A stretch of DNA of 64,000 nucleotides from a virus. Positions 1-64,000 of this stretch are shown one piece after another. Location: positions 1 through 64,000 of the IMG/VR virus record IMGVR_UViG_3300042691_026427, one strand, 5' to 3'. The position numbers and the translations under genes are program-made. The stretch's first letter is position 1. Every line of letters starts with the position of its first letter. Under the pieces are notes generated by a model. That model had not been told where the DNA came from. It did no database searches and saw nothing but the letters and a program-made list of their open reading frames with translations.

Positions 1-35
1 TGCCATCCAGGACCATACGGGGGTCTAGGATGACA

Positions 36-56
36 CTAGAGTTTACCTCGTTTCAT
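36..56 (-). other. 6-codon uORF MKRGKL-amber followed by a hairpin (1-35)
   Basis: AGAGG SD-like site upstream; ATG AAA CGA GGT AAA CTC TAG; then UGUCAUCC/GGAUGGCA and GACC/GGUC stems. Confidence 0.45.
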
Positions 57-84
57 GTCATTACCTCTTTGTGTTTAAGTTTTT

Positions 85-113
85 ATTATACAACCTTTTG
101 CAGTAGTTGTCAA
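85..113 (-). promoter_or_regulatory. sigma70-type promoter
   Basis: TTGACA-17 nt-TATAAT on the minus strand. Confidence 0.85.
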
Positions 114-121
114 CTGTTTTT

Positions 122-196
122 TGGTACCGGATGCGAGATTCGAACTTGCGACCAACGCCTTATCAAGGCGCTGCTCTACCACTGAGCTAACCCGGT
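122..196 (-). tRNA. tRNA-Ile(GAT)
   Basis: cloverleaf, loop TT-GAT-AA, GTTCGAATC T-loop, CCA. Confidence 0.95.
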
Positions 197-205
197 ATTC
201 AATCT

Positions 206-280
206 TGGCGCCCACATATGGAATCGAACCACAATCCCCGGTTTCGTAGACCAGTGTATTATCCATTATACTATGCGGGC
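206..280 (-). tRNA. tRNA-Arg(ACG)
   Basis: cloverleaf, CT-ACG-AA, CCA. Confidence 0.95.
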
Positions 281-287
281 AAAATCT

Positions 288-362
288 TGGTGGAAGCCGA
301 GGGAATCGAACCCTTCTAGTCAGCAACCTTGCAAGGGTTACCCGTAGCCCACTACTGCTCCC
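288..362 (-). tRNA. atypical tRNA-Ala(TGC) with minimal D arm
   Basis: CT-TGC-AA loop, G3:U70, T-loop, CCA; D arm only GUAG-UGGG-CUAC. Confidence 0.75.
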
Positions 363-470
363 AATTAAGAAACACACTACATCCAGCGAACCCATCTGCT
401 GGCTTAGTTATTAATCGCTACAGGATAACCGGAATCCTTCGCTGAGGCGTCAGTAATGTGTTTGTTAATT
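363..470 (-). ncRNA. unannotated structured RNA in the tRNA array
   Basis: ends pair over ~18 nt (AAUUAACAAACACAUUAC / GUAGUGUGUUUCUUAAUU); internal CCAGC/GCUGG hairpin. Confidence 0.55.
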
Positions 471-548
471 GGCTCCGTGTGTGAGGATCGAACTCACCTA
501 ATCACTGATTAACAGTCAGGTCCTTGCACCATGCTTGGATTTCACGGA
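470..548 (-). tRNA. tRNA-Asn(GTT)
   Basis: CT-GTT-AA, T-loop, CCA. Confidence 0.9.
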
Positions 549-557
549 ATAGAAAAT

Positions 558-633
558 TGGCGCCACAGACGGGAATCGAACCCGCCTAAATCGGATAGAC
601 AATCCGGTGCCCTACCCAGAGGACTACTGTGGC
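558..633 (-). tRNA. tRNA-Asp(GTC)
   Basis: TT-GTC-TA loop, T-loop, CCA. Confidence 0.9.
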
Positions 634-641
634 ATTAAACT

Positions 642-717
642 TGGCGCCCCGTAGGGGTTTCGATCCCCTTACCTCAGCAGTGACAGTGCTGTGCTCTCCC
701 GATTGAGCTAACGGAGC
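642..717 (-). tRNA. tRNA-Asp(GTC)
   Basis: CT-GTC-AC, CCA. Confidence 0.92.
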
Positions 718-721
718 ATGA

Positions 722-775
722 ATTACGAGCTTGTAGACTAAACTACAATTTACCGGTTTCTAGACGAACTCATAA
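722..775 (-). ncRNA. small structured RNA in the tRNA array
   Basis: closing stem UUAUGAGU/GCUCGUAA; inner UUGUAG/CUACAA hairpin. Confidence 0.45.
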
Positions 776-778
776 ACT

Positions 779-865
779 TGGTGGAGACAACTGGAGTCGA
801 ACCAGTAGTGCCTTTCGGGCGGAAGATTTACAGTCTCCTGGGGTTACCAATTTTCCTACATCTCC
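779..865 (-). tRNA. tRNA-Tyr(GTA)
   Basis: CT-GTA-AA, long variable arm, CCA. Confidence 0.95.
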
Positions 866-867
866 AA

Positions 868-948
868 ATGAAACATGCTAAAAGGGATCTAGTCCACCAT
901 TGGCACTAAGTGCAGGGGGCAGGCTAAAAGGGATCTAACACATTTCAT
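868..948 (-). ncRNA. rod-like RNA with a symmetric internal loop
   Basis: 15-nt direct repeat GCTAAAAGGGATCTA (877-891, 923-937) inside a ~13-bp closing stem. Confidence 0.6.
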
Positions 949-953
949 AAACT

Positions 954-1028
954 TGGTACTCCGAACGGGTATCGATCCCGCTTCTCCAACTTGAAAGGCT
1001 GGTGTCCTAGCCACTAGACGACCGGAGT
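954..1028 (-). tRNA. tRNA-Glu(TTC)
   Basis: CT-TTC-AA, CCA. Confidence 0.93.
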
Positions 1029-1032
1029 AAAA

Positions 1033-1144
1033 TTCTTATACAACTGCACACTCACAGGAGTCGAACCTGCCTACCCAGGACTTGCCCGAGCTGTAATCCG
1101 CTACATTAGCGTGGCCTACGCCTTTATGTGCATGTGTATAAGAA
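1033..1144 (-). ncRNA. tRNA-like RNA with a T arm and extended closing stem, no CCA
   Basis: GCAGG-UUCGACU-CCUGU T arm; UUCUUAUACA/UGUAUAAGAA and UGCACAU/GUGUGCA stems. Confidence 0.6.
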
Positions 1145-1160
1145 CTTCTTATACAATAAA

Positions 1161-1190
1161 TTTTTAAAGAACAGTGTTAATTTCTTAACA
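1161..1190 (-). promoter_or_regulatory. rrn-like boxB-boxA antitermination signal
   Basis: UGUUAA-GAAA-UUAACA hairpin followed by UGUUCUUUAAAAA just downstream of a promoter. Confidence 0.7.
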
Positions 1191-1197
1191 TGTGTAT

Positions 1198-1226
1198 ATT
1201 GTAACATGGTTTTGCCACTTTGTCAA
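1198..1226 (-). promoter_or_regulatory. internal sigma70 promoter of the tRNA array
   Basis: TTGACA-17 nt-TACAAT. Confidence 0.85.
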
Positions 1227-1268
1227 TAGTCTTTGCAACTATTTTTTGTTGTATTTTTACAACAATTT

Positions 1269-1353
1269 TGGTGCCTTTGACTGGACTCGAACCAGCACGC
1301 CTTTCGGCACAGCGACCTCAACGCTGCGTGTCTACCAATTCCACCACAAAGGC
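1269..1353 (-). tRNA. tRNA-Leu(GAG)
   Basis: TT-GAG-GT, long variable arm, CCA. Confidence 0.95.
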
Positions 1354-1363
1354 TTTTTATATT

Positions 1364-1440
1364 TGGTACCCCGTGTCTGATTCGAACAGACAACCAACTC
1401 CTTTTGAGAGAATCCGCACTACCAATTAGCGTAACGGGGC
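1364..1440 (-). tRNA. tRNA-Leu(CAA), short variable loop
   Basis: CT-CAA-AA, 5-nt variable loop, A73, CCA. Confidence 0.85.
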
Positions 1441-1449
1441 ATTTAATTT

Positions 1450-1527
1450 TGGTGCGGTGAACGGGATTCGAACCCGTACTGTACAGATTTTAAGTCTGTT
1501 GCCTCCTACCTATTGCGCTACCACCGC
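1450..1527 (-). tRNA. tRNA-Leu(TAA), short variable loop
   Basis: CT-TAA-AA, 5-nt variable loop, A73, CCA. Confidence 0.88.
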
Positions 1528-1536
1528 GATGTAAAA

Positions 1537-1650
1537 CAGGATACCTTTTTCGATGGCGTGTAAGCCATTGCTCTACCATTGAGCGATCTACGCAAAAGCG
1601 TGGAGTTGGAATCGAACCAACGTGTCGTTAGACATTGCTGTATGTATCCT
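1537..1650 (-). ncRNA. YrlA-like circularly permuted tRNA mimic (CAGCA-motif RNA A)
   Basis: AGGAUAC/GUAUCCU closing stem + CAGCA; T arm, loop-closed acceptor stem, D arm, anticodon-like arm in permuted order. Confidence 0.8.
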
Positions 1651-1658
1651 AAAACTTG

Positions 1659-1734
1659 TGGTGCCATAGACTGGACTCGAACCAGTAACACACGAATTTT
1701 CAGTCCGCTGCTCTACCATTGGAGCTACTATGAC
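1659..1734 (-). tRNA. tRNA-Phe(GAA)
   Basis: CT-GAA-AA, CCA. Confidence 0.95.
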
Positions 1735-1745
1735 ATAAACTTATT

Positions 1746-1819
1746 AGGGGTGACTATCGGGATTTGAACCCGAACTACCAGAGTCACAGTCTAGGTTGCT
1801 ACCATTACAACATAGCCAC
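1746..1819 (-). tRNA. tRNA-His(GTG)
   Basis: CT-GTG-AC, G-1; 3' end CCT (CCA not fully encoded); flanks pair (ACTTATTAGG/CCTAATAAGT). Confidence 0.9.
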
Positions 1820-1837
1820 ACCTAATAAGTCTAAAAT

Positions 1838-1911
1838 TGGCAGGGGTAGTAGGGATCGAACCTACACTCTCAGAGTCAAAGTCTGATATGCTACCATTAC
1901 ATAATACCCCA
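1838..1911 (-). tRNA. tRNA-Gln(TTG)
   Basis: CT-TTG-AC, U1:A72, CCA. Confidence 0.95.
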
Positions 1912-1920
1912 ACAAAATAA

Positions 1921-1976
1921 CAGGATGCTTATTTTTCAATTAAAAGTTGAATTTTAAAAATTGCTGAACGCATCCT
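1921..1976 (-). ncRNA. CAGCA-motif RNA B carrying a Lys(UUU) anticodon stem-loop
   Basis: AGGAUGC/GCAUCCU-G stem, GUU-CAGCAA, inner UUCAA-CUUUUAA-UUGAA. Confidence 0.75.
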
Positions 1977-1981
1977 AAAAC

Positions 1982-2057
1982 TGGTACATCGTGTAGGGAT
2001 TGAACCTACGACCTACGCCGTGTAAAGACGCCGCTACTACCGCTGAGCTAACGATGC
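1982..2057 (-). tRNA. tRNA-Val(TAC)
   Basis: TT-TAC-AC, CCA. Confidence 0.95.
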
Positions 2058-2063
2058 ATAAAT

Positions 2064-2139
2064 TGGTCTCCGTACTAGGATTCGAACCTAGACCTTACCG
2101 CCCCAAACGGCAAGTGCAACCTGATAACACTTTACAGAG
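2064..2139 (-). tRNA. tRNA-Pro(TGG)
   Basis: TT-TGG-GG, C1:G72, CCA. Confidence 0.93.
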
Positions 2140-2146
2140 ATGAAAT

Positions 2147-2220
2147 TGGCGTACCTCCAAGGACTCGAACCTTGACTGACGGTTTTGGAGACCGCGATGC
2201 TGCCATTACACTAGAGATAC
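2147..2220 (-). tRNA. tRNA-Trp(CCA)
   Basis: CT-CCA-AA, CCA end. Confidence 0.95.
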
Positions 2221-2229
2221 ATTATTAAA

Positions 2230-2283
2230 CAGGCTTCGCTTTTTTTCATTTACAGTGAAATTTAAATTTGCTGAAAGAAGCCT
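2230..2283 (-). ncRNA. CAGCA-motif RNA C carrying a Tyr(GUA) anticodon stem-loop
   Basis: AGGCUUC/GAAGCCU-G stem, UUU-CAGCAA, inner UUUCA-CUGUAAA-UGAAA. Confidence 0.75.
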
Positions 2284-2289
2284 AAAACT

Positions 2290-2375
2290 TGGAGGATAGA
2301 ATCAGAATCGAACTGATACCCATTTCTGAGTAGATCGGTTTAGCAAACCAACTTGTGCCCAGCACACTACTATCC
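2290..2375 (-). tRNA. tRNA-Ser(GCT), atypical D arm
   Basis: TT-GCT-AA, long variable arm, CCA; compact D region. Confidence 0.8.
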
Positions 2376-2382
2376 ATAAAAT

Positions 2383-2456
2383 TGGTGCCCCATGACAGAA
2401 TCGAACTGCCGTAACCTGATTACAAAACAGGTGTAATACCATTATACTAATAGGGC
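2383..2456 (-). tRNA. tRNA-Thr(TGT)
   Basis: TT-TGT-AA, CCA. Confidence 0.95.
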
Positions 2457-2461
2457 AAAAT

Positions 2462-2536
2462 TGGCTCCTCAGACTGGGATCGAACCAATGACCGATCGGT
2501 TAACAGCCGATTGCTCTACCGCTGAGCTACTGAGGA
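2462..2536 (-). tRNA. tRNA-Asn(GTT)
   Basis: CT-GTT-AA, canonical arms, CCA. Confidence 0.96.
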
Positions 2537-2544
2537 ATAAAACT

Positions 2545-2622
2545 TGGAGTAGCGGGTGAGATTTGAACTCACGGTTTTACGGATTTGCAATCCATTGCAT
2601 TGGGCCTCTCTGCCACCGCTAC
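2545..2622 (-). tRNA. tRNA-Cys(GCA)
   Basis: TT-GCA-AA, U73, CCA. Confidence 0.95.
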
Positions 2623-2631
2623 ATAAAAACT

Positions 2632-2705
2632 TGGTAGCCAGTCCACGAATTGAACGTGAAATTTCCGCTTATCAGGCGAATGTTATTCCATTTAACTAAC
2701 CGGCC
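2632..2705 (-). tRNA. tRNA-Ile(GAT)
   Basis: CT-GAT-AA, CCA. Confidence 0.9.
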
Positions 2706-2714
2706 AGTTATTTC

Positions 2715-3116
2715 TTACCACTCTGCGTATTCACTTATCATACGAGAGTTTGTATCTTGTCTTTTAGTAGATTCTACACAACGAAGTTTAACTTCTTTCA
2801 CATCACATATTGCTGTAATAGGAATAAGATATACTTTATCTAATTCGTTTACATAAACTGCTAAACAATCAATGTTACTTTCGTTGTAAGAAACTCTATT
2901 AGTGAATGTGTTTTGCGATAGTTTGATTGTAACTACACCGTTACTTTCCAACGATCTAAACTTAACTTGAACTCTTAAAAGTGTCCCATCATGTTTATCT
3001 AACACATAATCATAAGGACAACCTTGAGGCATCTTGCCAGTCCAGTACCCTCGTTTAGCAGAAGCAAGCACAAATGCTGCTTCTCCTATTTCACCTTTTT
3101 CATTTGATATACTCAT
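2715..3116 (-). CDS. free-standing PD-(D/E)XK homing-type endonuclease (I-Ssp6803I/PDDEXK_5-like)
   Basis: KGEIGE...PYDYV...RVQVK motif; AGGAG SD before the ATG at 3116. Confidence 0.8.
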   Translation of the reverse strand: MSISNEKGEIGEAAFVLASAKRGYWTGKMPQGCPYDYVLDKHDGTLLRVQVKFRSLESNGVVTIKLSQNTFTNRVSYNESNIDCLAVYVNELDKVYLIPITAICDVKEVKLRCVESTKRQDTNSRMISEYAEW

Positions 3117-3172
3117 AGTGTTTCTCCTATGAGTAGTTATAACACTCGCCAGGAAAGCGGGCGATAATAAAA

Positions 3173-3237
3173 CAGGATACTTTGTGTCGCTAGACAACCA
3201 AAAAGTTTAGCTAATTTGAATTTGCAGAACGTATCCT
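3173..3237 (-). ncRNA. CAGCA-motif RNA D (CUGCA variant)
   Basis: AGGAUAC/GUAUCCU-G stem, GUU-CUGCAA. Confidence 0.65.
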
Positions 3238-3244
3238 AAAACTA

Positions 3245-3319
3245 TGGTGGACCGTCGGGGGATCGAACCCCGACCTGAGACGTGCAAAGCCCCCGTGCTC
3301 CCATTATCACTAACAGCCC
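3245..3319 (-). tRNA. tRNA-Ala(TGC)
   Basis: TT-TGC-AC, G3:U70, CCA. Confidence 0.95.
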
Positions 3320-3324
3320 ATAAT

Positions 3325-3411
3325 TGGTGGAGTGTGATGGAATCGAACCACTTGGCGCCACCCTACTTGTTAGGCCTACCGGGTTACAGCCGGCAATAGG
3401 GAACACACTCC
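3325..3411 (-). tRNA. D-armless tRNA-Tyr(GTA)-like RNA
   Basis: acceptor GGAGUGU/ACACUCC-A-CCA, CU-GUA-AC loop, T loop; no D hairpin. Confidence 0.7.
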
Positions 3412-3417
3412 AATTTG

Positions 3418-3620
3418 TTAACACTCTCTTGTGAAAGTGCTTATTAAAACAAACTGTTACGCTATGCGTCCTGTTCTGAGTCAGAGTCAGCAGGTACCAA
3501 TTTGCTTTAATAACTAGTATTTTTTTATCTACAAGAAGATAAGCCATCCACTAGTCCGCCCGTTTACGACATGTTTTAAGTGCGTCGCCCGGGCCTCGTT
3601 CCCGTACTTTATTACACTTT
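3418..3620 (-). ncRNA. structured non-coding block including a long hairpin tipped by a Gln(CUG)-like anticodon loop
   Basis: 16-bp stem 3441-3456/3498-3513 enclosing CUGA-CUCUGAC-UCAG; GCCCG/CGGGC and ACUAGU/ACUAGU helices. Confidence 0.55.
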
Positions 3621-3625
3621 GCGTC

Positions 3626-3787
3626 CTACAACTGCTCTTGAGCAATCTCACGCTTTCTAACGGCTTTGCTGTACACTTGGGCACGTTCCATCTTTTCTAA
3701 GATCATCTTACGAAGATCTTCTTTGGATAGAGTATACTTTTGTGTAAACTCAGCTTCTCGTTGTTTCTTTTTATCTGTTTCTATCAT
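3626..3787 (-). CDS. 53-aa charged helical protein (MIETDKKKQREAEF...), first gene after the attenuator
   Basis: open frame ATG 3787 to TAG 3626; below the ORF-track size cutoff. Confidence 0.55.
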   Translation of the reverse strand: MIETDKKKQREAEFTQKYTLSKEDLRKMILEKMERAQVYSKAVRKREIAQEQL

Positions 3788-3801
3788 TTTTCCGTTCTAA
3801 A

Positions 3802-3835
3802 AACAAAAAACCCCAGGGTTTTTAATCCTAGGGTC
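3802..3835 (-). terminator. intrinsic terminator (attenuator) upstream of the tRNA array
   Basis: GACCCUAGG/CCUGGGGUU stem + U tract. Confidence 0.85.
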
Positions 3836-3861
3836 CTTTGGAGTTGTTGTGTACTTTTGTG

Positions 3862-4011
3862 TTACACTACGGTCTCCTGGGACCCCGGGTAAATCTCTGG
3901 TGTGCGATCATATGACAGACTACCACACTCGATAGATAACCAATTGGAGGCTATGACGCCTGCCTGTTTGGGCATCGTATTAAATTGTTGATGTCTGTTA
4001 AACGATTGCAT
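3862..4011 (-). CDS. 49-aa putative leader peptide containing all 20 amino acids
   Basis: MQSFNRHQQFNTMPKQAGVIASNWLSIECGSLSYDRTPEIYPGSQETVV; its 3' end overlaps the antiterminator arm; SD weak. Confidence 0.65.
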   Translation of the reverse strand: MQSFNRHQQFNTMPKQAGVIASNWLSIECGSLSYDRTPEIYPGSQETVV

Positions 4012-4070
4012 TTTGTTTTCTTTTAAAAACCTTTGTTTACATAGATAGCACCATTGCTGCCTATGTGTTA

Positions 4071-4276
4071 ATTATACATTTATTTAGTCTCGTTGTCAAC
4101 CACTATTTGTCTTTTTGAACAAAAAGTTTTTAACAACTTTCCTAACTTGTCTCTATTGTACAGTTATTTAGTCTCGGTGTCAACCTTTTTTTATTCTGTT
4201 GAACAAAAAGTTTTTTGTTAACTGCGAAACTTCCAAACCATGTGTCTATTGTATGATCATTCATCTTCTTTGTCAA
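4071..4276 (-). promoter_or_regulatory. three tandem sigma70 promoters (4071-4099, 4155-4183, 4248-4276)
   Basis: TTGACA-17-TATAAT, TTGACA-17-TACAAT, TTGACA-17-TACAAT; repeated flanks. Confidence 0.9.
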
Positions 4277-4347
4277 CCACTATTTTACGCTGTCACAAAA
4301 AGTAGTTAGCACAGTAGAGTAAATTAAATACTACTATTACTTATATT

Positions 4348-5145
4348 ATGAAAAATCAAAACTTTGTTACTATCGGATCGTTCGGCGATACATTATACAG
4401 TCTATGTGTTGCAAAAATTTTAGGTGGGGGCAACATGTATGTCAAATTGGGAGGCATGGACGAACTGGTCAGAACACTGTTCGGAAGAGAACCAGAGGGA
4501 TTTCACAAGGGCCGTTACAATCAACAAGACTACGATCTTATTGCTCCGCTGCTCAAAGCTCAAGACTATCTATCAGATGTTGCTATTTGGACCGGGCAAG
4601 AAAATCATTTCGAATCGTTAAATGACCATTGGAAATTTCACTTACCCCGAGGTTGGCAAGGTAACCAAACAGAATGTTACGCATTAACACAAGGTATGGA
4701 CATATATGAGCCTGTATTGAGTAAAAAACTATTGCTAGAGCCTTGGCTTACCCCAGTAAAACCTGTTAAAATAAAAGATAAGCCCATTGTAATCAACAGA
4801 ACACCTCGCTATCTTTATGGCTGCGATGGTGCTCAGTGGACTACATGGGTAGGCCAAGGTCTAGAAGACTATGCTGTTTTTGTAGGAACAGAACAAGAAC
4901 ATAGTGATTTTCAGAAGCAATTTAACGTCAAAGTAGAGTATAAGCCAGTTAACGATCTGTTAGAGATGGCTCAAATTATACAAGGATGTGAACAGTTTAT
5001 GGGTAATCAAAGTGTTGCGTTGTCTATTGCTATAGGGTTAGGGAAAACATTTTGGTGCGAAACAAGAAAAGATTTTCACCTAACTAAAACTCCGCATGGT
5101 TGGGGGGACGTTTGGTTCCCAAGAGTTAACGGCCACTATTTTTAA
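4348..5145 (+). CDS. glycosyltransferase, GT9/heptosyltransferase-like
   Basis: GSFGD N-terminal motif; LLEMAQIIQGCEQFMGNQS. Confidence 0.6.
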   Translation: MKNQNFVTIGSFGDTLYSLCVAKILGGGNMYVKLGGMDELVRTLFGREPEGFHKGRYNQQDYDLIAPLLKAQDYLSDVAIWTGQENHFESLNDHWKFHLPRGWQGNQTECYALTQGMDIYEPVLSKKLLLEPWLTPVKPVKIKDKPIVINRTPRYLYGCDGAQWTTWVGQGLEDYAVFVGTEQEHSDFQKQFNVKVEYKPVNDLLEMAQIIQGCEQFMGNQSVALSIAIGLGKTFWCETRKDFHLTKTPHGWGDVWFPRVNGHYF

Positions 5146-5153
5146 GGAATGAT

Positions 5154-5798
5154 ATGCACGCTATAATAAGCCACCACAATGACACATACCAGCCGTTGGC
5201 TGATTATACATGGACCGGAAACAAAATTCCCTATGCCGAAAAGCACGGGTATCAATGTCGAATGGAAGAACTAACATCGTTAGGGCACGGTGCCCAACTT
5301 CATAAAGTTGATTTTATCAATAGAATGTTGCACGATCCTCAAAACTACGACTGGATATGGTGGACTGGTTGTGATTTAATGGTTACTAACTTCAATACCA
5401 AAATTGAAGAAAAGATTGATAACCAGTATCACATGATTATCGCCACTGACTGCAACGGATTTAATGCAGACAGTATATTGATTCGAAATAGTCAAGAAAG
5501 TAAAGATTATTGGAAAATGGTTTCTGAAGTATTGCCGGGCTTACATTGGCATTGGGAAGGCGAGCAAAAGATTATCAAAGACACATATCCTAATTACAAA
5601 GACATTATCAAAGTTGTTCCACAGCGAGATATCAATGCTTATGATTATTCCACTTACGGTGGTGCATACCCTTCAATTGATTATCTAAACACTGACGGCA
5701 ATTGGCAGCATGGCGATTGGGCTATACAATGGCCGGGACTGGGATTAGAACTAAGATTGCAATTGGCCGAACTGTATTCACAAAAGGTTGTCAAATAA
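5154..5798 (+). CDS. glycosyltransferase, GT34 (GMA12/MNN10)-like
   Basis: YAEKHGY, DWIWWxxxD, FNADSILIRNS, EQ motifs. Confidence 0.7.
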   Translation: MHAIISHHNDTYQPLADYTWTGNKIPYAEKHGYQCRMEELTSLGHGAQLHKVDFINRMLHDPQNYDWIWWTGCDLMVTNFNTKIEEKIDNQYHMIIATDCNGFNADSILIRNSQESKDYWKMVSEVLPGLHWHWEGEQKIIKDTYPNYKDIIKVVPQRDINAYDYSTYGGAYPSIDYLNTDGNWQHGDWAIQWPGLGLELRLQLAELYSQKVVK

Positions 5799-7117
5799 TG
5801 GAACATATTTTAAAACAGATTCGCGAATACATTGACGAAAAGAATTCTAAAAAATCGTGGACTGCTGGTAAGGACTTTGTTAACTATGCAGGTCCACATT
5901 TTAATGCAGATGAAATTGTCAGTGCTACTGAAACCTTACTAAATGGATGGCTAGTAATGGGCGACAAATGTCTTAAGTTTGAAAAAGAATTTCCTAAGCA
6001 GTTTGGAAAAAACTTTGGAATACTTACAAACAGTGGTAGCTCCAGTAACTTGTTAATGATGGCAGCTTTGACCAGCAAGCGTGGACATCATTTGCCCAAA
6101 GGTACAAAAGTATTAATGCCTATTGCGGGATTTCCTACTACACTGAATCCTACACTTCAAGTAGGTTTTGAACCGGTATTTGTTGATATCGAAATTGATT
6201 CACTTAATCTAAATCTCGATCAAGTAGAACAAGTGCTAAACTCTGATCCAGATATTCGTGTTATTACATTTGCACATGTATTAGGTAATCCACCTAATAT
6301 GGATCAATTAATGGCATTAGTTCGCAAACACAATTTAATCTTGTTAGAAGATTGCTGTGATGCATTAGGCAGTACCTATGCAGGTATTCCTTTGGGCAAG
6401 TTTGGAGAAATGGCATCATGCAGTTTTTATCCAGCACATCATATGACCATGGGAGAAGGTGGCTTTGTTGCCTGCAGAGATTATCAGCAAGAAGTAATTT
6501 TAAGATCATTTAGAGAATGGGGCCGTGGTTGTTATTGTGTGGGTCCAGAAGCCAATAAACTCAAGTGCGGTAGTTGCGGTAATCGATTTAAAGAATGGAT
6601 TCCGGAAATGCCAGGAGAAATTTTTGACCACAAATATGTTTACGACGAAATTGGGTATAATTTAAAACCGATTGAAGTGCAGGGCGCCATGGGTCTACAT
6701 CAACTAGAAAAGTTAGACGAGATCCACAGTCTAAGAAAACGAAACTACCACTTGTTGTTTAGCATATATAAGAAATACGAAGAGTTCTTTCATCTTCCCC
6801 GACCTACTGCTAAATCAGATCCTAGTTGGTTTGCTTTTCCGTTGACTATCCGTGAAGGTGCACCTTTTAAGCGTAGCGACATTGTTGATTATTTAGAAGA
6901 AAATTTAATTCAGACTCGTCCGTACTTTGCCGGTAACATCATGTTGCAGCCTGCATACAGCCATTTGATGAATCCTGCTGATGCCCGTGATAACTTTCCT
7001 GTTGCTACTCATGTGATGCGCAACACGTTCTTTCATGGTACTAGTCCAGTTATTACTCCAGAACAAATTGCTTACATTGGAGAAAAGGTTGACGGTTTTA
7101 TGAGTTTATTTGTTTAA
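5798..7117 (+). CDS. rfbH: CDP-4-keto-6-deoxyglucose 3-dehydratase (DegT family, RfbH/DdhC type)
   Basis: SFYPAHHMTMGEGG (His replaces the PLP Lys), WGRGCYC..C cluster, FDHKY; start coupled as TAATG. Confidence 0.88.
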   Translation: MEHILKQIREYIDEKNSKKSWTAGKDFVNYAGPHFNADEIVSATETLLNGWLVMGDKCLKFEKEFPKQFGKNFGILTNSGSSSNLLMMAALTSKRGHHLPKGTKVLMPIAGFPTTLNPTLQVGFEPVFVDIEIDSLNLNLDQVEQVLNSDPDIRVITFAHVLGNPPNMDQLMALVRKHNLILLEDCCDALGSTYAGIPLGKFGEMASCSFYPAHHMTMGEGGFVACRDYQQEVILRSFREWGRGCYCVGPEANKLKCGSCGNRFKEWIPEMPGEIFDHKYVYDEIGYNLKPIEVQGAMGLHQLEKLDEIHSLRKRNYHLLFSIYKKYEEFFHLPRPTAKSDPSWFAFPLTIREGAPFKRSDIVDYLEENLIQTRPYFAGNIMLQPAYSHLMNPADARDNFPVATHVMRNTFFHGTSPVITPEQIAYIGEKVDGFMSLFV

Positions 7118-7125
7118 GGAAAAAT

Positions 7126-7668
7126 ATGAAAAAAGCATTAATTATTACCCACAGCGGATTTCAAGACCACGAATTAGTTTATCCATACTATCGATTGTTA
7201 GGAGAAGGATTCGAGACACATATAGTTGCAGACAAAAAAGACGCACTAGGAAGATGCTACGGTATCTTTGGATTAAACATGCCTTGTCATATTTTGCTAG
7301 ATGATTTTGTAAACAATCTAGACAGATATCAAGATGAGTATGATGTTGTTGTTCTACCTGGTGGTGTAAAAGCTCTTGAAAAGTTGCGTTTGATCAAACC
7401 GGTACTGTCGTTTATTCACCAATGGAATCAGAACGGTAAAGTTATTATCAGTACCTGCCACGGGGCTCAGCTATTGATCAGTGCAAAAATTGTCAAAGGT
7501 CGTAAGATCAGTGGCTATTATAGTTTAGAAGATGACATTAACAATGCTGGCGCAACTTATGTCAATGCTCCGTATGTGATCGACGACAATATTATTTCTA
7601 GTCCGCATTACGATCATATGGGAGTGTGGATGGAAGAAGCAATTAAACTATACAATGCACGAACATAA
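7126..7668 (+). CDS. DJ-1/PfpI family protein
   Basis: GFQDHE, LPGG, CHGAQLL. Confidence 0.85.
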   Translation: MKKALIITHSGFQDHELVYPYYRLLGEGFETHIVADKKDALGRCYGIFGLNMPCHILLDDFVNNLDRYQDEYDVVVLPGGVKALEKLRLIKPVLSFIHQWNQNGKVIISTCHGAQLLISAKIVKGRKISGYYSLEDDINNAGATYVNAPYVIDDNIISSPHYDHMGVWMEEAIKLYNART

Positions 7669-8323
7669 CATCATAAGAAAACCCTGGGGCTATGAATACA
7701 TAGCCTATCAGAATGACAGCGTAGCACTCAAGGTGTTGCATATCAGTGCAGGCGAGAGAACTAGTCTACACTGTCATCCTAACAAAAGCACAGGATTAGT
7801 ATTATTAGCAGGCACTGCGGAAATTAATTTTATTGCAGATAGCAAACAGTTAACCGCTCCGGCAAAACAAATGATTCGACGGGGCTTATTCCATCAAACT
7901 CATGCAGTAAGCGACAACGGCATAATTATGTTTGAAATAGAAACTCCTGTAGATAAGGATGACCTTGTTAGATTACGTGACAACTACGGACGTAAGGATC
8001 AAGGATACGAGGACAATCAATTTGAACTGCCTAAAGATAGCGAATGTCTTTGGATTAACGATCCAGTTCTCGGAACTTCAGATTTTTATAAAATAGGTAC
8101 ATGTGATGTTGAAATTACTTGTGCCACTGATACATCAATTTTTGAAAACAGAAATTCTAATGACATTGTTATGTTTTTAAAAGGTGGTCTAATTAAAGAA
8201 GTTAACAATCGACCACACTTGGTAACACAACCTGGTGATGTAGGGCAAGTAAAAGTAGTAAAGCAGGTATCTCAAGAAATGGATTGTTTTGCTCCAGACA
8301 CTATAATAGCATTTATCAAATGA
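7655..8323 (+). CDS. cupin (mannose-6-phosphate isomerase-like) protein
   Basis: KPWG, TSLHCH, EIETP..DDLVRLRDNYGR. Confidence 0.75.
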   Translation: MHEHNIIRKPWGYEYIAYQNDSVALKVLHISAGERTSLHCHPNKSTGLVLLAGTAEINFIADSKQLTAPAKQMIRRGLFHQTHAVSDNGIIMFEIETPVDKDDLVRLRDNYGRKDQGYEDNQFELPKDSECLWINDPVLGTSDFYKIGTCDVEITCATDTSIFENRNSNDIVMFLKGGLIKEVNNRPHLVTQPGDVGQVKVVKQVSQEMDCFAPDTIIAFIK

Positions 8324-8721
8324 AAAACCATTTTCCTCCCGGATTTGCCGATGACGCTAACAATCTAAGTATCGACTTCGACGGTGTAATTCACAGTCAT
8401 CATTTAGGATTTCATGATGGCACTATATACGGTTATCCTATAGAAGGCAGTCTAGAAGCGGTTCGAGAACTTAGCAAATATTATCGCATAGTAATTTTCA
8501 CAGCAAAAGCCAAGTCTGATCGACCATTGGTAAATGGCAAGACTGGTACCGAGTTAGTATGGGAATGGTTGGCAAAGTACGGCATTTCCGATTGCGTAGC
8601 AGAAGTTACATCAGAAAAACCTCGTAGTTTTTTGTACATTGACGACAACGGCTACCGATTTGAAAATTGGGAAAATACACTAAACTACGTTAAGAGCAAT
8701 TATGAAGATAAAAGTAAGTGA
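8320..8721 (+). CDS. HAD-superfamily phosphatase
   Basis: IDFDGVIH, KP..YIDD. Confidence 0.75.
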   Translation: MKNHFPPGFADDANNLSIDFDGVIHSHHLGFHDGTIYGYPIEGSLEAVRELSKYYRIVIFTAKAKSDRPLVNGKTGTELVWEWLAKYGISDCVAEVTSEKPRSFLYIDDNGYRFENWENTLNYVKSNYEDKSK

Positions 8722-10483
8722 TTATATAATCAAATTATTAGAACAAAAGGGCGTTGATACAGCGTTTTGTATCACAGGCGGAGCAGCAGCGCATTTAATC
8801 GAAAGTCTTCGTATCAGCGATATGCAAGTTTTTCACAACTATAACGAACAAGCCTGCGCTATGAGTGCTGATGGGTATGCTCGTATTGCCAAAAAGCCAG
8901 CACTAGTCATGGTCACTAACGGACCAGGTAGTAGTAATGCTATTACCGGAGTATTAGGTGCGTGGCAAGACAGTGTTCCGATGATTGTGTTGAGCGGTCA
9001 AGTGCCGAGGCATCAAACACTTGCAGCCGAAGTTAGATCATTACGTCAATTAGGATTACAAGAAGCTGATATTATCAGCATGGTCAAACATTGTACCAAT
9101 CATGCTGTTCAGATAACACAGACAAGTAACATCAAACAAGAAATAGACAAAGCCTGGCACTTGGCAACTAGCGGTCGTATGGGGCCCGTTTGGTTAGACA
9201 TTCCTATCGATATTCAAGCAGAAATAATCGAAACTGATGACCAGTTAGAATATGTAATAGAAGCTGTTGATACTCGTGTTCACTCCATCGAAGGTATTGT
9301 TACTGCAATAAAGAATTCTAAGAAACCTTTGATAGTTGCAGGTAACGGTATTCATTTAGGCAATGCTGAAAATGAATTTTTACAATTAGTAAATCAATTA
9401 CAAATTCCAGTTGTAGCAACATGGAATGCCAAAGATCTTTTTAATTCAGATGACGACTTGTATGTTGGTAATTTCGGATTGCTAGGTGAAAGAGCTGCTA
9501 ACTTTGCTATTCAACAAGCAGATTTGTTAATTGTACTGGGCAGTAGATTAAGTATTCCTGTAACTGGATATAACACAAAAGACTTTTCTCCTAACTCTAA
9601 GAAGATCATGGTTGACTTAGATGAAAATGAAATACTTAAACATACATTAACTATCGATTATCCTTATGTTGGACATGTAAAAGATTTTATTAATGATATA
9701 AAAGACATTATCGAACCATCAAAGAGGCAGCTTTGGAATAATACCGTTAAAGGATGGAAAGAAAGATTTCCAGTGTTTAGTGAAAATCATGTTCGTGCCG
9801 ATGGTTTCGTTAACAGCTTTGATTTTATGCAGCATTTAAGTAATGCCATGCGACCAGATGATGTAGTAGTAACTGACATGGGAACTAGTTTTACTTGCAC
9901 TATGCAATCTTTGCAGCATACAGGCAAAGACAGACTGTTTACCAGTAGTGCTTTGTGCAGTATGGGATTTGGTTTGCCCGGAGCAATCGGCGCATATACT
10001 GCTAACGCTAATAATCGTGTAATTTGTATTGCAGGAGACGGTGGATTCCAAATGAACATTCAAGAGCTGCAAACTGTAGCTCAATACAATTTACCAATTA
10101 AAATTATTATCTTAAACAACGACGGATATCTAGCAATCAGTCTAATGCAGGATAATTTGTTTAATGGAAATCATTTTGGTGCAACTAGTGCTAGTGGTGT
10201 AGGAAGTCCTAAGTTTGTTGAATTGAGCAAAGCATATGGAATTCCTGCATATAAATTAAAAACTATCACAGATGTTAAAAATAATTTGGCTTTCTTGTTA
10301 AGTGAGTCAGGACCTTGTTTAATTGAAATTAACATGGTAAGAAACCAATTGTTAATTCCTCGTGTTCAAAGTAAACGAGATGCTTCTGGAAAGATTGTCA
10401 GCGGAAGCATAGATGCTATGTTTCCATTTTTAACAGATAAAGAAATAGACCAAGTATTAACTGAAAGCCGTAGTTGTGAATAA
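8702..10483 (+). CDS. TPP-dependent acetolactate-synthase-like enzyme (YerE-like)
   Basis: EQAC..ADGYAR, TNGPG, GDGGFQMNIQEL..NN; located in an NDP-sugar operon. Confidence 0.85.
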   Translation: MKIKVSDYIIKLLEQKGVDTAFCITGGAAAHLIESLRISDMQVFHNYNEQACAMSADGYARIAKKPALVMVTNGPGSSNAITGVLGAWQDSVPMIVLSGQVPRHQTLAAEVRSLRQLGLQEADIISMVKHCTNHAVQITQTSNIKQEIDKAWHLATSGRMGPVWLDIPIDIQAEIIETDDQLEYVIEAVDTRVHSIEGIVTAIKNSKKPLIVAGNGIHLGNAENEFLQLVNQLQIPVVATWNAKDLFNSDDDLYVGNFGLLGERAANFAIQQADLLIVLGSRLSIPVTGYNTKDFSPNSKKIMVDLDENEILKHTLTIDYPYVGHVKDFINDIKDIIEPSKRQLWNNTVKGWKERFPVFSENHVRADGFVNSFDFMQHLSNAMRPDDVVVTDMGTSFTCTMQSLQHTGKDRLFTSSALCSMGFGLPGAIGAYTANANNRVICIAGDGGFQMNIQELQTVAQYNLPIKIIILNNDGYLAISLMQDNLFNGNHFGATSASGVGSPKFVELSKAYGIPAYKLKTITDVKNNLAFLLSESGPCLIEINMVRNQLLIPRVQSKRDASGKIVSGSIDAMFPFLTDKEIDQVLTESRSCE

Positions 10484-11297
10484 AATTGCAGTATTAGGCG
10501 CTAACGGATATATTGGTCGATATCTTGTTGAAAATTTAACTACTGATGGTTACGAAGTATTGCCTGTAACTAGGTCCGAGTTGACATTAACTAATACTCA
10601 GCAGGTTAAGAATTGGTTAGAAAAATACAGACCATATGCAATAATCAACTGTGCGTCTTCTGTGTCAATTACAGGCGTTCGAGAACACAATGTAAACTTT
10701 GATGATCTGCAAAATAATATCAATATTTTTCTTAATTTTTATTATCACAGTGATTTGTTTTCAAAATTTATCAACATCGGAACCGGTGCTGAGTTTGATA
10801 AAACAAGAAGTATTACAGAAATAACAGAAACCGAACTTACAAAATCATTTCCTACTGAAACTTATGGATACAGTAAAAATTTAATTTCAAGATTTGTTTT
10901 AGAAAAAGAAAAATTTTACACACTAAGACTATTTGGATGTTTTGATAAATCAGAACCCACTGCTCGACTGTTTCAACAATTGCAAATCAAAGATCAAGTT
11001 ACTATTGAAGATAAACAATTTGATTATATTAGTGCTCGAGATTTCTATAAGGTATTAAATCATTACTTAAATAATAATGTAGAACACAAAGATATCAATT
11101 GTGTATATTCAAAAAAGTATATGCTTAGTGAAATTGCAAATATGTTTAAAGAATATCACAACTTACCAGTAGACATTGTTATATCGGGTATTGGTAAAAA
11201 TTACTCAGCATGTGGAAAGAAACTATCGCAATTGGCAATAGCATTAGATGGATTAGAAAAATCCATCAAGAGTTATAACGCTAATAGTTTGATTTAA
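10476..11297 (+). CDS. NAD-dependent epimerase/dehydratase
   Basis: GANGYIG, YGYSK. Confidence 0.85.
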   Translation: MNKIAVLGANGYIGRYLVENLTTDGYEVLPVTRSELTLTNTQQVKNWLEKYRPYAIINCASSVSITGVREHNVNFDDLQNNINIFLNFYYHSDLFSKFINIGTGAEFDKTRSITEITETELTKSFPTETYGYSKNLISRFVLEKEKFYTLRLFGCFDKSEPTARLFQQLQIKDQVTIEDKQFDYISARDFYKVLNHYLNNNVEHKDINCVYSKKYMLSEIANMFKEYHNLPVDIVISGIGKNYSACGKKLSQLAIALDGLEKSIKSYNANSLI

Positions 11298-11311
11298 AAA
11301 TTAAGAATAAT

Positions 11312-12250
11312 ATGAAAAAAATTGTATATGTAACTGGATGTCTAGGATTTATCGGATATCATGTAACCAAAGCCTGTTTAGACAAAGGTTGGTATGTTCG
11401 TGGAATTGACAAAGGCACCTATGCTGCCAATTGGAATCTACTTCCCACACTGGAAAAGTATAATAATTTTACATTCGAACATGTAGACATTAACGACTTA
11501 GATAGAATATACGATTGTGATTATTTTATCAACACCGCGGCCGAAACTCACGTTGACAACAGTTTAGAAGAAAGCGACTGTTTTGTCCATAGCAATATAA
11601 ATGGAGTTCATCATATTCTCAAATTGATCAATCAAAGAAAATATCGTAAACCTGTATTGTTGCAATTTAGTACTGATGAAGTATATGGAGATATCGAGCA
11701 GGGCAGTCACACTGAAGAAGATAGATTAGCTCCTAGTAATCCTTATAGTGCTACCAAAGCAGCAGCTGATATGTTGATACTAGCTTGGGGCCGCAGTCAT
11801 AATCTTCCCTATATAATTGTGCGTCCCACAAACAACTACGGCATTGGCCAATATGTTGAAAAACTTATCCCTAAAACTTGTAAGTTTCTAACTATTGGAA
11901 AAAAGATCGACTTACATAACAACGGTACTCCTGTGCGTACTTGGTTACATGCTAGCGATACTGCTCGTGCAGTGCTAACAATTATAGAATCAGGAGCGGT
12001 AAATGAAGTCTACAATATAAGTGGGCCTTATCAGACTGAAAATATCAATGTTGTTACTAAGATTCTTAAATTATGTGGCATAAAAGGAGATCCTTTTGAT
12101 CACATTGCACAGGCTTCTCGACAAGGGCAGGATGTTCGATACTCAATCGATGATTCAAAGTTAAGAAGTTTAGGTTGGACTCCTGTTGCAGACTTTGATA
12201 AAGAACTAAGCAAAATTGTAAAATATTATAAGAACAATTTTGTATGGTGA
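11312..12250 (+). CDS. rfbB: NDP-glucose 4,6-dehydratase
   Basis: GCLGFIG, AAETHVD, STDEVYG, PYSATK, NNYG. Confidence 0.88.
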   Translation: MKKIVYVTGCLGFIGYHVTKACLDKGWYVRGIDKGTYAANWNLLPTLEKYNNFTFEHVDINDLDRIYDCDYFINTAAETHVDNSLEESDCFVHSNINGVHHILKLINQRKYRKPVLLQFSTDEVYGDIEQGSHTEEDRLAPSNPYSATKAAADMLILAWGRSHNLPYIIVRPTNNYGIGQYVEKLIPKTCKFLTIGKKIDLHNNGTPVRTWLHASDTARAVLTIIESGAVNEVYNISGPYQTENINVVTKILKLCGIKGDPFDHIAQASRQGQDVRYSIDDSKLRSLGWTPVADFDKELSKIVKYYKNNFVW

Positions 12251-12251
12251 T

Positions 12252-12278
12252 AAAAAAAGCCCCTTATGGGGCTTTTTT
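12252..12278. terminator. bidirectional terminator
   Basis: A7-GCCCC-TTAT-GGGGC-T6 between convergent genes. Confidence 0.85.
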
Positions 12279-12900
12279 ATTGTTTAGGCAATCTGCCTTT
12301 TCTTAAAATTTCTTCACTAGTCTTTTTACGAACAATGAATTCAATAGCACATTCACTGATACTGTGATATGTTTGATCATATCGTTTTGTATCATATATA
12401 AATGAAGCATTAACTAACTCTGCCTTGAGCACTTCAATCTTGTCTCTAAATTGATACAAAAATTCAATTAGATTAATACTAGCTGGGCTCCAACTTTCTT
12501 GTTTTAACAGAGTCCAGCTTGTTTTGTGATCAGGATTATGATTACTAGGCCACACACCTTGTTCATATAAATCTTCATCTGGGATAGTCGTAATAATGTG
12601 GCCACCTGGTTTGCAAATACGAATCCAGTTATCAAATGCTTCGTAAGGATCATGCAAATGCTCTAGACAATGACTACTGTGTACAAAATCGTAAGAGTTA
12701 TCGGCAACGCTTTCCATTTTTTGTGCATCACCGTCTGGCATATCCCAAACCTTAAGTGAAATCATTCCTGGAAATTGTTGTCCATATTTAATTAATGGGT
12801 CAGGTCCAGCGCCAATATCAATACCATCTCCTTTGAAGTAAGTACTAACAAATCTAGCATCTTGTAAACGGCGAATTAACGCTTTGCTTGTTTCATTCAT
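12277..12900 (-). CDS. class I SAM-dependent methyltransferase
   Basis: GIDIGAG, DFVHSSHCLEH, KPGG; start trimmed because the longer frame overlaps a tRNA. Confidence 0.85.
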   Translation of the reverse strand: MNETSKALIRRLQDARFVSTYFKGDGIDIGAGPDPLIKYGQQFPGMISLKVWDMPDGDAQKMESVADNSYDFVHSSHCLEHLHDPYEAFDNWIRICKPGGHIITTIPDEDLYEQGVWPSNHNPDHKTSWTLLKQESWSPASINLIEFLYQFRDKIEVLKAELVNASFIYDTKRYDQTYHSISECAIEFIVRKKTSEEILRKGRLPKQ

Positions 12901-12918
12901 TTTTAAACCTTTGTTGTT

Positions 12919-12993
12919 TGGCCCGGCGTCCAGGACTCGAACCTGGATTAATTGCTTAGAAGGCAACTATATTATCCCTTATATTAACGCCAG
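12919..12993 (-). tRNA. tRNA-Arg(TCT)
   Basis: CT-TCT-AA, T loop, CCA; own promoter TTGACA-17-TATAAT at 13002-13030. Confidence 0.93.
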
Positions 12994-13091
12994 TTGTATA
13001 TATTATAGCAGTATTTAATGAAGTTGTCAAGTTATATATGTAGTTTTAGATTATTATCTACATAGTAAATATCGATACACTGGAGCAAAAT

Positions 13092-13367
13092 ATGGACTTT
13101 TTAAAATTAGTAGCAGAACTGGGCTTCCCTATAGCTGGGGCTATGGCTGCGGGCTACTTTGTTTTTCTAACATTGAAGTTTATTCTTGCTGGAGTGACCA
13201 GCTCAGTAAACGGTATGGGCGGTATTATTAAGGGTTTAGACAGCAGAGTTGACACCATGACCAATCAACTGCAACGTATTGATGTTAAAGTTAGTCATGC
13301 ACTAGGACTACAGCCCGATTACGATCGCATTGCTCGTGCCGATCAAGTAGATCAAAGGAAAGACTAA
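13092..13367 (+). CDS. small membrane protein (TM + coiled coil)
   Basis: GFPI N-terminal helix; GGAG SD; paralog of 13546. Confidence 0.7.
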   Translation: MDFLKLVAELGFPIAGAMAAGYFVFLTLKFILAGVTSSVNGMGGIIKGLDSRVDTMTNQLQRIDVKVSHALGLQPDYDRIARADQVDQRKD

Positions 13368-13546
13368 TGAAGTATATCGATTACGAATGGGATCTACGTA
13401 AGGACAAGATTGTGCTAGATCGCCAACTCGATATTGACAAGTTAGAATGGCGAGCAGGTGATCATTTTGAATTGCAAAATGTCAATGGACAAATGCAACT
13501 AGTTAAAGTAGATCCATTGATAAAGTTTGTTAAGGGATACAAGTAA
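13367..13546 (+). CDS. 59-aa hypothetical protein (AbrB-like pattern)
   Basis: TAATG coupling at both ends; MKYIDYEWDL...LEWRAGDHFEL. Confidence 0.6.
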   Translation: MKYIDYEWDLRKDKIVLDRQLDIDKLEWRAGDHFELQNVNGQMQLVKVDPLIKFVKGYK

Positions 13547-13908
13547 TGGACATAGCAGAGATGATTAACAAATATGGATTTCCTATTGTTGCTGCTGGTG
13601 GAATGGGATACTTCATATACTATGTTTGGACATGGGTAACTACCGAAATTAAACCCGTTATAGGACAAGCCAATGGAACTCTTATTGCTCTTATTGATCG
13701 TATTCGTATGCTGGACAACGACCTTATAAGGTTGAATCAAAAAGTTGAAACAGTTATGGAATTACGCGGCAAGACCATTGAAAAAGAACGTATTGCTGCT
13801 GATGCATCTATAAACAAAGAGCCAGAACCTGTTAAAGAAAAGCTATCCCCTATACCTCAGAGAAGATTTACACAGCAAGAAATTAACGACGCAGCTGGTG
13901 ATGAGTAA
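13546..13908 (+). CDS. small membrane protein (TM + coiled coil)
   Basis: YGFPIVAAGGMGYF, similar to 13092. Confidence 0.7.
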   Translation: MDIAEMINKYGFPIVAAGGMGYFIYYVWTWVTTEIKPVIGQANGTLIALIDRIRMLDNDLIRLNQKVETVMELRGKTIEKERIAADASINKEPEPVKEKLSPIPQRRFTQQEINDAAGDE

Positions 13909-13920
13909 GTTAAATACTTA

Positions 13921-14634
13921 ATGATACAACTTTTATACATACTGATTTTAACACACATTACCATAGTGTCTGTTACATTATTTTTACACAGAGGTCAAGC
14001 ACATAGAGGCATTGAGTTCCATCCTATACTCAGTCATTTTATGCGATTCTGGCTTTGGCTTACTACAGGAATGACTACCAAACAATGGGTAGCCATTCAT
14101 CGTAAACATCATCAAACTACTGACGTACAAGGTGATCCTCATAGTCCTCACGTATTTGGACTCAACACTGTGATGTTCACAGGCTGGTATTTGTATAATA
14201 CTGCCAGCAAAGATGCTGACTTTGTCATGCAATATGGCAAGGGAACTCCTAAAGATTGGATAGAGCGTAAACTATATACTCCTCATCACAAGATGGGAAT
14301 CCTATTGATGTTACTGATTAACCTAATGTTGTTTGGTCCTGTGGGATTACTTATTTGGGGTGTACAGATGATATGGATTCCATTCTGGGCAGCTGGTATG
14401 ATCAATGGATTAGGTCATTGGTGGGGATATCGTAATGGGGAAACTAAAGATCACAGTCGTAATATAAGCCCTATAGGAATCATTGTGGGTGGAGAAGAAC
14501 TACATAATAATCATCACCTAGATCCAGCCAATCCTAAACTAAGTAGAAAGGTTTGGGAGTTTGATATCGGGTGGATGTGGTTTAAAATATTTGAATTTAT
14601 AGGTTTAGCAAAACTAAGATCATCTAATGGATAA
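13921..14634 (+). CDS. membrane fatty acid (delta-9) desaturase
   Basis: His boxes HRGQAH, HRKHH, HNNHH; DPHSP. Confidence 0.92.
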   Translation: MIQLLYILILTHITIVSVTLFLHRGQAHRGIEFHPILSHFMRFWLWLTTGMTTKQWVAIHRKHHQTTDVQGDPHSPHVFGLNTVMFTGWYLYNTASKDADFVMQYGKGTPKDWIERKLYTPHHKMGILLMLLINLMLFGPVGLLIWGVQMIWIPFWAAGMINGLGHWWGYRNGETKDHSRNISPIGIIVGGEELHNNHHLDPANPKLSRKVWEFDIGWMWFKIFEFIGLAKLRSSNG

Positions 14635-14639
14635 TTTTT

Positions 14640-15035
14640 GAAGTTTTGTTAGATTGTGAAGCCATACGACACCCTCTTCGGAGGGTGATCTTTTGTGTTT
14701 GTTGAGTTGCTCGGCACACACTGAGACAATAGGTGTCTTGATTTCCACGCTTCTGGGCTCTGTACCTTACCCCACCTATTACGACTTTTAAACTAACTGC
14801 GGTGTCACTGTTAGTATGAGCGTGTAGGAAATCGTTTCAACTGTTACGACTATTCAAACGTTTCGTGCCGTAGGGCAGACGTTTAAGCATCCTTTCGGGT
14901 AGTGAATAGAAGCTGCCTTCGCAATGAGGCATAGATCAGTGGGTCGCTTGTTAAGAACCTTGACCAGCAGAGAGTTACTGGCGCTGCTACGCCTTCTGTT
15001 GCGATTGATAGGGTGTGAATGTAAGTGTCTAACTT
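14640..15035 (-). ncRNA. large (~400 nt) pseudoknotted non-coding RNA candidate
   Basis: no ORF; many complementary helices including crossing pairs; TATAAT at 15038-15043. Confidence 0.55.
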
Positions 15036-15093
15036 ACATTATATAGGATATCCAAAATGATCGCGACCGAAACGGCGATCTATTTTGGATAGA

Positions 15094-17157
15094 TTACTTC
15101 GACGTTGCTCGGTATGTGCCGTCCCAGTCTGCAGGAAGATATCTAGTACGCATTTCAGCAATACGCTCTTGCCATAGTGTATAGTAGTCGTCCATCTTAC
15201 CGTCAAACTCGCCTATAAGTTCTTGGCACAGTGTAATGGCCTTGTCCCACTGCTGTTCACGATAGTACTGCAACATCAGTTCATGATGCTCACGGGCACT
15301 GATCCAATCTGCTGCTACTGTAACATCTGGATTGTAGAACACTGTGAAGATGTTAACACCGATGGTCTTACCTTTAACAGCAATGCAGTCTAACGGAATT
15401 GTAAAGTAGTTGTCACCTACACGAGCTTGTGTAAACTCACTAATGATAATTAACACACCGTAGTTCTTGGTCTGACCTTCTAAACGTGCTGTCAAACTAA
15501 CGCTGTCACCTAAGACGTCATAGCCAAAACGGTCCTTACTACCAATGTTACCAATCAGTGTAGGACCTGTGTTGATACCCAATCCGCAACCTACTAATGG
15601 CTTGCCTTCTTTGGTAAGTTCAATGTTAAACAGTTCAACAGCATGTAACATTTCTAAGCCTGTACGAACAGCAGCCAGCACATGATCTGGGTCTTGTTCT
15701 TCTTGAATAGGAGCACCATGAACGTGTAGTGACGCATCACCAATGAACTTGATCAAGCATCCGTTGTTGCGTAAGATAGGTTCGGCAATAGCAGTCATGT
15801 ATCGATTCATAGTGTGTGTAAATGCCACAACGTCATCGCCATAAGTCTCACCTAAGCCAGTGAAGTTACGCATGTCGCTCATGATAACTGTTAGATCTTT
15901 CTTTTCGCCGCCCAGTTTAATAAAACTTGGATCTTTCTGTAAGCGTTCTACGATAATAGGATTAACATAACCGCCAAATTGTTTCTTGATCTGTTGCTTC
16001 TGTAAGAACTCACTTACAAACTTGATGCCATAGGCATGCAAAGCGACCAAAGTTGTGCCAACTGCAAAGGCAGTAGCATCGAATAAGAATAGAAGATTAC
16101 TGTAAGCAAGAATACTGCCAGCAATACCCCCACCGACCAATACAACCACTGCGGCAAGTCCAACATATGTCCACCTTGTTAAAAATAGTAATAATAAACC
16201 TGCTAATAGAATAGCCACAGTTTCTAAATCATCTGCGTAGCCAGGACGTTGAATAGTAGTGCCTGACATCATTGTGCCTAGCAAACTGGCCTGCATGTCC
16301 TGGGGCCAAATTTCACCAAGACTAGTAGCTACTGGTTGCACTAAGCCTGCTGCACTCAATCCCACAATAACAACCTCACCATTAAAGTCTTTGGGCAATT
16401 TGGCAAGACTATGCTGCTTGGGCTGCTGACTCCAATCAATCCATACACGACTCAAAGGGTCCACATTGATACGGTTCAGTTTAGGTATTCGCACTGCTTC
16501 AACGCCTGCGTCAGTAATTTTAACCTGTATCTTTGTATCCCCTGCTGCCATTCTAAGTGTTTCTAAACCAATAGCAGGATGCACAGTTCCACTGCTTAGT
16601 ATTAACAACGGCATACGACGAACAACACCATCTATTTCAGGAAAGGTATTTACAATACCCGTGCCCGCCGCACGTTCTTCTAACATAGGGACGTTGGCGA
16701 TAATGCCTGGATATTCTACTAGACTACCGTTAGGATCAGCTCCTACAATTTGCACAGCAGATCCAAATGTTTTATTTTTGTCGGTAGTACTGGCAACTTG
16801 CGGCAGTACCACTGGATATTTTTCTAATGCTTGGGCCAGTTTATTATCTTGACCAAACCTATCTGCTTCAGGCATGAGGATGTTGAACACAACAAGTCCA
16901 GCATTTCTATTATATAAATCTTTAATAATGTCGGCATATAGTCCTCGAGGAAAAGGGAATTGTCCATATTTGTCTAGTGCTGCTTCGTCAATATTAACTG
17001 TGTGTACAGGAATATCTTTTGCAGGTTGGCTTGTGACCAGTTGATCAAAGTAGCGTAGTCTTACGCTTTCTACAAATGCAGGATCTGCAAATCTAATACC
17101 TACAATTAATACTAGCGTTACTAATGCTGTCCAAGGACTTAATAATATTTTTTTCAT
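15094..17157 (-). CDS. CHASE2-domain class III adenylate/guanylate cyclase
   Basis: IDEAALDKYGQFPFPR, DGVVRR, TM helices, SDMRNFT, KFIGDA, GDSVSLTARLEG. Confidence 0.92.
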   Translation of the reverse strand: MKKILLSPWTALVTLVLIVGIRFADPAFVESVRLRYFDQLVTSQPAKDIPVHTVNIDEAALDKYGQFPFPRGLYADIIKDLYNRNAGLVVFNILMPEADRFGQDNKLAQALEKYPVVLPQVASTTDKNKTFGSAVQIVGADPNGSLVEYPGIIANVPMLEERAAGTGIVNTFPEIDGVVRRMPLLILSSGTVHPAIGLETLRMAAGDTKIQVKITDAGVEAVRIPKLNRINVDPLSRVWIDWSQQPKQHSLAKLPKDFNGEVVIVGLSAAGLVQPVATSLGEIWPQDMQASLLGTMMSGTTIQRPGYADDLETVAILLAGLLLLFLTRWTYVGLAAVVVLVGGGIAGSILAYSNLLFLFDATAFAVGTTLVALHAYGIKFVSEFLQKQQIKKQFGGYVNPIIVERLQKDPSFIKLGGEKKDLTVIMSDMRNFTGLGETYGDDVVAFTHTMNRYMTAIAEPILRNNGCLIKFIGDASLHVHGAPIQEEQDPDHVLAAVRTGLEMLHAVELFNIELTKEGKPLVGCGLGINTGPTLIGNIGSKDRFGYDVLGDSVSLTARLEGQTKNYGVLIIISEFTQARVGDNYFTIPLDCIAVKGKTIGVNIFTVFYNPDVTVAADWISAREHHELMLQYYREQQWDKAITLCQELIGEFDGKMDDYYTLWQERIAEMRTRYLPADWDGTYRATSK

Positions 17158-17444
17158 TCTTCGCAATTCCAACGACTTAATGCTTTGGCTTTTGGAGTAG
17201 GGCGGCCTTTCTCATCCTTCATAGGACCTTTGTTACCTGACATCCTAGCACAGAAACTCTTGCGGCGTTTAGCATCCTTGCTACCTGCTTTGAGTTTACT
17301 AGGCTTAGTAGTAACAGCAGTCTTTAATTTACTGCCTGGATTCTCACGACGATAAGCATTAACTGCTTTTTGACTTAGGCCGTCAGTCTTGTCTTTTCTA
17401 TTGACTTTATTCCAGTCTTCATTAATAAATTCGTGTGCTCTCAT
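17154..17444 (-). CDS. basic phage protein with CTS-like N-terminus
   Basis: MRAHEFINE; RRKSFCARM. Confidence 0.7.
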   Translation of the reverse strand: MRAHEFINEDWNKVNRKDKTDGLSQKAVNAYRRENPGSKLKTAVTTKPSKLKAGSKDAKRRKSFCARMSGNKGPMKDEKGRPTPKAKALSRWNCEE

Positions 17445-17635
17445 TTCTTTTTGGCCTTTCCTGCTTTCATGTTAGCCATCCAATGAGCTAGTTGCCCTTT
17501 ACGCCCACCTTGCTTGGCAACCTTGCGTAGTGTGCTTACGCTGGCTTTTGTCGGAACACCATGACGCTTACTATCGCCTTTATCTTGTGGATTCTTACCG
17601 TCGGCAAAGTTCTCAAGTAATTCGTGTATTTTCAT
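17441..17635 (-). CDS. small basic phage protein with CTS-like N-terminus
   Basis: MKIHELLE; TAAATA box 5 nt upstream. Confidence 0.7.
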   Translation of the reverse strand: MKIHELLENFADGKNPQDKGDSKRHGVPTKASVSTLRKVAKQGGRKGQLAHWMANMKAGKAKKK

Positions 17636-17646
17636 AGTGATATTTA

Positions 17647-17940
17647 TTATATAGTGGGCTTGAGAAAAACTTGTCTGTGATTTTCGCCAGTGCCAAGAAC
17701 GCAGGCAATGTTATCGTTAAATTGCACGAAACTCCATGTTTTAGTTTTTTCGTTTACCATCATTATAAATCGACTAGTGGTGTCGTTTCCAATCCAAAAC
17801 GGCTGTTCTCTGTAGCCACTTCCGCTTAATGTTTCGATTACAATTTTTGGGGTATCGCAGACTACTGGTTTTTCTACGGTTACGGGCTGTGCGTATGCCA
17901 AGGCGGGTAAGAGTAGAACACCTAAGATAAATTTGTGCAT
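17647..17940 (-). CDS. exported hypothetical protein
   Basis: signal peptide, GGAG SD. Confidence 0.65.
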   Translation of the reverse strand: MHKFILGVLLLPALAYAQPVTVEKPVVCDTPKIVIETLSGSGYREQPFWIGNDTTSRFIMMVNEKTKTWSFVQFNDNIACVLGTGENHRQVFLKPTI

Positions 17941-17960
17941 AGTGTTCTCCTATGCTGTAT

Positions 17961-19856
17961 TTATGGTCCGCCACCCTGTGTTACAGAAACACTACATCCC
18001 GAAAGTGTAGCACATTGCTGTGTAATATTGATGTTTTGTGCTGTAGCACCTTGTTGTACAAGGTTAATTGTACTAGCCCCACCTGCATTAGTTAGATTAA
18101 TAGTAGCTTTGTGACTACCTGCGTCTTTTTGGTTGGCTGTTACGTTATGTCCGTTACCAGTTAAACTTAAATCAAAGTAGTTTACACTGCCCTGCTGTGT
18201 AACATTAAACACATTGCTGCTGCCGTTAACTATGCCAAAGAACGTTTTTTCACTGTTGTTTGACTGTGTCAATGTGCCTTGATTGTTATTACCAGTAACA
18301 TCAACATAGGCAAAGTGCCCTGAAGAGGCGCCTCCAGTGTTACTTTGTTTTAAGCTCAATGTATTGGTGCTGCCATTTACATTTAATCCCAAATAGTGTC
18401 CACCACTCTCGCCTCCGTCTTGCAATCCTGTTGTAGGGTTACGTGCTTGCCATATAGTTACATTATTAGTATTGCCTACTACATTAAACTCAATAAGATT
18501 TTTACCTAGTGTATCACCTTGACGAACATTAATAGTATTGTTGTCACCATCAATGACAGCATAAGTTCCACCGCCTATGCCAGCAATTTTGTTGAAATTT
18601 CCAGTCTGTTCAATAGTTACATTATTACCGCTGCTGCCAATCTTTTGTTCAAGATGCAAGCTGTTGCCTAACACTATGTTTGATACTCGATTCTTGGCTG
18701 AATTACGCTGTGTAGTCTGCCCGGCAGTTATATCACTAGTAGAAGGCCAACTAGGAGCACAGTCAGCACAAACGCTGCCTGCTTGTCCTGGGTTACTAGG
18801 TGTGCCACCTGAACCAGTAGCTGTTGAAGTTACACCGTCATTTAAATCATAGTAGTAGGTAACTTCACCAATCTGCATACTATTGCAGTTTTCTCCGCAA
18901 CCTTCACCTGCTTTGGTCGTAGGAAACAGAATGAAGTAATAGACATAGGCAGTGGTGTTGCCCGTTTGTATTTCGGGACTGGTCCAGTATCGTGACTCAC
19001 TTAGACTTAGTGAATCTTGTTTAATCAATGTCCAAGTAACACCGTCATTTGATCCATACAGCTTGTAACTTGTAGGATCACGACCAGAATAGTCATTGGC
19101 AGTAGTAATGGTAAACTTTTGTACCACGCGGCCTTGACTTAGCTTAACTGTAACACCAGCATTGGCTTTGTCAAAGTTTAGGTACTTGGTGTAGGGATTA
19201 CCGTCAAAGGCATTGGCAGCACCTTCGCCACTTGGACTGTTATAGCTAGTAGGATAGATGTTGCTGATAACAACAGGATTACTGTTAGTGTTAACTGTTT
19301 GCCAGTTTGGTGTAGGGGTAGCTGGCGCTGCCGTCTGTCCTGCTGCTAGAGGAGTAGAACTTGGCGGTGTGTAGGCCTGTAGTTGTGAGTTTGTAGGATT
19401 ACTTTGTGTTACTGCCCAGTTACCACTTTGTCCGTTAGTATATCCTTGCCCTGTAGTAATTAATGTGCCCCACATGCCGTTACCGTTGTAAAATATAGCA
19501 CCGTTAGCTAATGCAGCAAAAGATCCTGTGTTGTTGATTATTTTATAAGTTGAGCCATCACTGTTGAACACAGCCATACCATAAGTACCAGGATTAGTAG
19601 TACTATTGAAGAATCCTATGTATCGTCCGTTGCTGTTAGCATCTGAAGTCTGTGCCGCAGTCCAACGTGCCGCACTTGTTGTTTGAGTAGAATAGTTTAC
19701 CGAAGCATAGATATAGTTGAATCCGCTGGCATACAATGTGCCGCCGCTGATATACCATTGCACATCAAATATTTGTGCTGTACTTAATTTTAAGTCAGTG
19801 ATGGCTGCAAATGCATTAGAGCATAAGAACATTAGGGCAAATAATATCTTTTTCAT
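17961..19856 (-). CDS. secreted curlin-repeat protein with an F5/8 (discoidin)-like domain
   Basis: signal peptide; NAFDGNPYTK..RDPTSYKLYGSNDG..W; C-terminal Q-x-G-x-x-N repeats. Confidence 0.8.
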   Translation of the reverse strand: MKKILFALMFLCSNAFAAITDLKLSTAQIFDVQWYISGGTLYASGFNYIYASVNYSTQTTSAARWTAAQTSDANSNGRYIGFFNSTTNPGTYGMAVFNSDGSTYKIINNTGSFAALANGAIFYNGNGMWGTLITTGQGYTNGQSGNWAVTQSNPTNSQLQAYTPPSSTPLAAGQTAAPATPTPNWQTVNTNSNPVVISNIYPTSYNSPSGEGAANAFDGNPYTKYLNFDKANAGVTVKLSQGRVVQKFTITTANDYSGRDPTSYKLYGSNDGVTWTLIKQDSLSLSESRYWTSPEIQTGNTTAYVYYFILFPTTKAGEGCGENCNSMQIGEVTYYYDLNDGVTSTATGSGGTPSNPGQAGSVCADCAPSWPSTSDITAGQTTQRNSAKNRVSNIVLGNSLHLEQKIGSSGNNVTIEQTGNFNKIAGIGGGTYAVIDGDNNTINVRQGDTLGKNLIEFNVVGNTNNVTIWQARNPTTGLQDGGESGGHYLGLNVNGSTNTLSLKQSNTGGASSGHFAYVDVTGNNNQGTLTQSNNSEKTFFGIVNGSSNVFNVTQQGSVNYFDLSLTGNGHNVTANQKDAGSHKATINLTNAGGASTINLVQQGATAQNINITQQCATLSGCSVSVTQGGGP

Positions 19857-21028
19857 CTGTAGTTCTGATTAATAACAATCTGGCCTATAGGTTTACCTGG
19901 GGCAAAGTTCCATTGATTAGTTTGCATGTCTTGTGTAACTGTGACTTGAACCTGAGTGTTAATTGGCATAACCACATTAGCATAGTTTCTGCTGTTAGGA
20001 CTTAGGCTTTCATACAGCCAGCCAACTTGCTGTGTTTCACTTTTGTCTTTGAATAATTTTTTAACATAAGGATTATCAGTGTCGCCTACACTGGCTACTT
20101 CGTTAACTAATGCATCTTTGTTTGATTTTTGATCAACGCCTACTTTGGTTCCGTTGGCAGTGTCTTCATCACCTTCGTTAGCACTACGATCTCGACGCTG
20201 TGATCTATTACTGCTGCCGCTTTCTTGTCCTCCAGCTACCTGTTGTTTTTCAACATCTTTAGCATCATCTTTAGCATCATCTTTGTCGTCTTTCTTATCA
20301 CTTTTTCTAGCATCGCCTGTAGCTATTGCGGCAGCACGAGCAGCAGCAATTACATTTACCCCAGTAGTTGTTTGTGGCGGACTAACCATTAAGTTGTTGC
20401 CAATAGCCATGCCATTAAGAGCAACGATAACAGCAGGACTAGGCATGCCATTTAATGTTTCAACTAGTGTAGCTTGATAAGGACGATTAAGTTTAACGAT
20501 ACCTGCTGGTGTTTCTACATCGATAGCACCACTTCCGCAGCTAAGACCTTTAAGATTTACGTTTTGTTCTATCTCACAGGTTGGCATTAGCATGATCATA
20601 CTAGAACCTGTTTCACTCACAGCCATAACGAAATCTGTACCGCGAACAGCAATGGCTGCTGTGGGTGTGTTGATTTTTACATTCTTAGGATCTTTGGCAA
20701 TAGCACCTGATACATAACGTACAGTACCTGCGGCTGCTTTGAGCCCTAGCTTGCCAGCTCCGCTCTTAGGATCATATACAAAATCATCAATAACAAGGCT
20801 ACTCGACTCAGTAACAGTAACGTTCGTATCGTCTTTAAAAACAATCTTAACCTTACCATTCTTAGTCTCTACTTTGTCGTTGATTTTGATTTCTGTGCCT
20901 TTGACAATTTGAATTGTATCTTTGCCGCGTTTGATAATGGCCGTACCTGATGATTCGGTAACAGAACCAATGTCTGCCCAGGCTGATGTAGCCAGCAGCA
21001 GGCCCGCGATAAGAGCAGCAACTCTCAT
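19853..21028 (-). CDS. FecR-domain exported protein
   Basis: signal peptide; INTPTAAIAVRGTDF. Confidence 0.85.
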   Translation of the reverse strand: MRVAALIAGLLLATSAWADIGSVTESSGTAIIKRGKDTIQIVKGTEIKINDKVETKNGKVKIVFKDDTNVTVTESSSLVIDDFVYDPKSGAGKLGLKAAAGTVRYVSGAIAKDPKNVKINTPTAAIAVRGTDFVMAVSETGSSMIMLMPTCEIEQNVNLKGLSCGSGAIDVETPAGIVKLNRPYQATLVETLNGMPSPAVIVALNGMAIGNNLMVSPPQTTTGVNVIAAARAAAIATGDARKSDKKDDKDDAKDDAKDVEKQQVAGGQESGSSNRSQRRDRSANEGDEDTANGTKVGVDQKSNKDALVNEVASVGDTDNPYVKKLFKDKSETQQVGWLYESLSPNSRNYANVVMPINTQVQVTVTQDMQTNQWNFAPGKPIGQIVINQNYR

Positions 21029-21037
21029 TGCCGCTCC

Positions 21038-21826
21038 TTAGTTCTTTTGTGTTATGTTGAACATGCCATTGTTAGACACGCTCTTAATATTAATCACATT
21101 ATCAATTGTGCCAGTTTGACTCATTGTCAATGTGTTGCTACTACCAGTTAGATCAACCCAAATGCTAGAACCAGCGGCTCCTGTACTACGTTGGTTGATA
21201 TCAAATGTATTGGTGTCGCCTGCTACTTTAATAGTTTGGCTATGCTTGTTGCCGATGGCATCAATACGGAAAATGTTACTGTTACCTGTAACATCGATGG
21301 CGCTCTTTAGATCAGCACCAGTACCACGGAATTGTAGATCATTGCTGTCGCCAGTGAATTTCCAGTTTAGGTCAGCAGCATTACAACCTGTTAGGGCTGT
21401 ACCACCTGTTGAAGCAGTGCCATATCCGCAGGCTGCGTCAACTTTGTTGCTATCACCAATTTGCTGAATGGTGATATTAACACCTTTGCCGGTGCCTGTT
21501 GTATCATTAACTGCTTCTAGACTGATATCATTGCTAATGCCAATCTGACGAGTAACGACCTTTTGGTCAATACCACGTAGGTACACAGGACGGCCGCCAC
21601 TTCCGGCAGCATTGCCTGTACCATCCTGTGTCATGTTGACATTAGGATTGTCGCCGCTCTGATCAATGAAGATACGGTTAGTTGTGCCAAGGGCTAATGC
21701 GGCTGCTGCGTTAGGGCTAGTTATGGCCATCGTTGGAATAACGGGTGCCGACGGTGCCGAAACCGCTGTTTGTGCAAATGCCGGTAGTGTTGCGGCTAAT
21801 AATATTGCTAGTAGTGTTTGTTTCAT
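21038..21826 (-). CDS. curlin-like (CsgA/CsgB-type) subunit
   Basis: signal peptide; repeated QxGxxN units. Confidence 0.75.
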   Translation of the reverse strand: MKQTLLAILLAATLPAFAQTAVSAPSAPVIPTMAITSPNAAAALALGTTNRIFIDQSGDNPNVNMTQDGTGNAAGSGGRPVYLRGIDQKVVTRQIGISNDISLEAVNDTTGTGKGVNITIQQIGDSNKVDAACGYGTASTGGTALTGCNAADLNWKFTGDSNDLQFRGTGADLKSAIDVTGNSNIFRIDAIGNKHSQTIKVAGDTNTFDINQRSTGAAGSSIWVDLTGSSNTLTMSQTGTIDNVINIKSVSNNGMFNITQKN

Positions 21827-21853
21827 TTTTTGCTCCTAACCTTATGGGTTATT

Positions 21854-22807
21854 TTATTTTGTTGAGTTGATGGGCTTTCCTGATCCATCAACTGCGTTTG
21901 TAACAACTTGGCCTGTTCCCACAGCTTCTCTGCTGTTGGACTGTAGTGGTGCGGATGAAGCTTTGGCGGCTCCTTCACGTGGGGTTTCCTTTTGAACCAA
22001 CTCATTAGGTTTCTCCTTGAATTTCCACAAATTTTGACGTTCGCCTTTATTAATTAACTCAATAACTGCTGTTTCGATTGCAGAACGTAGGGCATAGTTG
22101 CCTGGTTCGTTAAATGTTTGACTTGAATCAAATTCAAAAGCTCTTGTTGCCTGGTTGAAAAATTTCAACGCAGTAGCGCCATCGGCGGTGCTGAGTAAGT
22201 TCTTTTCTACAGTGACTGTAGTTAAAACTTCCCCAGTCTGAACACTCACTAGTCGTAAACTGATTACAACTACATCTTGAGTGTATGCTGTTTGTGCTCC
22301 AATGCCTAACCAACGTGCTCCTGTGCCACCTGTTAGTGTATTAGAGTTATAGTCAATAATGCCACCTTCTAAAATAACACCTGCCATTTGCAGTGGTGGT
22401 AACATCTTAGCATTAGCACCGTCATAGATCTCACGTGTCTGTTTGATCATTTGGCGCTCTTTCAACAAGTTGTCTAGGCCGACACGCTCAACTACAGTGA
22501 ACCATTGACGATTGCCAACTTCTTGTAAACTCTTGATCAAGTATGCTTCTGCACCTTGTGTAACTGCTGTGCTAAACAAGCTCAACGTCGAACTTGGTTT
22601 ACGTTGTCCAGTTAAGTCTTTGAAACCGTATACAGCTACGGTCACGGCCGGGCCAGCAGGACTTGGTATATTGCTAAAACTCTTGTTGATATTTTCACTT
22701 ACCTTAGCTTCTTCTTTTATCTGTATGCTGCCCCATGGACGCACAGTAGAACAACCTGCTAGGACTACAACTGCCAGTGTAATTAAGGATAGTTTGATTG
22801 TGTTCAT
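21854..22807 (-). CDS. csgG: curli secretion channel lipoprotein
   Basis: LAGC lipobox; FKDLTGQRK, STAVTQGA, VVERVGLDNLLKERQMI. Confidence 0.93.
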   Translation of the reverse strand: MNTIKLSLITLAVVVLAGCSTVRPWGSIQIKEEAKVSENINKSFSNIPSPAGPAVTVAVYGFKDLTGQRKPSSTLSLFSTAVTQGAEAYLIKSLQEVGNRQWFTVVERVGLDNLLKERQMIKQTREIYDGANAKMLPPLQMAGVILEGGIIDYNSNTLTGGTGARWLGIGAQTAYTQDVVVISLRLVSVQTGEVLTTVTVEKNLLSTADGATALKFFNQATRAFEFDSSQTFNEPGNYALRSAIETAVIELINKGERQNLWKFKEKPNELVQKETPREGAAKASSAPLQSNSREAVGTGQVVTNAVDGSGKPINSTK

Positions 22808-22817
22808 TCTTTACTCC

Positions 22818-23303
22818 TTAAAAACTAAAACTAGCAATTGGGACTATAACGGTAGTAACTGTGCCTTTGGCATCTACTACTGTTAGTGTAACTTTGTCGT
22901 TAGCTTTACGCCAAGTGACTGTATTGCCGTCTAGTACAAAGTTACCAGTGTCTGGATTTACACAACCGGGAATAGCAGTACCGTCTGCGGCTGCACATTT
23001 GTTTGTGAATAAGTTGTTGCTTAACTGTGTTGCAAGTTGAGCATATACTTGACTTTGAAATAGACTCATAAATCTATTCAGTGGAGTGTTTAATAATTCT
23101 GCTTCTGCTTTGGCAATAGCAGATTTCTTATCTGCTTCAATGGCATCACGACGTGACTTTTCAATGCTGTCGATAGTTAGTACGTGGCTGCTAAATCCAA
23201 TGCCACTAAAAGCTGGGTTTTTAAATTGATGTACTAATTCTGCATGTGCCGAAGTAAGGCCTAGTGTTAGCCATACTGCTGCTGCAATCAAGGGTTTCTT
23301 CAT
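22818..23303 (-). CDS. csgF: curli assembly factor
   Basis: signal peptide then ELVHQFKNPAFSG; adjacent to csgG. Confidence 0.85.
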   Translation of the reverse strand: MKKPLIAAAVWLTLGLTSAHAELVHQFKNPAFSGIGFSSHVLTIDSIEKSRRDAIEADKKSAIAKAEAELLNTPLNRFMSLFQSQVYAQLATQLSNNLFTNKCAAADGTAIPGCVNPDTGNFVLDGNTVTWRKANDKVTLTVVDAKGTVTTVIVPIASFSF

Positions 23304-23375
23304 AGTTCGCTCCGATGTCCTTAATCATATTTAAGGACTACCAGGGGCAAATTAAGTGAGTGGTTTTCTTTTAGA

Positions 23376-23747
23376 TTAACCAATCACCAAATACCATATC
23401 ATCCATACGTATGTAAATTGGTGGGCCAGTTGATCTAATCCAAATTGTGTCCAGAAGATAGGCTTGGTGTTGTCTTTACTGCCGTACCTCACTTTGCTGT
23501 AATCAATAAGGTAGTGTGTGATGCCTTCTATTAACACTGCAAACACTATAGCAAATACGCTGACAGGAACAAAAAAACTAAAAATCAGTATTGCAACCAA
23601 AGAACACCACATGTGATCTAATGTATGACTTATTCCGACAGGGTTTAACCAGACTCCCTTTTTGACAGTCTGCATGTAAGTCTGCAGAACGAAGTCTGCA
23701 TAACAATGCTTGATCTGCAAAAGAAGAAGTAGAGAGAGTAATTCCAT
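23376..23747 (-). CDS. DUF3307-like membrane protein
   Basis: KHxxADFxLQ, HYLIDY, GLDQLAH. Confidence 0.75.
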   Translation of the reverse strand: MELLSLLLLLQIKHCYADFVLQTYMQTVKKGVWLNPVGISHTLDHMWCSLVAILIFSFFVPVSVFAIVFAVLIEGITHYLIDYSKVRYGSKDNTKPIFWTQFGLDQLAHQFTYVWMIWYLVIG

Positions 23748-23811
23748 ATCTTTTCTATATAAGAGTATTTAACTCTGTAGAGTTATTTAAGTCTTAGAAA
23801 AGAACGTGAAA

Positions 23812-25386
23812 TTATTGTGGATTTGCACCCATTGGCTCTCTGGATCCGCCCAATGTTTTGTTCATATTTCTAGTGCCGGGCGTGGAAAACTGTGTGCCCT
23901 GCAATGTTGAGGTATTAGGACCAGATTTGATTCCAGCTAAGTTTTTTATATTTTGCAACTCATCAGGTTTAGCTGCCGTAGGAGTTTGATTAGTAGTTGC
24001 GCCCGGAGCAGGTTGCTTAGTTGCCATGGTTGTTAATTCGGCCAACAACGGCTCCATTGTAATGGCATTCCAAATCTTTTTATTATCACCAGTTGCATGA
24101 TAACCAAGTTTTACCAAAGATTTTCCAGAATTTGCATCTTTAATGTTAATCTCAGGCCTAGGTTCACCTGTTTTACTTTTTCCAACTCGGTAATCAACAG
24201 TTAAATTAATATTATCTGATATTAATTTTTGTAATAGTCCTCTAAAACTATGGACTGCACTAACACCTTTTTTACTTAATTGCACCAATCGAACAGTTTC
24301 GTCGCCTTTAGTAGCATGATTAACAATCATATCAGCAATTTTAGTAACAATTCCCGCTTCAGATTTAGCATTGTCTCCTGCTAACAGTTTAGATAATTGT
24401 TGAGCAGCTTGATTGTAGGCTTGATTCCACCATTCAATTTTTGTCGTAGGAGCTTTAGAGGGTGGTGATAATTCTATTCCTAATGGACTAAAAAAGTTAA
24501 CAGAGCTTTGATAGATACCTTTAGCACTGGTAACATCGCTAGTTACAGATCCTGCGCCCTGTTGTCCAAACTGGCTGCTACCGGCTTTCAAACTGATCTT
24601 GATGTTCTTAAGAGAACGTAGTTGTCCATCTTCGCCTTTTACATATGCTTCGATATCAGTTTTTCTACCTTTCTGATCACTCATTCCGTCACTTTGGACT
24701 CTGATTTCATCAACCTTACCATTCTTATAAAAATAATCGGCATATCGATCAATCTGACCACTGTTGGCATAATGCACGGCACTTTGTGCTATGCCACCGA
24801 CGTGGTCCCAAAATTCAGGTTTTTGCATGAATAACTTGGTAGGTTCTCTAACTGCGAGTGTAAATGTTATCAAATCAGCAATGGCACTATTTTTATCTGT
24901 AGGTTTATACGATGATGTTCCGGAAAAGACTGCATCATTCAACACATTTTTTAAATCTTCGATATCGATATTTTCTACTTTGTTAGAACCACGTTTAATT
25001 AATTTTGCTACTACCGCGGCACTAAGCACTGGCTCAGACAAGTCGCCTACATTGCCTTCTGTGCTGCCTTTTTGTCCAGGGGCATGTATCAAGCCACCTT
25101 GTATTGCACTGTCAGATCCAGCGATATTAAAATAAGAATTGTTACTTCTCTTAAATGATCTTAAATTTTCGCCTTTGCCAAATTGTACTGTAGCAGTTCC
25201 TCGGGGAGCTTTTTCGACCCATTCGATGTCTTCTATAGGATCGTAATCTGGAACAACTTGTTTAATAGCTTTAAATAGAGCGCGGCCTTTATCTGATGAT
25301 ACACCTACTCTAACTTTATGTCCGTAGGAGTATTTGTCAAGACGTGTAAAAATGCTAGCTTCAGGTAAAAATTCTTTTAATCGCAT
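23812..25386 (-). CDS. large hypothetical protein with CTS-like N-terminus (possible head-packaged protein)
   Basis: MRLKEFLPE; TAAATA box upstream. Confidence 0.7.
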   Translation of the reverse strand: MRLKEFLPEASIFTRLDKYSYGHKVRVGVSSDKGRALFKAIKQVVPDYDPIEDIEWVEKAPRGTATVQFGKGENLRSFKRSNNSYFNIAGSDSAIQGGLIHAPGQKGSTEGNVGDLSEPVLSAAVVAKLIKRGSNKVENIDIEDLKNVLNDAVFSGTSSYKPTDKNSAIADLITFTLAVREPTKLFMQKPEFWDHVGGIAQSAVHYANSGQIDRYADYFYKNGKVDEIRVQSDGMSDQKGRKTDIEAYVKGEDGQLRSLKNIKISLKAGSSQFGQQGAGSVTSDVTSAKGIYQSSVNFFSPLGIELSPPSKAPTTKIEWWNQAYNQAAQQLSKLLAGDNAKSEAGIVTKIADMIVNHATKGDETVRLVQLSKKGVSAVHSFRGLLQKLISDNINLTVDYRVGKSKTGEPRPEINIKDANSGKSLVKLGYHATGDNKKIWNAITMEPLLAELTTMATKQPAPGATTNQTPTAAKPDELQNIKNLAGIKSGPNTSTLQGTQFSTPGTRNMNKTLGGSREPMGANPQ

Positions 25387-25392
25387 AATAAT

Positions 25393-26067
25393 TTATTTAC
25401 CTAATTCAGGAAACAATACTTCCTGTACAAATTGCTCAATAATAGACTGCTCATAGCCCATAGCAACCATGCTGCGTACTACATGCGGATTCTGTTTTTG
25501 ATAGTGACAATATCTATTTTGTAGGTCACTGTAGTCTGCGCCAGGTGTTGAATAGCCGTTGCAGTTGTCCAAATAGTAGTCTAGTGCATCAAATCCCAAT
25601 TCAATGAATTGGTCTACTTCGTGCAAATCTTGCACATTACCCGCCGCAACCATACTTTTGCTAAAAATAGCCTGTGCCCACTCGGGTAGTTGCCTAGGCT
25701 TATTCCATGTGTACCCCGAACTCTTGTCTTCCCACCATTTAAACATGGGGTGATCGGAGGTACCTGCCAAACTGAAATCGTGAAATGCACCTGTGATTTT
25801 GTTTTTTCCACACACAGCATCAAATCCCCATATGGGCGCACTAGATGTTACATGTGGAAATACTGTAGCGTGAACAATAAACAGTCCGTATTTCTCACGC
25901 TGGTCAACAACTTCCACATGACCTCGACGATATACGGTGCTAGTATAGATATGATTTTCCCAATTGTATTTCTTCAATATAGGATCATCATATAGCTGAC
26001 CGGCAGCTAACATTTTATTTTTCAAAGAATCTGCACAAGATTCCATTCTGGACCACACTTCGCTCAT
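25393..26067 (-). CDS. ferredoxin-dependent bilin reductase (PcyA/PcyX-like)
   Basis: RRGHVE, HxxxFP, PIWGFD, GAFHDFS, LPEWAQAIFS, QNRYCHYQKQNPH. Confidence 0.88.
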   Translation of the reverse strand: MSEVWSRMESCADSLKNKMLAAGQLYDDPILKKYNWENHIYTSTVYRRGHVEVVDQREKYGLFIVHATVFPHVTSSAPIWGFDAVCGKNKITGAFHDFSLAGTSDHPMFKWWEDKSSGYTWNKPRQLPEWAQAIFSKSMVAAGNVQDLHEVDQFIELGFDALDYYLDNCNGYSTPGADYSDLQNRYCHYQKQNPHVVRSMVAMGYEQSIIEQFVQEVLFPELGK

Positions 26068-26639
26068 TTGAATTCTTTTAATTTATTCTTTATAATTTCG
26101 ATAACTTTGGTTGACACAACTACCTCATAATGATTTACGTCAACTTCAATAATTTCCATATCTTGTTGTCGTCTTTTCATGGAGGAAATAGTTACTACTC
26201 CGTCATTAGGAACATTCATCCAGGGACTGCGGCCAGCAGTGGTAACTATGTTGATCCAAGGTCTTGTAATTTTGTCTACCCTAGCATGTTGCATGGGCCA
26301 ACTGTTGGGACCAATATCTCTTAGCAATCTACTGAATGGCAAAAAGTATTTTGCATAGTCGGCAACTTCTGCGCCACCATAAGGTGTACTGAGAGTGATA
26401 GCACCTTTTACTCGTTCGGGAAAAATGTTGGCCAAGTGTAGTGAATAGATTCCGCCAAGACTGTGTGCAATAAAAATTATGTCATTATAATTTTTAATTA
26501 CTTCCGCCATTTCCTCCAGATTTTCTTTAAATCCGTGAGCACTGTCGTATTCTATAGCAATATCGGGCTGTTTAATATGCTGTCTTATATAATTGAAACT
26601 TTCAGCAGTTGCGCTGGCCCCATGTATATATACTATCAT
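26064..26639 (-). CDS. alpha/beta hydrolase
   Basis: IHG, AHSLGG, STPYGG, NDGVV. Confidence 0.85.
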   Translation of the reverse strand: MIVYIHGASATAESFNYIRQHIKQPDIAIEYDSAHGFKENLEEMAEVIKNYNDIIFIAHSLGGIYSLHLANIFPERVKGAITLSTPYGGAEVADYAKYFLPFSRLLRDIGPNSWPMQHARVDKITRPWINIVTTAGRSPWMNVPNDGVVTISSMKRRQQDMEIIEVDVNHYEVVVSTKVIEIIKNKLKEFK

Positions 26640-27184
26640 TGCAGTATAGGCTCACTTAGCTCTTTCATAATTTTAATAGCCCATTCAAATGCAACTCTAG
26701 CTTCAGGGCCGAGATCATCTGTAAGTTCGGCTCTAATGGATTGTTTTAATATTTCAACGTCTTTAAACTGATAAAATTTACCACTGCCTGGAACTCGTTT
26801 GGCGATAATTTGTCCACCGAATAGATCTCCCATATGTCTGCAATAAAGGTGAGCTTTTATTAAATGTCGTTTTTCAGGATCTTGATTAAGATCAAGTAGA
26901 TATTTGTAATAGTCTACTACACTAGGCAACCATTTTAATTGGTGATGCTTACCTACCAATTCTATGCAATCTTGATAAATTTTGTGTGTTCGTTCTATAT
27001 CAGGTAAGTTTTTAAACATACCCTGACTGTTTCCTGAAGTTTCAATACCATTATATACAAGAACCATTTGCCACAAGTAGTTGGCATATTCTTCTTTAGA
27101 AAGAGTTCCTGCAATTAATTTTTTAGCAAATAAAGATCTCTCAGCTTCTGTGTGTAGATCTTTGGTAATTTCTTTTAGACTCAT
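26636..27184 (-). CDS. heme oxygenase
   Basis: LKEITKDLHTEAE, AHLYCRHMGDLFGGQ. Confidence 0.92.
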   Translation of the reverse strand: MSLKEITKDLHTEAERSLFAKKLIAGTLSKEEYANYLWQMVLVYNGIETSGNSQGMFKNLPDIERTHKIYQDCIELVGKHHQLKWLPSVVDYYKYLLDLNQDPEKRHLIKAHLYCRHMGDLFGGQIIAKRVPGSGKFYQFKDVEILKQSIRAELTDDLGPEARVAFEWAIKIMKELSEPILQ

Positions 27185-27219
27185 AAATTCTCCGTATGGG
27201 ATATTTATGGGCCTGAAAA

Positions 27220-27522
27220 TTATTCTTCTTCAACTTTGATTACAAGGGGATGATTGCTGTTTCGAGCTAACATTGTGGCATCAACTGCCTTTTGTTCTGC
27301 AATTTCAAAATTATATGTTCCTGCTACAGCAGAACCTTCATTGTGAATCTTCATTGTGAGATCAATTGCAGCCGACTCACTATGTTTGAATACTCCGATA
27401 AGCAGTGCAACTACAAACTCCATGGGAGTTTTATCATCGTTAAGAATTATTACCCTATACTTTGAAGGTTCTTTAATACGATTACTAACTAGATCTCTGC
27501 TTTTAACTGCGGTGTCTGACAT
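27220..27522 (-). CDS. clpS: Clp protease adaptor
   Basis: YRVIILNDDKTPMEFVV, IHNEG, EIAEQK. Confidence 0.93.
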   Translation of the reverse strand: MSDTAVKSRDLVSNRIKEPSKYRVIILNDDKTPMEFVVALLIGVFKHSESAAIDLTMKIHNEGSAVAGTYNFEIAEQKAVDATMLARNSNHPLVIKVEEE

Positions 27523-27585
27523 GAAAGTCCTTAAAGTTTTTTATATTATACAGTAATACTAGAAAGGGCGCAAGGCCCTTTCTGC

Positions 27586-28020
27586 TCATTCGCCAGTAAT
27601 TTTAATCTTACGCGGCAATAGTGCTTCCGGAACAATACGTTTCAAATAAATGGTAAGAATACCATTTTTAATAGTTCCAGTTTCTACAACCATATGATCT
27701 GCTAATGTCCAGCTTCGTGTAAAATCACGTGTGGCTAGACCTCTATGCAGATATTCATGGGCCAGGTCGTCTTCTCGAGCTCGTTGCCCTTTGACAATAA
27801 GTTGGTCTTGATCTACTTCTACTGAAATTTCTTCTTTATCAAATCCACTTACTGCGACTTGGATCTCATAGTTATTTTCTCCAGTTTTAATAACATTGTA
27901 TGGAGGATAATTTTGAGTTACCTGTGTTGCAAACCTAGCTTCGAAATCATCAAAGAATCGATCAAAGCCTACAATGGCCCTGTTTAGAGCGGTTGTATCA
28001 AATCTTGCTATTTGTGTCAT
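27586..28020 (-). CDS. small heat shock protein (Hsp20/IbpA)
   Basis: YPPYN, YLHRGLATRDF, NGILTI. Confidence 0.93.
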   Translation of the reverse strand: MTQIARFDTTALNRAIVGFDRFFDDFEARFATQVTQNYPPYNVIKTGENNYEIQVAVSGFDKEEISVEVDQDQLIVKGQRAREDDLAHEYLHRGLATRDFTRSWTLADHMVVETGTIKNGILTIYLKRIVPEALLPRKIKITGE

Positions 28021-28077
28021 TTTATTTTCTCCTTAAAAGTAAGATAATAGTTGGGGCCCATTAGGTGCCCCAGATGA

Positions 28078-29970
28078 TTACGCCGACTTAACTTCTGTTG
28101 CGTCGACATCTACCACACCGTCGGTAGATTCTTGTTTAGGCTGCTCGGGATTCTCAGCCTTGTATTTTACACTAGTCAATGGTGCTAACGATTGAAATAC
28201 TTCAGAAATCTTCGCTTGAATGTCTTCTGCGTCTTCGCCCTTGACAGATTCTTTAAGAGCAGTAACAGCAGTGTCAATCTTGCTCTTTTCTTCGTCTGTA
28301 ATTTTGTCACCATATTTTTCAAGATCTGTTGCAGTTTCATTTAGCAGTGCTTCTGCAGAATTTCGACGGTCAACTAATGCTCGACGTTGCTTATCTGACT
28401 CTGCATTGAGTTCTGCATCTTTGATCATTGCTGCAATTTCAGCTTCACTCAATCCACTGTTAGATTTAATAGTGATCTTGTTTTCTTTACCTGTGTTCTT
28501 ATCCTTGGCACTGACATGCATAATGCCGTTGGCGTCAATGTCAAAGGTAATTTCAATCTGTGGAGTACCACGACGAGCTGGCGCAATACCTTCTAGGTTA
28601 AATTCACCTAACAGCTTGTTGTACTGTACAAATTCACGCTCACCTTGGAATGCCTTGACAGTAACAGCTGGTTGATTGTCTTCGGCAGTAGAAAATGTTT
28701 GGCTAGCCTTAGTTGGGATAGTTGTATTCTTTTGAATCAACTTGCTCATTACGCCACCCATAGTTTCAATACCTAATGATAGTGGAGTAACGTCTAACAA
28801 TAGAACGTCTGTACGGTCTCCTGCCAGTACTGATCCTTGAATAGCGGCACCTGCGGCCACTGCTTCGTCTGGGTTAACATCCTTACGTGGTGCTTTGCCA
28901 AACAACTGTTCAACAACTTCTTGCACCTTAGGCATACGTGTCATGCCACCAACAAGGATAACTTCGTCGATGTCTGCGGCTGTGACGCCTGCATCTTTCA
29001 TAGCAGTACGGCAAGGTGTTAGACTACGTTGAATTAATTCGTCAACAAGACTTTCTAACTTGGCACGTGACAACTTAATGTTCATGTGTTTAGGACCACT
29101 AGCGTCTGCTGTGATGTATGGTAAGTTAACATCTGTTTGAGCACTGCTTGACAATTCAATCTTTGCCTTTTCAGCGGCTTCTTTTAGACGCTGTAGGGCA
29201 AGTGTGTCTTTCTTAAGATCAACACCATTGTCTTTCTTAAACTCGTCGACTAAGAAATCCATAATACGCTGATCAAAATCTTCACCACCTAGGAATGTAT
29301 CACCGTTGGTGCTCAACACTTCAATTTGCTTTTCGCTATCTACGTTGGCAATTTCAATAATGCTAACGTCAAAAGTTCCACCGCCTAGGTCATAAACTGC
29401 AATTTTTCTATCTTTTGTTGATTCTTTATCAACGCCGTATGCCAATGCAGCGGCTGTTGGTTCGTTAATAATACGTAAGACTTCTAAACCTGCAATACGG
29501 CCTGCATCTTTTGTTGCCTGACGTTGACTGTCATTGAAGTAAGCGGGCACTGTAATAACAGCCTGTGTTACTTCATGTCCTAGATAGTCCTCAGCAGTTT
29601 TCTTCATCTTGCGAAGAACTTCTGCTGAAATTTGTGGTGGCGCTAATTTTTCGTTATTTGCTTCTACCCAAGCATCACCGTTGTCTGCCTTGATAATTTT
29701 ATAAGGCATTAGGTCGATGTCTTTTTGCACGGCCTGCTCTTCGAACTTACGCCCGATTAATCGCTTGCTAGCATAGATAGTATTTTTGGGGTTTGTTACA
29801 GCTTGACGTTTTGCTGATGCACCTACTAGAATTTCTTCATTTGCATATGCAACAATACTAGGTGTAGTACGAGCACCTTCGCTGTTTTCGATTACTTTTG
29901 TTTGTCCGTTTTCAATTACGGCTACGCATGAATTTGTTGTACCTAAATCGATACCGATGACTTTACTCAT
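28078..29970 (-). CDS. dnaK: Hsp70 chaperone
   Basis: [25 protein letters not shown]; full length. Confidence 0.97.
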
Positions 29971-30072
29971 TTTTTTCTCCTTAATTAAGTAAGATTTATT
30001 GCCCTAAGGGCTTTGCCTTAACCTCTAAAGTATTAAAGCTACATATATTTATACAGCCTTTCTATCTAAAAG

Positions 30073-30810
30073 TCAAATTTCTATGTTTTTTATGTCGTTT
30101 TTAGTCAATACATATACGCCATTATGCTGTACAGATATTGAACTGGCCTTGTTTGCAAATTGAATTGCTGTGGCCATATTTTTAGTATCCAAATATTTAA
30201 AAACTAGCGCACTTAAAAATGTGTCTCCAGCACCACAGACATCCATTACTTCTACTTTTTCTGTAGGATAATGTATGTCTTTATAATATGCACCATCGTC
30301 TCCGGCAGTGACAATCAATTCTGTAGGAACAGTTTTAGCTAGAGAAAATTCTTGCGAATTTATTTTTACAATACAACCTTCGAATCGAGATAGATCATGT
30401 TTCTTTGTATCTACAAAAATAGGACCAGTGTAAGTTGCTCTAATTTCTTCTACAGTTTCGTAATCAATTGTACCTTTGATGTAGTCACTTATTACTACAG
30501 CATCGTAAAAATTAGGAATATTAGTATCGAATGTTATAGGTTCTGATTTCTCATCTACATCAATTCTTACAATATGTTGTCTGCTTCTCAGATCGATTAA
30601 TCTAGTTTTAGTAGATGTTTTTCCGTGTAAAAAATCTACTTTGCAATCAAACGCTTGTAAATTCAATGCAACATTACCAGCCATGCCGGGTTTGCTTTCT
30701 TCGTGACTGAATTTAAAAACGGGCACTGGCGCTTCTGGACTGATACGATCGATCGTTCCATATTGATAAATGTCTGTGCAATTGTCACCTAGCAGTAAAA
30801 TTTTATACAT
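30073..30810 (-). CDS. PfkB-family kinase (HldE/RfaE kinase-like)
   Basis: RISPEAPVPV, DVCGAGDTF. Confidence 0.88.
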   Translation of the reverse strand: MYKILLLGDNCTDIYQYGTIDRISPEAPVPVFKFSHEESKPGMAGNVALNLQAFDCKVDFLHGKTSTKTRLIDLRSRQHIVRIDVDEKSEPITFDTNIPNFYDAVVISDYIKGTIDYETVEEIRATYTGPIFVDTKKHDLSRFEGCIVKINSQEFSLAKTVPTELIVTAGDDGAYYKDIHYPTEKVEVMDVCGAGDTFLSALVFKYLDTKNMATAIQFANKASSISVQHNGVYVLTKNDIKNIEI

Positions 30811-30811
30811 T

Positions 30812-31090
30812 CTAATCTTTTTCATTCATATGATCAGCTACTGGTTTGCCCTTTTTCAAATATGCTTCTTCGTAGCGTCTTTTCGAGTCTTCGACATCAT
30901 AGTTATTTTTAATCTCTTTAACAGAAGTTAAAAGTGGATGCATAATTTTTTGAGTTAATTTGGTTGACAATATTTCTAGCACTTCATTAATTGGCATACC
31001 ATTTTTTAAATTTTTATGTGCATTGTCCAATTCGTGTACTCGTGCCCGCCCAACCCATTGTTCATAGCTTTCATTAGAAAGTTTTCTCAT
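30812..31090 (-). CDS. stand-alone HemA (glutamyl-tRNA reductase) dimerisation-domain-like protein
   Basis: ELDNAHKNLKNG.PINEVLEILSTKLTQKIMHP resembles the HemA C-terminal ELxxAxxxLxxGxxxxxVLxxLxxxLTNKLLH pattern. Confidence 0.55.
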   Translation of the reverse strand: MRKLSNESYEQWVGRARVHELDNAHKNLKNGMPINEVLEILSTKLTQKIMHPLLTSVKEIKNNYDVEDSKRRYEEAYLKKGKPVADHMNEKD

Positions 31091-31368
31091 GACCACCTTA
31101 GAATAAACATAGTCATATCTTTTTCACTTTTGAAATAAAACCTGCGTTCTTTCTCAAACCAGCGAGCACCACTGTTTCCATATTGGCCTCGACACCATTC
31201 GGTGGCTAGTTCTGTAGTGTTTTCGTATTTGTTCTTTTCAGTTACAGGCAAACTGACCCAATGATACTCACCTATCCAGCCTTTGGCCTTGCCCGTTTGC
31301 ATTGGTTCTAATGCTGGCTCCATTGACACTCCATTAAACACGCTTGTGTTAAAAGATCCGATACTCAT
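31087..31368 (-). CDS. small paralogous-family protein
   Basis: WC..G..W..F.F..E.D..F.LRW motif. Confidence 0.7.
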   Translation of the reverse strand: MSIGSFNTSVFNGVSMEPALEPMQTGKAKGWIGEYHWVSLPVTEKNKYENTTELATEWCRGQYGNSGARWFEKERRFYFKSEKDMTMFILRWS

Positions 31369-31407
31369 CTTACAAGTCCTTTGATAATTTCATATTGACG
31401 AACAGCT

Positions 31408-31671
31408 TCATGACCAGTGTATCCTAAACATTGTTGCTACCCGGGCGTCTTTGAATGCGTATTGATTGCCAGCTTTGGCCCAACCGTGTTCTCCGGCATA
31501 TTGCTTACACCATTGTATTACAGTGGTTAGACTGTTATGCTTCCATGGATCAATTTGACATGTGTGCCATCCACTTTGGCACATTAGGCTGAACAATATT
31601 TCAGCGTCAATTTCCTTAGCAATCTCTGCAGATAGTATTGCCGAATATTCTTCTTCTAATGTCATAACCAC
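31408..31671 (-). CDS. small paralogous-family protein
   Basis: QWC..G..W..YAFKD..MFRIHW. Confidence 0.7.
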   Translation of the reverse strand: MVMTLEEEYSAILSAEIAKEIDAEILFSLMCQSGWHTCQIDPWKHNSLTTVIQWCKQYAGEHGWAKAGNQYAFKDARVATMFRIHWS

Positions 31672-31919
31672 CTCAAAATAAACAATAACAAATCTTGTTC
31701 GTAAGCAAAGCAGAATCTATACTTGCCTGGCTGGTCTCTACCTGCCCAAAATAAACACCAGCGTCCGGATCGATAATCTATAGCTTCCCAACGCTGACCA
31801 AAATGTTCTGCACACCATCGAGCTGCGTCATTATGTTTTTTAGAATCTATTAGCACTTCGTGATCTAAGTGTCTAAATTCTTCATTAACGATTTTAGGTT
31901 CTTGCACTGCCACTTCCAA
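31662..31919 (-). CDS. small paralogous-family protein
   Basis: RWCAEHFG..FCFAYEQDLLLFILRW. Confidence 0.7.
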   Translation of the reverse strand: MEVAVQEPKIVNEEFRHLDHEVLIDSKKHNDAARWCAEHFGQRWEAIDYRSGRWCLFWAGRDQPGKYRFCFAYEQDLLLFILRWL

Positions 31920-32148
31920 ACTTCAAAGCAAACATACTGGAGTATTTTTCACCTTTGTTCATAAATTTGAAGATAAGTTTTTCTTCGGCATGCCACACTG
32001 ACCATTCGAAGTCAAGGCCCATAATTAGTCCTTGATCCTTGCACCATTCTGCTAGTTCAATAGCATGATTGCTGGCATGATGCAGTTTCATAAAGTCCAG
32101 GTGCTTGTATTGAACTATCGTATCGAACGGTATATGCAGTTCAATCAT
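31894..32148 (-). CDS. small paralogous-family protein
   Basis: EWCKDQG..FKF..MFALKF. Confidence 0.7.
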   Translation of the reverse strand: MIELHIPFDTIVQYKHLDFMKLHHASNHAIELAEWCKDQGLIMGLDFEWSVWHAEEKLIFKFMNKGEKYSSMFALKFGSGSART

Positions 32149-32495
32149 CTAATGACTACTAGATCTTCTCGACTGCGATCGCTGTAAATTTTATGGCCGC
32201 GCTCTCGAATAAGTTCCGCTGTATATTGCGGATCTTCTTTCCATTGTTGTTTCCAGAATGCTTCATCTAAACTAACATCGCAGTCTACTGCATATATTTC
32301 ATAGTGGCGATGTGTATTAAATCTGGCTCTCATGATCAGCTGCTGAACAATACTGTCTAGTGGATTTCGAATCCGTGATTGATCCTTCAACATTCGCATG
32401 AGATTTTCTTTGTCGTGATGCTCATACTGACTAATTGGAATAATACTTTCAATACCAAGTTGATCCCACGAAAATATAAATGCGTTAGTAGTCAT
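32145..32495 (-). CDS. hypothetical protein
   Basis: ORF with overlapping start/stop coupling. Confidence 0.7.
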   Translation of the reverse strand: MTTNAFIFSWDQLGIESIIPISQYEHHDKENLMRMLKDQSRIRNPLDSIVQQLIMRARFNTHRHYEIYAVDCDVSLDEAFWKQQWKEDPQYTAELIRERGHKIYSDRSREDLVVIR

Positions 32496-32740
32496 AAGAA
32501 TTTCCCAATGTATTCAACAGCCAACTGCTCTTCAGCAATAATTTCTGCATTCCACCGCAGTGCCATTACCAGTGCATCTTTATTACTTTTAAAAACAAAG
32601 TCCATATAGTTGACATTGGCGTGGGTTTGAAATCTGTCCCCAGGCAACCCAAAATATTCGATTGCCCAGGCACAGACTTCATTCCAGTAGGTGTCGTTAT
32701 CGTACTCTCTTGTCCAGGATATGCGAACTGTTGATCTCAT
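32492..32740 (-). CDS. small paralogous-family protein
   Basis: WAIEYFG..FVFKSNKDALVMALRW. Confidence 0.7.
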   Translation of the reverse strand: MRSTVRISWTREYDNDTYWNEVCAWAIEYFGLPGDRFQTHANVNYMDFVFKSNKDALVMALRWNAEIIAEEQLAVEYIGKFL

Positions 32741-33549
32741 ACTTCAAAATACTGTCCAGCTAGAAATCCGTTGTCTTCTTCCCAGGGAATATATCCACGT
32801 GGGTTGCAAACAACACGAGTATCACCGACCATATAGTCTACAGGATCATGAACATGCCCATGCACCCATACTTTAATGTTGGGATTGTCCAAAATCAAGT
32901 TAGACAGATCCGAAACATAAGCACCATTGCTCAACTCGCCTTTATATTTGTCATTGATACTCATATAAGTTGGACCCATGTGAGTGATCACTACTACTGG
33001 CATGTCAGCATACTGTTTGGCCTTTTCTTCAATGTAACGCTTGCTCTCGATGTGCATGTTGACAGTATCCATAGGACGCATCTTGTGGTATGCGTTGTAC
33101 TGGGGATAATGAAAAGTGATAGCCTTGTAGTCGTTCATATAGTTCTGCATAGAGTGCAAGGTTATAGGGTCACCTTTGTTCATATCAGTCCACAAAGTGG
33201 CACCAATAAAAACTACACCTTCGTAGACTTCGCACTGATTTTCCAGCACGGTTATATTCTTTGGCAACACACGTTCTAGTTCAGCTTTGGTTTTCCAAAA
33301 CTTTCCACGATAATGTTCGTGGTTTCCCATAACGTAAAACACTTTTTTATATTTTGCACACTCGAATTCAAAGAAGTCATAGCAGGGAAACTTGCCGCCA
33401 GTGTACGGCAACTCTTTGGTGCTGTGATGTTCGTGAACTAACTCGCGAGCTTCGCAAGCATCGCCCGCAACAATAAGAACATCTCCGCCAGGTAGCTCGA
33501 GATGTTTACTGATATCCAAATGCAGGTCTGATAAGAATTGTATGTTCAT
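32737..33549 (-). CDS. calcineurin-like metallophosphoesterase
   Basis: SDLH, AGD, GNHE, HGHVH; promoter TTGACT-17-TATAAT at 33556-33584. Confidence 0.9.
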   Translation of the reverse strand: MNIQFLSDLHLDISKHLELPGGDVLIVAGDACEARELVHEHHSTKELPYTGGKFPCYDFFEFECAKYKKVFYVMGNHEHYRGKFWKTKAELERVLPKNITVLENQCEVYEGVVFIGATLWTDMNKGDPITLHSMQNYMNDYKAITFHYPQYNAYHKMRPMDTVNMHIESKRYIEEKAKQYADMPVVVITHMGPTYMSINDKYKGELSNGAYVSDLSNLILDNPNIKVWVHGHVHDPVDYMVGDTRVVCNPRGYIPWEEDNGFLAGQYFEV

Positions 33550-33612
33550 AGAGTTATTATACATGATTTTTATTTAAAAGTCAAGCCACAAAAAAAGAGC
33601 CAATGGGCTCAT

Positions 33613-33825
33613 TTATTGTCTGCGCTTCTTCCAATTGTATTCAACACCATCTGGACAAAGTCCATCTTCTATACTGTCTACTCCGAACTTGCCGACTATT
33701 TCCATTCCATTACCTATTATGGTAACAAATACTGCTACAGTCTTTGCCCAATCCATCGCTGGACCTAAGTTATCAAATTCTCTATCAAATTGGTCATCGC
33801 CTATCTTCCATAGGACTTTATACAT
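33613..33825 (-). CDS. hypothetical protein
   Basis: AAGGAG SD. Confidence 0.7.
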   Translation of the reverse strand: MYKVLWKIGDDQFDREFDNLGPAMDWAKTVAVFVTIIGNGMEIVGKFGVDSIEDGLCPDGVEYNWKKRRQ

Positions 33826-33835
33826 TTCTCTCCTT

Positions 33836-33863
33836 TATAAAAAATGGGGCACTAAGGCCCCAT
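33836..33863 (-). terminator. terminator after the DUF2828 gene
   Basis: ATGGGGC/GCCCCAT stem + T run. Confidence 0.75.
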
Positions 33864-33870
33864 AAACACA

Positions 33871-35268
33871 TTAAGCAATTACGCTGTAACGTGGACTGTT
33901 TAGTGTCGCCAACATTACGTTGGTTGGATCTAAATCTTCTGCCTTCAAGATTGAAGTCATGATGCTTGGGCTGAACCCAGACACCAATGCAACTCCCTTC
34001 TTGTCGAACTTGACTGGACTTTGTCCCGCCTTAGCGTTCAAGTTCCAGAATACAATGTTTGGCACAGTGTATCCTGCTTCGGCAAACTTACGTTCGATCA
34101 TTTGCATAGCAGAGTCATCGTGACGAGCACATTGATCAAACTGCATATCACTCATGATCAGAACATACTTTGGCATGTCGTTGGCACTAACACCACCTGC
34201 CTTGGCAACACGCAACACTTCTTCAAATGCGGCGTTTAGGTTAGTGTTCATGTCCCAATCTGCTCGTTGCAACTGTGCCAACTTGCTGGTCAAGTTACCC
34301 TTCAAGATTTCGATCTTGCTCTTTGCAGAGAAAGTCAAAAACATGTCCTTGAATGGACCAGTGTTCTTGTCAGCGAGGTACAGGCCCAAGCTAACGCAAA
34401 CGTCCATACAAGTCAAGTTGGCGTTTCCACCAACTGGGCAGCTCATAGAGCCCGATACGTCACACATTGGTAACACCAGTTCATCACCGATGTAGTTTGG
34501 CAATGCATCCCATTGGGCTTGCATTACAGTGGCATCGCCGCCAAACTTGTTGCTCTTGATGACATCGTAAGGGTAAACAGCCGAAGCGTTTACCTTTGCT
34601 TCACCAGTAACCAACTTGCCCTTGTAAGCTTCATACCCTGCGGCATCGTGCTTCTTAAAGGCCTTTTGGTAACGTGCAGCCGCAAGCGACGGCACATGGC
34701 TATAGTTGATGTTGGTCCAGTCGTTGGCACACATGTTCTGTTCCACAGTCTTGCTCAAAGAGACAAGGCTCTTACGGTAAAACTTTGGGCTCATTCCGAA
34801 GAATGTGCGGATTTCTGCGGCCAATGCACCCTGACGTGGCATCCACTTTGCAGCCAGGCCGTTACGTTCACGAAGAGCGTCACCGATTAGGGTAAATGCC
34901 TGTGCCTTTGCTTCCTTAGAAGTAAAGATCAACAGGTCATCCCAACGACCAAATTCTGCAAGGTGAGGGATCAAACGAGCCAACGCCTTAGGGTTAGTCT
35001 TTTCAAGATTCAAAAGAATCTTACGCACGACTTCACGTTCGCCTGCGCCACCACGGACGTCACGTGCCCACATCAAAAGACGTAGGGCCAGTGTTTCGTC
35101 CTGTGCAAGGGCACGGGCAAATTGGGTGCTCAAGTCCTTACCACGGCTTGCGCCAATAGTGAAGAACAGATCAACAAGATCGCTCTTGCTGGAATCGAAA
35201 GTCTTCATACCGTTATCGGTACGGACAGTCTTAGGTACGGTCTTAACCGCTTGAACAAATGCGTTCAT
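33871..35268 (-). CDS. DUF2828-family Ro60/TROVE-like helical-repeat + vWA protein
   Basis: TDNG..LVDLFF, ARDVRGGAGER, GRWDDL, AAKWMPR, YSHVPS, MIDAS DVSGSM, IVFWNL, LVSGFSP. Confidence 0.85.
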   Translation of the reverse strand: MNAFVQAVKTVPKTVRTDNGMKTFDSSKSDLVDLFFTIGASRGKDLSTQFARALAQDETLALRLLMWARDVRGGAGEREVVRKILLNLEKTNPKALARLIPHLAEFGRWDDLLIFTSKEAKAQAFTLIGDALRERNGLAAKWMPRQGALAAEIRTFFGMSPKFYRKSLVSLSKTVEQNMCANDWTNINYSHVPSLAAARYQKAFKKHDAAGYEAYKGKLVTGEAKVNASAVYPYDVIKSNKFGGDATVMQAQWDALPNYIGDELVLPMCDVSGSMSCPVGGNANLTCMDVCVSLGLYLADKNTGPFKDMFLTFSAKSKIEILKGNLTSKLAQLQRADWDMNTNLNAAFEEVLRVAKAGGVSANDMPKYVLIMSDMQFDQCARHDDSAMQMIERKFAEAGYTVPNIVFWNLNAKAGQSPVKFDKKGVALVSGFSPSIMTSILKAEDLDPTNVMLATLNSPRYSVIA

Positions 35269-35280
35269 TTTATTTTCCTT

Positions 35281-35321
35281 CAGGTTACTTTTAAATTAAA
35301 AAATTATGCTGTATATAACCT
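35281..35321 (-). promoter_or_regulatory. CAGCA-motif element E1 abutting the DUF2828 SD
   Basis: AGGUUAU-AUA-CAGCA...GUAACCU-G directly followed by AAGGAAAAUAAAAUG. Confidence 0.75.
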
Positions 35322-35327
35322 ATACAA

Positions 35328-35564
35328 CAGGATGGGTGGAACCGTAATATTTTTTCTGGCCAACTTTCCCCAGTATATCGGTTCAGTTCCTTGGCCCTAT
35401 CCTAACTTGTGTCTGCGTTAGAAAACATATATGTCTTTCCATAAGTCGTCAGTTCCATTAGTGTTATAGTTTATACATTTCTGTATTCCTACTACAGCCT
35501 TTCCACGGGCCACTGTCTACTGCATTTACGGCTTTAGTATTGTTTAAATTGCTGAATCCATCCT
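35328..35564 (-). ncRNA. CAGCA-motif RNA E2 (~240 nt)
   Basis: AGGAUGG-AUU-CAGCAA...CCAUCCU-G; inner GCCGUAA/UUACGGU helix. Confidence 0.75.
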
Positions 35565-35573
35565 AGGATTTAA

Positions 35574-35737
35574 CAGGTTAGTTGTTGACTGCTTTTATTT
35601 TACTCAGGCCATCACTCTGAGCTTGTTGGTCTATTTCAATAGCTACCTTCACAGCACTTGGGCGAACCTTTGTGCTCCAGCGGACTACCATAGGGTCCAA
35701 CGATCCATAGTAATATGAATGTTGCTGTACCTAACCT
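35574..35737 (-). ncRNA. CAGCA-motif RNA E3 (~165 nt)
   Basis: AGGUUAG-GUA-CAGCAA...CUAACCU-G; several inner hairpins. Confidence 0.75.
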
Positions 35738-35761
35738 TAAAAACTTACTGTCTAAGCATTT

Positions 35762-35790
35762 ATTATATAGTAACTTAATTATCTTGTCAA
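35762..35790 (-). promoter_or_regulatory. sigma70 promoter of the E3-E2-E1-DUF2828 unit
   Basis: TTGACA-17-TATAAT. Confidence 0.88.
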
Positions 35791-35817
35791 TACTTTTTTG
35801 GCACTAAAATAGCCAAA

Positions 35818-36588
35818 TTATACACGAATTCCATAAGTTACTACTTGCCACTTATATCCATTCCAGCGACTGTTAACTTTCATTAACGAATTACGTCGAA
35901 TGTCATGAAAAATTGGCACACCTTTTACATCAAAAATCATGCTGTCAACTAGATTAAAAAAGCTACTGGCAACACAATGAATTTCAGATGCATTTTCAAT
36001 GAGCTTTTTATATTGCAACATGTTCTCCGCTTGCCCTGGGCGTACTTCGATAATTTTTTTTGGCTCGAGTCCCCTAGCAGCTCTGTATGTAGGAACATCG
36101 ATAGCAATACCTTCTGGATGATCACTGGCATATCGATGTACCAAAATGTAATCATCAACACCTTCAGTTAACCAAGTGTATAGTTCGTCTGAACCTGTGA
36201 TAGTTTTGGGCATGTGAAAATCTAGATATCTCATTTTGTATGGAATATCCCAATTTTCATATAATTGCTGTTGCCAATGTATTTGTATCTGTTCTAATTC
36301 GCAACCTTTTCTATCAATTTCTTGAGTAATTAAAGGCAAACTTTTTAGATGAATAATATCTGGATTGGCCGTTAAAAAAACATCTTCTTGATCATTGCTG
36401 TAGAATCTCCAAACTTCAATATTTGGATAATCTTGATATAAACATTTGAGTGTTTCAAAATATTCACCTCTAGCCGGATAGTACAATTTTTTGCACATCC
36501 TTGCATAGTGATGCACAATAGGACTCATTACAAATGCATCACCTAATCCTACGCATCTATCAAAAAATAATTTATTAAATTTTGTCAT
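35818..36588 (-). CDS. glycosyltransferase-like protein
   Basis: GLGD, LIENASEIHCVASSF. Confidence 0.55.
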   Translation of the reverse strand: MTKFNKLFFDRCVGLGDAFVMSPIVHHYARMCKKLYYPARGEYFETLKCLYQDYPNIEVWRFYSNDQEDVFLTANPDIIHLKSLPLITQEIDRKGCELEQIQIHWQQQLYENWDIPYKMRYLDFHMPKTITGSDELYTWLTEGVDDYILVHRYASDHPEGIAIDVPTYRAARGLEPKKIIEVRPGQAENMLQYKKLIENASEIHCVASSFFNLVDSMIFDVKGVPIFHDIRRNSLMKVNSRWNGYKWQVVTYGIRV

Positions 36589-37115
36589 TTTTGCCGAATT
36601 TTTAATTTAGTATAAATGTTTTGCACTCCGACGGCCTGGCGAATAGCATCTTGCAAGGCATCGTGTTTACTGCCTTTTGGCATATCAGGATCATATCCTA
36701 GATCAAACAATGTGCGAGTATCACGCAGTTGCCAAAAATTCCAAGGCAAAGGCTTGTTTAATTGTCGATAGATATTTTCAATAATGACCAAGTCGAAGGT
36801 AGCACCGTGACTCCAAAATGCATCACAGCCCCAGGCGAACTTATGGAACTGATCCATAGCATCCACTAACGAAATACGATTGTCCGGACTAAATGCTTCT
36901 TCCATAACTACTGGATCTTGCTTACTCCACCAATCAATTGTGTTGGGATCTATTTCTCTGCCCAACTTGTCTTGATCATCGAGGTCAATACGGAAGTACA
37001 GTTTATCTCCGTATCCGTTGCCCCAGGGATTGAAATGTACAGCACCTAGGCTAAGAACTACTGCGTTTGGGGAAACTGCCATAGTCTCCATATCGATCAT
37101 AAGATGTTTTGTCAT
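36585..37115 (-). CDS. DEDDh 3'-5' exonuclease (exonuclease VIII/RNase AS-like)
   Basis: MIDMET, WSHGATFD, RDTRT, HDALQDA. Confidence 0.85.
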   Translation of the reverse strand: MTKHLMIDMETMAVSPNAVVLSLGAVHFNPWGNGYGDKLYFRIDLDDQDKLGREIDPNTIDWWSKQDPVVMEEAFSPDNRISLVDAMDQFHKFAWGCDAFWSHGATFDLVIIENIYRQLNKPLPWNFWQLRDTRTLFDLGYDPDMPKGSKHDALQDAIRQAVGVQNIYTKLKIRQK

Positions 37116-37146
37116 CTTATCATTATACTATAAACAGGAACAAAAG

Positions 37147-37902
37147 TCAAATTTTAACTTCGTCGGGATAGAGGCAGTATTGCCAATCCAATCTAAATAT
37201 TCTTGGCAAATCGACAAAACTAGGGGGCATATACCTACTGATCAAATGACAAGGTACTGTTTTTGGAAGATACACTTCGGCTAAAATAGGAACAGACGTA
37301 TCTACCGTAATTAATCTACTGCATTTTTCAATGACTTTGATCCAATCAAATACTGAGTATCCTTCTAGTTCTGTCATGTAAATTGCTTTTCCCGGAGGTG
37401 GGCTAATATTGATAACGTGAGAACTGCAATTTTGATTGATTAAGGTATATTCTGTATCGTCTTTAAGATCTAATACGTTATAGAACAAATTGTTTTCTTT
37501 GTCCATATTTCTGTTTATTTTTACATATTGTTGCCAGTCTTGATAATCAACGTCTGCGGCCGAATACTTTCCGGCCATCATATCATTTCTTTCTATAGTA
37601 GAAGGACCACAACTTAGATAAATGAATTCATCTGCTATCACTGGTTTTCGAAACAGTGCATTAGTAGAACCCATTAGATAATAGAATTGCTCAGAAAATT
37701 CAAAAGAATCTTTCAAAGTTCTATTGTTGTTCATTAAAGGAAACGATATCCTTGGTCCTTGGAGGTATGGGACTATCCAGCTGTAAAATTCAAATAACGG
37801 AAATACAATTTTGTATCCTAACTTTCGATAGTGATGCACTACCTTTTGAATGAATATAATATCTCCAACGCCTTGTGGTTGGTAAATGAAACAGGTTTTC
37901 AT
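37147..37902 (-). CDS. glycosyltransferase-like protein
   Basis: QGVGDI, FDWIKVIE..VDTS. Confidence 0.55.
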   Translation of the reverse strand: MKTCFIYQPQGVGDIIFIQKVVHHYRKLGYKIVFPLFEFYSWIVPYLQGPRISFPLMNNNRTLKDSFEFSEQFYYLMGSTNALFRKPVIADEFIYLSCGPSTIERNDMMAGKYSAADVDYQDWQQYVKINRNMDKENNLFYNVLDLKDDTEYTLINQNCSSHVINISPPPGKAIYMTELEGYSVFDWIKVIEKCSRLITVDTSVPILAEVYLPKTVPCHLISRYMPPSFVDLPRIFRLDWQYCLYPDEVKI

Positions 37903-37905
37903 CTA

Positions 37906-38139
37906 TTAAAATAGTTTCTTTGGTAAGCTATCAGCTTCTAATTTTTTAAGCCAGCGAGCTCTTGCAGCTCCCTTTTTACGTTTTTTTTCAGTTGTGGGCT
38001 TTTCGTAGGCAGTTCTTTTAATGATGTCAATCAACTTGTTGCTTTCGTCGACTTTCTTCTTAAATTTACGTAGTGCAGAAACAATATTACCGTCTCGTAC
38101 CTCTACAGTAATGCCCTTTTTATGATAGTTTTTTGTCAT
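37906..38139 (-). CDS. rpsU: ribosomal protein bS21
   Basis: ALRKFKKKV, YEKPT..KRKK..ARAR. Confidence 0.88.
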   Translation of the reverse strand: MTKNYHKKGITVEVRDGNIVSALRKFKKKVDESNKLIDIIKRTAYEKPTTEKKRKKGAARARWLKKLEADSLPKKLF

Positions 38140-39358
38140 TCGTTTTATCAAAAATTAATTTTGCAGCGTTTCCTTCAACTGCTGATTTACTTATAATAAT
38201 TTTGGAAAGACCGCGCTCAACGAGATTAATTGCATCAAATTGATAGGGCAACAATATCTTTTCTAAAATATTTTTTAAACCTCTTGCATTGGTTTTTAAA
38301 CTTTTAGATTTTTCTGCAATGGCACTAAACGCTTCGTCGTCAAAATCTAAATTAATTCCGTCAATGTCGAACATATATTGGTACTGACGAGTTAAACTAT
38401 TTTTAGGTTCTTTTAGAATTTTTACCAGTTGTTCTGTGCTAAGTTCTTCAACACTGGTAATGATTCCAAATCTTCCTACAAATTCCGGAATCATGCCATA
38501 GGTAATTAAGTCTTTTGTTATGACATCGCTGTAATTTAATGCAGAATCGTCTTTAGCATTAACTTTACTATTAAATCCTATACTAGTGCCGGTGTTCTTT
38601 CGTTTTTCAATAATTTTATCAAGACCTACAAATGCGCCGCCGCATATGAATAAAATTCCCCTAGTGTCAATTTCGATAATATCGCCCCTAGGGCTTTTTC
38701 GTTTGTCACTAGCTGGGACTCTGCTAATAGTACCCTCGACCATTTTTAGCAAAGCCTGTTGTACGCCTTCTCCACTAACATCTCTAGTTATACTAGTGCT
38801 TTCGCCTTTTCTAGAAATCTTATCAATTTCATCAATGTAAACGATTCCACGTTGAGCTTTTTCTACATCACCGTCTGCAGATGCCAATAATCTAACCAAT
38901 ACACTTTCTACATCGTCCCCTACGTAACCAGCTTCAGTTAATCCAGTAGCATCGCAGATAGCAAACGGAATTTCTAAATAGTCTGCCAATTTTCTAGCAA
39001 GAAATGTTTTGCCGCAGCCAGTAGGACCCAACATCAACACATTGGTCTTTTCTAGATCAATGTCTTTGTTGGGATGATTGATTCTTTTAAAATGTTGACA
39101 TACTGCAACACTTAGGGCAATCTTTGCCTCATCTTGCCCAATAATGTACTCATCTAAGTAATCTTTTATTTTACTGGGATTATAAACTGACTTAGTTTCG
39201 TCAATTGGAAACTTCTTAACTTTTTCGTCTTTTAGTATATCCACACATAGATCTATGCAGTCATTACATATGGCGCTTTGATCACTAACAATTAGTTTTT
39301 CAACATCCTGTTTGCTTTTTCCACAAAAATCACAGTGGTGTTCATTGTTCTGTTTCAC
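38120..39358 (-). CDS. clpX: Clp protease ATPase subunit
   Basis: N-terminal C4 zinc finger, GPTGCGKT, EAGYVGDDVE, DVSGEGVQQALLK, IGF loop. Confidence 0.96.
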   Translation of the reverse strand: MKQNNEHHCDFCGKSKQDVEKLIVSDQSAICNDCIDLCVDILKDEKVKKFPIDETKSVYNPSKIKDYLDEYIIGQDEAKIALSVAVCQHFKRINHPNKDIDLEKTNVLMLGPTGCGKTFLARKLADYLEIPFAICDATGLTEAGYVGDDVESVLVRLLASADGDVEKAQRGIVYIDEIDKISRKGESTSITRDVSGEGVQQALLKMVEGTISRVPASDKRKSPRGDIIEIDTRGILFICGGAFVGLDKIIEKRKNTGTSIGFNSKVNAKDDSALNYSDVITKDLITYGMIPEFVGRFGIITSVEELSTEQLVKILKEPKNSLTRQYQYMFDIDGINLDFDDEAFSAIAEKSKSLKTNARGLKNILEKILLPYQFDAINLVERGLSKIIISKSAVEGNAAKLIFDKTNDKKLS

Positions 39359-39740
39359 CGATCGCTCTTTCTAAAAATTCCTTGACACTGTTTAATCTAT
39401 TTTGATTAATGTGGCCATACACTGCTTGTTTGTTTTTATCGCTGGTAGAATAAAATGTATTAGTTTTTCCTAAAACATATCCGGCCAGCATGTCAATCAT
39501 AGGTGCCGCGTTATCAAGGTTAATATACTTATGACTAGAGGATGCCATGGCGTGAAAAAACCAAACAACGTTTGGTTCTTTCTGTATAAAATAGATGTTG
39601 AGATCTATATCTCTTTTACAATCTGCCAACCACTTAGTGGCTTCATCTTGTTCGCTATCTGATATGTTGATTAGAAAAATGCTGGGACTGTCATTTTCAA
39701 AAATATCAGGTGGGGTTACTAGGGTTATTGTTAGGCTCAT
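39342..39740 (-). CDS. hypothetical protein
   Basis: ORF within operon. Confidence 0.7.
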   Translation of the reverse strand: MSLTITLVTPPDIFENDSPSIFLINISDSEQDEATKWLADCKRDIDLNIYFIQKEPNVVWFFHAMASSSHKYINLDNAAPMIDMLAGYVLGKTNTFYSTSDKNKQAVYGHINQNRLNSVKEFLERAIGETEQ

Positions 39741-41154
39741 TTTTATCTTTTTCTAATTTTAATCTGTATTCTTGTTCTGTAATTACTTTGTTCCAGATTC
39801 CGCTTTCTGTCTGCTCTTCATTCTGGACATAATTTGAAACTAGGTGTTTTGGGCCATACATGTCTTTGGCTGCTCGAACGTTCATTCTTTCCCCTTTGAT
39901 AGTAATGTATCCGTCTGGCGGCAATTTATCCCATTCTATTTGAGATATTTCATCATCCTGCGGTGCTACATAATTAACGGGACGTTCTGCATCTGGAATT
40001 TTAGTTTGTGTTAAACTACTATCTTCGTTTAGTATCTCTGTAGCTATAGGATCAACGTTAGTTTCTTCCGATTTATATACCATTGGCTTCAAATTTTTAA
40101 AATGTGCAAATGGTTGATTTAGATAGGGATTCTGTTCTAATATAGATTTTTCTTTTTCTGTATTTCTAGCAATGCTGTCGGGAAACATCCAGCCAGGAAT
40201 GTGAGGATTTTGAGATTTCGTGACAGTGGGTTGTTCTTCAACTATGTCAATAGAGCCCTTTGGGCTGTCACCCTCCGTAATTTCTTCAAACGTTGGGAAC
40301 AGATCATCGTCCTTTAGTTCTTCTGATGTAGGTTTTTCTCCTACATCGGCAATCCAAGCATCGGGTTTGTTTACTTCACGCTCTCGGAAGTTTTGGAAAC
40401 TGATCTGACTAGACAGTAGTAGTATAACGGCCAGTGGATCGAATACCACAATAAGAACAATAATTACCCACGTGACTGCTTTTTCCAATATTGTAGGATC
40501 TGTTTCGCCGTAGACAAAGGCCGCAATATATTTTATCGGACCTACTTCTGCTTCGACTTTACGTACCTCAGCGGCAATAGGCGCCCTCTCTTCAGATAAC
40601 TGACTAATAGTTTTCTGTTCGGCTGCGATCTCAGTTTGGATACGAGCACGTTCTTTTTGTTGTGCTCTTCGAATTGCAACTGCTTTGTCAGCACCTTTTT
40701 CATCTTGGCTTCGGCCCATGACTTGGTCCACAGCCTCATCCATCTGTTTAAGCGCCCTACGGTTCGCATCTATATTGTCCTTTGCTGTTTTAATCTTTTC
40801 ATCGTAGACTGCAATCTTACTCAGCACATCGCCTGACACTAAACTTTGGTCACTGTGCGCCTTTGACAGAAATCCAAAGATACCCATTGAAGTGATCAAC
40901 ATCAATACTGCAATGGCAGATAGTAGATATGACCGAATGGTCCAAGGTGCAATAGACCAATTTTGTTTTAGCCATAAGGTAGCAGTGATCTTACCTACAC
41001 CTAGTGCAATCCCCATGATTACCACTGACCAAGGAGCGGCAGAGAAAATGGCCATGAGGCCCAGAATACTATAGTACTCTGCTACAATTGACAGCGTGAT
41101 ACCGCTGACTAATGCTAGATAGGCGAGAAACTTTTCATTTAATGTTGGCTGCAT
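39706..41154 (-). CDS. multi-TM coiled-coil membrane protein
   Basis: three N-terminal TMs, TSMGIFGFLSKAH, coiled coil, VFDPLAV. Confidence 0.75.
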   Translation of the reverse strand: MQPTLNEKFLAYLALVSGITLSIVAEYYSILGLMAIFSAAPWSVVIMGIALGVGKITATLWLKQNWSIAPWTIRSYLLSAIAVLMLITSMGIFGFLSKAHSDQSLVSGDVLSKIAVYDEKIKTAKDNIDANRRALKQMDEAVDQVMGRSQDEKGADKAVAIRRAQQKERARIQTEIAAEQKTISQLSEERAPIAAEVRKVEAEVGPIKYIAAFVYGETDPTILEKAVTWVIIVLIVVFDPLAVILLLSSQISFQNFREREVNKPDAWIADVGEKPTSEELKDDDLFPTFEEITEGDSPKGSIDIVEEQPTVTKSQNPHIPGWMFPDSIARNTEKEKSILEQNPYLNQPFAHFKNLKPMVYKSEETNVDPIATEILNEDSSLTQTKIPDAERPVNYVAPQDDEISQIEWDKLPPDGYITIKGERMNVRAAKDMYGPKHLVSNYVQNEEQTESGIWNKVITEQEYRLKLEKDKNEPNNNPSNPT

Positions 41155-41163
41155 GGAGAGTAT

Positions 41164-41556
41164 TTATCGACGCATGTTGGCAATGGCCACAGCTTCTTCG
41201 TCGCTAAAAATAGGCACAGCGTTTGACTTGTGCATAGTACCAATGCCTTTAATTTTATCGCCAGTATAAACCTTAGCCGGTGCCAAGGCAGCAACTCCTG
41301 CACCGGAGTTGAGACTAGGAATATGATTTGAAGTTGCGCGGCCTACTGGTGCTGACAATTGGTAAGACAATGGCTCAGCAGACAGGGCTCGTTTGCGCTT
41401 TTTATCTTCTGCCTCCACTTCCCACTTTTTCTGTAGTTCCTTCCATGACTCATCGAGTTCACGTGCTTTGCGAGCTTCGTCAGCATTGCGGAATTTAACC
41501 TTGCCCTTTTTCTTGCCGTTAAGACTAAGGCTGGGATGGTGTAGATGCATTGTCAT
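41164..41556 (-). CDS. conserved-looking phage hypothetical protein
   Basis: YTG..GIGTMHKSNAVPIF. Confidence 0.75.
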   Translation of the reverse strand: MTMHLHHPSLSLNGKKKGKVKFRNADEARKARELDESWKELQKKWEVEAEDKKRKRALSAEPLSYQLSAPVGRATSNHIPSLNSGAGVAALAPAKVYTGDKIKGIGTMHKSNAVPIFSDEEAVAIANMRR

Positions 41557-41810
41557 TCTTCGTCCTTTAGTTGATCTCGAAACAAGGATAGTTGATCAAT
41601 AAGATGTTGAACCCCTAGTTTGGTCATTGTAATCTCATGCAACCCCATACTAAATGCAAGCCTGTTCTCATTGGTAACACCCAATCGATAAAAGACCGTT
41701 GCCGGTTTTTCTGGTTCAGGCCTGGGCGGCACAATGTAGGGAACTTTTTCCGGGAATGGAACGACATTGTCGGACATGCCTTTTCCCTTATTTTTAAACC
41801 AATCAAACAT
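41553..41810 (-). CDS. hypothetical protein
   Basis: coupled ORF; NVVPFP motif. Confidence 0.65.
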   Translation of the reverse strand: MFDWFKNKGKGMSDNVVPFPEKVPYIVPPRPEPEKPATVFYRLGVTNENRLAFSMGLHEITMTKLGVQHLIDQLSLFRDQLKDEE

Positions 41811-42138
41811 GAACTTCTTCTAGTTTAGGAAAGTTAATAGGACTAGCAGTATTCGAAACGTGTGGCTCAAATGTTTTTTGGATCTTGCTGGGAATGCCCG
41901 TAAATCGAGCTACTGTACCGTTAGGGTTAATTTTCAGCGAGCCGGCGACTACCCAAATTTGTTTTCCGCTAGCATCAACTCCTGCTAACTTTCGTACTAC
42001 TCCATTGATCAGGCCAGTAGGGGTATCCTTACCGCGAGTCCATTGATAATGTGTATCTTTGTTAAACCAAATTTGCTCGGCACCGGATTGTGCGATGCAC
42101 CAAAGTTTCAATTGTGTAAGTGTGTATTCAGCGTTCAT
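41803..42138 (-). CDS. hypothetical protein
   Basis: AGGAGG SD; promoter TTGACA-17-TATACT at 42159-42187. Confidence 0.75.
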   Translation of the reverse strand: MNAEYTLTQLKLWCIAQSGAEQIWFNKDTHYQWTRGKDTPTGLINGVVRKLAGVDASGKQIWVVAGSLKINPNGTVARFTGIPSKIQKTFEPHVSNTASPINFPKLEEVHV

Positions 42139-42203
42139 TATGAACCTCCTATTGCATTAGTATACAACAATAAGGAGGTTTTGTCAACAACTGATTTTAC
42201 CAT

Positions 42204-43421
42204 TTATGTAATGTTTGGATCAACTGGAGTTGTTGCTTTTAAAATTAATGGTGCAACAGCTTTGGTAGTTTCTAAAATATCAGGTTTAACAGTGCTTTCA
42301 AATAATGCCTTCTGTTCTGGGTTAGTAATACCAACGTAGGTATTAGAAATTAATCCTATATCATCTAATGAATTTTGAGCTTTTAAAGATACTAAAATAT
42401 TTTGTTGATCTGATTGGACTTGTAACTTAATAGCGTTACCGGCAGTTTCTACAGATGCAGCAGCAGCGTCAAATTGTTCTTTAAAGAAATCGAAACTATC
42501 TATCAATACAGCCTGATCAGCAAGTGATAATGAATTAAGGCCTAATTCTGCAATTTCTGGATTTGTCGTAGGAATAGTACCTCCCAACCCGTCATCTATA
42601 TTAACTACTGGATACTTCAATGCTGATGATTTTCTCAAATTTAATAATTCTTTTTCTAATTGATCTTTTGCTTCGACTAAGTCTTTATATAGATCAGGCC
42701 TTGCCAGGGTTCCGACTAATGATGTTAAGGTTGGTACATCACCGATTCCGAGATACTCGGCCATAAATTTAGTATGACTACTGTTAACAATATCGAATGC
42801 ATCAGTTAATTTAAAATCACCAGTTCCTAGTGTTAGTTCATTTGACCAACCTTTGGCCTTATCAATGGCACCAGTAACTACGCTACCTAATTTTGTTAAG
42901 CCTGCACCAAATTGCCCTGATAATGAAGGATCATCTGCATACAAGGCTTGCAGTCCTGATAATTTACTAATGTCACCATTGAGTGCAGCTTTTGCACCGT
43001 CTAGTACATCTCCTATAGGATTAATAAAGTTATCAGTGACAGACTGTAGTCCACCTTCCACTGTTGTTTTAAATGCAGCTAAATTGCCACCCTCCGGAAT
43101 TAATCCATCGATACCTGTTTTTAAACTGTTTACAGCATCACCGGCGGATTTGGCTAGTGCTCTTGCTGGTTCAGACAGTTCTTTTGGTAGGGTATCAAGG
43201 AATTTATTAAGTCCCGCAGTGCCGCCTTTGATAAATTCAAATCCGCCCAGTGCTGCTTGAATTCCCAGTTGCGTTAAACCTGCTTGCAACATTTCTCCAA
43301 AACTGGATTTACGTACAGCTGGTTGTCCGTCAATTTCAACACTGTTGCTGGGTCGTGTTTTATTTTGTCCATACCACGTTTTAAACGCAGCTATCATTTG
43401 GGGATAAGTTACGTTAGCCAT
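42204..43421 (-). CDS. hypothetical protein (possibly virion)
   Basis: 405-aa ORF, Ala/Gly-rich helical. Confidence 0.7.
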   Translation of the reverse strand: MANVTYPQMIAAFKTWYGQNKTRPSNSVEIDGQPAVRKSSFGEMLQAGLTQLGIQAALGGFEFIKGGTAGLNKFLDTLPKELSEPARALAKSAGDAVNSLKTGIDGLIPEGGNLAAFKTTVEGGLQSVTDNFINPIGDVLDGAKAALNGDISKLSGLQALYADDPSLSGQFGAGLTKLGSVVTGAIDKAKGWSNELTLGTGDFKLTDAFDIVNSSHTKFMAEYLGIGDVPTLTSLVGTLARPDLYKDLVEAKDQLEKELLNLRKSSALKYPVVNIDDGLGGTIPTTNPEIAELGLNSLSLADQAVLIDSFDFFKEQFDAAAASVETAGNAIKLQVQSDQQNILVSLKAQNSLDDIGLISNTYVGITNPEQKALFESTVKPDILETTKAVAPLILKATTPVDPNIT

Positions 43422-43424
43422 AGA

Positions 43425-43712
43425 TTATACCAATGCAATGCCAGTGGTGCCCTGCATATACTGATCAGCAGCGTCTTTCTTTGCGGGCATAACAATAAAC
43501 ACATGCTCTCTTTTTAGAGTCATTGTTTCCTTTGAACCTAGGAACACCCAGGGAATCATTCCTAGGCCACCACCGCTCATTGTAAGAGCCAACGGGCGAT
43601 TGATAGTATATCCATCATGGTTATCCTTTTCTAAACGTGCAATGAGTTCATCACCGTTGATTAATTTGATACTGACTACGTCCCCTTCGGACATTGGTTT
43701 TTCGATTAACAT
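43425..43712 (-). CDS. small Sm-like-fold phage protein
   Basis: VSIKLINGDELIA pattern. Confidence 0.6.
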   Translation of the reverse strand: MLIEKPMSEGDVVSIKLINGDELIARLEKDNHDGYTINRPLALTMSGGGLGMIPWVFLGSKETMTLKREHVFIVMPAKKDAADQYMQGTTGIALV

Positions 43713-44099
43713 TTATAATTCTCCTGATTGTGCTAACTTTAACATTAGACTGTATTGTTCGTATGCCTTACGTACTGCTGGGTATTTGCTTCTTAACTGT
43801 TGTTCTTGTTCTTTTTGTTCCATAAGAGTTTCAAACAATCTGTAGTGCCCAGTTTCTTTCATGTTGTTAAACACTTGATTTTCAAACCCTGCAATTCGAG
43901 TCAGTTCGCTTTCACTGATTTCAACAGTGTAAAGAGTTTCGGTTTCAAACGTCAGGTGGTCCTGCATAAACTTGTTATAGTCATTGGCATAATGAAACAG
44001 TGCTACATTAGCTTTGGTATGCCTGTGAGCACGTTTGTCTGAGTTAATCACTCTAATACCGTGCTCATTGCAAAATTTCTGCGTTGTTATATCTACCAT
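43713..44099 (-). CDS. hypothetical protein
   Basis: PAVRKAYEQY C-terminal motif. Confidence 0.7.
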   Translation of the reverse strand: MVDITTQKFCNEHGIRVINSDKRAHRHTKANVALFHYANDYNKFMQDHLTFETETLYTVEISESELTRIAGFENQVFNNMKETGHYRLFETLMEQKEQEQQLRSKYPAVRKAYEQYSLMLKLAQSGEL

Positions 44100-44281
44100 T
44101 ACGATCTTCCTATAGCAGATGCAAGTTGATTCATTTCTGATTTTCTACGACTGTTTTCACGTTCTAGAAAGTTAACACGATTTTCTAATTCCTTAACATA
44201 TCTTTCAGTTATTCTAAGTTGTTGCAGAATTTTTTCTATGTCAATTTGTTCTTTACTTTTCGGCGGAATCATTTGAATCAT
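44099..44281 (-). CDS. small coiled-coil protein
   Basis: coupled ORF. Confidence 0.55.
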   Translation of the reverse strand: MIQMIPPKSKEQIDIEKILQQLRITERYVKELENRVNFLERENSRRKSEMNQLASAIGRS

Positions 44282-44696
44282 CTCCGATCAATCTTTCTAG
44301 CATTTTGTAATTGTCGTATGCTTTTTTCAATGCGGCAAACTTTTCTAGTTTCGCAGGATCTGGATCTTGCAAGATAGCTAACCTGTCTTCAATCTTTTTC
44401 AAGGTACTAGCAATGTTTGAGCCTTTGATAGTAACATCGCCATCAAACACAGCATTACTGGTAACATGTAGACCGGCACTGCCATTGGTTATACTGCTTG
44501 GCCAAGCGGTGCTGCTAGTACCCCAAGATACACCAATTGATCCGGTTGCTCCGGTCTGGAGCATCGATCCGGTTGCTCCAGTAGCAATACTATACGTTTG
44601 ATTTGTAGGACTGGAAAACATATAGTTACTGGATGTAATACTACTGGTATCTATACTAAGTGTATCTATGTCGATTGTGATATCTTTGTCATCCAT
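44253..44696 (-). CDS. hypothetical protein
   Basis: S/T/G-rich N-terminus; IEDRLAIL..LKKAYDNY. Confidence 0.7.
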   Translation of the reverse strand: MDDKDITIDIDTLSIDTSSITSSNYMFSSPTNQTYSIATGATGSMLQTGATGSIGVSWGTSSTAWPSSITNGSAGLHVTSNAVFDGDVTIKGSNIASTLKKIEDRLAILQDPDPAKLEKFAALKKAYDNYKMLERLIGDDSNDSAEK

Positions 44697-44913
44697 TTAG
44701 TTTGACCTTAAGTTCTGTATATCCGCCTATTAGTTCTTCATCTAAAAAGATTTGTGGAACTGACCGTGCATCGGGCACGGCTTCTAATAATTCTTCTTTT
44801 GTATATCCATCTCCGATTTTCCTTTCTTCGAATTCAATACCGTGTTGTTTTAATAATGCCTTTGCTTGATCACAAACAGGGCAGTGATATTTTGACCATA
44901 CTACAGCTTTCAT
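44689..44913 (-). CDS. glutaredoxin
   Basis: CPVC, SVPQIF, IGGY. Confidence 0.93.
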   Translation of the reverse strand: MKAVVWSKYHCPVCDQAKALLKQHGIEFEERKIGDGYTKEELLEAVPDARSVPQIFLDEELIGGYTELKVKLNG

Positions 44914-44915
44914 TT

Positions 44916-45089
44916 TTAATCACCTCTTTCAATTTCTACAGTAATTCCGCTACCAAGTAATTCTGTTGCCACTTGCTCTAATGAATTTAAAAACTCGTTG
45001 TCAGCTAACAGGATATCGGACGTATCTTCTTTATTCTTTAACAATTTACTTACTCTTAGTATTACTATTTCTTCTATAACTTTGGCCAT
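44916..45089 (-). CDS. hypothetical protein
   Basis: GAGGAG SD before MAKVIEE. Confidence 0.65.
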   Translation of the reverse strand: MAKVIEEIVILRVSKLLKNKEDTSDILLADNEFLNSLEQVATELLGSGITVEIERGD

Positions 45090-45099
45090 TGTTAACTCC

Positions 45100-46200
45100 T
45101 CATAAATCTGGTAATTCTTCATACTTAACGCTGTCCGACATTACGCCAATGACATAGTTAGTTGATTCATTTTCTTGCAGAGCAGTCTGCTTCTTGTTAA
45201 TGTTTACATGCTTGTTAAACCAAGGAATAGGACTTGCCTTAGGGTGTTCACCTTGATACTTGATACCAATTTCTTTTAAACGGGTAAACGCAGTATAGTC
45301 AACAAAGTCGCTTAAAATTGCAGCGTTTAGTCCGATAACTGGCCCTAACTTGAACAGGTATTGAGCCCATGCTTTTTCCTCTTCAATAACTTCCATGTAC
45401 ATGTTATATACTTCTTGTTCACATTCTGTTTCTAATGTAACAAAGTCTGGATCGTCACGAGTTACATTGTTGATCAACCAAGCAGTCCATTCGGCATGTA
45501 GAATTTCATCTTGCAGAATTAAACTAATGATGTTGCCGTTACCAATGTAGATCTTGTTCTCTACCATTGCTAAACTGGTAGCAAAGCTCACCATGAAGCG
45601 TAGAGCCTCCAATGCATATGATGCGTGTAGAGCCATCCAGATTGCTCGCTTGTGCTCCATGCTTGGAATTGTCTCTCCCAATTCTTTGCGGCAGTTAAGA
45701 ATATGAAGATCCTCATAGTAGCGACCAATGTTAGCAGCCATGCCAACAATTTCAGCTGTGTCGTGAATCTTGTTAAACTCTTCTTTAGGTACTCCATATA
45801 CGTTCCTAATGATGTGACTGTAGCTCTTTGAATGGATGTTAGTTTCAAAGAAACTCCAATTGCTTACTAATGATTCAAGTTCGGGAATACTGATAACAGG
45901 CTGAAATACCTGATTAGGTGCTCGCCCTTGAATACTGTCTAATGCGGTCTGTCTTAACAAGTTACTAGTGAAGATATGTTTAACCGCATCACTAGCTTCT
46001 TTGTGATCCATCTTGTCTTTGGTAAGACTAATCTCTTCAGGAACCCAAAAGAATCCCCGAGCAAGTTCTTCATATTTGGCAATCTTGGGATACTTGACTT
46101 CTTCGAATCGCTGTACAGTTACTGGACCTGCGGGATCCAAGAACATTGTACGTTTGAGATAGTTTGTTTGTTTTGATAAGTTATACTGTTGTTTGCTCAT
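45100..46200 (-). CDS. nrdB: ribonucleotide reductase class Ia beta subunit
   Basis: FFWVPEE, LDSIQ, ETNIHSKSY, DEILH. Confidence 0.95.
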   Translation of the reverse strand: MSKQQYNLSKQTNYLKRTMFLDPAGPVTVQRFEEVKYPKIAKYEELARGFFWVPEEISLTKDKMDHKEASDAVKHIFTSNLLRQTALDSIQGRAPNQVFQPVISIPELESLVSNWSFFETNIHSKSYSHIIRNVYGVPKEEFNKIHDTAEIVGMAANIGRYYEDLHILNCRKELGETIPSMEHKRAIWMALHASYALEALRFMVSFATSLAMVENKIYIGNGNIISLILQDEILHAEWTAWLINNVTRDDPDFVTLETECEQEVYNMYMEVIEEEKAWAQYLFKLGPVIGLNAAILSDFVDYTAFTRLKEIGIKYQGEHPKASPIPWFNKHVNINKKQTALQENESTNYVIGVMSDSVKYEELPDL

Positions 46201-46427
46201 TTATTGTCCTCTATAGTTGAAATAACGTCTGACATGTTAGGAGCAGTGGGATTATCATTAAATTCAAACATCAGTGCTCCGTTATCTACATATACCATTT
46301 CAAGATCAGCAGATTCTAAAAAATTTAATAATACTTCTTCTACTTCTTTTTCAATAACTACTTGTTCTGAAATGTTATGATTTAAAAGATGGAGTCTTAT
46401 TTTTTCTATAGTAGTTAATTTACTCAT
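46197..46427 (-). CDS. hypothetical protein
   Basis: coupled ORF. Confidence 0.55.
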   Translation of the reverse strand: MSKLTTIEKIRLHLLNHNISEQVVIEKEVEEVLLNFLESADLEMVYVDNGALMFEFNDNPTAPNMSDVISTIEDNK

Positions 46428-47064
46428 TATAATGGTTCCCCGATGCAAGTACTATCTTGCAAATATGTTCCAATCTCTCAATATGTTCGTAAGCACGCCA
46501 CGGGCTAGTGTCTATGGCCACAACTCCGTGTCCTTTGATACCTACAATGTCATAGGCAATATTACCTTCATGATCTAATTGTAACATCTCAAAGCATTTG
46601 TCTGCAAGTTCTTGGCTAATGGGAGGTACATCACCTACGTTGGGTGCAACCTTAGTGTAACGATTCAATTCTGGAAATGCTGCACTAATTGTACTGAGAT
46701 CAATTCCGGCATGCATGGCAGCAATACAGTATGTAGGATGCACATGAACTACTACCCGGACATCGTTGCTGTGTTGACCCATACGTTTTTGTAAGCCAAA
46801 GTGCAGAGGTATCTCTCCACTAGGTTTTAGATTGGCACTTATATCAGTGTAAGGTAAATCTATCCAGTCCCATCTTTCGACTGGTTGGAACATGATGCCA
46901 ATTTTTTTAAATTGATCAGGTTGTAGGGTTTGTTTACGTACTCCACTAGGAGTAATGTAAAAGTGATCACGGTCGTGGTGACGAATGCTCACATTACCAT
47001 CGCGACTGGTAATCCAATTACGCTTGTAAGCGTCTACTAATATGTCACATATTGTTTCTAACAT
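46420..47064 (-). CDS. class II aldolase/adducin family protein
   Basis: DGNVS, ITPSG, PSGE..LH, HVHP, GHG. Confidence 0.88.
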   Translation of the reverse strand: MLETICDILVDAYKRNWITSRDGNVSIRHHDRDHFYITPSGVRKQTLQPDQFKKIGIMFQPVERWDWIDLPYTDISANLKPSGEIPLHFGLQKRMGQHSNDVRVVVHVHPTYCIAAMHAGIDLSTISAAFPELNRYTKVAPNVGDVPPISQELADKCFEMLQLDHEGNIAYDIVGIKGHGVVAIDTSPWRAYEHIERLEHICKIVLASGNHYNE

Positions 47065-47596
47065 TAATATGATCCCAGTTAATAATTTTCCATTGGTTAT
47101 CTAGGTATTTCTTTTTGTCGTGTTGGTAATCGAGCGAAAATGCATGTTCCCACCAATCAATTAATAACACAATGTCTTTCTTAACTTCGTGATTTTTAAT
47201 TGTTTTAATCTTACCATCTTTGGCAAGGTAGACCCAGCCGCTGCCTTGTATCTTCATTGCTTCTTTGGCAAATGATTCTTTAAAATTTTCAAAGTTTTTA
47301 TAGTGCTCTACAATAAATTCTAGTATACCTCCTGTGGGTTTGTTAGAACCGTTAGGTGACTGGTATTGCTGAAATAGAATGTTGTGTAAGAATACTCCAG
47401 CTTCGTTAAATCCTGCATCACCTTCGTCATTGTTATAACGTTCGGCATAAGTCTTAGCCAACTTGCCGTAATGATAGTTAATGGTATCTTCAGAGATTGC
47501 TGGATCTAATTCATCAGTATCGTAAGGCAACGGGAGAATTTCTAATTTATGTTCTCTTCCTTCCTTTAAGACATTTCGTAAGAAACTAAAAGTCAT
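47045..47596 (-). CDS. Fe/Mn superoxide dismutase
   Basis: LPY..L.P.IS..T..YH, LHN, GSGW, DWWEHA. Confidence 0.9.
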   Translation of the reverse strand: MTFSFLRNVLKEGREHKLEILPLPYDTDELDPAISEDTINYHYGKLAKTYAERYNNDEGDAGFNEAGVFLHNILFQQYQSPNGSNKPTGGILEFIVEHYKNFENFKESFAKEAMKIQGSGWVYLAKDGKIKTIKNHEVKKDIVLLIDWWEHAFSLDYQHDKKKYLDNQWKIINWDHINVRNNM

Positions 47597-49929
47597 AACT
47601 TACAAGCCTCGCAATCAGCATCCTCGTAAATTGTAATTGGTTCAGTCATTACTTGTGCAGTAGTAGCAGTAACTCCTTCCTTGGCACCAACTTTATTGAT
47701 TAAACTATAATACACTGTTTTAAGACCCCACTTGTAAGCCAGCATTAAGTTCTTGGCAATCAATGTACCTGGAACTTTTCGGTCCTGCTGTGAATTATCA
47801 CTGGCAAAGTGTGCAGGGTTATAAAATGTATTAGTACTTAAACTTTGATCAATATAGGCAGCTAATACGGCACTGGTCTTCAAATAGTCCACACAGTCTT
47901 TCTGGTCCCACATCAACTGATAACGATTCTTTAGACGTTTATACTCTGGCACGACCTGTACAAACGATCCAGCTTTCGATTCCTTAACACTAATCAATTC
48001 CATCGGCATTTCAATTCCGTTAGTGGAGTTTAACACAACTGAGCTAGACTCGACTGGTGCCACTGCCATCAATGTAGCATTACGGATACCGTACTTGATC
48101 ATGCGCTCACGCAATGGCTCCCAGTCTAGGCTAGGAGTAAAATCTGTTAGTTCATTAACGCCCGCTGCTCGGCGTTCCCAAGGAAACACGCCCTTGCCGT
48201 AGTAAGTGTATTGACTACGAACACAGGGTCCGCGTTCTTGAGCAAGCTCAACACTGGTTTCCGTTAGGTAGAAAGCCTGATGCTCTATCCAACGCTTAAC
48301 TTCAGCGAGAGAATCTTTCTCTCCATACTTGAAGTTACGCTTGGCATGCCAGTAGGCTAAGTTAGTAATGCCAACGCCCAATGGTTCAAAGTCTAAGTTA
48401 GCTAAACGGCTTTGTACACTCAAGAAGTCTTGATATGATAGCAAGTTACTTAGGCTACGAACTAGCACACGACAGGCTTTTCTCATTTCCTGTGGATTGC
48501 GGAACGCACCCCAGTTGATTGACCCAAGAGTGCAAAGAGCAATTCGTCCCTCTGGATCTTCAATTCTCTGGAAAGGGCGGGTGGGTAAAAGTATCTCTTG
48601 GCATAAGTTTGATTGATATATCGGATCCAAGGTTGTATCAAATGGGCCTTGGTTAATAACGTTGTCGATGTTGACAAGATATATGCGCCCTGTATCAGTA
48701 CGCTCTTTAAGTATACCAGCTTTGAATATCGCATCCGCTGATACAACCTTCTTTTTCTTTGTCTTATCTTGTTCATACTGTGTGTAGAGTTTTTCAAATA
48801 GGCCACTATCCCTATAGTAGGCTTCGTAGAGGTCCGGAACTTCAGCAGGATCAAACAAGCTGATCATCTCTCCGTTCTTGTAACGGTTCCAGAACATCTT
48901 ATTGACTACTACACTATAATCCATTTGACGTACACGAGTTTCTTCTGTACCTTGATTATTTTTAAGAACGATAAGATCCTCAAATTGATAATGCCAAACG
49001 GGAAATGTAACTGTACAGCTGGCATTGCGAATGCCGCCTTGACTGCAACTGCGAAGGTCACTAAACCATTTCTTCAAGAAAGGAATCATTCCAGTATGTT
49101 TGATCTCACCGTTGCGAATAGGGGCACCTAACGGTCTGATTCTGCCTATTTCGAGACCAATTCCGGCTCGTTTTGAAGCATATTTGGCCATCATTTCGCC
49201 TGCTGCAAAGATACTGTCTAATGTGTCGTCTGAGCTGATCAATACACAACTACTGAATTGTTTTGTTGTAGTTCCTAAGCCGGCGAGAACAGGTGTTGCT
49301 AGTGTGAAGTGTCCATCACTGGCAGACTCATAATATTCCTTAACCCACTTTAGTCTTTTGTCTTTAGGTTCTGCATGAAATGCCGTTGCTGCGGCAACAG
49401 CATATCGCACCTGGGGTGTTTCGTAAATTTGTCCAGTGGCACGATTTTGTACTAGATATTTTTCAGCTAACTGTGCAATGGCTGCAAAAGTATAGGATTC
49501 GTCTTTGGCATGATCAATAAACAGATTGATGATATCCCATTCTTCTTTGGTATACCAATCTAGTAGTTCACTGGTGTACATACCAAGTTCTACATTTTTC
49601 TTTACAATATCGTACAGTGCAGGAGGTTCGTAGTCACCGTATACTTCCTTACGCAACATGCTGACTTTTTGTCGGCCTGCTACATATTGATAATTTACAT
49701 TATTAATTTCTGGATTTTCTTCTTCGTCAATTAAATTGACCATAGCCTTGAGCAGCAGTTCGTCGATGGTATTTGTTGACATACCATCGTGCAGTTCTAT
49801 CTGTGCTTTAATTTCAATCATTGATGGGCTAACGTTGTCTATGCCCCTGCACGAATATGCAACTTGTCTCTGTATCTTTGCGATGTCTAAGGGGACACGA
49901 TTCCCATTTCGTTTAACTACTGTGATCAT
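47593..49929 (-). CDS. nrdA: ribonucleotide reductase class Ia alpha subunit
   Basis: ATP cone VVKRNG, SSC, SNLCQEI, C-terminal CEAC. Confidence 0.96.
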   Translation of the reverse strand: MITVVKRNGNRVPLDIAKIQRQVAYSCRGIDNVSPSMIEIKAQIELHDGMSTNTIDELLLKAMVNLIDEEENPEINNVNYQYVAGRQKVSMLRKEVYGDYEPPALYDIVKKNVELGMYTSELLDWYTKEEWDIINLFIDHAKDESYTFAAIAQLAEKYLVQNRATGQIYETPQVRYAVAAATAFHAEPKDKRLKWVKEYYESASDGHFTLATPVLAGLGTTTKQFSSCVLISSDDTLDSIFAAGEMMAKYASKRAGIGLEIGRIRPLGAPIRNGEIKHTGMIPFLKKWFSDLRSCSQGGIRNASCTVTFPVWHYQFEDLIVLKNNQGTEETRVRQMDYSVVVNKMFWNRYKNGEMISLFDPAEVPDLYEAYYRDSGLFEKLYTQYEQDKTKKKKVVSADAIFKAGILKERTDTGRIYLVNIDNVINQGPFDTTLDPIYQSNLCQEILLPTRPFQRIEDPEGRIALCTLGSINWGAFRNPQEMRKACRVLVRSLSNLLSYQDFLSVQSRLANLDFEPLGVGITNLAYWHAKRNFKYGEKDSLAEVKRWIEHQAFYLTETSVELAQERGPCVRSQYTYYGKGVFPWERRAAGVNELTDFTPSLDWEPLRERMIKYGIRNATLMAVAPVESSSVVLNSTNGIEMPMELISVKESKAGSFVQVVPEYKRLKNRYQLMWDQKDCVDYLKTSAVLAAYIDQSLSTNTFYNPAHFASDNSQQDRKVPGTLIAKNLMLAYKWGLKTVYYSLINKVGAKEGVTATTAQVMTEPITIYEDADCEACKL

Positions 49930-49981
49930 ATGTCGACCTTTTATTATATTTTTATGAAAGAACAAACTTTTAGAAAGATAT

Positions 49982-50416
49982 TTACCTTGGTTTCTCTATG
50001 TCGACTAGGTTTTCCATCAATAGTGATTCGGTGATTTCTTGGGATTTTATACTTTTCCATTTATCGTAATTTAGCACTATATCGTTATCTATATACACTA
50101 GATTATACAGCTTTGTACGATGTTCATCAACCATAGTACGTAGATCTATACGGCTATTGGCGAATTTAGTTGTTAGTTTTAAAGTCCACGCCATCATTAG
50201 ACTGATGGTAAAATCATCATATCTATTTTCAGCTATGATTTCCCATGGTGTGGGCCAGCTTTTTGAATTGTACTGATCTATCGTGTGATTGAATGCTGTT
50301 AATGGAGCATTGCTCCAAAATTCAGAAAGATCAGTTAGTGGGTCGTTAGAGTGGTCTAAACTTTCTCTTAATTTTTTCCACTCCGACAATCTTTCATCCG
50401 GAGATTTGTTAAACAT
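49982..50416 (-). CDS. hypothetical protein
   Basis: WPTPWE motif; coupled to the upstream gene. Confidence 0.7.
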   Translation of the reverse strand: MFNKSPDERLSEWKKLRESLDHSNDPLTDLSEFWSNAPLTAFNHTIDQYNSKSWPTPWEIIAENRYDDFTISLMMAWTLKLTTKFANSRIDLRTMVDEHRTKLYNLVYIDNDIVLNYDKWKSIKSQEITESLLMENLVDIEKPR

Positions 50417-52074
50417 TAATAAAATTGATCGAGTTGATAAGTTAATGTACCAGTTACGGTATTTCCAGTGTATCCAATAATGATAGTATTGTTTCCGCTG
50501 TCAAACGTGCCGTTAAAAATAATTCCCGTATCGCTTGTGCCTGTATACTTATAATTGTCAGTTACATCTACAATACTACTTTGACTGCATACAATTGTCA
50601 AGTCTCCCCAACGAGTAATTCCAGATGCAGTAATTTGGTATTGTAATTTGATATTAGTAGTTACACCGCTGTGAGCAACCTTGACTATGCTGCCCGTTGC
50701 AGATGAATCGGATATAGCAACATTGTTTACTCTATGATCTATTAGAGATGCATTGCCTGCTACAGGAACAATAAATGCCGCAGCAGTGGTTGTTGAATTA
50801 ATTTGTACATTTCTATCAAATGAATCATAATCCGATACATTACCACTGGTTTCAAAATTTATAATTGAAGTAACTTGACCACCAATATCTCCTAATCCTG
50901 GCGTATCGTATGAACTGCCGTTGCCTACATTTATATAAGAATTTTGAGATAAGATATGATTTGAATATACATCAGTACTACCGGCTACTGAAATTGCTTC
51001 TTCATAGATAGTATGAAAAATATTTCGAGTAAATCTAGTTCTTACAGGACCAGTTAAATGAACACCACCAGATGCAATGTCGTAATTTACACCTCGATGT
51101 AAATTTTCAAATCGGCAATTGTCAACCACAGTGTCTTCAATGTCATGGTCGGAAAAGACTCCATAATACAATGACTGAAATACACAATTGGTAATTCTTA
51201 AATTTCTACTGGTTATACCGCCCTGGCCTCTAATTTTAATGCCCGAATGATTTACGTTAGTTACAGAACTAGTTCTTACTCCTAAGAATTTAACATTGTC
51301 TATCATAGAGTCTAAACAACCGTCTGCAAACAGTAATGGTAATGTGCCTGACGGGTCTGCTGCTTCCGGATCATACTTGATAGTCATTCCTGAGATTATA
51401 ATATGTCTAGGACTTGCTGCACTATCAAATGAGCTAACGGTTACATAGCTACCTGGGGTGCTGTCAAACCCTACAAATTGTAAACATGCTGCGGCAGAAG
51501 TTTTGAAAACTAAAACTGTTTTGTCTTTGCCTTCGCCTATTAAGGAGCAATATGAAGGGATGTAAACTGGATCTTCTAAGTTATATGCGCCAGCAGGAAT
51601 CTTCAATATGACTCTACCAAAAGTTTCTGCTTTGTCAGAATTTAAGTATAGTTCGTCAATTGCTCTTTGTAATATAGGAGAAAAATTTAGATCAAGACTT
51701 AATAAGTCTTCTTTTGGTATAAAATCATATAAACTGACAAAGTCGTCGAGTTTGTCTTTTACAGTTCTTATGAGATCAGAATCTCCAGCACCTGTATTAA
51801 TGTCAACATTTCTATGGCCTTCATAAAAGTATGTGCTGGTTGTGATGCTGTTTGAAAAAATATTAGGTAAGTCTAATACCGTTAAAATTCTTGTGTTGGT
51901 AGTGACAGCAGCACCTTCAGTAACTCTATTACCGATGAATAACTCTGGAACTATTGATTCCGGATCTGTTCCAGAAATGGCCCAGCCAAATTCTCCAGTA
52001 TCTAATTGAGGCATGCCTTGAGTTCTAGCATCCCCTCTTCTAACCTGTATTTTTGCAATCTCTACGACAGCCAT
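50416..52074 (-). CDS. virion structural protein with a pectate-lyase-like beta-helix
   Basis: IQVRRG..PQL..GEFGW N-terminus; LQRAID..IPAGAY..LIGEG. Confidence 0.7.
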   Translation of the reverse strand: MAVVEIAKIQVRRGDARTQGMPQLDTGEFGWAISGTDPESIVPELFIGNRVTEGAAVTTNTRILTVLDLPNIFSNSITTSTYFYEGHRNVDINTGAGDSDLIRTVKDKLDDFVSLYDFIPKEDLLSLDLNFSPILQRAIDELYLNSDKAETFGRVILKIPAGAYNLEDPVYIPSYCSLIGEGKDKTVLVFKTSAAACLQFVGFDSTPGSYVTVSSFDSAASPRHIIISGMTIKYDPEAADPSGTLPLLFADGCLDSMIDNVKFLGVRTSSVTNVNHSGIKIRGQGGITSRNLRITNCVFQSLYYGVFSDHDIEDTVVDNCRFENLHRGVNYDIASGGVHLTGPVRTRFTRNIFHTIYEEAISVAGSTDVYSNHILSQNSYINVGNGSSYDTPGLGDIGGQVTSIINFETSGNVSDYDSFDRNVQINSTTTAAAFIVPVAGNASLIDHRVNNVAISDSSATGSIVKVAHSGVTTNIKLQYQITASGITRWGDLTIVCSQSSIVDVTDNYKYTGTSDTGIIFNGTFDSGNNTIIIGYTGNTVTGTLTYQLDQFY

Positions 52075-52106
52075 AAGACTTCCCCTATTATAGGGTATTT
52101 ATCGTA

Positions 52107-52832
52107 TCACCCCATGTGAATTCTGTAGTACTCTTCAACTTTATTGAGCCACATGTCTTGATATTTGTTGAAATCTTGGGGTAATAGATCAAACTGTTGA
52201 TAGATTTCACCACCTACCTTAATACTGTCGTCACCGCGGCTACACATGAAAATAACGCCACGACGCATGTCTGTGCCATAGACTTCATTATGTGCTAGGA
52301 TATATGCCATTAGCTGTAGATAGTAATCTTCTACCCATTCTGCTTTCTTAGGCTTGTTAGTCTGCTTGTGATCGCATACAGCAGGCTGGCCTTGATACAC
52401 ACCCACTAGATCAGTAGTACCGCTGTACAAGCCCGGAAAATACAGGCTTTGTTCCATAGCCCACACTTCATCCATTTTACTCAATCCGTTGACAATGATT
52501 TGATCAGCCATTGCGTTGGCTTTGATGTGTACAGGATTGTTGCCTGGCTGACGTTGCTCACCGATTAGAAAACGCTCTAAATTGGCGTGCATTGCTGTGC
52601 CTACTCCGGCTGCTTCTGTGGTAATACGTTGGGCGTTGGCTTCGCCTACTCGTTTCTTCCACTCATTCAAATGCGTCATATCCTTAGTTGCACTAAGAAT
52701 AGTTGTTACGCTGGGAAGTTTTTCTCCGTCTGGAGTTCGATATACTCTTTTACGAGTAATTGGGTCATTTACTTGTTCGCAATTTTTATACTGGAAACGC
52801 TCCACGAATGGAGGAGGATTTAGAATGTTCAT
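52107..52832 (-). CDS. PD-(D/E)XK exonuclease (MGME1/Cas4-like)
   Basis: PSVTTIL, GTAMH, GTTD, DHKQ, YYLQLMAY. Confidence 0.85.
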   Translation of the reverse strand: MNILNPPPFVERFQYKNCEQVNDPITRKRVYRTPDGEKLPSVTTILSATKDMTHLNEWKKRVGEANAQRITTEAAGVGTAMHANLERFLIGEQRQPGNNPVHIKANAMADQIIVNGLSKMDEVWAMEQSLYFPGLYSGTTDLVGVYQGQPAVCDHKQTNKPKKAEWVEDYYLQLMAYILAHNEVYGTDMRRGVIFMCSRGDDSIKVGGEIYQQFDLLPQDFNKYQDMWLNKVEEYYRIHMG

Positions 52833-52846
52833 TCTAACAGTATATA

Positions 52847-53206
52847 TTATTTGAAGTCTGGTTGCAAGCCTTTTGACACAGCTCTGTCAGCCATTTGATC
52901 TACGCTAGGTCCGGCTTGTGTATCTACTTGCGTTTGTTTCTCAACATCGGGCGCTTCTTCTGTTCCTAGAACAATGCCTTCTTCGTTGAAATTTTTAATT
53001 AATGGTTGAATTGCGGGATTAGCATCATAAATTTTGCTAAATCCTGCATAATCGATATCACCATATCCAAATGGTGTTAGCATGTTGCTTAATGCAATCC
53101 ACGTGAGTGTTTTAGGAGCTTGTTTAGCATCACTCCTACCGATTTCATTTCTTAGAATGGTTTGTAGATCATCTACAAACCTATCCGCAACTTCAAACAA
53201 TCTCAT
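52847..53206 (-). CDS. hypothetical head-region protein
   Basis: MRLFE N-terminus; coupled ORF. Confidence 0.7.
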   Translation of the reverse strand: MRLFEVADRFVDDLQTILRNEIGRSDAKQAPKTLTWIALSNMLTPFGYGDIDYAGFSKIYDANPAIQPLIKNFNEEGIVLGTEEAPDVEKQTQVDTQAGPSVDQMADRAVSKGLQPDFK

Positions 53207-54579
53207 CGTGCTAACTTGCTAATAATACTGTGGCTTTCTGCAATCTTGCGATAGCGACTTTCTCTAACTTGACGGCCGGATGTTTCTGCGCCGCCAGCTG
53301 CTGCGTCACTTGCACCAAACTCGTCTTCTGGAGGGTTCATAGAATCTGGTTCTACATCCATTGGCACTTCGCCGCCCATTGGTGGCTCGCCCATACCTGG
53401 CTCTTGACCCATCGGTGCTACGTCAGTTGCTTCGCCGGCTAATACTGCAACAGCGTGACTGATAGCTTCTCTCTGTTGAGTCAATGTATCTAATGTAGCT
53501 GCCAATGCTGGACTAACTGATTGCTTAAATGCTTCAGCTTCTTGTTCGCCGAAATCTGCACGAATAGCATCTGCTAACTCAACGATGGCTTTTGTTTGAT
53601 ACTGACCTACACGTTGCATCCATGTTGTAAAATCGTTAACCATGTCGCTGGCTGCGGTAATGGCTTTGGCCTTGCCTTCTTCATCTTCGTTAATTAGATA
53701 CTTTAGACTTTCATTGACCAATCTTACGTGCAAGCGGAAAATGTCTTCTTTCATTTTCTTCTTAAGATCTTTCTGGCCTTTACCGTCAGCTGCAAATGCA
53801 GGAACCATTTTACCCTTAGGACCTTTTACCATTGGCAAGCCTTCTTTAACTTTGGCTGCTTTCTTGGCCTTTTTAGTATCGCTGTCATCACCACCGTCAG
53901 TGAATGTATTAGACTTGCGAGTGTAGACTGTACCTGTGCTAGTCTGCTTCTTGTCAAACTTACCAGTAGTCTTTTCTTTTTCTGCACGAGCCTTAGCATC
54001 TGCTACAGTTGGGAAGCCTTCTTTCATATTGTCGCTAGTTGCCTTGGCAATAGCTTTTTTCTTTGGCACGCCGCCAGCGGTCATTCTGGCTACTTGAACA
54101 TCGTCGAAGTTCTTCTTGCCATCGCCTGTGCGGTCTATTTTTTTACCTTCAGTTGTTCTGTTATTCATATTTGTTTCCTCGATGCCCTCTTCGGCGTTGG
54201 TTTTCTTTTTCTTTGGATGCTTGATATGTGCCCAAGCAATTTGCTCTGCTTCGTCCTTAGACTTGCCTTTCTTCATCATACTAGTAGTGATATGTTTAGC
54301 TTGACGGTCTACTTTAGCACCTTCACCTAACATTTCTTTAATCTTAGTATTCAAAAGTTCTAACATGTGCTTGTCTTGTTGATAAGTTTCGTTAGCAAGC
54401 AATTCATTAAATTTAGAGCTAGATTCAGTTTGGTGAATTTTAGTTCTAAGAATATTGCGATAGTCTTCTAGTTGTTCTTGTGTATATTTGCTAAAATTAA
54501 TTTTAGTACCGAATCGTTTGAACATGTTTTCGTTCAATTGTGCGGCTGTTACCTTAGCAATAAAATCAGTTGTCTTCAT
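53203..54579 (-). CDS. putative prohead core/scaffold-like protein
   Basis: many xxE cleavage-like sites, K/E-rich modules, acidic Pro-rich tail. Confidence 0.55.
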   Translation of the reverse strand: MKTTDFIAKVTAAQLNENMFKRFGTKINFSKYTQEQLEDYRNILRTKIHQTESSSKFNELLANETYQQDKHMLELLNTKIKEMLGEGAKVDRQAKHITTSMMKKGKSKDEAEQIAWAHIKHPKKKKTNAEEGIEETNMNNRTTEGKKIDRTGDGKKNFDDVQVARMTAGGVPKKKAIAKATSDNMKEGFPTVADAKARAEKEKTTGKFDKKQTSTGTVYTRKSNTFTDGGDDSDTKKAKKAAKVKEGLPMVKGPKGKMVPAFAADGKGQKDLKKKMKEDIFRLHVRLVNESLKYLINEDEEGKAKAITAASDMVNDFTTWMQRVGQYQTKAIVELADAIRADFGEQEAEAFKQSVSPALAATLDTLTQQREAISHAVAVLAGEATDVAPMGQEPGMGEPPMGGEVPMDVEPDSMNPPEDEFGASDAAAGGAETSGRQVRESRYRKIAESHSIISKLAR

Positions 54580-54606
54580 GGGTAGTTCCAAAGATTAATA
54601 GTATAT

Positions 54607-55077
54607 TTAGTGTATCTTTCTAAGTTTTTCAAAGCTATTGAAAATAGTTGACTTAGCAGAATTACCTCTTGCTCGAGCAATACCTAATCTAGTGAATAGA
54701 AAATCTGCTCGATCTACGTTATTTTTCTTTAGACTACTGTGTGCTCGCTTTGATAATAATTCAACTTCGAAAGTTCTAAATCCATACTCTTGATCTAAGT
54801 TATACAATTTAGTGTCTACCATCTTACCCAATGCTAGACTGTTGGCCAACAGCACAGCACTTTGTGGCAAATTAATGTTGCCTAATATTATGTCACCAGA
54901 TTTATTTTTAATACTGTAAAACCCTGTAGATTCTTTTATGACAAAATATTGATCGAGTGCAATAGAACCATCAGAATTTTTTACTGGAACTGCAATACCT
55001 TGTTTTTTCAGATCGTTCTTAACGGTACTGACAACTATCTTAAATTTTTTAAGTATTTGGTCTGAGACTAAAGACAT
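54607..55077 (-). CDS. hypothetical protein
   Basis: ORF within operon. Confidence 0.7.
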   Translation of the reverse strand: MSLVSDQILKKFKIVVSTVKNDLKKQGIAVPVKNSDGSIALDQYFVIKESTGFYSIKNKSGDIILGNINLPQSAVLLANSLALGKMVDTKLYNLDQEYGFRTFEVELLSKRAHSSLKKNNVDRADFLFTRLGIARARGNSAKSTIFNSFEKLRKIH

Positions 55078-55270
55078 TTTTAACCCTTGTTATTTGGCCT
55101 GCGCTGTTACTTATTTCATATAAGCCTTTGCGCACAAGGTTTTGAGCTAACCAAACTTCTCGTTCATTTAAGCTGGTCAATCGAACATCATCACCATGCC
55201 TGGAAACAAATTCTCTTTCTTCGCGATTGATTACAACCCCGATAGAGTTAATAACATCTTTAATTTTCAT
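55049..55270 (-). CDS. hypothetical protein
   Basis: MKIKDV; LAQNLVRKG. Confidence 0.7.
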   Translation of the reverse strand: MKIKDVINSIGVVINREEREFVSRHGDDVRLTSLNEREVWLAQNLVRKGLYEISNSAGQITRVKNVFSLRPNT

Positions 55271-56103
55271 GCTAGGTCCTTAGGGTCAACAATAATAGGG
55301 TAACCTAGAGTTTTAGTTGTATCTAACTTAATTCCTTTTCCACCAGGATTAGGCAGTACTTTGATACTACCTTTCCCAGTAATTGGATCTTTAATTGTTT
55401 GGCCTGCTTTAGGTTGCGAATTCAGAACTTGATTAACGTAGGCTTGTGGATTTACTCCACCGCTTGCCGCTGCTGATGAATTTTTCATACCTAGACTACT
55501 CAAACCTTTGGCAGCAAGAGTTTGTGCCATACTGGCATCTGGATCTATGCCCATGCCTTTCTTAAATCCTTGTGCAAGGCCACCAAGGAAACCAGACGGC
55601 GCTGCTTGAGTAGCAGCAGGTGCGCCTAGTGTAGGAGCACTTCTCATTATTCCTGGGGAAAGTTTTTGTGCGGCTGCAACTTGGGCAGCAGTTTGTGCTT
55701 TTTGCGTAGTATTAACTGATTGACCGGGTACTTTTACATCAACATCAGTTGCAGCAGTTTTATCTTTTGCCGCCAATGTACTTTTAGCTGTTTGCTGAGG
55801 AGTGCTCTGTCCAGTTTGTTGAGTAGTTTGCTGAGTAGTACTCTGTCCAGGTTGTTGAGTAGTTTGCTGTTGCGCCCCTACTGGCTTAATGACAGGTTTA
55901 GGGACTCCGGGTGCTGCATACTGACCTATCATCTTATCGAGTGAAATATCAGTTGCAGGTTTAGAATCGTCTCGAAAGCGTAAGTTTGCCAGGCTAGAAG
56001 TCTTTAATGCTTGATCTTTATTAGCTCGTATCTGTGCTCTTAGCTGATCTTGGCTAGGTGCAGGTAATCCTACAGCTTCTCTGATAAATTCTTTAGCTCT
56101 CAT
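55267..56103 (-). CDS. Q/T/A-rich protein with CTS-like N-terminus
   Basis: MRAKEFIRE; tandem QQTTQQxGQST repeats. Confidence 0.7.
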   Translation of the reverse strand: MRAKEFIREAVGLPAPSQDQLRAQIRANKDQALKTSSLANLRFRDDSKPATDISLDKMIGQYAAPGVPKPVIKPVGAQQQTTQQPGQSTTQQTTQQTGQSTPQQTAKSTLAAKDKTAATDVDVKVPGQSVNTTQKAQTAAQVAAAQKLSPGIMRSAPTLGAPAATQAAPSGFLGGLAQGFKKGMGIDPDASMAQTLAAKGLSSLGMKNSSAAASGGVNPQAYVNQVLNSQPKAGQTIKDPITGKGSIKVLPNPGGKGIKLDTTKTLGYPIIVDPKDLA

Positions 56104-56348
56104 CAGGGCATCTTAGTTAAAATAATAACCAAAGTGCTTAACACTGTTGCTACAACAGTACCGGCTGTGCCGATCAATACCTTGGTCATACTCATTTGAC
56201 CCTTCTCAACAACAGAAGCTAATGTTGAAACTTTTTCTTCTATAGTTTCTAATCTTGTTTCTAACTGTCGATATCGTTCTGCACATAGTTCTACGTGCGC
56301 CTCAAGATTTTCTTTTTCAATCTGAGTTGTTTTAGTTTGGCCAGCCAT
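56103..56348 (-). CDS. coiled-coil protein with a C-terminal TM
   Basis: LEAHVELCAERY; hydrophobic tail. Confidence 0.7.
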   Translation of the reverse strand: MAGQTKTTQIEKENLEAHVELCAERYRQLETRLETIEEKVSTLASVVEKGQMSMTKVLIGTAGTVVATVLSTLVIILTKMP

Positions 56349-56782
56349 TATTGTTCCTCCGAGTCTACGATGTTTATTTCAACAATGGTATTTCTGTACG
56401 CATCGTCATTGAGATCGAAAACCGCCTTAGTCATATTTATTGTTTCGTCTAATTTTTCAAGCACTGGCACTTGATGAAGATCATTGATTAATAAGTCCAA
56501 CGGACCCTGATCTGTATGAAATGGCGCACTACGATCAGTTGAAAATTCAAAGGTCCATACTTTGTGTTTTCCCTTGTGCTTCTTTCCAAATTTTAAATCT
56601 TTTAGATCTAATACTTCTACTGAAGGATTACTGCGATATTCTATAATAGATCGTAAACCTATACACTGTAGCAATGTTATCCAATTTCTATGTTGACCAA
56701 ACTCTCTGTCGGCGCCAGGTCTTGGTCTGCTGACTCCGGAATTTGTAATATCTACGAGCGTTTTGATTATGATAGTTTCCAT
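56348..56782 (-). CDS. hypothetical protein
   Basis: TLVDIT..NW.TLLQCIGLR. Confidence 0.7.
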   Translation of the reverse strand: METIIIKTLVDITNSGVSRPRPGADREFGQHRNWITLLQCIGLRSIIEYRSNPSVEVLDLKDLKFGKKHKGKHKVWTFEFSTDRSAPFHTDQGPLDLLINDLHQVPVLEKLDETINMTKAVFDLNDDAYRNTIVEINIVDSEEQ

Positions 56783-56816
56783 ATATACCTACTTTATGAT
56801 ATTTATGGTCAAAAGA

Positions 56817-56840
56817 AAAGGGTGTTAAAAAACACCCTTT
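56817..56840 (-). terminator. intrinsic terminator
   Basis: AAAGGGTGTT/AACACCCTTT stem + T run. Confidence 0.75.
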
Positions 56841-56860
56841 GTCATTACTTAATTTAAAAA

Positions 56861-57271
56861 TTAAGCAAGGTATGGGAAACCAGTTGTATTAGTAACCAAT
56901 GCAGCGTTTAGGTTAACGCTACCAACACCAACGCTAGTTAATGTTCTGATTTCGGTTTCTAAGAACTCAGCAAGAGTTTCGTTGTTTGTTCCGTCATATG
57001 TGTCTTGACCGTACTGGCCTTCAACCATGATGTCGAACATTTGACCAGCGTTAGAACCATCAGTGCGTAGAGCACTCATAGCAATAACAGTTACATTGCG
57101 ACGTAGAACGTCTAGAACTGCTTGAACGGCGCCTGTTGGGCCCATTTCTGTTGAAGCAAAGTTTGTACCGTTTACGGCCAAATCAATAGTAAAACCCATA
57201 ATGGTTCTACCGTTGAAGTTTCTAGAAACGTTTGCTAGTGTTGGGTTTTGTTTTGTAATTCCACCTGACAT
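56861..57271 (-). CDS. probable highly expressed virion protein
   Basis: AGGAG SD, own terminator, TAAATA box upstream. Confidence 0.6.
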   Translation of the reverse strand: MSGGITKQNPTLANVSRNFNGRTIMGFTIDLAVNGTNFASTEMGPTGAVQAVLDVLRRNVTVIAMSALRTDGSNAGQMFDIMVEGQYGQDTYDGTNNETLAEFLETEIRTLTSVGVGSVNLNAALVTNTTGFPYLA

Positions 57272-57360
57272 AATATTCTCCTATTTTGTGTCATACCCCT
57301 TCGGGGCTATTGTGCAATTATTTAGCCAGAATGAAAAAAAATGCCTCAAATGGGCAAAAA

Positions 57361-57678
57361 TTAATCGTCTTTGACGTCACCTTCGATGATTGTAAGACCT
57401 TTGAGAACTTCCTTGTTATCTCGTAATTTACGTATGCTGCGAGTGAATTTAGCAGGATCGCTGCCTTTAATACTGTTGATGAACCTGCGCTCTAGCTCAT
57501 ATGCAGTTTCTGGATCAAAATTTTCTTTGATTAACTCTAATAGATTGATTGCACTGTTGATAACATGAGTTGCACGGCTTTCGATGACCAACTCGCTATC
57601 ACGTTTAACAGCTACTTCGTTTAATTCTTCTAACAGACTTTTGGTTTTACGTTGCACAGTGTTATAATCCTTCTGCAT
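57361..57678 (-). CDS. hypothetical protein
   Basis: TKSLLEEL..IESRA. Confidence 0.7.
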   Translation of the reverse strand: MQKDYNTVQRKTKSLLEELNEVAVKRDSELVIESRATHVINSAINLLELIKENFDPETAYELERRFINSIKGSDPAKFTRSIRKLRDNKEVLKGLTIIEGDVKDD

Positions 57679-57817
57679 ATTTATTTTATTTGCTTACAGT
57701 ATAACACCTATTTTGGTAAACTGCTATCTTGTAAATTGTGGCAGTGCAACATATACTAGTATAAATACTATCAGTAGAAACCATGAGTCTCTACACTTTA
57801 ACACACAGGAAAACACA

Positions 57818-57994
57818 ATGAAATACATATCAGAAAAAATGCTAGCAATCTTGGAACGATTAGCCGAAATGTTCCCAGGATCTAGCTATCAAAGTAGCCT
57901 AGATTCTTATCTAGCAACCAAGGGCATTACCGATGCCGCACAGTTAGAACACTATGTTCGACAATTTAATTCTCAAAAGGAATCTTATCTATGA
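57818..57994 (+). CDS. DUF3563-like small protein
   Basis: AGGA SD; LDSYLA...DAAQLE..RQF. Confidence 0.5.
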   Translation: MKYISEKMLAILERLAEMFPGSSYQSSLDSYLATKGITDAAQLEHYVRQFNSQKESYL

Positions 57995-58113
57995 AAAAAT
58001 TACTAAACATTCTATACGAAATTGGCCTAAGCATTGGTCAAGCTCGTGCTGCCGCTGCTATGGCTCGTGCAGGCATGTACACCGAAGCACAGGCATTAAT
58101 GGCTGGCAAGTAA
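57991..58113 (+). CDS. 40-aa hypothetical protein
   Basis: ATGA overlap; MKKLLNILYEIGLSIGQARAAAAMARAG. Confidence 0.55.
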   Translation: MKKLLNILYEIGLSIGQARAAAAMARAGMYTEAQALMAGK

Positions 58114-58222
58114 TATTGTATTTTGTCAGACCGCTTTACAGATAACACTGTTGCCTGTATAATAAATACTTAGACAGTAAATTAGTTACTGTTTATTCAG
58201 ACACATACACAAGGAGAAAAAT

Positions 58223-58513
58223 ATGTCTATTCCAGAAGTAAAATTACCAGAAGTAAAATTCAACAAGAACGGTTATGAAATCCGCACAGATATCTTAGCA
58301 ATGGCCAAGGATCTAGTACAATCGGAACACAGTGTAAAGTTTCATGGTTGGGAAATGTCCGCCAAGCGTGACGAAAAGACAGGCCAGATCGTTACGTCAG
58401 TAGGTATGCCAGAGTTTCCAGGACTTGATAAAGTTTTAGAAACCGCTGAAAAAATGTACGGTTTCGTCAACCAAAGTGTTAACACTGTAAATAAAGTTAC
58501 CACTAAAAAATAA
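58223..58513 (+). CDS. hypothetical protein
   Basis: AAGGAG SD; NGYEIRTDILAMAKD. Confidence 0.75.
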   Translation: MSIPEVKLPEVKFNKNGYEIRTDILAMAKDLVQSEHSVKFHGWEMSAKRDEKTGQIVTSVGMPEFPGLDKVLETAEKMYGFVNQSVNTVNKVTTKK

Positions 58514-58559
58514 TATAATATAATTATAATAATATAGGTGCATAGCACGTTAAAATAAT

Positions 58560-58582
58560 AAAAGGGCGTTAAACGCCCTTTT
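58560..58582. terminator. bidirectional terminator
   Basis: AAAAGGGCGT-TAA-ACGCCCTTTT between convergent genes. Confidence 0.8.
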
Positions 58583-59003
58583 ATTTTGATCTTACAATAT
58601 ATATTTTGTCTATGGAAAAAAACTGTGGATGATCTTTTGCAAAATTTCTCATTATGATGCCTGCTTGTCCGTTGGCTTCATTTTCTTCATTGCTGCCCGT
58701 GTCTCCGCTATGCGGATCTAATCTGTTTTCAATATCTTGTTTGTAATGAACAAGCTCGTGTGCAAATGTTCTTAAAATGTCAATCGGGTGTCTATTTAAT
58801 ACTGCCAGTATAATTGAAGAATCTTCAGTGGAGTATCTTCCAAATGTCGGTTGATCGTCTTCTGGGACTTTGTCTACTAGAGAAATTTTAGGTAAGCTAG
58901 GTAAATCTAGTTCTGATTTTATAAAGGGAAGAAACTTTTCAAGAGCATCTAGCAAATCAACTTTGCCGCCCACGGATTCTCTTAAAAGTTCAGTTACCTT
59001 CAT
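58581..59003 (-). CDS. HEXXH metallopeptidase-like protein with CTS-like N-terminus
   Basis: RTFAHELVH..ENEAN; MKVTELLRE. Confidence 0.75.
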   Translation of the reverse strand: MKVTELLRESVGGKVDLLDALEKFLPFIKSELDLPSLPKISLVDKVPEDDQPTFGRYSTEDSSIILAVLNRHPIDILRTFAHELVHYKQDIENRLDPHSGDTGSNEENEANGQAGIIMRNFAKDHPQFFSIDKIYIVRSK

Positions 59004-59016
59004 ATAGTGTATTTAG

Positions 59017-59110
59017 TGCTCACTTTTAATTTCGGAGTAGCGAATTCCTAGATCAGCCCAGCAGCCGGGCCACACATACCGTTACGAGTAACGGGTCCTA
59101 AGGTGTGTTC
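59017..59110 (-). ncRNA. GC-rich structured intergenic RNA candidate
   Basis: CACAC/GUGUG, CCGUUAC/GUAACGG and GCCCGG/CUGGGC helices. Confidence 0.5.
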
Positions 59111-59111
59111 T

Positions 59112-59441
59112 TTATGCCCACGGTGAATCGATTACGATCACTGGGGGATTTAATTTTAGATCAATCTGTCTGGTAACTTCTGTTTCAGCCATTACACGAT
59201 CGACTCCATTTGTCCAAAGCCAACTAATAACTTGAGATTCTGTAAGATCTTCTAACTGACTAAATTCAGCGCCTTCGGGCCAAATATTGGCAAATCCTTC
59301 AGTAGTACCAGTATGTGTTACTTGTCCTACTGTTGTAGTACCATTTACACTATACCATACTTTGCTGATAAATTTTTCAATTCCGTAGTGGCCAGGCAAA
59401 CATTCAATTTTATCTACTTTCCAAGAGATGTCAATACTCAT
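59112..59441 (-). CDS. small tail-fibre-associated-like protein
   Basis: EDLTESQVISW..PW C-terminus; AAGGAG SD. Confidence 0.6.
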   Translation of the reverse strand: MSIDISWKVDKIECLPGHYGIEKFISKVWYSVNGTTTVGQVTHTGTTEGFANIWPEGAEFSQLEDLTESQVISWLWTNGVDRVMAETEVTRQIDLKLNPPVIVIDSPWA

Positions 59442-59473
59442 ACTAACTCCTTTAATGTAATATTTATCTTATA

Positions 59474-60142
59474 TTACGGAAGTAATTTTCTATAGATATC
59501 GTAAATGGCTTCGGCTGTAGGTCCTAAATAGTCATCGTTTGCAATTCCGTAGTCAATTTCAGTAATCCAAAACATTCTCAATTCAAGTTCGGCTTGTTTC
59601 TCAATTAAGAACTCTAATGGATGAAATGTCATATGATCTACTGTAGGAACTTTAGGATATGCAATCAATCGACCATTTTCATTATTAAAAATCCAACGAT
59701 GATGCATTGTTCCTCTAAAATTGCCTTCTCTACGTTGTAGTTCATTGTACTTGCTAGGAACAGCAATAAATCCCTGTTCTGCAATTCTAGGTAACATATC
59801 TAGTACCAGCATAGGATTGGCTAAATCTTCAAGAGTATGAGTACAATTAACAAAAGTAAATTTCCCGTGTTGCTCGACATAATCTAGCAAAGGTTTCCAA
59901 TCTTCATACTTGTTCATATTGCCTACAAATCCGTGAACTCCTTCAAAGCTAGTAGGCAGTATGTCAAACGTGTGAGTTAGAAATTCCTTATTAAAAGGAT
60001 TGTGGCTCGCACCAACATCGATAAGACTAAATTTCTCACCTCTATTGGCTTTTAGTCCTGTCACGGCATCTATTACCTCGGGTCTTAGATGCCATGGCCA
60101 TTCTTGTGTTTCTCTTGCGTTTAAGTATATTTGTTGTGCCAT
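59474..60142 (-). CDS. methyltransferase-like protein
   Basis: IDVGA, CTHTLED, HHRW. Confidence 0.65.
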   Translation of the reverse strand: MAQQIYLNARETQEWPWHLRPEVIDAVTGLKANRGEKFSLIDVGASHNPFNKEFLTHTFDILPTSFEGVHGFVGNMNKYEDWKPLLDYVEQHGKFTFVNCTHTLEDLANPMLVLDMLPRIAEQGFIAVPSKYNELQRREGNFRGTMHHRWIFNNENGRLIAYPKVPTVDHMTFHPLEFLIEKQAELELRMFWITEIDYGIANDDYLGPTAEAIYDIYRKLLP

Positions 60143-63100
60143 TATTCTACTCTAAATGTCCATGAACCGTGATGTCCGCACAAAATTGTAGTGTCCGCCC
60201 AGATTTGTTTTCCTTGAGCCTTAGCTTTTAGACAAAAGTATACATCTTCACTGATTGTATATTGATGATCTAATGCACTTTTATAAAGGAAGTGAGGATA
60301 TTCAATACTGGTAAACACATCTTTCTTGATTAGAACACAGCCGAATCCACAACTGTCGACTTCAACTAGACCCCTGCCTTTTAGTTGTTCCCAAGGAACA
60401 TGAGTTACGCCACCATGTTCGTTTCTTTTCATAACTTCTATGCAATGCTTGCCCGGAATTCGCTGTATATAAAGACCTGTCACCATGTCTTTGTTATGTG
60501 TTAACATTTTTTTCAATGTGTCAGCTGGAAAACTGATGTCAGAATCTACTGCAAATAGATAATCATAAGGTCCCTTGACAATCCAGTCTGCAATTAAATT
60601 TCTAACTTGTTCAACTTGATATCCATAAAAATATTGAAACTCTGCTTCGTATCCATCTGGTATTTCTAAGTCGTAGATACTTTTAAAAGTTTCTGCTTCA
60701 ATTAGATTTTTGTTAGGAATAGCAATGAGAATTCTTTTCTTGGGCACCTGTGGTGGTACAGGTTGCATGGTGTTTAGTTGTAGCTTGGTAGCAGCTTCAA
60801 CTCTTCTTTGCGGAATCTGTTCTATTGTTTTCATATTTTTGTTTAAAATCTTTCCTGCTGTCTTATTTTGTTCTTGACCGTTGATTTTATAATCATTCAA
60901 AGGATTAATGTCATTGTAATTATACACAATATCTGAGTTAACAAATATTCTTGCAGGATCACACTGTTCTAATGGATTATAGAATGTAGAATTGTCGCCG
61001 CCAGCTTTGAACCATTGACCATTTTCATCTTTGAATTCGCTTTCGGGAATGTCTTTAATTAACTTAGCTTTGTAAGTTCTCAAATGTGTATAAGGCATAT
61101 TCCAGTTGAATCGATAGTTTCTATAATTTTTAGAATCTTTGATTTCTGGAGGATAGGGCTGACTGATTAACGGAATATTATCAACCATACTCCAGCTAGA
61201 CCCATAGACAAAGTCAGCATCTTGATGCAGTTCATTGTAATAGGTGAAAATGTCATTTCTGTTGGCAAGACTGTCGTCGCCGTCTAGCAACATTATAATA
61301 TCATCATCGTCGAGCTCTAAGTTTTTAATCATAGTAACTTGATTAGCTACCGCACTGCCGTTTCTTGTTTGATTTTTAATTAAAACAAATTTTTGTCTCA
61401 ATGTATCTGGCAAACAATCAATTGCTTCTTTTGCTAAATCAAGCCCATTGTCTTCTGAACAATCGTCTATTAGATAATGGACATAGTTATCATAATCCTG
61501 TGCTGCAACACTTTCAACACACTTTGCAATATAAGGTGCAGCATTCCAGAACGGACTGATAACAACTATTCTTTTCTCGTCTGAAATTTTAGGGCAAGTC
61601 CACAATTCAGGTCCAGATGTTTTCCTGCCAAATATTTTATTGTATTTGGCTGCAAAATAATTGCTTCGCTGAAATTCGCCTCGTTGAATATGCAAACCTA
61701 ATTTGGAATATAAATGATGTTTCCACTGTAATGCAGTGACATCCCAACCTACTAGGTCCTTAATTTCATCGAGTGCTTCTTGACGTCTACGCAATTCTTT
61801 TGGATTCCTATGCACATCTAACACTAACTTGACAAAGTCATCTGCTTGTTTTTCTGGATTGATATGTGGAAATAGTCCGTTGGGCACTATTGCATAGTCA
61901 ATCATCCAGCTGTGCTCAGTTGCAGTTTCTTCCAATGCACCAAATCTGCAGGTAATCAACGGTGTGTTAGCATACAGACTTTCTAAGGTACTAATGCCGT
62001 AAGTTTCCGGTAATTCTGCTGGGAATATAAAATAACTAGCTTCTGCAGAAATTTCTGCAACTTTTTGTTGACTGATTACTCCGGTAAATTCAATGCTAGA
62101 GTCATTGATAGAATTACCAACTAAATCTCTAAAATGCTTTTCTTGATCATCACCTGCAAATGCATTGCCTAGCTTGTAAAATCCGCCTATTACTTTTAGT
62201 CTTGCTTTGGGAATAGACTGTTTGACTCTAGGCCAAATGACATGCAACAGACTACGCAGTCCTTTGCTCATATTTGCATTGAAGAAAAACAAGTTGGGAT
62301 CTTTTTTATCTAGATCAACTTTATCAAAGTATTTTGTAATTCCGTTACGTGTGATCCACATGTGTTTTCGTAACACTTCGTAATTGCGAGGCTTACCGTG
62401 ATTGCAATTTGTCACATAAGTTGTGTGGAAATCACTTAAACACCAGATTTCATCTACAGCACCGCTGATAACTAGATCCTCGATAGTGTCGTCACCCCAG
62501 CTGAATGTGTCATGCATCCAGAATACTTTAAACTTGGCATTTTCTCTTAACCGTTTGAACATGTCATAAGGATACTGTCGTGCAGTATTGATCCTTAATT
62601 CATAGAAAGGTTCTGTAACAAATGGCATGACAGTTCTTGAACTGATTACCACATCATAGTTGCAAGGATCATCGGCAATGTCGGTAATGGGTCTATATGT
62701 AACTCCGCTATATGTGCCAGGTGCGCTGTCATCTTCATTACAACCGTTAAACACTGTTACATCAAATCCGATCTTCACTAGATTTTTTGCAACTAAAATA
62801 ACAGCACTTTCACTACCACCAAGACCTCTTCGATCCAACGTACCACCGTCGTAACTCATTCCAGGAATGTCTACAATAGCCAGTCGTACTCGAGCGCCTT
62901 CTTGATGTACAGGTACTGTTACTTGCGGGATAATAATTTCTTCCGGGTTCATAAACTTTCTGCCAAAAGTTTTGTGAACACGATAGTTGATCCAATCGGC
63001 ACGAGCCTTGTCTTCCTTGGATAATTCTAAACCTAGCTTATAAAAGAAATGTTGTTTCCATTGAACAGCTACAGTATCCCATGTGCTGACATCTTTTACA

Positions 63101-64000
63101 GCATTACAGGCATATTGTTTTTGCTGATGCAGATAAGGATTGTTTACAGCAGCAACGACCATCTGTGTAAATTTCTCAAACTGCTGACCCGGATCGATGT
63201 TTGGAAACAACCCATTGGGAACTACAGCATAGTCAATCATATAACTGGCTGCTTCTGTTGCAGTTTCTTCCATTGCACCGAATCTAGTGCCCAACACAGG
63301 AGTGTTATAGTTAATAGATTCTAATGTTGCAATTCCACTAGTTTCTGGAAATGCGCCAGGGTAAATCATATAAGATGATTTGGCCACAATTTCTGCAATC
63401 TGCGGTTGGGGAATAATACCAGTAAATTCTACACTGGCATCATTCTTATACATTTCCTGAAGTCTTAGTACAGTATGTCCTGCTTCATTTAAGGGCTCAT
63501 TGGGAAACTGATAGTAACCACCGATGATTTTTAATTTAGCCTGAGGTATTGCTTGTTTGACTCTGGGCCAAATATGTTCCAATAATGGAACCATACCTTT
63601 GGTAACGCTGGCGTTGTAAACAAACTGAAATGGATCTTTGGCTTTTACATCAACCCATTCGATCCAACGATTCATTGCGTTACGTGTTTGGAAGATTTTG
63701 TTTTTTAATACTTCAAAATTTCTACGGGGACCATGTTGATTGTTGGTAATATAATTGGTATGCCAATCACTTAGTGTAAACAATTCATTGATATAGCCTT
63801 TGACTACCAGTTCCTCTAGGATGTGATCACCCCAAAGGAACGTATCCTGCATCCAAAGAATTTTCAACTGTCCAGGACGTTGAACTTGTCGCCAAGTGTC
63901 AAAGTCATGATCTCGTGGCGGCGGCTGCTTGACTTGATCATAGAGATGCGATGGCGTAAAAGGAATAACAGTTCTTTGACTGATAACAATATCAAAGTCA
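60142..64000 (-). CDS. giant multi-domain glycosyltransferase (two GT-B/GT4-like + two GT2-like modules), 5' end outside the window
   Basis: duplicated WMHD..ETxGI..LES modules, GLGGSE, LDGDD, VDSD, GFGC; frame open to the window edge. Confidence 0.85.
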   Translation of the reverse strand, partial: DFDIVISQRTVIPFTPSHLYDQVKQPPPRDHDFDTWRQVQRPGQLKILWMQDTFLWGDHILEELVVKGYINELFTLSDWHTNYITNNQHGPRRNFEVLKNKIFQTRNAMNRWIEWVDVKAKDPFQFVYNASVTKGMVPLLEHIWPRVKQAIPQAKLKIIGGYYQFPNEPLNEAGHTVLRLQEMYKNDASVEFTGIIPQPQIAEIVAKSSYMIYPGAFPETSGIATLESINYNTPVLGTRFGAMEETATEAASYMIDYAVVPNGLFPNIDPGQQFEKFTQMVVAAVNNPYLHQQKQYACNAVKDVSTWDTVAVQWKQHFFYKLGLELSKEDKARADWINYRVHKTFGRKFMNPEEIIIPQVTVPVHQEGARVRLAIVDIPGMSYDGGTLDRRGLGGSESAVILVAKNLVKIGFDVTVFNGCNEDDSAPGTYSGVTYRPITDIADDPCNYDVVISSRTVMPFVTEPFYELRINTARQYPYDMFKRLRENAKFKVFWMHDTFSWGDDTIEDLVISGAVDEIWCLSDFHTTYVTNCNHGKPRNYEVLRKHMWITRNGITKYFDKVDLDKKDPNLFFFNANMSKGLRSLLHVIWPRVKQSIPKARLKVIGGFYKLGNAFAGDDQEKHFRDLVGNSINDSSIEFTGVISQQKVAEISAEASYFIFPAELPETYGISTLESLYANTPLITCRFGALEETATEHSWMIDYAIVPNGLFPHINPEKQADDFVKLVLDVHRNPKELRRRQEALDEIKDLVGWDVTALQWKHHLYSKLGLHIQRGEFQRSNYFAAKYNKIFGRKTSGPELWTCPKISDEKRIVVISPFWNAAPYIAKCVESVAAQDYDNYVHYLIDDCSEDNGLDLAKEAIDCLPDTLRQKFVLIKNQTRNGSAVANQVTMIKNLELDDDDIIMLLDGDDSLANRNDIFTYYNELHQDADFVYGSSWSMVDNIPLISQPYPPEIKDSKNYRNYRFNWNMPYTHLRTYKAKLIKDIPESEFKDENGQWFKAGGDNSTFYNPLEQCDPARIFVNSDIVYNYNDINPLNDYKINGQEQNKTAGKILNKNMKTIEQIPQRRVEAATKLQLNTMQPVPPQVPKKRILIAIPNKNLIEAETFKSIYDLEIPDGYEAEFQYFYGYQVEQVRNLIADWIVKGPYDYLFAVDSDISFPADTLKKMLTHNKDMVTGLYIQRIPGKHCIEVMKRNEHGGVTHVPWEQLKGRGLVEVDSCGFGCVLIKKDVFTSIEYPHFLYKSALDHQYTISEDVYFCLKAKAQGKQIWADTTILCGHHGSWTFRVE

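What the first reader, a model, noticed from the sequence alone, without database searches (positions are those of the whole stretch)
33871..35790. Ro60-like DUF2828 protein with a family of seven Y-like RNAs defined by a new covarying motif
Seen: seven minus-strand elements share 5'-AGGNNNN-NUN-C(A/U)GCA...NNNNCCUG-3' (1537-1650, 1921-1976, 2230-2283, 3173-3237, 35281-35321, 35328-35564, 35574-35737). The 7-bp closing stem covaries fully: AUAC/GUAU (twice), AUGC/GCAU, CUUC/GAAG, UUAU/GUAA, AUGG/CCAU, UUAG/CUAA. The enclosed cargo ranges from ~18 to ~215 nt. Three copies lie in tandem between a perfect sigma70 promoter and the DUF2828 gene, and four lie in the tRNA array ~32 kb away. Established: Ro60/Rsr (TROVE + vWA) binds a conserved terminal stem of Y RNAs whose other end is a variable effector module. 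The DUF2828 protein has a helical N-terminus and a MIDAS vWA domain. Inference: the motif is the DUF2828 binding handle and these RNAs are a non-canonical, modular Y-RNA class. The motif does not match the classical Ro site.
Basis: partly seen in the sequence, partly recalled or inferred. Interest (0 to 1): 0.9.

Follow-up and report, generated by a model that had tools for sequence, protein, structure and literature searches.

The report
Phage Ro60-like protein with partner RNAs
A large phage encodes a ring-shaped protein that folds like the RNA-binding autoantigen Ro60, plus seven small RNA genes sharing one conserved "handle". The same protein-handle pairing recurs in very different phages, so these are probably an uncatalogued kind of Y RNA.

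Summary
Observation confirmed. A strict scan finds exactly the seven reported minus-strand elements: A + 6 bp, 3 nt, C(A/U)GCA, cargo, 6 bp + UG. Shuffles give 0.125.

Three elements lie between a 12/12 sigma-70 promoter and the DUF2828/DUF7788 gene. Four fill tRNA-sized slots in the tRNA array.

The protein model (pLDDT 93.8) matches only Ro60 structures over its full length. Pfam TROVE does not match.

The handle travels with this gene:
- 270 handles on the gene strand against 4 opposite in 80 viral loci.
- 136 against 6 in 80 prokaryotic-assembly loci.
- 9 + 9 in 80 control loci without the gene.
- Picked without knowing gene content, T4 and T5 have neither gene nor handle; KVP40 has both.

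In 57 of 80 viral loci a handle ends 10-25 nt before the start codon; here the gap is 12 nt.

Element 1 carries a YrlA-like, permuted tRNA body. No Rfam family reaches threshold, and no paper I could search describes the handle.

Best reading (about 0.8): a Ro60-type RNP with a new, modular Y-RNA class. Binding is not shown.

The handle resembles Dictyostelium Class I RNAs. Kinship is untested (about 0.1).

This scan has already noted the same family on many other genomes.

The parts
35762..35790 (-). Sigma-70-type promoter TTGACA-17 nt-TATAAT of the RNA-RNA-RNA-gene unit
   Evidence: 12 of 12 consensus match. Conserved in close relatives.
35574..35737 (-). Handle RNA 7 (164 nt). Stem AGGUUAG/CUAACCU, linker GUA, CAGCAA. 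Structured cargo that is not tRNA-like.
   Evidence: Orthologues in 7 related contigs keep the handle and show compensatory changes in cargo helices.
35328..35564 (-). Handle RNA 6 (237 nt). Stem AGGAUGG/CCAUCCU, linker AUU, CAGCAA. Long structured cargo.
   Evidence: Compensatory changes in several cargo helices in relatives.
35281..35321 (-). Handle RNA 5 (41 nt), close to a bare handle with CAGCAU. It ends 12 nt before the ATG, and the AAGGA ribosome-binding site lies in between.
   Evidence: R1 scores 20.1 bits. A handle ends 10-25 nt before the start codon in 57 of 80 related loci.
33871..35268 (-). Gene for the 465-aa DUF2828 + DUF7788 protein: a Ro60-like helical ring plus a vWA domain with a complete MIDAS site
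   Evidence: Pfam. phrog_850 'RNA-binding protein', E 2e-149. AlphaFold2 pLDDT 93.8. Foldseek top 13 hits are all Ro60.
33844..33863 (-). Intrinsic terminator after the gene
   Evidence: 7-bp GC-rich stem followed by a T run.
3173..3237 (-). Handle RNA 4 (65 nt, CUGCAA variant), 7 nt downstream of tRNA-Ala
   Evidence: R1 scores 42.1 bits.
2230..2283 (-). Handle RNA 3 (54 nt), between tRNA-Ser and tRNA-Trp
   Evidence: R1 scores 56.4 bits. Rfam Dicty_Class_I_RNA scores 28.6 bits, below the gathering score of 41.5.
1921..1976 (-). Handle RNA 2 (56 nt), between tRNA-Val and tRNA-Gln
   Evidence: R1 scores 63.4 bits. Rfam Dicty_Class_I_RNA scores 30.7 bits, below the gathering score.
1537..1650 (-). 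Handle RNA 1 (114 nt). The cargo is a permuted tRNA body in the order T-arm, loop-closed acceptor helix, D-arm, anticodon-like arm.
   Evidence: Rfam YrlA scores 29.6 bits over the whole model, against a gathering score of 69. MFE fold. R1 scores 27.2 bits.
122..3319 (-). tRNA array (22 tRNA genes) that hosts handle RNAs 1-4 on the same strand
   Evidence: ARAGORN. Rfam.

Best explanation
The 465-aa DUF2828/DUF7788 protein is a phage Ro60-type protein: a helical ring plus a vWA/MIDAS domain. The seven RNAs are its partner Y-like RNAs.

The handle. Each RNA is closed by one constant handle. It has an invariant A-U closing pair plus six covarying base pairs, a 3-nt linker, single-stranded C(A/U)GCA(A), and a 3' G after the helix. 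This handle is most likely the protein's docking site. It would play the role that the conserved terminal stem plays for Ro60 on Y RNAs.

The cargo. The enclosed cargo is the variable effector part. There are short A/U-rich loops, one permuted tRNA body like that of YrlA, and two long structured modules.

Biogenesis (inferred). Three RNAs are made from a consensus promoter as a leader of the protein's own mRNA. Four are released from the tRNA precursor when the flanking tRNAs are processed.

Feedback (inferred). The last handle ends 12 nt before the start codon, with the ribosome-binding site in between. Protein bound there could repress its own translation.

Function (inferred by analogy with Rsr-YrlA-PNPase and phiRo60-Yrl-PNPase). 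The RNP tethers or decoys tRNA-recognising or RNA-degrading enzymes during infection.
For: Shown here:
- Seven handles against 0.125 expected by chance.
- Full-length Ro60 fold. Foldseek E values run from 6.6e-9 to 3.5e-5 for 9KOP, 2I91, 1YVR, 1YVP, 9L5Y, 2NVO and 9NEP, and no other fold matches the ring.
- Conserved MIDAS residues.
- The same handle sits beside the gene in Ralstonia, Salmonella (Felix-type), Listeria, Campylobacter, Bacillus, Staphylococcus, Enterococcus, Vibrio and Mycobacterium phages.
- The helix has changes on both sides in 6 of 7 pairs. These elements were selected for pairing, so only the covariation counts as evidence. In the mycobacteriophage the closing A-U pair becomes U-A.
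- Covariance model R1 gives 178 of 179 hits on the gene strand in 1.16 Mb.
- An independent regex gives 270 against 4, in 76 of 80 loci, mostly within 500 nt upstream of the gene. In 80 prokaryotic-assembly loci it gives 136 against 6.
- Control DNA of related phages, centred on the ribonucleotide reductase gene and lacking the DUF2828 gene, gives 9 + 9 hits in 845 kb.
- In five complete phage genomes every R1 hit lies in the gene/tRNA region.
- I picked T4, T5 and KVP40 without knowing their gene content. T4 and T5 have no gene and no hit. KVP40 has the gene and three hits on the same strand.
- In 4 of 5 whole bacterial genomes R1 hits lie beside the gene, in three of them as the best hit.
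- tRNA-like cargo (T-arm, closed acceptor, D-arm) recurs in Gram-negative and Gram-positive phages and matches YrlA below threshold.
- Cargo helices covary in close relatives.

From the literature: Ro60 genes sit next to their Y RNA genes on the same strand (PMC4201824). A phage Ro60 binds phage Y-like RNAs and host PNPase (PMC12135203).
Against: - No binding, expression or RNA-end data exist; all evidence is comparative.
- Pfam TROVE does not match the protein. A family profile gives only weak hits (E 0.04-0.17) to Ro60 chains, and only in the vWA part.
- The handle lacks the CGAA-type Ro site, so the docking geometry cannot be carried over from solved complexes.
- 23 of 80 prokaryotic-assembly loci had no strict handle. 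Some of these are cut at contig ends; others may carry variants.
- Four of the seven copies lie 32 kb from the gene.
- This record, estimated 44% complete, has no RtcB or Rnl2 RNA ligase. A repair context is therefore not evident here.
Confidence: 0.8

Rival explanations
1. The handle is a processing or stability cassette of phage tRNA operons. A host enzyme or another phage factor reads it. The DUF2828 gene lies nearby only because it also belongs to the tRNA or RNA-metabolism gene neighbourhood.
For: Four copies fill tRNA-sized slots 5-9 nt from neighbouring tRNAs. Many related loci carry handles inside tRNA arrays. KVP40's hits lie 7-8 kb from its gene.
Against: - The tRNA-bearing phages T4 and T5 lack the handle.
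- The handle follows the gene through hosts as different as Actinobacteria, Firmicutes, Proteobacteria, Campylobacter and Chloroflexi. A shared host reader is therefore unlikely.
- In many loci the handles sit next to the gene with no tRNA beside them. Examples are Staphylococcus phage SEP9 and the bacterial genomes.
- No other neighbouring gene is constant.
Confidence: 0.1
2. The elements are only cis-acting leader structures, such as operators or attenuators, that control the DUF2828 mRNA. They are not trans-acting RNAs.
For: A handle ends 10-25 nt before the start codon in 57 of 80 loci, and 12 nt here. Three elements lie between the promoter and the ORF.
Against: - Four copies lie 32 kb away among tRNAs.
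- The copies lie downstream of the gene in Felix-type, SEP9 and JoeDirt phages.
- There are several tandem copies with different structured cargo, including tRNA mimics.

Autoregulation by the last handle is compatible with the main explanation.
Confidence: 0.05
3. The elements are chance matches or a selfish DNA repeat with no RNA function.
For: The motif is short. The regex finds about 10 hits per Mb of strand in control DNA.
Against: - There are 7 elements against 0.125 expected.
- The strand bias is 270 to 4 and 136 to 6.
- Compensatory changes keep the helix while its sequence differs.
- All copies are intergenic.
Confidence: 0.01

Closest known systems
Bacterial and phage Ro60 (Rsr, TROVE + vWA) with Y RNAs YrlA/YrlB (Rfam RF02553; Chen et al. 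2014, PMC4201824)
   Same: - Ring plus vWA/MIDAS fold.
- RNA genes beside the protein gene on the same strand.
- RNAs closed by a 5'/3' terminal stem, with a variable module.
- One RNA per genome often carries a T-arm, closed acceptor and D-arm tRNA mimic.
   Different: - The protein belongs to Pfam DUF2828/DUF7788, not TROVE.
- The handle is a 7-bp helix + 3 nt + CAGCAA + 3' G, not GNCGAAN0-1G.
- YrlA scores are 29.6 and 39.8 bits against a gathering score of 69.
- There are up to seven RNAs, many lying inside tRNA arrays.
phiRo60 of Thermus phage phiLo with Yrl1/Yrl2 (PDB 9KOP, 9L5Y; PMC12135203)
   Same: It is a phage-encoded Ro60 with its partner RNA genes just upstream. It is also the best structural match of the model (E 6.6e-9).
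   Different: phiRo60 is a canonical TROVE protein whose RNAs carry a CGAA bulge. Sequence identity is about 16%. Binding and the PNPase interaction are shown there and untested here.
Class I RNAs of dictyostelid social amoebae (Rfam RF01414; Kjellin et al. 2021, PMC7919456)
   Same: - A short terminal helix with a conserved 5' (A)AG and 3' CUGU.
- Single-stranded ..UUACAGCAA next to the 5' strand.
- A variable interior and a length of 42-65 nt.
- Elements 2 and 3 align to the whole model at 30.7 and 28.6 bits.
   Different: - The scores are below the gathering score of 41.5.
- Short elements of five other phages gave no match at E <= 1.
- The Dictyostelium linker is one base longer (CUUA against NUN).
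- Class I genes have their own eukaryotic promoter (DUSE).
- The only proven binder is the RRM protein Rnp1A.
- Whether dictyostelids encode a DUF2828 protein could not be checked.

Membership tests
Pfam DUF2828 (PF11443) / DUF7788 (PF25043) | Score above the curated cut-off of both models | tested here: met
   104.7 bits (cut-off 29) and 177 bits (cut-off 27.1). phrog_850 E 2.3e-149.
Ro60 / TROVE proteins | Sequence match to the TROVE domain | tested here: not met
   Pfam TROVE gives no hit at E <= 0.01. The family profile against PDB sequences gives only E 0.04-0.17, restricted to the vWA segment.
Ro60 / TROVE proteins | Fold: alpha-helical ring followed by a vWA domain with a MIDAS site | tested here: met
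   The model has pLDDT 93.8 and pTM 0.91. Foldseek ranks 1-13 are all Ro60, with 500-570 aligned columns and TM 0.39-0.66. DxSxS...T...D is conserved.
Ro60 / TROVE proteins | Binds Y RNA through its terminal stem | not testable with these tools
   Needs gel-shift, RIP or structural work.
Y RNA / YrlA (RF02553) | Rfam gathering score of 69 bits | tested here: not met
   Element 1 scores 29.6 bits. A mycobacteriophage relative scores 39.8 bits. The other elements give no match.
Y RNA / YrlA (RF02553) | Ro-binding motif GNCGAAN0-1G near the 5' strand of the terminal stem | tested here: not met
   All seven elements carry C(A/U)GCA(A/U) at that place.
Y RNA / YrlA (RF02553) | Encoded near the Ro60-type gene, on the same strand | tested here: met
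   Three elements lie directly upstream of the gene. Gene-strand against opposite-strand counts are 270 to 4 and 136 to 6.
Y RNA / YrlA (RF02553) | tRNA-like module (T-arm, acceptor-like helix, D-arm) | tested here: met
   Met for element 1 only. Such modules recur in other phages.
Dictyostelium Class I RNA (RF01414) | Rfam gathering score of 41.5 bits | tested here: not met
   30.7 and 28.6 bits. No match at E <= 1 in five other phage loci.
Dictyostelium Class I RNA (RF01414) | 6-bp terminal stem, adjacent 11-nt motif CCUUACAGCAA, ends AAG...CUGU | tested here: inconclusive
   The stem, CAGCAA, the U in the linker and the (U/A)AG...CUGU ends are present. The linker is one base shorter.
Dictyostelium Class I RNA (RF01414) | DUSE promoter about 60 nt upstream; dictyostelid genome | tested here: not met
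   The host is a phage record with sigma-70 promoters.

The most novel reading that the evidence does not exclude
The Class I RNAs of dictyostelid amoebae were reported as unique to that group and have no known function. They may be eukaryotic members of this CAGCAA-handle RNA class, working with a DUF2828-type Ro60-like protein.

DUF2828 proteins do occur in eukaryotes: plants, fungi, diatoms and a diplonemid.

[quoted passage not shown] One of them, DDB_G0281243, has no known function (bioRxiv 10.1101/2020.04.05.026054). I could not obtain its sequence or check any dictyostelid proteome.
Probability: 0.1. Interest if true: 0.9.

Novelty: new variant of a known kind. Interest (0 to 1): 0.75.

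Why it matters
Ro60 and Y RNAs are known in animals, about 5% of bacteria and a few phages. Their bacterial and viral roles are still poorly understood.

- **A second family.** A much more widespread phage family shares the Ro60 fold. It has homologues in 711 phage records and about 6,250 clusters at 50% identity, and it comes with its own sharply defined RNA handle.
- **Model phages.** The family occurs in Felix O1-type, KVP40, Listeria, Staphylococcus, Campylobacter and mycobacteriophages, which gives experimenters workable systems and a 41-nt minimal ligand to test.
- **Missed genes.** Many unannotated "spacers" in phage tRNA arrays would be explained as genes.
- **tRNA conflicts.** The modular cargo, including tRNA mimics, points to a role in phage-host conflicts over tRNA and RNA decay.
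- **Class I RNAs.** It offers a testable lead on the unexplained Class I RNAs of Dictyostelium.

Tried and rejected
- **Rfam.** Searches at gathering thresholds and at permissive E-values found no family for the handle. The two long cargos match nothing.
- **Sequence against PDB.** The single protein found nothing.
- **Close phage relatives.** Megablast of 14 kb of the window against the phage collection found no match.
- **ESM Atlas.** It returned only the protein's own family.
- **Kin of a virus record.** No order-wide 2x2 table could be made.
- **Dictyostelium.** The Avesson 2011 paper is not held. DDB_G0281243 is mentioned in one preprint only. The proteome files in the Kjellin supplement are truncated, and motif look-ups there found only unrelated proteins. 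The 'longer' homologue search listed no amoebozoan protein.
- **Alignment.** MAFFT misplaced the 3' ends of some elements, so the model was built from 13 cleanly aligned short elements.
- **RNA ligases.** RtcB and Rnl2 were not found in this 44%-complete record.
- **Literature.** Searches for DUF2828, Ro-like with phage, and CAGCAA with Y RNA found no description of this RNA family.
Full report
**What is there.** The window belongs to a 149,248-bp IMG/VR virus record. It has 40% G+C and is estimated to be 44% complete. The record carries a minus-strand array of 22 tRNA genes at 122-3319, plus one more tRNA at 12.9 kb. A 465-aa ORF at 33871-35268 (-) matches Pfam DUF2828 and DUF7788. It also matches phrog_850, annotated "RNA-binding protein".

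**The observation.** A strict scan for AGG-N4-N2..4-C[AT]GCA ... All are on the minus strand and all are intergenic. Markov shuffles give 0.125 per window. The rest of the record holds no further copy.

A 12/12 sigma-70 promoter lies at 35790-35762. Three elements, the ORF and an intrinsic terminator at 33863-33844 follow it. The other four elements occupy tRNA-sized slots in the tRNA array, 5-9 nt from the neighbouring tRNAs.

**The protein.** Relatives are very numerous. There are 711 phage records and about 6,250 clusters at 50% identity. Some mycobacteriophage copies are already annotated "Ro-like RNA binding protein".

With an alignment of 60 diverse relatives, AlphaFold2 gives a confident model with pLDDT 93.8 and pTM 0.91. 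Its 13 best PDB matches are all Ro60 structures:
- Thermus phage phiRo60
- Xenopus Ro60
- Deinococcus Rsr
- human Ro60

They align over 500-570 columns, with E values from 6.6e-9 to 3.5e-5. After them come only isolated vWA domains. The MIDAS residues are conserved.

By sequence the link is weak. Pfam TROVE does not match. A family profile reaches Ro60 chains only at E 0.04-0.17, and only in the vWA part. The protein therefore has the Ro60 fold but is not a TROVE-family member by sequence.

**The RNA handle travels with the gene.** A generic scan (6-bp helix, 2-4 nt, CNGCAA, helix, UG) finds the same design in unrelated phages. It sits next to the homologous gene or in the adjoining tRNA array, and always on the gene's strand:
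- Ralstonia RSP15: 6 copies
- Salmonella BPS15Q2, Felix O1 type: 4
- Listeria LMTA-57: 3
- Campylobacter F207: 2
- Bacillus Tsamsa: 2-3
- Staphylococcus SEP9: 3
- Enterococcus EF1: 4
- Vibrio D491s: 1
- Mycobacterium JoeDirt: 3

Thirteen short elements from seven phages align cleanly. Six of the seven helix pairs show changes on both sides, while A2, C12, G14, C15, A16, A17 and the 3' U-G are invariant. These elements were selected for pairing, so it is the covariation that counts, not the percentage paired. In the mycobacteriophage the closing A-U pair is U-A, which shows that this pair also covaries.

**Quantified tests.**
- A covariance model (R1) run over 80 IMG/VR loci holding a homologue (1.16 Mb) gives 179 hits at E <= 1. 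Of these, 178 are on the gene strand.
- My independent regex gives 270 gene-strand hits against 4 opposite, in 76 of 80 loci. 151 of them lie within 500 nt upstream of the gene.
- In 80 loci from bacterial and archaeal assemblies (32-55% identity; Clostridia, Chloroflexi, Proteobacteria and others) the count is 136 against 6. 53 loci have a handle within 1 kb of the gene.
- Control: 80 loci (845 kb) of related phages centred on the ribonucleotide reductase gene. None holds the DUF2828 gene. They give 9 + 9 hits with no strand bias.
- In five complete phage genomes (655 kb) every R1 hit lies in the gene/tRNA region.
- I picked three tRNA-bearing phages without knowing their gene content. T4 and T5 have neither gene nor hits. 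KVP40 has the gene at 168.3 kb and three hits at 176.0-177.4 kb on the same strand.
- In four of five whole bacterial genomes (3-9 Mb) R1 hits lie beside the gene on its strand, in three of them as the best hit.

That criterion is not met.

**Cargo.** Across 460 distinct handles from these loci, total lengths fall into three groups:
- about 50-70 nt
- about 80-120 nt, roughly half of them with a T-loop-like GTTCRANNC
- 140-320 nt

In this window, element 1 (1537-1650) carries a permuted tRNA body. The order is T-arm, acceptor helix closed by UUUU, D-arm, then an anticodon-like arm. It aligns to the whole Rfam YrlA model at 29.6 bits, against a gathering score of 69. Equivalent modules occur in the Ralstonia, Salmonella, Bacillus, Enterococcus and Mycobacterium phages.

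Elements 2-4 are short with A/U-rich interiors. Element 5 is nearly a bare handle. Elements 6 and 7 have long cargos that match no Rfam family. Their helices are kept through compensatory changes in seven or eight close relatives.

**Position relative to the start codon.** In 57 of 80 related loci a handle ends 10-25 nt before the inferred start codon. Here the gap is 12 nt and holds the AAGGA ribosome-binding site. The spacing is conserved among close relatives even where the cargo length changes. I infer that the protein can regulate its own translation through this handle. This is not shown.

**Mechanism, and which steps are inferred.**
- Shown: the fold, the handle and its covariation, the genomic coupling, the transcription signals and the tRNA-mimic cargo.
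- Inferred: the handle is the protein's docking site. The array copies are freed when the flanking tRNAs are processed. The cargos recruit or decoy tRNA-recognising or RNA-degrading enzymes.

The last point rests on analogy with two known systems: Rsr-YrlA-PNPase (PMC4201824), and phiRo60-Yrl, which binds and dampens host PNPase (PMC12135203). An Rv2179c-like 3'-5' exoribonuclease gene lies two genes upstream, at 36585-37115, and a metallophosphoesterase lies downstream. Related phages carry RNA ligase, RtcB or a CCA-adding enzyme nearby. This record has no RtcB or Rnl2, but it is incomplete.

**Comparison with known families.** The system works like Ro60 with Y RNA. It fails two membership tests: Pfam TROVE for the protein, and the gathering score and CGAA-type Ro site of YrlA for the RNAs. 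Rfam 15 has no family for the handle. The papers I could search do not describe it. Chen et al. searched only genomes annotated with TROVE proteins. I therefore class it as a new variant of a known kind.

**Dictyostelium.** Elements 2 and 3 align end to end with Rfam Dicty_Class_I_RNA at 30.7 and 28.6 bits, against a gathering score of 41.5. Class I RNAs have these published features (PMC7919456):
- a 6-bp terminal stem
- an adjacent CCUUACAGCAA motif with U3, C6, C9, A10 and A11 nearly invariant
- a variable interior
- AAG...CUGU ends

The phage handle shows each of them. Against kinship:
- the linker is one base shorter
- short elements of five other phages gave no match at E <= 1
- the only proven Class I binder is an RRM protein

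DUF2828 proteins do exist in eukaryotes. One of four proteins pulled down with DdR-21, DDB_G0281243, has no known function. I could not test whether dictyostelids encode the family. I put kinship at about 0.1.

**Earlier notes of this scan.** The same family (DUF2828 protein, CAGCAA handle, tRNA arrays) has already been noted on many other genomes. At least 154 genomes hold all the words of my first look-up, and several notes also raise the Class I resemblance. I reached the YrlA and Class I matches from Rfam before reading those notes, and the counts above are my own. One note carried a later check that put the bold reading at 6 in 100. This tempered my estimate.

Noticed in passing
window 2715-3116 (-): A 133-aa ORF inside the tRNA array matches phrog_5018, of unknown function (E 1e-11). 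It sits directly downstream of handle RNA 4.
   Followed up: partly
window 3328-3412 (-) and about 470-555 (-): tRNA-like stretches that ARAGORN did not call. One gives a sub-threshold tRNA-Sec-type match (29.2 bits). By eye, a T-arm and acceptor-like segment lies between tRNA-Ala and tRNA-Asp. These may be further non-canonical tRNA-like RNAs.
   Followed up: no
window 85-113 (-) and 1198-1226 (-): A second perfect TTGACA-17-TATAAT promoter lies beyond the 3' end of the tRNA array, and an 11/12 promoter lies inside it. At least one further start therefore lies within the array.
   Followed up: no
window about 880-945 (-): A direct repeat of about 15 nt (TAGATCCCTTTTAGC), present twice between tRNA-Glu and tRNA-Tyr. 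Seen by eye.
   Followed up: no
window 17961-46200 (-): Auxiliary genes unusual for a phage: Hsp70/DnaK (28078-29970), a ClpX-like ATPase (38120-39358), a CsgG-like protein (21854-22807), a FecR-domain protein and the ribonucleotide reductase small chain.
   Followed up: partly
L004 (Listeria phage LMTA-57) 4470-5021 and 1983-2081: A ROOL RNA match just below its gathering score (88.5 against 99.1 bits). A drum RNA match above its gathering score (50.2 against 43). Both lie in the tRNA array next to the DUF2828 gene.
   Followed up: no
KVP40 record NC_005083: 168343-168909 (-) and 176045-177433 (-): Vibrio phage KVP40 carries a DUF7788 gene and three handle-model hits 7-8 kb upstream on the same strand.
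   Followed up: partly
L157 (contig binned as a Woesearchaeota archaeon): A DUF2828 homologue with two handles 61 and 128 nt upstream. This is either an archaeal virus or host copy, or a mis-binned phage contig.
   Followed up: no
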